From Bdellovibrionota bacterium (GTDB lineage: Bacteria > Bdellovibrionota_C > UBA2361), in NCBI GenBank assembly GCA_044352465.1, contig JBILDU010000057.1, positions 1 to 19,294 on the forward strand: DNA of 19,294 nt, in the 5' to 3' direction. Under the pieces are notes generated by a model that was not told the origin of the DNA, made no database searches, and saw nothing but the letters and a program-made list of their open reading frames with translations. Numbering within the stretch: position 1 is the first letter of the stretch; each line of letters starts with the position of its first letter. A program made the position numbers and the translations under genes. This document shows positions 1-19,294 of this stretch, piece by piece.

Positions 1-801
1 TCGGCCGCCGAGATGTTCTACGACCTTGGCACCCTTCTGCCGGAGGGAAGTGCGGTCGGGGGGGGGTTCTTACAGATTTCGCGCCAGGCCACCCAAAGCT
101 ATAAGGGGCCGGCGCTCCAGCGGGGTGATGCTGAGCCGATCGGTGACCTCATCGATATGGAGGAGGAAGAGCAGGAGTCGCCACCACCAACGCGGCGCGC
201 TCCCGATCAATTCGCACCTCCCAGCCGTTCGCGTGGCGCAGCGACTGAGGTGGCGTTGCGTCCGGTTGAGCGGCAACCGACCCTAGAGGCTGCGCCATTT
301 TCAGCGGTTACCGCCGTGTCGCAAGCCTCACTTGGAAGACCGATGCGCCCCCGCGGGGCAACGGCCTCTCCGCCGGTCTCAGCGGGCCCCATCGATTTTT
401 CTGACGCTGGGGCTCAGCGGTATCAGGAGACCCAAGTCTTGCGAGCTGATGCGGTATTCGAGGATGGCGGAACCACCGACGACGATACCCTCCAGGAGCC
501 GATCAAGATGGAGCGAGTCCTCGCGTATCAGGACCTCGTTTCGCAGGGGTGGACCGAGGCGAAATCGATACCTGCTCGTCCGGTAACGTTAGGGCGGGGG
601 GGGATCGACGATGTGCGTCTGCGTAACCTCTCGCAGGTCGTTGACAGGATGAATCGTTCGATTTGGGTCGATGTTTTGACGTTGGTTTTGATCGTGTTGG
701 TCGGTGTGGGGGTAGGGTTTACCCTCCTGAAGATTTTTGTTCCGGAGGCTCCCGGAACGGCAGCGGTTCACACCAAAGCGGTGGAGGAGCTCTACGAGTA
801 G
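1..801 (+). CDS. 5'-truncated hypothetical membrane-anchored protein (acidic/Pro-rich linker, single C-terminal TM helix)
   Basis: The frame is open from base 1 (tcg gcc gcc gag atg), so the true start probably lies upstream of the window. It has a low-complexity EEEEQESPPP/Pro-Arg-Ala linker and a strongly hydrophobic segment IWVDVLTLVLIVLVGVGVGFTLL near the C-terminus. Stop TAG at 799-801. Confidence 0.7.
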   Translation, partial: SAAEMFYDLGTLLPEGSAVGGGFLQISRQATQSYKGPALQRGDAEPIGDLIDMEEEEQESPPPTRRAPDQFAPPSRSRGAATEVALRPVERQPTLEAAPFSAVTAVSQASLGRPMRPRGATASPPVSAGPIDFSDAGAQRYQETQVLRADAVFEDGGTTDDDTLQEPIKMERVLAYQDLVSQGWTEAKSIPARPVTLGRGGIDDVRLRNLSQVVDRMNRSIWVDVLTLVLIVLVGVGVGFTLLKIFVPEAPGTAAVHTKAVEELYE

Positions 802-886
802 GTGCCCGGCGTATTGTGGGGTAGCCACGGGCGGACTATAGTGGCTCCGGGAACCTAGGGACTCCCGCGGTAGCTGGTTAAAGCGT

Positions 887-925
887 CTTAAGGGGATAAT
901 TGATCCGCCTTAGGTTTTTGTTTTT
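887..925 (+). terminator. Intrinsic terminator-like hairpin upstream of cpaE
   Basis: CTTAAGG-GGAT (887-897) pairs with ATCC-G-CCTTAGG (903-914), followed by TTTTTGTTTTT (915-925). Confidence 0.5.
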
Positions 926-940
926 GGAAATTCGGCGCGC

Positions 941-2227
941 ATGAAACTTCTCATCGTTGATAACTCAACCGAGTCGCAAGCTTTCTGCGCCAAACGCATC
1001 GAGTCGTTCAATCAGAGCGATATGGAGATGCTCGACCTCAAGGTCAAGCTGGTGAATGAGCGTGACGCCGGGGAGCGCATCCAGGAGGCGGACGTCCTCG
1101 TCCTCGGGTCAGGGCTCGGAGACCGCGGAACAGCTATCGCTCGCCAGGCCATGGGAGCGGTACCGTGGCTTCATATTATCATGTTCGTCACCGATGAGGC
1201 TTACGGCGGGGGAGCTTTCCGTGCGGCACACTCTGCCGGTGTGCGTAAGGTTTTCCCCGATAGCGCTAGTCCGCTCGATTTTCTCCAGGAGCTGGTGGCG
1301 ATCCACGCTGAGTTTCGCCGCGAAGGGCGTACCCGCGAGGGAAAGGTCGTGGCGGTCGCCCACGCCAAAGGTGGAGTCGGAGCAACCTCGGTGGCGGCTG
1401 CTCTCGCCGAGGTGTGCAGTGTCTACCACCGCCGCACGATGTTGTGGGATCTCGACGTGGAGACCCGTGACCTGAGTCGTTCTTTGACCGTCAACGGTGT
1501 GGAGGCGAAGGTCGTCAGTGCGTGGGTGAACGGAAGTCGGGAGATATCGCGCGAATCGTTGAAGGATGCCCTTATCCCGATCAGCAGTGAAGTTTCGGTC
1601 TTGATGCCTCCGGATAGGATGGCTGAGTCGATGGACCTCGTCTGCCACACCGATGGCATGGCGATCACCCAACGGATCGTCGAGCTCTCGCGGGTGTTAT
1701 TCGATGTGATTATCGTTGATACCGGTGGACGGATGGGGCCCGCGACGGGGGCGTTGCTTCGCTCCGCCGACATCGTTGTCATCGTCATCGATGACACGAT
1801 TTTGGGGCTTACCGCCGTAGATCTGTACCTTACCTTTGTGAAGACCCTGGTCGGTGGCACCGACCGGATCGTCTTCCTCGTAAATCCGTACTCCGGCGCG
1901 CTCCTTGGGGTGGAGCAGATCGCAGCGGAGCTCGAACCGGCGCACCATCTGGGGGACGCACCGTGGCGTCTCCCACCGATCCCGAACGATCCGAAGGCGG
2001 CATTGTGGCCTGGGAGTGGTCGAACCCTTTACAGCATGGGGCAAAAGCAGACCCGCGTAGTCCTGGAGAGGATCGCGCGGGATCTTGGTTTGGTTGACGG
2101 GGGCGTCGGGGCTGCCCCGGGGGGCGCAGGTACCGCCGCTAGTGACGAGGTCTCCGAGGGTGGGGGGTGGCTCAATCGCCTTTTTAAAGGAAAGGGGTCC
2201 GGGAAGGTCGCGCCCCCCCGGGCATGA
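941..2227 (+). CDS. cpaE: Tad pilus CpaE/TadZ-family protein (pseudo-receiver domain + MinD/ParA-like ATPase domain)
   Basis: N-terminal receiver-like MKLLIVDN, deviant Walker A KGGVGATS typical of CpaE/TadZ, WDLD and FDVIIVDTG MinD-like motifs, C-terminal amphipathic GWLNRLF membrane-targeting-like helix, and tad context. Confidence 0.85.
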   Translation: MKLLIVDNSTESQAFCAKRIESFNQSDMEMLDLKVKLVNERDAGERIQEADVLVLGSGLGDRGTAIARQAMGAVPWLHIIMFVTDEAYGGGAFRAAHSAGVRKVFPDSASPLDFLQELVAIHAEFRREGRTREGKVVAVAHAKGGVGATSVAAALAEVCSVYHRRTMLWDLDVETRDLSRSLTVNGVEAKVVSAWVNGSREISRESLKDALIPISSEVSVLMPPDRMAESMDLVCHTDGMAITQRIVELSRVLFDVIIVDTGGRMGPATGALLRSADIVVIVIDDTILGLTAVDLYLTFVKTLVGGTDRIVFLVNPYSGALLGVEQIAAELEPAHHLGDAPWRLPPIPNDPKAALWPGSGRTLYSMGQKQTRVVLERIARDLGLVDGGVGAAPGGAGTAASDEVSEGGGWLNRLFKGKGSGKVAPPRA

Positions 2228-2282
2228 TGCTCGTTGTCTCCGTGTCCTTCCGCCTTCATGCGGTCAAGCTCGATCTCGAGTT

Positions 2283-2316
2283 AAATTAAAACCGCGTTAT
2301 TGTCGCGGTGTAATTT
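2283..2316. repeat. Inverted repeat (hairpin or operator) between cpaE and flp
   Basis: AAATTA..ACCGCG (2283-2296) / CGCGGT.TAATTT (2304-2316), 7-nt loop. Confidence 0.5.
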
Positions 2317-2404
2317 TAGGTCTTTAGCTTATGCGGAGACGCTGCTATTCTTGACCCCATTCCTGGAGAGTTATCTCTCAGGTGATATTGCCGGTTTTAG
2401 GTAA

Positions 2405-2441
2405 TGCTATTATCTATTTGCCGTTTTTTAAAGTGAAGGAG
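2405..2441 (+). promoter_or_regulatory. Putative extended -10 promoter and ribosome-binding site of the pilin gene
   Basis: TG-C-TATTAT at 2405-2413 matches TGnTATAAT with one mismatch. AAGGAG SD at 2436-2441 lies 5 nt before ATG 2447. AT-rich surroundings. Confidence 0.45.
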
Positions 2442-2446
2442 ATTTT

Positions 2447-2617
2447 ATGACGACGGAAAATAACGCAGTTCTGACCGAAGAGAGAGGTGCCACCCTGGTT
2501 GAGTACGCTCTCCTCGTTGGCCTGATTACGGTCCTTTGCATCGCCGCCATAACCACGATCGGCAAGAAGACTCAGGAGAAGTTTTCGCAAGTATCTTCAG
2601 CCCTCACAACACCATAA
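2447..2617 (+). CDS. flp: Flp/Fap type IVc (Tad) major pilin, 56 aa (not in the ORF track)
   Basis: Manual translation gives MTTENNAVLTEERG|ATLVEYALLVGLITVLCIAAITTIGKKTQEKFSQVSSALTTP*. It has the class III signal peptide G|xxxxEY Flp motif, a hydrophobic helix and the conserved C-terminal Phe. Strong AAGGAG SD, and it sits upstream of cpaB. Confidence 0.95.
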   Translation: MTTENNAVLTEERGATLVEYALLVGLITVLCIAAITTIGKKTQEKFSQVSSALTTP

Positions 2618-2620
2618 GAA

Positions 2621-2717
2621 TAGCACCGAACTAATTGTGGAGCGGTGTTAAGCTCGGTTGGTAAGTGCCCCTAAAAAGTCCCTTTGGCTTTAGGTGCGTG
2701 AGCCAGCCGAGTTTTTT
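2621..2717 (+). terminator. Tandem hairpins ending in an intrinsic terminator after flp
   Basis: Hairpin 1 is TAGCACCG (2621-2628) / CGGTGTTA (2643-2650). Hairpin 2 is CTCGGTTGG (2653-2661) / CCAGCCGAG (2703-2711) with an inner CCTAAA/TTTAGG stem, followed by T6 (2712-2717). Confidence 0.65.
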
Positions 2718-2733
2718 ATTGCCCAATTTCATC

Positions 2734-2760
2734 TTAAGCATTTGATATTTTAGCCGATAC
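2734..2760 (+). promoter_or_regulatory. Putative sigma28 (FliA/WhiG)-like promoter upstream of cpaB
   Basis: TTAA (2734-2737) - N15 - GCCGATAC (2753-2760) versus consensus TAAA-N15-GCCGATAA. It lies just after the pilin terminator and about 100 nt before cpaB. Confidence 0.5.
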
Positions 2761-2858
2761 TTACCTCGGGGAGTTGCGTCCTCTGTTGCGGTACATGAGC
2801 GGGTTCATCGCTCGGTTAAATTCTAGGTCACCGACGGGACGTTTTCGAGGTGGGGTCT

Positions 2859-3749
2859 ATGGCAAGACATTTCGGTGGTGGAAATCAGATGCGTCAATCG
2901 GAGCGGGCGCGAATCCTGCTCTTGGTTGGTGTTTTTGCGGTGTTGCTTTTCTCAACGCTCGCGTTTCTTTTCATCTCATCGGGTCCGACGACGGCGACGA
3001 CGAAGACGGTCGTTGTCGAGAAGGAGCCTGAGATCAAGATGGCCGACGTTCTGATCCCGGTCGGTGCGATCGAGCCCGGTCAGGTGCTTGAGCCGCTCAT
3101 GTTTCGAAAAGAGTCCCGCCCGCAAGTTGGTCTCTCTCCCCGCGTGGTAAAGGACTTCGAGGAGATCAAGGGGCACTTTTCTCGATCGCTTATTGTCGCC
3201 GATCAGCCCCTTCACCGAGACTACATTACGAACATCCGGCCAACCAACGCTCTCACCGTGAAGATCCCGGAGGGGTTTCGAGCGGTGACGATTAGCGTCG
3301 ACGCTAAAAGTTCAGTTGAGGGATGGGCTCGTCCGGGGGCGCGGGTAGACGTCGTGTGGGCCTCCCGAATTCGGGGGCAGCCGGCGGTTACCGAGATCGT
3401 GCAGAACGCCGAGGTCCTCTCCGCTGAGCGTCAGATCGATGCGAACACCAAAGCGGGGGGCATGGTGCCGAGTACGGTGACCCTGCTCGTGACCGCCAAG
3501 GACGCTGCCAAGATTCAACTCGCGCAAACGACCGGTTCACTTAGCCTAAACCTGCGGGGGGACAACGACGGTGGTCACGGTTCGGCCGGCGGGACCGTTA
3601 CCCTTGATGACCTGACCGGTAACCGTGAGCGCGCTCCGGAGCAGGCCGCGCCGGGTGGAACCGTGAAGATGCGGGGTAAAGACGGGAAGATGGAGGAGTG
3701 GGTCTTTCGCAATGGGAAGCTCGTCCCCGCGACGTTACGGGAAGAGTAG
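2859..3749 (+). CDS. cpaB: Flp pilus assembly protein CpaB/RcpC
   Basis: N-terminal TM helix, SAF-like segment (VLIPVGAIEPGQVL) and RcpC motifs IPEGFRAVTISVD..GWARPGARVDVV, QNAEVLS, TVTLLVT..A.KIQLAQ..GSLSLNLRG. Start placed at ATG 2859 because GAGGTG (2847-2852) is a well-spaced SD; the ORF track starts at GTG 2850. Confidence 0.93.
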   Translation: MARHFGGGNQMRQSERARILLLVGVFAVLLFSTLAFLFISSGPTTATTKTVVVEKEPEIKMADVLIPVGAIEPGQVLEPLMFRKESRPQVGLSPRVVKDFEEIKGHFSRSLIVADQPLHRDYITNIRPTNALTVKIPEGFRAVTISVDAKSSVEGWARPGARVDVVWASRIRGQPAVTEIVQNAEVLSAERQIDANTKAGGMVPSTVTLLVTAKDAAKIQLAQTTGSLSLNLRGDNDGGHGSAGGTVTLDDLTGNRERAPEQAAPGGTVKMRGKDGKMEEWVFRNGKLVPATLREE

Positions 3750-3861
3750 GCGGTTTTATTCGGCGTGGTTGAAGGGAAGCTCCTCGCCCGACAGTTATTC
3801 GGTCGGCGCCTCGTAGCCCTTCGGGACCACCCCGATTAGGAATTTTTGAGGATCGTACCGT

Positions 3862-5370
3862 ATGACTGGAGAAAAAGACAAAGAATCGTTGGTCGGGCTT
3901 TTCTCGACGCGAGCAACGCAGTCGCGGCCGATCGATCGGTCGACGATACTTCCGGCAACCCGTTCTCCATCGACCGCAGCGGGGCCGGCGGGTGAGCAGC
4001 CCAAGTCGATGCGTCCCCCCTCGACCCAAACCCAGCCGGTGAAACCACCAACCGATACCGCTCGGCACCAAAGTCGTTCGCGTCTCTCACCGCTGGCGAG
4101 CACGGTGCTACGGGAAGCTCGTCGCGAACTTGGAAGCGACTACAACCTCCAACAAGCATCGGAGGTGGGGCTTAACATTAGCGAAGCGAATATCGCGCAA
4201 GCGGTCGACCGGGTATTGAAACGACGCGCTGAACCGGTCGACGACATCGAGCGGGCGAACATCATCATCCATCTTCAGAAAGATCTGATGGGATGGGGGG
4301 TGCTGCAGCCGCTCATCGATAATCGAGAGGTCACCGACATCCACTGCTACGACCATCAGACCGTAGTGCTTCAGCGGGGTAAGGTCAGTGAGACTACGGG
4401 GCTGCATTGGCCGAACCAACAGGCCTATGTTGCGTTTATCGACCGTTTGCTGTTACGTCTCGGCAAATCGCTCTCCACTCAGCAGCATACCGTTGATGCC
4501 TCGTTTCCGAACGGGATACGGTTATGCGCTATCCACGAGAGTGTGTGTGGCTCGCGCGGTCCGTTATTGTGTATCCGGGTACCCCGGGTCATGGAAACAA
4601 CCCTCGATAGCTTGGTGACGTACCAAGTGGCTCCGCCCCTGATAGTCAATTACCTCGCTTCTTTGGTGCGGAGTGGCCGCTCGACGATGATGGTGGCGGG
4701 TGAAACCGGTACCGGAAAGACCACATTGATAAAGTGTCTCGGGACTCAGTTTGGTCCGGATGAATCGATCGTCGCGGTTGAGGATACACCCGAGCTTAAT
4801 TTCACCCACCCGTACTTTCGCTCCCTTGTCTCGCGTCCGGCAAATACGGAGGGAGTAGGTGAGGTGACGTTACAGGAGCATATCAAAACGACCCTCCGGA
4901 TGACCCCAACTCGGGTGCTGCTCGGAGAGATGCGAACGCCGTTTGCTGCTGAGGCGTTCCTAGAGAGCGCTCAGACCGGTCACGTGGGGATGTCGACGGT
5001 GCACGCCCGTAACGCACGGGAGACCCTTGTCCGTCTCGAGAGTCTCCTCGGGCGTGCGCAAAAATCGGTTTCGGTCGATATTATCCGGCAACAGATCGCC
5101 TTGGCGGTGGACACCGTCGTGTGGCTGTTTAGAGAAAAGGGAACGGGAAAGCCCCGTGTCGGAGAGATAATCGAGGTAGGTCATTTTGTCGAGGGTGTTA
5201 TCCAGGTTCGCCCGATGTTCACTTTGATTAAAACCGGCGAGCGACCGGTGTGGCGTGTAGACTCGTGGGCGAGCGCCTTCGACGATGTGCTCAGTGAGGA
5301 TGGGATCTATCTGGGAGACTCGCCGCAGGAGATCACCTTTGGTGCAGGGACCGGGCCGGGGCGCGGATAG
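3862..5370 (+). CDS. cpaF: Tad pilus motor ATPase CpaF/TadA
   Basis: GWGVLQPLI..EVTDI N-domain, Walker A GETGTGKTT, Asp box VEDTPEL, Walker B LRMTPTRVLLGEMR and His box TGHVGMSTVHA. Confidence 0.95.
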   Translation: MTGEKDKESLVGLFSTRATQSRPIDRSTILPATRSPSTAAGPAGEQPKSMRPPSTQTQPVKPPTDTARHQSRSRLSPLASTVLREARRELGSDYNLQQASEVGLNISEANIAQAVDRVLKRRAEPVDDIERANIIIHLQKDLMGWGVLQPLIDNREVTDIHCYDHQTVVLQRGKVSETTGLHWPNQQAYVAFIDRLLLRLGKSLSTQQHTVDASFPNGIRLCAIHESVCGSRGPLLCIRVPRVMETTLDSLVTYQVAPPLIVNYLASLVRSGRSTMMVAGETGTGKTTLIKCLGTQFGPDESIVAVEDTPELNFTHPYFRSLVSRPANTEGVGEVTLQEHIKTTLRMTPTRVLLGEMRTPFAAEAFLESAQTGHVGMSTVHARNARETLVRLESLLGRAQKSVSVDIIRQQIALAVDTVVWLFREKGTGKPRVGEIIEVGHFVEGVIQVRPMFTLIKTGERPVWRVDSWASAFDDVLSEDGIYLGDSPQEITFGAGTGPGRG

Positions 5371-5379
5371 GTTTTTAAC

Positions 5380-5409
5380 TCGGCGGGGCCCTCTTGAGGA
5401 TAGCGCCGA
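5380..5409 (+). other. Intergenic hairpin between cpaF and tadB
   Basis: TCGGCG (5380-5385) / CGCCGA (5404-5409) with an inner CCT/AGG stem. A T-run follows 6 nt later. Confidence 0.35.
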
Positions 5410-5472
5410 AACGATTTTTAAATTCAGCCTTGAGATGCTGCGGTCGGGTAGTAAGCGGAGCATAGGACGGAG

Positions 5473-6453
5473 ATGAATCTTACCGTTGTGATCGTGGCGG
5501 TGCTTTTGTTCCTCATGGCGGGGGTGGCCGCAGCTTTTTTCCTGGGGGTGTTCGGCGGGAGCAGCGGTGCGCGGGGTGGGGCACGCGCGAGCATGCGCTC
5601 TATCGTTGAAGCGCAACGGAACGCAACGACCAATCGCCGGGAGAAACCTCAAAAGGTAAGCGTTTTTCAAACTGCGAACGAGTCAAAGGTTCGAAAGGTC
5701 GTCTCGTCTCGGTTAACACTCGCGAAGAGACTAAAGTACGGCCAATGGAAGATGCCCCCCCTCGTATTCCATCTCTTGGAGCTCGGACTCAGCCTCGTCT
5801 CATTTAGTATCGTGGTGTCGTCGTTCAACGTTGTTATACAACTGCTCATGTTGACGACCGGGCCTATCTTTATGCGTTGGTGCCTCAATCGCTCGATCGA
5901 TAAGCGCTTTAAGGCCTTCGACCAGGATTATCCGTCGTTTCTCCTCTCCCTCGTGGGGCTTTTAAAAACCGGTATGAACGTGATGGGAGCCATTGAAGCT
6001 GCGGCTCAAGGGCTTGAGGAGGGATCGCTGGTGAAGCTCGAAGTTGAGCTGATGGTGGAGCGACTCCGTTTCGGAGTCTCCGAAGATAAATCGATCGGCT
6101 CCTTTGGCGAAGATATCTACCACCCCGAGATCGAGCTGTTCGTCCAAGCGCTTCTGCTTAGTCGGCGGGTCGGTGGCACGCTGTCCGACACCCTTGATCG
6201 TTTGGCGAAACAGGTGCGGAAGCGTCAGTTCTTCCGCTCCTCGGCGAGTGCCGCGGTGAGTATGCAGCGTGGTTCAATCTGGTTTATCATCGCGATACTT
6301 GGATTTATTCAACTATACCTTTACTCAGTATACCCCGAAGTGATCACGGGGGCTTGGAAAGATGAGCTCGGCTGGCAGGTTTGGCAAACTGGTATTCTCC
6401 TTATTTTCTTCGGTATTTTCTGGATACGACAAGTCACAAAGATTAGGACGTAG
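5473..6453 (+). CDS. tadB: Tad inner-membrane platform protein TadB (GspF/T2SSF domain)
   Basis: N-terminal TM helix, FDQDYPSFLLSLVGLLKTG, FVQALLLSRRVGGTLSDTLDRLA (TadB GG.L...L..L motif), C-terminal TM helices ending in KIRT, and its position after cpaF. Confidence 0.9.
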   Translation: MNLTVVIVAVLLFLMAGVAAAFFLGVFGGSSGARGGARASMRSIVEAQRNATTNRREKPQKVSVFQTANESKVRKVVSSRLTLAKRLKYGQWKMPPLVFHLLELGLSLVSFSIVVSSFNVVIQLLMLTTGPIFMRWCLNRSIDKRFKAFDQDYPSFLLSLVGLLKTGMNVMGAIEAAAQGLEEGSLVKLEVELMVERLRFGVSEDKSIGSFGEDIYHPEIELFVQALLLSRRVGGTLSDTLDRLAKQVRKRQFFRSSASAAVSMQRGSIWFIIAILGFIQLYLYSVYPEVITGAWKDELGWQVWQTGILLIFFGIFWIRQVTKIRT

Positions 6454-6455
6454 CG

Positions 6456-7388
6456 ATGGAAACGAACGTTATCATCGGTATCGTTGCGATAGTTTTCGCC
6501 CTGATCTCGGCGGGTGGTATCGTCGCTTACTTTTTTTTCCCGCGCCAACAGGTGGACATGCGCTCACTCATGGGATCGGGTGACGCGGCCGGACTGGGTA
6601 AGCCGAGCGAGGTTCGGGAGCGGATTAAAAACGATCCGTCGGGCGAGGAGCTTCAGAAGCTGAAGCAGATGACCCGCGCTAAAATGGCGACCCGTGCGGG
6701 CGCGGTAACCCTTGATGAGAAGTTCTTTCAGGCCGGAATCTTCTCAGACGAAGAGAAAGCCGACTTTCACCGACAGCGGCTCTTGGCGCCTATTATCTGC
6801 GGGCCGCTCACTGCGTTTATGCTCAGCGGTGTCGACACCTTGATTCTCGTGTGTGGCGCGATATTCGGTCTCCTATTCGGGATGCGCCTTCCCTACATAC
6901 TTCTCGACCGACGGATGAAAGCGCGGAGCGAGGAGATTATGTTCTATCTCCCCCTCGTTATCGAGCAGATCGCGATCGGAGTTAGCAGCTCGCTCGACAT
7001 CGGTCCGTGTCTTCAGCGGGTGGTTTCGATGGCTGATGAACGCGATAGCCATAACTGTGTGACTGAGCTCCTCCGCCACGTTCACTTTTACGTCAAGTCA
7101 GGTGCCTCGCTCGAGGATGCACTGAACGAGATCGGCAAGCTTTCGGGCCATACCGAGCTCAAGCACGCCTTCATGTCGCTATCGCAGGTGGCGAAGCACG
7201 GTGGTGAGATCACTCGGCAGCTACAAGAGCTTGCTGATGCAGTGGCGGGGCAACGCGAGACTAAGATCGAAGCAAAAATTAAAAAGCTGGAGCTTGCAGC
7301 TACCGGGCCCGTAGCGCTTGTGTTCGCCGGTTTTCTCATCATCCTCGTGATCGGTTTCGGTATTCAGATTAAGGACTCGTTCAACTAG
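6456..7388 (+). CDS. tadC: Tad inner-membrane platform protein TadC (GspF/T2SSF domain)
   Basis: LPYILLDRR..R..EI..YLPLVIEQIAIGVSSSL, ELKHAFMSLSQVAKHGGEITRQL and C-terminal P.ALVF TM helix. It starts 2 bp after the tadB stop. Confidence 0.9.
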   Translation: METNVIIGIVAIVFALISAGGIVAYFFFPRQQVDMRSLMGSGDAAGLGKPSEVRERIKNDPSGEELQKLKQMTRAKMATRAGAVTLDEKFFQAGIFSDEEKADFHRQRLLAPIICGPLTAFMLSGVDTLILVCGAIFGLLFGMRLPYILLDRRMKARSEEIMFYLPLVIEQIAIGVSSSLDIGPCLQRVVSMADERDSHNCVTELLRHVHFYVKSGASLEDALNEIGKLSGHTELKHAFMSLSQVAKHGGEITRQLQELADAVAGQRETKIEAKIKKLELAATGPVALVFAGFLIILVIGFGIQIKDSFN

Positions 7389-7399
7389 GGGGCCCCGTT

Positions 7400-9544
7400 A
7401 TGCCTGTATCCTCCCCCTTCGGCGCGAGCGCTCCGGTCCAGGCACGGCGGAGCGACCTGGTGCTGGCGCTGTTTGTCGTGGCGATCACGGCGATGCTACT
7501 CGTGCCGCTACCAACGCCGTTGCTCGACGTTCTTCTGGCCGCGAACATCTCCTTCGCGCTGCTTCTCCTGCTCGTGGGGCTTTATATGCCGAACGCCCTG
7601 GCGCTTCTGGCTTTTCCCTCGTTGCTGCTTCTCACCACCCTCTTTCGACTTGCTTTGAACGTTGCTTCTACCCGCTTGATCTTAAGTCAGGGTGATGCGG
7701 GGCGGGTTATCGAAGCTTTTGGGACGTTCCTGATCCGGGGGGAGGTCCTCGTCGGGGTGATAATCTTCACCATCATCACGGTCGTTAACTTTATCGTTAT
7801 CGCCCGAGGGGCAAGTCGGGTCTCTGAGGTGGCGGCCCGATTTGCGCTCGATGCGTTGCCCGGAAAACAGATGGCGATCGATTCCGATCTACGGGCAGGG
7901 CTCCTGAGGCCGGAGGAGGCCCAACGTCGCCGCGAGGATCTACGTAAGGAATCGCAGCTCTACGGTGCCATGGACGGCGCGATGAAGTTTGTCCAAGGCG
8001 ATGCTGTGGCGGGTTTCTTCATCATTTTGACTAATATCGTCGGTGGGCTCTATCTCGGTGTGTCGCATGGGATGGGGTTTTCGGAAGCGGTCGAGACGTA
8101 TACCGTTTTAACGGTGGGTGATGGGCTGGTCACTCAGATCCCCGCACTCCTTATCTCAATCTGCGCCGGTATCGTTGTTACCAGAGTCTCCTCAGGGGAG
8201 AATACCACCTTAGGCTCAGACGTGGGGGCGCAACTTTTCACCCGACCGGGCACCGTGCTTTTCTCAGGCGCGGTCCTCTTTGTCATCGCCACGTTGCCGG
8301 GGGTGCCAACGGTCCCGTTTCTTCTGGTCGGAACCGGGTTCGTGGCCGTGGCGTATGTTTTGATGCGGCGCCACCGCGCAGTGGTCGCTGCGGGACCGGA
8401 GCTTGCGCTCGATGCGCCGCCTCGCGCCGTTGGTGGTGGGGGAGGTGGTGTCGCGGAGCTTGAGGGCCCTGACGACTCGCGTATCCTTATTATCCTCGAC
8501 AGTGCGGTGCTCGCCCGCAGTTACCTCGCTGCAACCGAACGGTATCGGGGATGGTGGGAGGAGCTGCGGTCCGACTTTTACAGTGAGGTAGGGATCCGGC
8601 TTCCCGACCTCGTCGTTTCAAGTGATGAGCGCCTGGTTGCTGGGGGATACCGCGTGCTTATCAACGGGACGATCCTCGATGAGGGAAGTGTCCCCCTTGA
8701 TGCGATGCTTGTCGAGGTAGCGCCAGCTAATGCGGATGCCCTCGGACTCGAAGTCATCGAGCCGGTCGATCACCCGCTGAGTGGGCAGCGGGTTTTTTGG
8801 GCGAAACAGTCAGCCGCGGGAAGGTCGATCGCTGATGCGGCGAATTTGAGAGTTTTTGACTTCTTCGGATTCATCGGTCTCAGAGCTGCGGCGTTTCTGC
8901 AGAGACATCCCGAGGAGATATTCACGCTTACCGAGATGCATGCTCTTTTGAAGGTGGTGGAGAGTCGCCACCCCGGGCTCCTGGCCGATGTCTTTAAAGG
9001 TAATTTTATCAACGTGGCTCGCTTCACCGAGATCTTCCAAGAGCTTATTCGAGAGGGAATCAGCGTCCGGGAGTATCGCCAGATCATCGAAGCGGTGGCG
9101 ACCTACTGCTCGCGGTACAGCTCGCTTGAGATCGATGAATTTGACCTCCACGAAGTAGTTGCTTTCGTGCGAGTCGCTCGACGGCGGCAATTTGTGCCCC
9201 GCTTGCTCTCTCCGCGACGGACCCTACGGGTGGTGACACTCGACGCCCAGCTCGAGCGGGTGCTGGAGGGCGCTGCGGTGGATGCCCCAGAGCTTCCGCT
9301 CGCTATTGAGCCCGATGCGTTGGAGCGGTATGCCCTTGAGCTCGATGCGATCATCGGGCCGGTGCGTTCGCGGGGTGTCCTCCCGGTTGCGGTGTTGTGT
9401 TCCCGGGAGCTGCGGCACAAGGTACTTAATTTTATGCGGACGGCTAATCGCGCGGTTGGTGTGGTGACCTTTGAGGAGCTTGATCCAACCGTCGGGGTGG
9501 AGCCGGTAGGGATCTGGGGTACCGCCGGCGAGAGTGGAAGATAA
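7400..9544 (+). CDS. sctV: Type III secretion export gate, FHIPEP family (SctV/LcrD/FlhA), with injectisome-like signature
   Basis: FPSLLLLTTLFRLALNVASTRLIL, RVSEVAARFALDALPGKQMAIDSDLRAG, ESQLYGAMDGAMKFVQGDA, LTVGDGLVTQIPALLIS..AGIVVTRV and cytoplasmic-domain LIREGISVR..I.EA. Its 714 aa is full length for the family. Confidence 0.92.
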   Translation: MPVSSPFGASAPVQARRSDLVLALFVVAITAMLLVPLPTPLLDVLLAANISFALLLLLVGLYMPNALALLAFPSLLLLTTLFRLALNVASTRLILSQGDAGRVIEAFGTFLIRGEVLVGVIIFTIITVVNFIVIARGASRVSEVAARFALDALPGKQMAIDSDLRAGLLRPEEAQRRREDLRKESQLYGAMDGAMKFVQGDAVAGFFIILTNIVGGLYLGVSHGMGFSEAVETYTVLTVGDGLVTQIPALLISICAGIVVTRVSSGENTTLGSDVGAQLFTRPGTVLFSGAVLFVIATLPGVPTVPFLLVGTGFVAVAYVLMRRHRAVVAAGPELALDAPPRAVGGGGGGVAELEGPDDSRILIILDSAVLARSYLAATERYRGWWEELRSDFYSEVGIRLPDLVVSSDERLVAGGYRVLINGTILDEGSVPLDAMLVEVAPANADALGLEVIEPVDHPLSGQRVFWAKQSAAGRSIADAANLRVFDFFGFIGLRAAAFLQRHPEEIFTLTEMHALLKVVESRHPGLLADVFKGNFINVARFTEIFQELIREGISVREYRQIIEAVATYCSRYSSLEIDEFDLHEVVAFVRVARRRQFVPRLLSPRRTLRVVTLDAQLERVLEGAAVDAPELPLAIEPDALERYALELDAIIGPVRSRGVLPVAVLCSRELRHKVLNFMRTANRAVGVVTFEELDPTVGVEPVGIWGTAGESGR

Positions 9545-9585
9545 TTTCAATGTACCCGCAAGGGTGATTTCGGGGGAGGAGAGAC

Positions 9586-12042
9586 GTGACGACAACCCAA
9601 CCGACGGGAACGCTCGACATCGGCGCACAGCTCGCCGATCTCTACATCGTCGAGAGCCATCTATTGTCTACTCGTTCGGCCGACGCATATCGGGCGCTTG
9701 AGAAAAACCGGGGTGTGCCGTTATGCCTCTGGATGCTCCGCCATCCGCTGGCGCGGCGGTCCCCTGCGGTGCAACGCTTCGCGGATCGACTTGAACGTAT
9801 CGCCGCGCTGCATCCGCCGATGGTTGATATGGTGCGCTATGGCATCGATGCCTCTGGACTCGCATTCTGCGCGGTAGCCGCACTCGATGGACATCCGGTC
9901 GTCTCTGGAAACGTCGAGATTCAGGAGGCCGAACGTCGCTTTGTGTCGTGTGTACGGCTGGTCGAGCGTCTTCATCGCTCGGGGATCGTTTGCGGCGACC
10001 TGTGTGGCAGCTCTTTCTGGGTTGATCGGAGTGGGGATATCCGTTTTGTTGGTCTCATGGGCTCTTTCGACAGCGAGGCTGCCGCAACGGCGATGTTACC
10101 TCCCGCGGAGACGATTCCATTTCTCTCTCCGGAACAGCGCTCAGCTGCTGGGGTAGACGGGGCGAGCGACGTGTTTGCTCTGGGCGTGTTGGGATATTTT
10201 CTTTTCACCGGACGGTACCCCTATGGGGCGGGGCCGGCGAGCCTCATGACGGGCTTTGACCTCTCGCGGGTTGAGCCGCTGAGCCGGTTTGTTGGAGCTC
10301 CACCGGTCTGGGCCGAGGAGGTACTCCGGCGGTGTCTCGAACCGGATACCGCCGCGCGATATCCGAATGCTGGAGCGGTAGCTGAGGCGATCTCCGCAGT
10401 GATCCAACGGGTGCGTGCTCGGGAGAGCGCGCCGATGCAGGTTCAGCGGGAGGGGTCGATCGTTGGATCTCGTCAGTCCACGTCCGCGCACTCTCTTGAG
10501 CCGATGAGCCACGCACCGGTTCCGGTTGAGACGGCGGTCTCGCCTGAAGCGGGGCGCGGGATGGCGCTGCGGGTTGGAATATTGGGGGGCCTCATCATTC
10601 TTATTAGTGGAGTGACGGCTCACTGGTACACCGCGCAGCGGCGCGCACAGGAGGCCGGTCTCCGAGACGAGCTCGCGGTGCATCGCGAAGCGGCGAACAG
10701 TCAGCAGCTTCGTCAGGCTATCGATGTTATCGGTCAAAGCGATAGTGAGCTCCTCGAGCAGGCGAATGAACTTGAGAAGATTACGAATTCGGATGATCCG
10801 ATCGCTCATCAAATCCTCGTGACCAGCGCCAAAGACGCGAAGACGCAACAGATGCGAGCGCTCAGTGAGAAGGCCATTATCGATCGGGCCCGTCGGCTCG
10901 GGCTGATGCGGAGTTCGGAGCAGGTACGACAGTGGCTCCGTGGTCTGAAAGACGGGGATCTGCCGACGGTGTACGAGGCGGTCCTTCGTTCACTTGATAC
11001 GACGCTCCCGATAGAGGCGCGCAAGACTTTGTTGCGCCAAGGCTATGCCTCGGAGCCCAAATTAGTTTTGAAACTTGCCGCCGCGTTAGCGCTCGATTCG
11101 GCCTCATTTGATCAATATCAACCGGTGCTGGCGCAACTTATCGGCGATGCAGCGAGATGGAGTGATGCCAGTGATCATGCCGCACTCTCCCTGATTTTGG
11201 CTTATGAAGAGCTCGCGTTGCTTTTCGGTGATGATATTATTCAGCGGCGCGATCAGATTCCCGACAAGGATGTCGTCTGGCTTTTGAAGATTCTCGCTGG
11301 ACGAGGGGATGTGAACGTCCGGGCGATAGCCAATCTCGCCATAGAGCGGAACGTTTTACCGCCGGTGCCCGCGCAATTCCTGATGCTTGTCCGCGATCGC
11401 ACCGATTTGCCAGCCGATGTTCTGGCGACCCTGGTCCGGGCGGCTGCGGGTGTTCTCCGTTCCGAGGATATCAATCCGCTGGGGCGTTGGTTCGATGTTG
11501 ACGCTGAGCGGGTGCTCTTGGGGATTTGTGCGGTCGGTGCCCCGTCCGAGGTGATGCAGGATGCCTTCGATACCCTCGCAGGGAAGAGCCTGACCCTCGA
11601 GCCGAGCGCGGCTCTCGTCGATTGGGTGCGGCGAAATCAGTGGGAGAACCGTCTGAGCTTCGCCCGTGCGGTGGGCAGTCTCGCCTACGTCGATACCGTT
11701 TCGGAGAGTGAGCTTACCGCCGCCTTCGATAGCCTCGATAAATACATGAAGGATCCGGACCTTATCGATGTACTGCTTGAGGCCAAGAATCCTCGGATAT
11801 CGCAGATTATTGTTCAGCGCTACGCGGGCAGCTTGGGGCTGGGGGGATTAATTAATCTTTTAAGCGACTCGGCCAAGGAAATTCGTATCGCCGCAATCAA
11901 ATCGCTCAAAGATTACAACGATATCGGCGCATTAAAGATTATTATTGATCGGTACGAGCGCGAGCGTGACCCCGCTGTGCGAGAGGCCTATCGGGAGAAT
12001 TTCTGGGTCATCAAGGAGCGGGAGGGGGGACGCAGTCAGTAG
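9586..12042 (+). CDS. Membrane-anchored Hanks-type Ser/Thr kinase-like protein (probable pseudokinase) with helical/HEAT-like C-terminal domain
   Basis: Kinase C-lobe motifs retained (FLSPEQ, SDVFALG, FTGRYPY, RCLEPD..ARYP) but catalytic motifs degenerate. TM helix at about 10573-10629. The C-terminus is HEAT-like (LINLLSDSAKEIRIAAIKSL..; ERDPAVREAY). GGAGGAG SD precedes GTG 9586. Confidence 0.85.
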   Translation: MTTTQPTGTLDIGAQLADLYIVESHLLSTRSADAYRALEKNRGVPLCLWMLRHPLARRSPAVQRFADRLERIAALHPPMVDMVRYGIDASGLAFCAVAALDGHPVVSGNVEIQEAERRFVSCVRLVERLHRSGIVCGDLCGSSFWVDRSGDIRFVGLMGSFDSEAAATAMLPPAETIPFLSPEQRSAAGVDGASDVFALGVLGYFLFTGRYPYGAGPASLMTGFDLSRVEPLSRFVGAPPVWAEEVLRRCLEPDTAARYPNAGAVAEAISAVIQRVRARESAPMQVQREGSIVGSRQSTSAHSLEPMSHAPVPVETAVSPEAGRGMALRVGILGGLIILISGVTAHWYTAQRRAQEAGLRDELAVHREAANSQQLRQAIDVIGQSDSELLEQANELEKITNSDDPIAHQILVTSAKDAKTQQMRALSEKAIIDRARRLGLMRSSEQVRQWLRGLKDGDLPTVYEAVLRSLDTTLPIEARKTLLRQGYASEPKLVLKLAAALALDSASFDQYQPVLAQLIGDAARWSDASDHAALSLILAYEELALLFGDDIIQRRDQIPDKDVVWLLKILAGRGDVNVRAIANLAIERNVLPPVPAQFLMLVRDRTDLPADVLATLVRAAAGVLRSEDINPLGRWFDVDAERVLLGICAVGAPSEVMQDAFDTLAGKSLTLEPSAALVDWVRRNQWENRLSFARAVGSLAYVDTVSESELTAAFDSLDKYMKDPDLIDVLLEAKNPRISQIIVQRYAGSLGLGGLINLLSDSAKEIRIAAIKSLKDYNDIGALKIIIDRYERERDPAVREAYRENFWVIKEREGGRSQ

Positions 12043-12067
12043 GTACGTCTTCCTCCGCTCTCCCGAA

Positions 12068-12168
12068 TTGAGCCAAAGTTTTGTAGCCTGAGCACGCGTC
12101 AGGGGGGAGCGTCGACCCGGTGCGGGTGGCTTCTCAATGCTCGCGAAGAGCGATGGGCTTTGGCTCGG
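12068..12168. other. Multi-stem structured intergenic element (candidate ncRNA or 3'-UTR structure)
   Basis: GAGCCAAAG (12070-12078) is the exact reverse complement of CTTTGGCTC (12158-12166), extendable with G-U pairs. The stem encloses three small hairpins: CCTGA/TCAGG, ACCCG/CGGGT and GCTC/GAGC. Confidence 0.35.
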
Positions 12169-12254
12169 GGCATCGGCGAAGTCTTATTCGGTGATTGCGA
12201 GGTCGGCGCGCCTAGGTGATACTCCATTCGTGTCGCTTACCTCTTGATATTCCT

Positions 12255-12274
12255 CTGACACTCGTCAGTTTTTT
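12255..12274 (+). terminator. Short intrinsic terminator-like hairpin
   Basis: CTGAC-actc-GTCAG followed by TTTTTT. Confidence 0.4.
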
Positions 12275-12366
12275 CGAGCTTATTGCCGGGGTGAGTATCA
12301 ACTTCGCCGGATAAGGTGGGACCCGAGAGGTTTTCAGGGGTGCGCTCTTCTGTGAGGAACATTGTC

Positions 12367-12885
12367 ATGAATTGCCTGTCTTTCCTTGTTGTTCGGCTAG
12401 GCATTGTCTTTGTCGCGTTGTCGTTCGCAGGATGCGCAACCGATGGGGCAAAACTTATCGGCAAGCCGGCCCCCGAGACCCGTTTTACTCTTCTCGAAGG
12501 GGAATATGTGCCGCTCAAGCGCTACCGTGGGAAAACGGTCGTCGTAACTTTCTGGGCGCACTGGTGTCACTCTTCGCGACCGGCGTTGCTCCGTCTTGAT
12601 GAGTTTGCCGAGAAGCTCGGTCGGAACGACGTGGTTTTCCTCGCAGCGAACCTCGATGAGGTCAAAGATCTGGCAGAGGTCAAGGAGCGTATCGTGCACC
12701 AAGATCTCGATGGCTTTCAGCACGCGTTTTCAGGGAACGCCGGTTCTGATGAGGCGTTTGTAGCCTTCCAAGGGGGGCGTCTCCCGTACTTCCTTATTAT
12801 CGATCCCCAGGGGGTAGTCGTTGCGGCGGGTAATTCCGATTCGCTTGTTTACGAATACTTCGAAAAGCTTTCGAATGCGTCATAA
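12367..12885 (+). CDS. TlpA/ResA-family thioredoxin-like lipoprotein with CxxS active site
   Basis: Lipobox FAG|C, IGKPAP.....LEG..V.L..YRGKTVVVTFWAHWCHSS, cis-Pro motif LPYFLIIDPQG. Start moved to ATG 12367 (SD GAGGA 12354-12358). Confidence 0.85.
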   Translation: MNCLSFLVVRLGIVFVALSFAGCATDGAKLIGKPAPETRFTLLEGEYVPLKRYRGKTVVVTFWAHWCHSSRPALLRLDEFAEKLGRNDVVFLAANLDEVKDLAEVKERIVHQDLDGFQHAFSGNAGSDEAFVAFQGGRLPYFLIIDPQGVVVAAGNSDSLVYEYFEKLSNAS

Positions 12886-12958
12886 AAATAGTGCGCCATC
12901 GGCTGGTGTTGCTCGCGCGCTCGCATTTTTAACTCGCCGTGCTTGGGGCAGTGCCTCG

Positions 12959-15712
12959 TTACACGTCCGTTCGCTCTGCTCCGAGGGCGGCTTGAGCAGC
13001 CGCGAGCCGAGCGATTTCGATCCGGTAGGGAGAGCAGCTCACATAGGTGAGGCCGAGCTTCTCGCATAGAGCAATCGAGGTGGGATCCCCGCCGTGTTCT
13101 CCGCATAAGCCGAGTTTCAGCTCTGGGCGAGCTGCTTTGCCCCGCTGGATAGCCAGGCGCATCAGTTCGCCGACCCCGTCTTTATCGATGACCTCAAATG
13201 GGTTGTGGTGAAGAATCCGCTCAACGTGTCCATTCGATTGAACTCCCTCAAGATAATGGCGCAGGAATGTACCCTCCGCATCGTCTCGACTAAAGCCGAA
13301 GGTCATTTGGGTGAGGTCGTTCGTCCCGAAACTAAAGAAATCGACGTGCGGGGAGAGGGTCTCCGCCACAAGGCACGCACGGGGTACTTCGATCATGGTA
13401 CCTATCGAATAGGGGATGTCGAGCTCACTGTCGTGGACCGTCTTTGCTGCAACCTGCTCGATCGCTTGGCGAAGCACCGTGAGTTCGTGGCGGGTTGAGA
13501 CGAGGGGAATGAGGATCTCGGGACGTACCAAGACGCCGGTGCGGCGAACGGTGAGGGCTGCCTCCATGATCGCCCGAACCTGCATCGCGTAGATTTCGGG
13601 ATGGACAAGTCCCAGTCGGCATCCCCGAAAACCCATCATGGGGTTGGTTTCGCCGAGTTCAAGGACTCGTCGCAGTGTCTGTTCAAGGATGGTAATCTCT
13701 TGCTCCATCGCTCCGTTCGCGCGAAGCGCCGCTATCTGCTGCCGAAGAGCGGTAGCATCCGGCAGGAACTCGTGGAGTGGCGGATCAAGGAGCCGGATCG
13801 TCATCGGTAAACCCTCCATCTCCCGGAACATGGCGATGAAGTCCTCGCGTTGTAGTGGCAAGAGGGTTTGGAGCGCACGCTCACGCTCGGTCCGGTTATC
13901 GGCGAGGATCATCGCCCGCATGAGGGGAAGCCGTTCCTCGCCCATAAACATATGCTCGGTCCGGCAGAGACCGATTCCCTCGGCACCGTTACGACGAGCG
14001 CGGGCCGCATCGATCGGCGTATCGGCGTTGGCGCGTATCTGTAGTCGGCGGTGGGCATCCGCCCAAGACAGGAGAGTGCGAGACTCCGGCGGTGGATCGG
14101 GAATGATCGTATCGATAGGTCCCCAAAATATCTCGCCGGTGGAGCCATCGATGGAGAGTTGTTCGCCGGCTGAAAGAATTCGCCCCCCGAGGGAGATCGT
14201 GGCGGTGGTTCGATCAATCCGGAGCATTTCACATCCCGCGATACACGGCTTCCCCATGCCACGCGCAACGACCGCAGCATGGCTCGTCATCCCTCCCCGT
14301 GCGGTGACCACCCCCGCCGCCGCCACCATACCCTGGATATCGTCCGGACACGTTTCCTCGCGCACAAGTATTACGGCACGCCCGGAGGCCGCGACCGCGA
14401 CCGCATCGGCGGGGGAGAGCGCAATAACTCCTTGGGCTGCACCAGGGGATGCGGTAAGTCCGGTCGCTAACAGATGGCCAGCCGCGATAGCGGCGCTTCG
14501 TGCTGCGGGCGCAAGCTGGGGGACGAGCAGTTGCTGCAATTGAGCCGGGGTCACCCGCCGCAACGCTGTGGCACGATCGATGAGGCCCTCACTCACCATG
14601 TCAACAGCGACCTTAATCGCCGCGGCGGCGCTCCGTTTTCCCGTGCGGGTCTGTAATATAAAGAGCTTGCCATCCTCGATAGTGAACTCGATGTCTTGGA
14701 CGTCGCGATAGTGATGTTCGAGCAGTGCGGCGGTTCGCTCGAGTTCGCGGGCTGCGTTTGGGAGGGAGTTCTCAAGCTCCTCGACCGGTCGAGGTGTGCG
14801 TGTGCCCGCGACAACCTCCTCTCCTTGCGCATTGGTGAGAAACTCCCCATAGAGCCGTGGTGCGCCGGTGCTCGGATTGCGGGTGAAGCATACACCGGTG
14901 GCTGATTGATCGTTTCGATTCCCGAAGACCATCGCTTGAATCGTCACGGCGGTTCCAAGGCGGTGGTCGATGGAGTGCACCGTGCGGTAATACACCGCAC
15001 GGGGGGTGTTCCATGATCTGAATACCGCGGTAATCGCGTGCCGTAACTGCTCCAAAGGGGCATCGGGTACGCGCGTGCCGGTGAGGCGTTCAAGGGTCTC
15101 ATTGAGCTCGGCGACCACATGTTGGAGAGCGAAAGGAGAGAGGTCACGGTCGCCGCTGGCAGAGTAACGGTCGCGGCACCGGTTTACGGCTTCATCGAGT
15201 AGCTTCTTCTCGACCCCGAGAACGACGTGGCCGTACATGTACACGAAGCGACGGTAGCTATCCCACGCAAAGCGGGGGTTTTTAGTTTCGGTAGCGAGTG
15301 CCGTAACTGTTGTCTCATTAAGACCGAGGTTCAAAACGGTGTCCATCATTCCAGGCATCGAGAACTTCGACCCTGAGCGCACCGAGAGAAGGAGGGGATG
15401 TTGAGCATCTCCAAAAGCACGGCCGGTCTGTCTCTCGATAAGGGTTAATTTCGACCGAACCGCCTCGAAGACCCGGGGATTCAATTTCTCACCGCACTCA
15501 TAATACTCGCGACAGGCGTCCGCGGTTACGGTAAGCCCGGGTGGCACCGGGATTCCTGCGGCTACCATCTCAGCAAGCCCTGCGCCCTTTCCCCCAAGGT
15601 GCTCGCGCCGAGCCATCGGATCGTCGCTCCAAGCGGCAAACCCCTCTGAGAACAGGAATACCGCCTCTTTTTCAAAAGATTCGGGTGGAGTGGAGATAGC
15701 CGGTAGAGACAT
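12959..15712 (-). CDS. ppdK: Pyruvate, phosphate dikinase
   Basis: LGGKGAGLAEM, SVRSG..SMPGMMDTVLNLG, phospho-His motif GGMTSHAAVVARG, GIGLCRTEHMF, FFSFGTNDLTQ, GLCGEHGGDP; 917 aa. Confidence 0.98.
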   Translation of the reverse strand: MSLPAISTPPESFEKEAVFLFSEGFAAWSDDPMARREHLGGKGAGLAEMVAAGIPVPPGLTVTADACREYYECGEKLNPRVFEAVRSKLTLIERQTGRAFGDAQHPLLLSVRSGSKFSMPGMMDTVLNLGLNETTVTALATETKNPRFAWDSYRRFVYMYGHVVLGVEKKLLDEAVNRCRDRYSASGDRDLSPFALQHVVAELNETLERLTGTRVPDAPLEQLRHAITAVFRSWNTPRAVYYRTVHSIDHRLGTAVTIQAMVFGNRNDQSATGVCFTRNPSTGAPRLYGEFLTNAQGEEVVAGTRTPRPVEELENSLPNAARELERTAALLEHHYRDVQDIEFTIEDGKLFILQTRTGKRSAAAAIKVAVDMVSEGLIDRATALRRVTPAQLQQLLVPQLAPAARSAAIAAGHLLATGLTASPGAAQGVIALSPADAVAVAASGRAVILVREETCPDDIQGMVAAAGVVTARGGMTSHAAVVARGMGKPCIAGCEMLRIDRTTATISLGGRILSAGEQLSIDGSTGEIFWGPIDTIIPDPPPESRTLLSWADAHRRLQIRANADTPIDAARARRNGAEGIGLCRTEHMFMGEERLPLMRAMILADNRTERERALQTLLPLQREDFIAMFREMEGLPMTIRLLDPPLHEFLPDATALRQQIAALRANGAMEQEITILEQTLRRVLELGETNPMMGFRGCRLGLVHPEIYAMQVRAIMEAALTVRRTGVLVRPEILIPLVSTRHELTVLRQAIEQVAAKTVHDSELDIPYSIGTMIEVPRACLVAETLSPHVDFFSFGTNDLTQMTFGFSRDDAEGTFLRHYLEGVQSNGHVERILHHNPFEVIDKDGVGELMRLAIQRGKAARPELKLGLCGEHGGDPTSIALCEKLGLTYVSCSPYRIEIARLAAAQAALGAERTDV

Positions 15713-15865
15713 GTGCAGGACCCTTTCGAAAAGTCCCCTTGAGGTAACGCATGAGTCGGGCCGCGCGGTATGATATCTCTTTGGGAATCCGACCTTGCGC
15801 TTCGGTGCGTGAATCTACAAGGAGCGTCATATCTCCGCGTGAGTGAGGAGGTTAGTCTCCGTTTT

Positions 15866-16051
15866 ATGAAAACAGATCGGGGGCTCAGACCCCTCGCCCT
15901 CATAGCTCTCGGCGCGGTTCTGCTCACCAGCCTCTGGGGAGCGGCCGCGATTATCGTTCCGCTCCTTGGACCATTAGCGCTTGCGTATTTCGCCTTTACG
16001 ACACCCCCACCTCAATGGAGAACGGGTGACAAATCGGCGCGCCGTCGATAA
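15866..16051 (+). CDS. Possible small membrane protein (61 aa)
   Basis: MKTDRGLRPLALIALGAVLLTSLWGAAAIIVPLLGPLALAYFAF... has a long hydrophobic stretch and a basic tail. It fills the gap divergent from ppdK, with GAGGAGG about 14 nt upstream. Confidence 0.4.
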   Translation: MKTDRGLRPLALIALGAVLLTSLWGAAAIIVPLLGPLALAYFAFTTPPPQWRTGDKSARRR

Positions 16052-16163
16052 AAAGATGCGGTGGGCGGCCTTTAGGTTTGAGAGCCTCCGAAAAAATTCA
16101 AAAGAAAATCATGCCTCGGTCGAGGTCGAGAGGTCCTACCGCAGGAGCTTCATCAGCGTCGCC

Positions 16164-18194
16164 CTATTTACGGTGCCGCAGTGTTGCTACGACAAATGCG
16201 GCTCGGAGCGCGGCTTCGTTTGCCGCTTCGGTGCGGGTAGGGGGACCACTATGGGTTCCTGAAGAGATCGAAATCAGATGTCCGTATGACCCGTATGACT
16301 CGAGATGAGCGAGCCACCGAGCGCCGTCCATCGGAGGAACTGTGGAGTCGTTGCTCCCCACGGTGATAAGCGTTGGGGGATAGTCTGCACCGACCGGTAA
16401 ATCGAAAGGGGCATAGGCCCGCATGCCGGCACGACTCGCCGCGTCGTTTGGGTCGCCCCATTCGGTGCGATCGCGGATCGCAAGCGGGCGAGTCGGGTCG
16501 CTTAATGCGCCCGTAATATCGAGGAACGGAGCATCGAGAACAACCGCACCGAAGAGATCGGGGCGCAGAGCTGCTGCTCCAGCGACCGGAATCGCTCCGG
16601 CGCTACGTCCCATGAGGGCGATCCGTTTTCCCTCACCCCAGCCGAGCTTGAGGAGGGCCTCGGCCGCGGCGATGAGGTCGGTCGTTCCGACTACCTTTGT
16701 CTTTCCGCGGCTTGCGGTGTGCCACTCGGGGCCCTTTTCACCCCCGCCGCGCACGTGTGCCACCGCTACGATGAATCCCCGTTCCAGAAAGGGGAGATAG
16801 AACGGATCAAATCCCGTGTCAGCCTTCATTCCGTAAGCTCCATAGGTGGTGAGGATCACCGGCCGAGAACCGGGAGCACCCTCTTTGAGGCTATAGGCCA
16901 CCGTGATCGGAATGATGCTGCCGTCGCTCGCGCGCGCCGAAAAGGGCGCAGTCGTGTATTCATTGGCGACGTGATGAGCTACCGCCATCTGAGCGCGAGG
17001 TGCAAACGCTCCCGATTTCAGATCGAGCTCATAGAGTAGGGGAGGGTTAATCAGCGAGCTCATCTGTACCCGGACAACCTCCGCAGCTGGCGTGGGATGG
17101 GCTCCCAGTGAGAGCGCTGTAAGCCCACGCGGGATCGTGACACGGCTCGGTCGGGGGGACTTATTCTCGAGAGTGACGTGCCACAACGCCCCACGATCTT
17201 CAGCTTGACCAAAAACGATCGCATCGCGGATAAAACATCGGATACCCTCGATAGTCCCCGCGGCTCCCGCAAGGTTGACCGGTGCGGGTTGAGCACCCCG
17301 CTTCGCCGGAACCCAGATGAGCGTTCGAATGCTGGCACGCTCGGTTATGAGGAGAGCGCCCGCGTCGAAAAGGCAGGCATCGAAAACTGTTGTCTTCGTC
17401 ATCTGCTTCGGTGCGGCTATCTCGGTAGGTTGGATCTTTGATTCAGCCGCGGCGACTTTCCACACCCGCGTCCCGCGCGGGGAGAGCTCTCGAACGATCG
17501 TCGTCCCCGTGCCGGTCGAGTGGAGTGCAAGATGGCCATCGGTGCCAACCGGTAGCAGAATCGATTCATTCGGCATACCGGGTCGATGACGGATGAGGTG
17601 GGTGGCTCTTAGTCCCTCCAACGTGGAAAAAAGAAGCGACCCAGCCGTACCCCACTCAGCTTCATGGACACTATCGGCCAGGGGACCTCTGAGGTCACCC
17701 TCTGGTAAGAGGCGGGTAAACAGTTTAAACGTTCCACTTCCGTCCACGTCGAGCGTCACGGCGAGGTGGTGGTTGTCAGGGGAGAGTCGCAGCAGACCGA
17801 TATCAACCCGCCCGTTGGGGAACTCCCGATTGAGGTCGAGCACGGTTTCGGGTGGGGCGGTGCCGTTTCGGCGCCGAAAGATCGGATAACGTAGCCCCGG
17901 TTCATCCTCGGAAAAATATTCGAATTCCCCCAATCGGATCGGGGCTGCTGGCGGGGGCCAGCCCGCCGAAACTCGCCGGTGTAAATCTTGGGCGACCTCC
18001 CAGAGCGTCGCGTTTTCGCTCTTTTTAAATCGGCGCAGGCGTTCTTCTTGCGCGGCGCGCCAGCCCGAATTGGCGCGGGCTTCGAGTGATGCCGCTGTGT
18101 GCAGTGCCGGCGCGGCACTCGGACTACGGTGAGCGGTGCACCCGACGAGCATTGCGACAGCGACGCTGGATAAAAAGAGTTTAAATGAGCGCAT
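16164..18194 (-). CDS. S9A prolyl oligopeptidase / oligopeptidase B (PtrB)-like lipoprotein
   Basis: Beta-propeller region (ETVLDLN, LSPDNHHLAVTLDVDGS), ARASDG..IPI, YGAYG, HVRGGGEKGPEW, nucleophile GRSAG, EWGDP, Asp in NDSTV, His in GTHSG. Lipobox LVG|C follows M at 18194 (SD AGGA upstream). Confidence 0.88.
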   Translation of the reverse strand: MRSFKLFLSSVAVAMLVGCTAHRSPSAAPALHTAASLEARANSGWRAAQEERLRRFKKSENATLWEVAQDLHRRVSAGWPPPAAPIRLGEFEYFSEDEPGLRYPIFRRRNGTAPPETVLDLNREFPNGRVDIGLLRLSPDNHHLAVTLDVDGSGTFKLFTRLLPEGDLRGPLADSVHEAEWGTAGSLLFSTLEGLRATHLIRHRPGMPNESILLPVGTDGHLALHSTGTGTTIVRELSPRGTRVWKVAAAESKIQPTEIAAPKQMTKTTVFDACLFDAGALLITERASIRTLIWVPAKRGAQPAPVNLAGAAGTIEGIRCFIRDAIVFGQAEDRGALWHVTLENKSPRPSRVTIPRGLTALSLGAHPTPAAEVVRVQMSSLINPPLLYELDLKSGAFAPRAQMAVAHHVANEYTTAPFSARASDGSIIPITVAYSLKEGAPGSRPVILTTYGAYGMKADTGFDPFYLPFLERGFIVAVAHVRGGGEKGPEWHTASRGKTKVVGTTDLIAAAEALLKLGWGEGKRIALMGRSAGAIPVAGAAALRPDLFGAVVLDAPFLDITGALSDPTRPLAIRDRTEWGDPNDAASRAGMRAYAPFDLPVGADYPPTLITVGSNDSTVPPMDGARWLAHLESYGSYGHLISISSGTHSGPPTRTEAANEAALRAAFVVATLRHRK

Positions 18195-18390
18195 GTTTAT
18201 CCTGCGTGTCAGTAAAAAATACGACTGTATCTCCAACTGAGATCGGGCTCGAACGACGATGTCGAATAAAAGATGAAGCTGAACTGAGTCGGTCGGCCAC
18301 CCGCTTCGTGTCGCGTGCTTCGATCGAGTCGTGGGATTTCCAACGTGAGTTGAGAGGCTTCTATGTTGGGTCGCCATCTCGCCGCTTGCC

Positions 18391-18867
18391 CTAAGATTTG
18401 CTCTGGTAGAGATGTTTTAAGTCTTCGAGGAGTTTTCGCGCTCCGAGCTCAATGACCTGATGGACCTCCTCAAAGCCCCCGTGTTGACGAAAGGGATCCG
18501 CGACCTCAGGAGTTCTCAAACCGCCAACCCCGTCGAGCAGGAGGCGGAGCTTCCCTAACTTGTCGTGGGGGGCGAGCGCCGTTGCTGCGGCGATATTCGC
18601 CCGATCCATTCCGACGAGATAATCAAACTCTCGAAAGTCGGCGGGTTCAAGAGCTCGCGAGCGGTGACCGGAAAGGTCGAGCCCACGTCGGGCAGCTGTT
18701 CGGATCGTTTCCGGGTGAGCTGCAGAACCGGCTGTGGCGTGAGTACCTGCTGATTCGACCCAAAATGCATCGTCGAGACCGCTTGATTGAACGAGGGAGG
18801 TGAATATCCCAGCAGCCACCGGGGAACGGCAGATATTTGCGGTGCAAAAAAAGAGAATCTTGATCAT
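18391..18867 (-). CDS. Low-molecular-weight protein tyrosine phosphatase
   Basis: P-loop CTANICRS, VESAGT, FDYLVGMD..N and general-acid DPF. Confidence 0.93.
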   Translation of the reverse strand: MIKILFFCTANICRSPVAAGIFTSLVQSSGLDDAFWVESAGTHATAGSAAHPETIRTAARRGLDLSGHRSRALEPADFREFDYLVGMDRANIAAATALAPHDKLGKLRLLLDGVGGLRTPEVADPFRQHGGFEEVHQVIELGARKLLEDLKHLYQSKS

Positions 18868-19025
18868 ACCTGGCCCTGAGCGAGCCGGATTCGAAGTAGG
18901 CCGGATAGTGCTCGGCCAAGGTCGCCGATGTCACTTCCTATCCTCCGGTTTGCCAAGCACGTTCTCGGAAAGTGCAAACGTTTCATCACGACGCAGCTGT
19001 CGTTAGCCCGGTCGGGCCACATGAG

Positions 19026-19107
19026 TGCGGGGGGGGGGACTTGAACCCCCAAGCCGTTAGGCACCAGATCCTAAGTCTGGCGTGTCTGCCAATTCCACCA
19101 CTCCCGC
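19026..19107 (-). tRNA. tRNA-Leu (anticodon TAG), CCA not encoded
   Basis: Reverse complement GCGGGAGTGGTGGAATTGGCAGACACGCCAGACTTAGGATCTGGTGCCTAACGGCTTGGGGGTTCAAGTCCCCCCCCCCGCA shows the D-loop, anticodon stem CCAGA/TCTGG around CT-TAG-GA, a long variable arm and T-loop TTCAAGT. Confidence 0.95.
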
Positions 19108-19270
19108 ATGGAGCCTTTAGAAAAGGATAATAAAATCGGCCACCAGTAGCAAGGAAAGGGGTATTTTAGGGGTCAAGCCCAACAATCGGCTCAGGCTCCC
19201 TCCCCGATTGTACTTTAAAAGCACGTTTGTGATATCGTCCCCCGCGAAAACAAGCCCTTAGGGAGTCCTC

Positions 19271-19294
19271 ATGGAAGTTAAATCAGTCGTCCAA
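19271..19294 (+). CDS. Start of a 3'-truncated CDS (MEVKSVVQ...), product unknown
   Basis: GGGAG SD at 19261-19265, then ATG 19271 with an open frame to the window end. Too short to identify. Confidence 0.45.

Follow-up and report, generated by a model that had tools for sequence, protein, structure and literature searches.

The window analysed here, a stretch of 19,294 nucleotides, is the entire contig C47 of the source genome, a metagenome assembly in 170 contigs from a flagellated host. All the listed ORFs from cpaE through the pseudokinase gene lie on the + strand, in the order cpaE-flp-cpaB-cpaF-tadB-tadC-sctV-pseudokinase. The first ORF of the window (1..801, +) is truncated by the contig end and was assigned to the 3′ part of a Ser/Thr kinase gene. 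Its Pfam scan gave no match; it resembles the C-terminal parts of active kinases encoded 5′ of cpaE in relatives (42% identity over 81 aa in L045, 42% over 67 aa in L145 and 30% over 87 aa in L124). The pilus genes begin with a cpaE/tadZ-like gene for a ParA-type ATPase (941..2227; AAA_31, 47 bits), with orthologues of 65-82% identity in the syntenic loci. It is followed by flp, encoding a 56-aa Flp-type pilin (2447..2617; PF04964, 43 bits, cut-off 32.2) whose translation shows the G/ATLVEY processing motif, and by cpaB/rcpC (2850..3749), which matched TIGR03177 with 130 bits (cut-off 71) and also the RcpC and SAF domains. The secretion ATPase CpaF/TadA (3862..5370; T2SSE, 106 bits) contains no FHA domain, and its N-terminal 233 aa had no Pfam match. 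The platform proteins TadB (5473..6453) and TadC (6456..7388) each matched T2SSF with 46 bits. A Tad/Flp pilus set of Flp, CpaB, CpaE/TadZ, CpaF/TadA, TadB and TadC is encoded together on one strand. Neither the window nor the fused clusters of the relatives described below contain a secretin (CpaC/RcpA) or prepilin peptidase gene; the two secretins of the genome are on C56 and C97, and its sole Peptidase_A24 (prepilin peptidase) is on C85.

A divergent sctV-like FHIPEP export-gate gene, encoding 714 aa (7400..9544, +), follows tadC after 11 nt (7389..7399, from the TAG at 7386-7388 to the ATG at 7400). After a further 41 nt (9545..9585, from the TAA at 9542-9544 to the GTG at 9586) comes the gene of a single-pass membrane pseudokinase of 818 aa (9586..12042, +), recognized by a sub-threshold Pkinase match and HEAT, with the ribosome-binding site GGAGGAG preceding its GTG start. 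The order of the genes from cpaE to a full-length FHIPEP gene and both spacings, as claimed by an earlier sequence-only reading, were borne out by the ORFs and profile matches. The same reading saw no evident terminator between tadC, sctV and the kinase gene, and our scan predicted no terminator- or promoter-like sites in either gap, although the scan was weak, as it gave 17 terminator-like sites for the real sequence and 14.8 ± 4.3 for shuffled ones. The junctions in the relatives are also short, with overlapping genes in L043, L045 and L144, and contigs from other lake metagenome runs independently span the tadC/sctV junction (X8 record 27) and the sctV/pseudokinase junction (X5 record 5, X6 record 14 and X8 record 30). 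The close spacing, with no terminator predicted in between, suggests that the tad genes, sctV and the pseudokinase gene may be co-transcribed. Downstream, a terminator-like hairpin (12255-12268) separates the pseudokinase gene from an AhpC/TSA-thioredoxin-like gene (12316..12885, +; AhpC-TSA, 47 bits), with orthologues of 31-43% identity at the corresponding site in L124, L045 and L128.

Profile analysis showed that the FHIPEP protein matched PF00771 with 590 bits over profile positions 1-655 of 657, above the gathering score and over the full length. Its score to the SctV equivalog TIGR01399 (hrcV) was 571 bits, below the curated cut-off of 692.25, which all 35 external SctV tested passed (35/35, 743-966 bits). 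To the FlhA equivalog TIGR01398 it scored 523 bits, also below the cut-off (772.1), and its context is not flagellar. The true FlhA of the genome scored 839 bits to TIGR01398 and 855 bits to PF00771, and its gene is located on C117 within the flagellar cluster fliLMNOPR-flhBA-flhFG. In the tree, the Tad-linked FHIPEPs formed one clade of 17 rows with 99% SH-aLRT, and the 3 FlhA, 3 short FHIPEP and 35 canonical SctV proteins also taken in were all outside it. Judged by these scores and the tree, the protein is neither a flagellar FlhA nor a canonical SctV and belongs to a clade of its own, which defines a third FHIPEP clade beside those two and bears on the diversification of type III systems. 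Among 27 orthologues, 61 columns were invariant, including gate motifs such as MDGA...GD, which are those used together with SctRSTU as known from studies of FlhA and SctV. Comparison with a genome of the same genus gave a dN of 0.13 with saturated dS and a dN/dS well below 1, which at the sequence level showed purifying selection on the gene. The invariant motifs and the dN/dS indicate that the export gate is probably functional.

The pseudokinase consists of a kinase-like domain (residues ~16-281), a disordered linker, a TM helix (~325-345) and an all-helical HEAT-like domain (~373-817). Its match to the Pkinase profile reached 23 bits, below the cut-off of 31.7. Alignment of 10 orthologues showed that the G-loop, the VAIK Lys, the Lys and Asn of the catalytic loop and the DFG Asp are absent or replaced, and the Asp at the HRD position, present in 9 of the 10, is the only catalytic residue retained. 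In the AF2 model (mean pLDDT 81), for which Foldseek gave PknA/PknB as the best matches (TM 0.72-0.74, on target), the Hanks-type kinase fold is retained. The earlier label of a TM pseudokinase holds on both counts, degenerate motifs and a predicted kinase-like fold.

The order of tadC, sctV and the pseudokinase gene was compared in 29 loci of relatives, from 21 families of the order to which the window belongs. The tadC gene lies directly 5′ of the FHIPEP gene in 28 of the 29 loci and the pseudokinase gene lies 3′ of it in 27, so the arrangement is kept across the order, as the check proposed with the earlier reading had asked. The Tad-type FHIPEP is present in 83 of the 91 genomes of the order (E<=1e-115). 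Besides the genomes with a single cluster, about 80 have sctV and the pseudokinase gene as a pair within the tad operon. In six relatives, namely G005 (from the window's own order), G045, G064, G070, G050 and G051, the operon continues on the same strand as a single supercluster. It runs from PP2C-FHA-kinase through the Tad genes, sctV, the pseudokinase gene and two FHA protein genes to sctJ-O-Q, and, where the DNA read extends so far, through sctRSTU with a truncated sctU and a TPR gene. The kinase preceding cpaE in these fused clusters is of the active type. The conserved order and this continuation into a T3SS-like core confirm that the Tad and type III machineries are genetically linked.

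In the window's genome, the genes expected 3′ of the pseudokinase gene are found on contigs C118 and C33 instead. Those on C118 are orthologous (27-59% identity) to what follows the pseudokinase gene in the fused relatives, and the cluster continues on C33, where sctU, a small ORF and the TPR gene are found. Beyond SctV, the core comprises two FHA proteins (one SctD-like), SctJ, an SctO/FliJ-like protein, SctQ, SctR, SctS, SctT, a switchless SctU and a TPR protein. Taking the fused clusters and C118 together, one FHA protein gene lies on the 5′ side and two lie on the 3′ side. SctV, R, S, T, U, J, D-like and Q, the content of a needle-less T3SS*-type system, are all encoded by the fused clusters and by C118 plus C33, and Pfam scans of the cluster ORFs found no needle, secretin, translocon or ATPase genes there. 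The SctU of the Tad-linked clusters lacks the NPTH switch domain in all five cases (5/5), in contrast to the flagellar FlhB, which fits a system without a needle or hook to switch from. The C118-type core has no sctV of its own. Its SctQ occurs in 87 of the 91 genomes of the order and together with the Tad-type gate in 82, and in G080 the only sctR genes are flagellar and C118-type and the only FHIPEP genes are FlhA and Tad-type. The refuting possibility named with the earlier reading, that the gene was part of an ordinary, complete canonical system with scattered genes, was half right, since sctV is no lone gate taken up by a pilus and belongs to a T3SS-like set whose remainder is on C118 and C33, but the set lacks the needle, secretin and ATPase genes in its cluster and the NPTH domain in SctU. 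The ancestral position of the T3SS-like genes appears to be directly behind the tad-sctV-pseudokinase operon. In the window's lineage the remaining genes seem to have moved away, leaving only sctV and the pseudokinase gene with the tad genes, so contiguity with them would be dispensable. The split may be one inherited event, in which case the many genomes sharing it are not independent support.

With moderate confidence, we favor a model in which Ser/Thr phospho-signalling controls a Tad pilus and a needle-less, T3SS-like export core coupled to it, with the window holding the Tad half plus two type III genes of an ancestrally single supercluster. One transcript would yield the tad genes, sctV and the pseudokinase, and the sctV-like product would serve as the large export-gate subunit of a needle-less, secretin-less core, with the single-pass pseudokinase as a putative non-catalytic scaffold or sensor beside the gate. 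Assembly would be switched on by the Ser/Thr kinase, the PP2C phosphatase and the FHA proteins as readers of phosphopeptides, all of them encoded at the start of the cluster or within it. The core may handle transport of proteins across the inner membrane. The route outwards, or else contact with a cell, may come from the Tad pilus together with a secretin encoded elsewhere, a division of labour that follows the model put forward for Kil and T3SS* of Myxococcus. We infer the physical coupling, the substrates and a role in cell-cell attack; a predatory lifestyle of the uncultured host is a guess from its NCBI label. A stronger version, in which the Tad platform and the type III gate form one physical trans-envelope machine with the pilus in the place of the needle, is possible and rather unlikely in our estimation. 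Here SctV/SctRSTU within rings of SctJ and FHA proteins would feed proteins to the base of the Flp pilus, the pseudokinase would tie the gate to TadB/TadC, and contact would trigger firing via Ser/Thr phosphorylation read by the FHA domains. If true, it would represent a class of hybrid secretion system older and wider than the Kil/T3SS* pair.

The Tad pilus and the T3SS-like core could also be physically separate and merely share a regulon under the kinase/phosphatase/FHA module. Co-regulation would fit the PP2C, FHA and active-kinase genes at the start of the cluster and the additional FHA proteins further in, as well as the separate locus from which the T3SS-like genes act throughout most of the window's order, next to a divergent response-regulator gene of their own. 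We nevertheless consider it unlikely, as it leaves unexplained why the split kept sctV and the pseudokinase gene in the tad unit, 11 nt past tadC; in Myxococcus, moreover, the clusters are separate, yet the systems co-localise and Kil recruits T3SS*, according to PMC12075869.

The FHIPEP protein and the pseudokinase might instead have been taken into the Tad system proper and work without sctRSTU, perhaps as an assembly factor or proton-driven gate of the TadB/TadC platform. Both genes stay with tadC after the rearrangement and the FHIPEP protein, in its own clade, is under both equivalog cut-offs. T3SS-type ATPases, encoded outside the clusters, are also fewer than FHIPEP gates: two for three in G000 (the window's genome), G018, G011 and G005 and one for two in G023, with three for three in G051 and G070. 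Against this stand a core without an sctV of its own that co-occurs with the Tad-type gate, its contiguity with the gate in the six genomes and the conservation of the very motifs used with SctRSTU, which together make a purely Tad role improbable. In a flagellated host known from a fragmented metagenome, one might suspect that the gene is just an additional or paralogous flhA of the flagellum, or that assembly created the adjacency; both were rejected and are scarcely credible. A separate flhA lies in the flagellar cluster and three genomes without an FlhA-type gene (G023, G045 and G050) retain the Tad-type one, and the synteny recurs in 28 of 29 loci of other assemblies, with independent contigs across both junctions.

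Here the partnership of a Tad pilus with a needle-less export core, known from Myxococcus, is encoded in the gene order of a second, distantly related lineage, which lends separate comparative support to the view that the two act as a unit. No published description of a Tad-sctV-pseudokinase arrangement was found in literature searches. The pseudokinase, the FHA proteins and the kinase/PP2C pair are nominated as candidates for coupling and control.

Compared with the Tad/Flp (Cpa) systems of Caulobacter and Aggregatibacter, the window has the same Flp pilin, CpaB, CpaE/TadZ, CpaF/TadA, TadB and TadC in the usual order, but its cluster lacks secretin, prepilin peptidase, TadD and minor pilin genes, and in clusters of this type a kinase/phosphatase/FHA module stands before the pilus genes and type III genes come after them. 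The FHIPEP protein shares the full-length architecture of canonical SctV/FlhA, a membrane domain of ~320 aa with the gate motifs and a cytoplasmic domain of ~390 aa, and differs in its gene position after tadC rather than among sct or fli genes, its scores under both curated cut-offs and its separate clade. The pseudokinase resembles the receptor Ser/Thr kinases PknB/PknA in its cytoplasmic Hanks-type fold, one TM helix and extracytoplasmic domain, but its catalytic motifs are degenerate and its outer domain is a helical HEAT-like solenoid of ~450 aa instead of PASTA repeats. EssB/YukC is the membrane pseudokinase of type VIIb secretion, and the likeness to EssB is one of concept only, a dead kinase encoded within a secretion-system cluster.

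The closest parallel in architecture is that of the Tad-like Kil and the needle-less T3SS* of M. xanthus, described in Seef 2021 (PMC8460266), Herrou 2025 (PMC12075869) and, according to citations of it, Thiery 2022. There, as PMC12075869 shows, Kil recruits T3SS*, both co-localise at prey contacts and T3SS* has its own SctN ATPase. Their link rests on localisation and genetics, and whether and how they join is left open in PMC12075869 and PMC12428579. The co-occurrence of the two is apparently confined to one myxobacterial suborder (2025 review, PMC12428579), and our results extend the joint distribution of Tad and needle-less type III systems past it, to a host lineage labelled Bdellovibrionota. 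Orthology with Kil/T3SS* was rejected: the CpaF of the window has no FHA fusion and only 27% identity (120 bits) to the FHA-fused Kil-type ATPase of Archangium gephyra, and its SctV is outside the canonical clade that holds the Myxococcota SctVs. The gene of the Archangium gephyra ATPase adjoins a short secretin gene. The parallel drawn by the sequence-only reading is one of architecture only. Both systems pair a Tad-type pilus machine with a T3SS-like basal body without needle, secretin and translocon, and both have numerous FHA-domain proteins, with a signalling cascade suspected before assembly. In the present system the cluster has no sctN, SctU is truncated and a pseudokinase is added, and, while the Myxococcus clusters are separate (mxan_2434-2464 versus two kil clusters), the two machineries here are joined in one cluster or by the shared sctV-pseudokinase pair.

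The genome carrying the window (G000) is assembled into 170 contigs totalling 3.13 Mb with a completeness of 94.9%, and the window is the whole of its contig C47. Behind a 5'-truncated ORF (1-801), the plus strand contained a cpaE/tadZ-like gene (941-2227), the gene of a 56-aa Flp pilin (2447-2617; PF04964, 43 bits), cpaB (2850-3749), a cpaF without FHA domain (3862-5370), tadB (5473-6453), and tadC (6456-7388), followed by the gene of a 714-aa FHIPEP protein (sctV, 7400-9544), which matched PF00771 with 590 bits over profile positions 1-655 of 657, and the gene of an 818-aa kinase-like protein (9586-12042). The gap between tadC and sctV was 11 nt, and that between sctV and the kinase-like gene was 41 nt with a GGAGGAG ribosome-binding site. 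Neither gap contained a terminator-like site, and the scan hardly exceeded the shuffled background (17 vs. 14.8 +/- 4.3). The ORFs and profile matches thus bore out the sequence-only reading, which had described Tad genes running on one strand into a full-length FHIPEP gene and a kinase-like gene with no evident terminator between them. Further downstream on the plus strand was an AhpC/TSA-thioredoxin-like gene (12316-12885), which also lies downstream of the pseudokinase in the relatives' loci L124, L045, and L128; a short hairpin with a T-run was observed between the two genes in the window (12255-12268). The minus strand past 12.9 kb carried unrelated housekeeping genes (pyruvate phosphate dikinase, S9 peptidase, and low-molecular-weight phosphatase). 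The upstream neighbours missing from C47 probably lie at the ends of two other contigs of the genome: the REC-domain protein and PP2C genes on C114 (6672-11398), which adjoin the Tad operon upstream in relatives, and a Ser/Thr kinase gene, represented by its N-terminal part, on C8 (6050-7207).

The tadC-sctV-pseudokinase order noticed in the window is kept in its relatives. Forty relatives were searched with the FHIPEP protein, and each genome typically gave three classes of match, namely an orthologue (40-82% identity), an FlhA-type protein (~35%), and a short protein of ~620 aa, which matched in the membrane domain only. tadC was located directly upstream of the orthologue in 28 of 29 loci and a kinase-like gene downstream in 27 of 29, the loci counted as misses being a 2.9-kb contig (L038) and a locus with 1.1 kb of readable sequence and no kinase match (L032). 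The kinase-like gene overlapped or abutted sctV in several relatives. The 124 genomes of the phylum comprise 91 of the window's order and 33 others; the orthologue was found in 83 and 4 of these, respectively, at E<=1e-115, a threshold over-strict for the more distant genomes. At least two of the matches listed for an SctV query (L043 and L045, among 80 loci that were mostly canonical SctVs) also showed Tad synteny. Against a same-genus genome, tadC, sctV, and the kinase-like gene gave dN of 0.10-0.16 vs. saturated dS, which indicated purifying selection on all three. Window DNA was matched in lake-water metagenomes, and an assembly chimera was excluded by the conserved synteny and by short contigs that other metagenome runs on lake water gave independently; these bridged both junctions, no single contig covering the whole window. 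The Tad-sctV-pseudokinase arrangement is real and conserved.

The FHIPEP gene might also be regarded as a spare flagellar gene. This was rejected because the true flhA lies separately on contig C117, within motAB-fliLMNOP-fliR-flhB-flhA-flhF-flhG-fliA, and because the Tad-type gene is retained in three relatives (G023, G045, and G050) without an FlhA-type gene. These three genomes keep both non-flagellar FHIPEP classes and have thus lost flagella but not the type III-like systems; G023 also lacks a flagellar-type fliP. The window's protein scored under both equivalog cut-offs (571 vs. 692 for hrcV and 523 vs. 772 for FlhA), and all 35 outside SctV proteins tested passed the SctV cut-off. In a quick maximum-likelihood tree (58 rows, LG+G4, SH-aLRT support only, rooted with three FlhA from the window's order), the Tad-linked FHIPEPs formed a single clade of 17 rows (SH-aLRT 99) outside the canonical SctVs, which included the Myxococcota references (35 rows, 99), and the short FHIPEPs formed another group (3 rows, 100), with no settled branching order among the three. 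Sixty-one columns, mainly in the membrane domain and including the family-typical MDGA...GD stretch, were invariant in 27 orthologues. The window's FHIPEP is therefore an export gate of a third type, which is probably functional.

The ten full-length pseudokinase orthologues shared 24-49% identity with the window's protein. In their alignment, the glycine loop and the VAIK lysine were absent, HRD was changed to CGD with the Asp retained in 9 of 10, the catalytic-loop Lys and Asn were lost, and DFG was replaced by a GLMG-like sequence, while APE and the later Asp and Arg were kept. The AF2 model (mean pLDDT 81) showed a kinase-like fold at residues 16-281, a disordered linker, a membrane helix at about residues 325-345, and an all-helical solenoid with a HEAT_2 match as the C-terminal domain (373-817). 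The top PDB matches in Foldseek were PknA, PknB, and Stk1 (TM 0.72-0.74 on target, about 21% identity). As judged from the alignment and the model, the protein is built like a receptor kinase, with the catalytic equipment missing. A complex prediction of the SctV cytoplasmic domain (330-714) and the kinase-like domain (1-310), with alignments for both, scored 0.00 in a run without controls. Related groupings occur elsewhere in the genome. On the minus strand of contig C55 (2753-7803), the genes of TadE-like and TadG-like pilins lie with that of a CpaB paralogue, which scored 219 bits against the window's CpaB. The same segment encodes an active Ser/Thr kinase of 617 aa with an intact Pkinase domain (170 bits) and C-terminal HEAT repeats, which shares the build of the pseudokinase. 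C159 (8564-19375) has a second Tad locus, in which cpaE-like, cpaB, cpaF, and tadB genes precede a long tadC (732 aa); genes of response-regulator and hybrid histidine-kinase type come next. On C134 (9507-14584, minus strand), the genes of an active Ser/Thr kinase and a response regulator are grouped with those of a cpaE-like ATPase and a divergent AAA/secretion-ATPase-like protein, forming another ParA-ATPase-kinase grouping.

Homologues of sctR/fliP number three in the genome, as do FHIPEP genes, and sctJ occurs twice. On contig C118, a divergent response-regulator gene is accompanied by the genes of a double-FHA protein and another FHA protein, by sctJ and a pair of small ORFs, and by a sctQ-like gene, sctR, sctS, and what is probably sctT, which reaches the contig end. 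Contig C33 opens with sctU (5'-open), after which come a small ORF and a TPR gene; sctV is absent from both contigs. The same cluster in G080, where it lies on one contig, and in G018 contained no sctV or ATPase gene. G080 has only flagellar and C118-type sctR and only FlhA and Tad-type FHIPEPs, which implied that the C118-type cluster pairs with the window's gate. Of the 91 genomes of the order, 87 have C118-type SctQ, as do 17 of the 33 others; in 82 of the 91 it is inherited together with the Tad-type gate at the thresholds used, the genomes missing either or both being mostly 55-89% complete. By gene inventory, the window's sctV is not an orphan gate, and the C118-type cluster would supply its partner genes. 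The genome has a second non-flagellar system, formed by sctRSTU on C136 and sctJ with a short FHIPEP on C168. On C136 (1792-9238), sctR-S-T and a truncated sctU are joined by the genes of a GAF/PAS histidine kinase and an FHA protein. The C168 segment (50574-54877) contains sctJ, two unknown ORFs, the gene of the 605-aa FHIPEP, whose membrane domain is combined with a C-terminal domain that matches weakly, and a TPR gene; the short FHIPEP class is present in most searched genomes of the order.

In six genomes, the two halves form one supercluster on a single strand, confirming by gene order the proposed genetic linkage of the Tad and type III machineries, of which the window's tad cluster retains sctV and the pseudokinase. 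One of these genomes (G005) belongs to family f2 of the window's own order and the others (G045, G064, G070, G050, and G051) to other orders. The supercluster begins with PP2C, FHA, active kinase, cpaE, flp, cpaB, cpaF, tadB, and tadC, continues with sctV, pseudokinase, double-FHA, FHA, sctJ, a small ORF, sctO/FliJ-like, and sctQ, and ends with sctR, sctS, sctT, sctU, one ORF, and TPR; its readable length varies by contig, stopping after sctQ in G070 and G064. The genes 3' of the pseudokinase were orthologues of those on C118 (27-59% identity). Since the fused form occurs inside and outside the window's order, it is probably ancestral. The two parts are widely separated, or sit on separate large contigs, in G014, G080, G018, G013, G011, G023, G026, G092, and G022, and the segment from the double-FHA gene onward appears to have been moved in most of the order, possibly in one event, so that the many split genomes are not independent.

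Pfam scans detected no needle, secretin, translocon, SctN, or SctL genes in any cluster read. The SctU proteins stop just past the last membrane helix, and the NPTH autocleavage motif, present at residue 271 of the genome's flagellar FlhB, was missing in all five SctU examined; we infer that the truncation fits a system with neither needle nor hook, in which a switch domain would serve no purpose. T3SS-type ATPases vs. FHIPEP gates numbered 2 for 3 in G000, G018, G011, and G005, 1 for 2 in G023 and G045, 2 for 2 in G050, and 3 for 3 in G051 and G070. In G000, FliI with the higher score (583 bits) lies near fliF on C60, and the second ATPase (C107, 1361-3403, minus strand; 392 bits, barely above the fliI/yscN cut-off) adjoins a FliH/SctL-like gene among flgE, fliK, and flgD. 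The window is best read as a tad operon whose transcript would also encode the gate subunit of a needle-less T3SS-like core and, as an accessory of that core, the pseudokinase, the whole having probably been one ancestral supercluster under Ser/Thr phospho-control. Gene order and joint inheritance are demonstrated; co-transcription is inferred, and the machineries may be physically coupled, have substrates, and play some predatory role.

The literature searched yielded no description of a tad-sctV operon, and no relevant description of FlhA, Tad, and a pseudokinase, or of SctV and TadC, together. The tree included 13 SctV loci labelled Myxococcota, none of which had Tad genes within 8 kb. The window's CpaF lacks an FHA domain. 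Its best match in Archangium gephyra was an FHA-fused ATPase (27% identity) in a Kil-like arrangement, next to a double-FHA protein and a short secretin. Between this double-FHA protein and that of C118, the likeness is at the level of FHA domains only, and they are not claimed to be orthologues. In Myxococcus xanthus, as described in passages of Seef 2021 (PMC8460266) and Herrou 2025 (PMC12075869), the Tad-like Kil pilus and the needle-less T3SS* come from separate clusters, Kil recruits T3SS* and co-localises with it, the two "probably" make up a larger complex, and FHA proteins are suspected of signalling. The supplementary tables of both papers give Kil homologues from Bdellovibrionales and may bear on earlier sightings. 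The window's system is not orthologous to Kil and T3SS*, but it follows the same overall logic.
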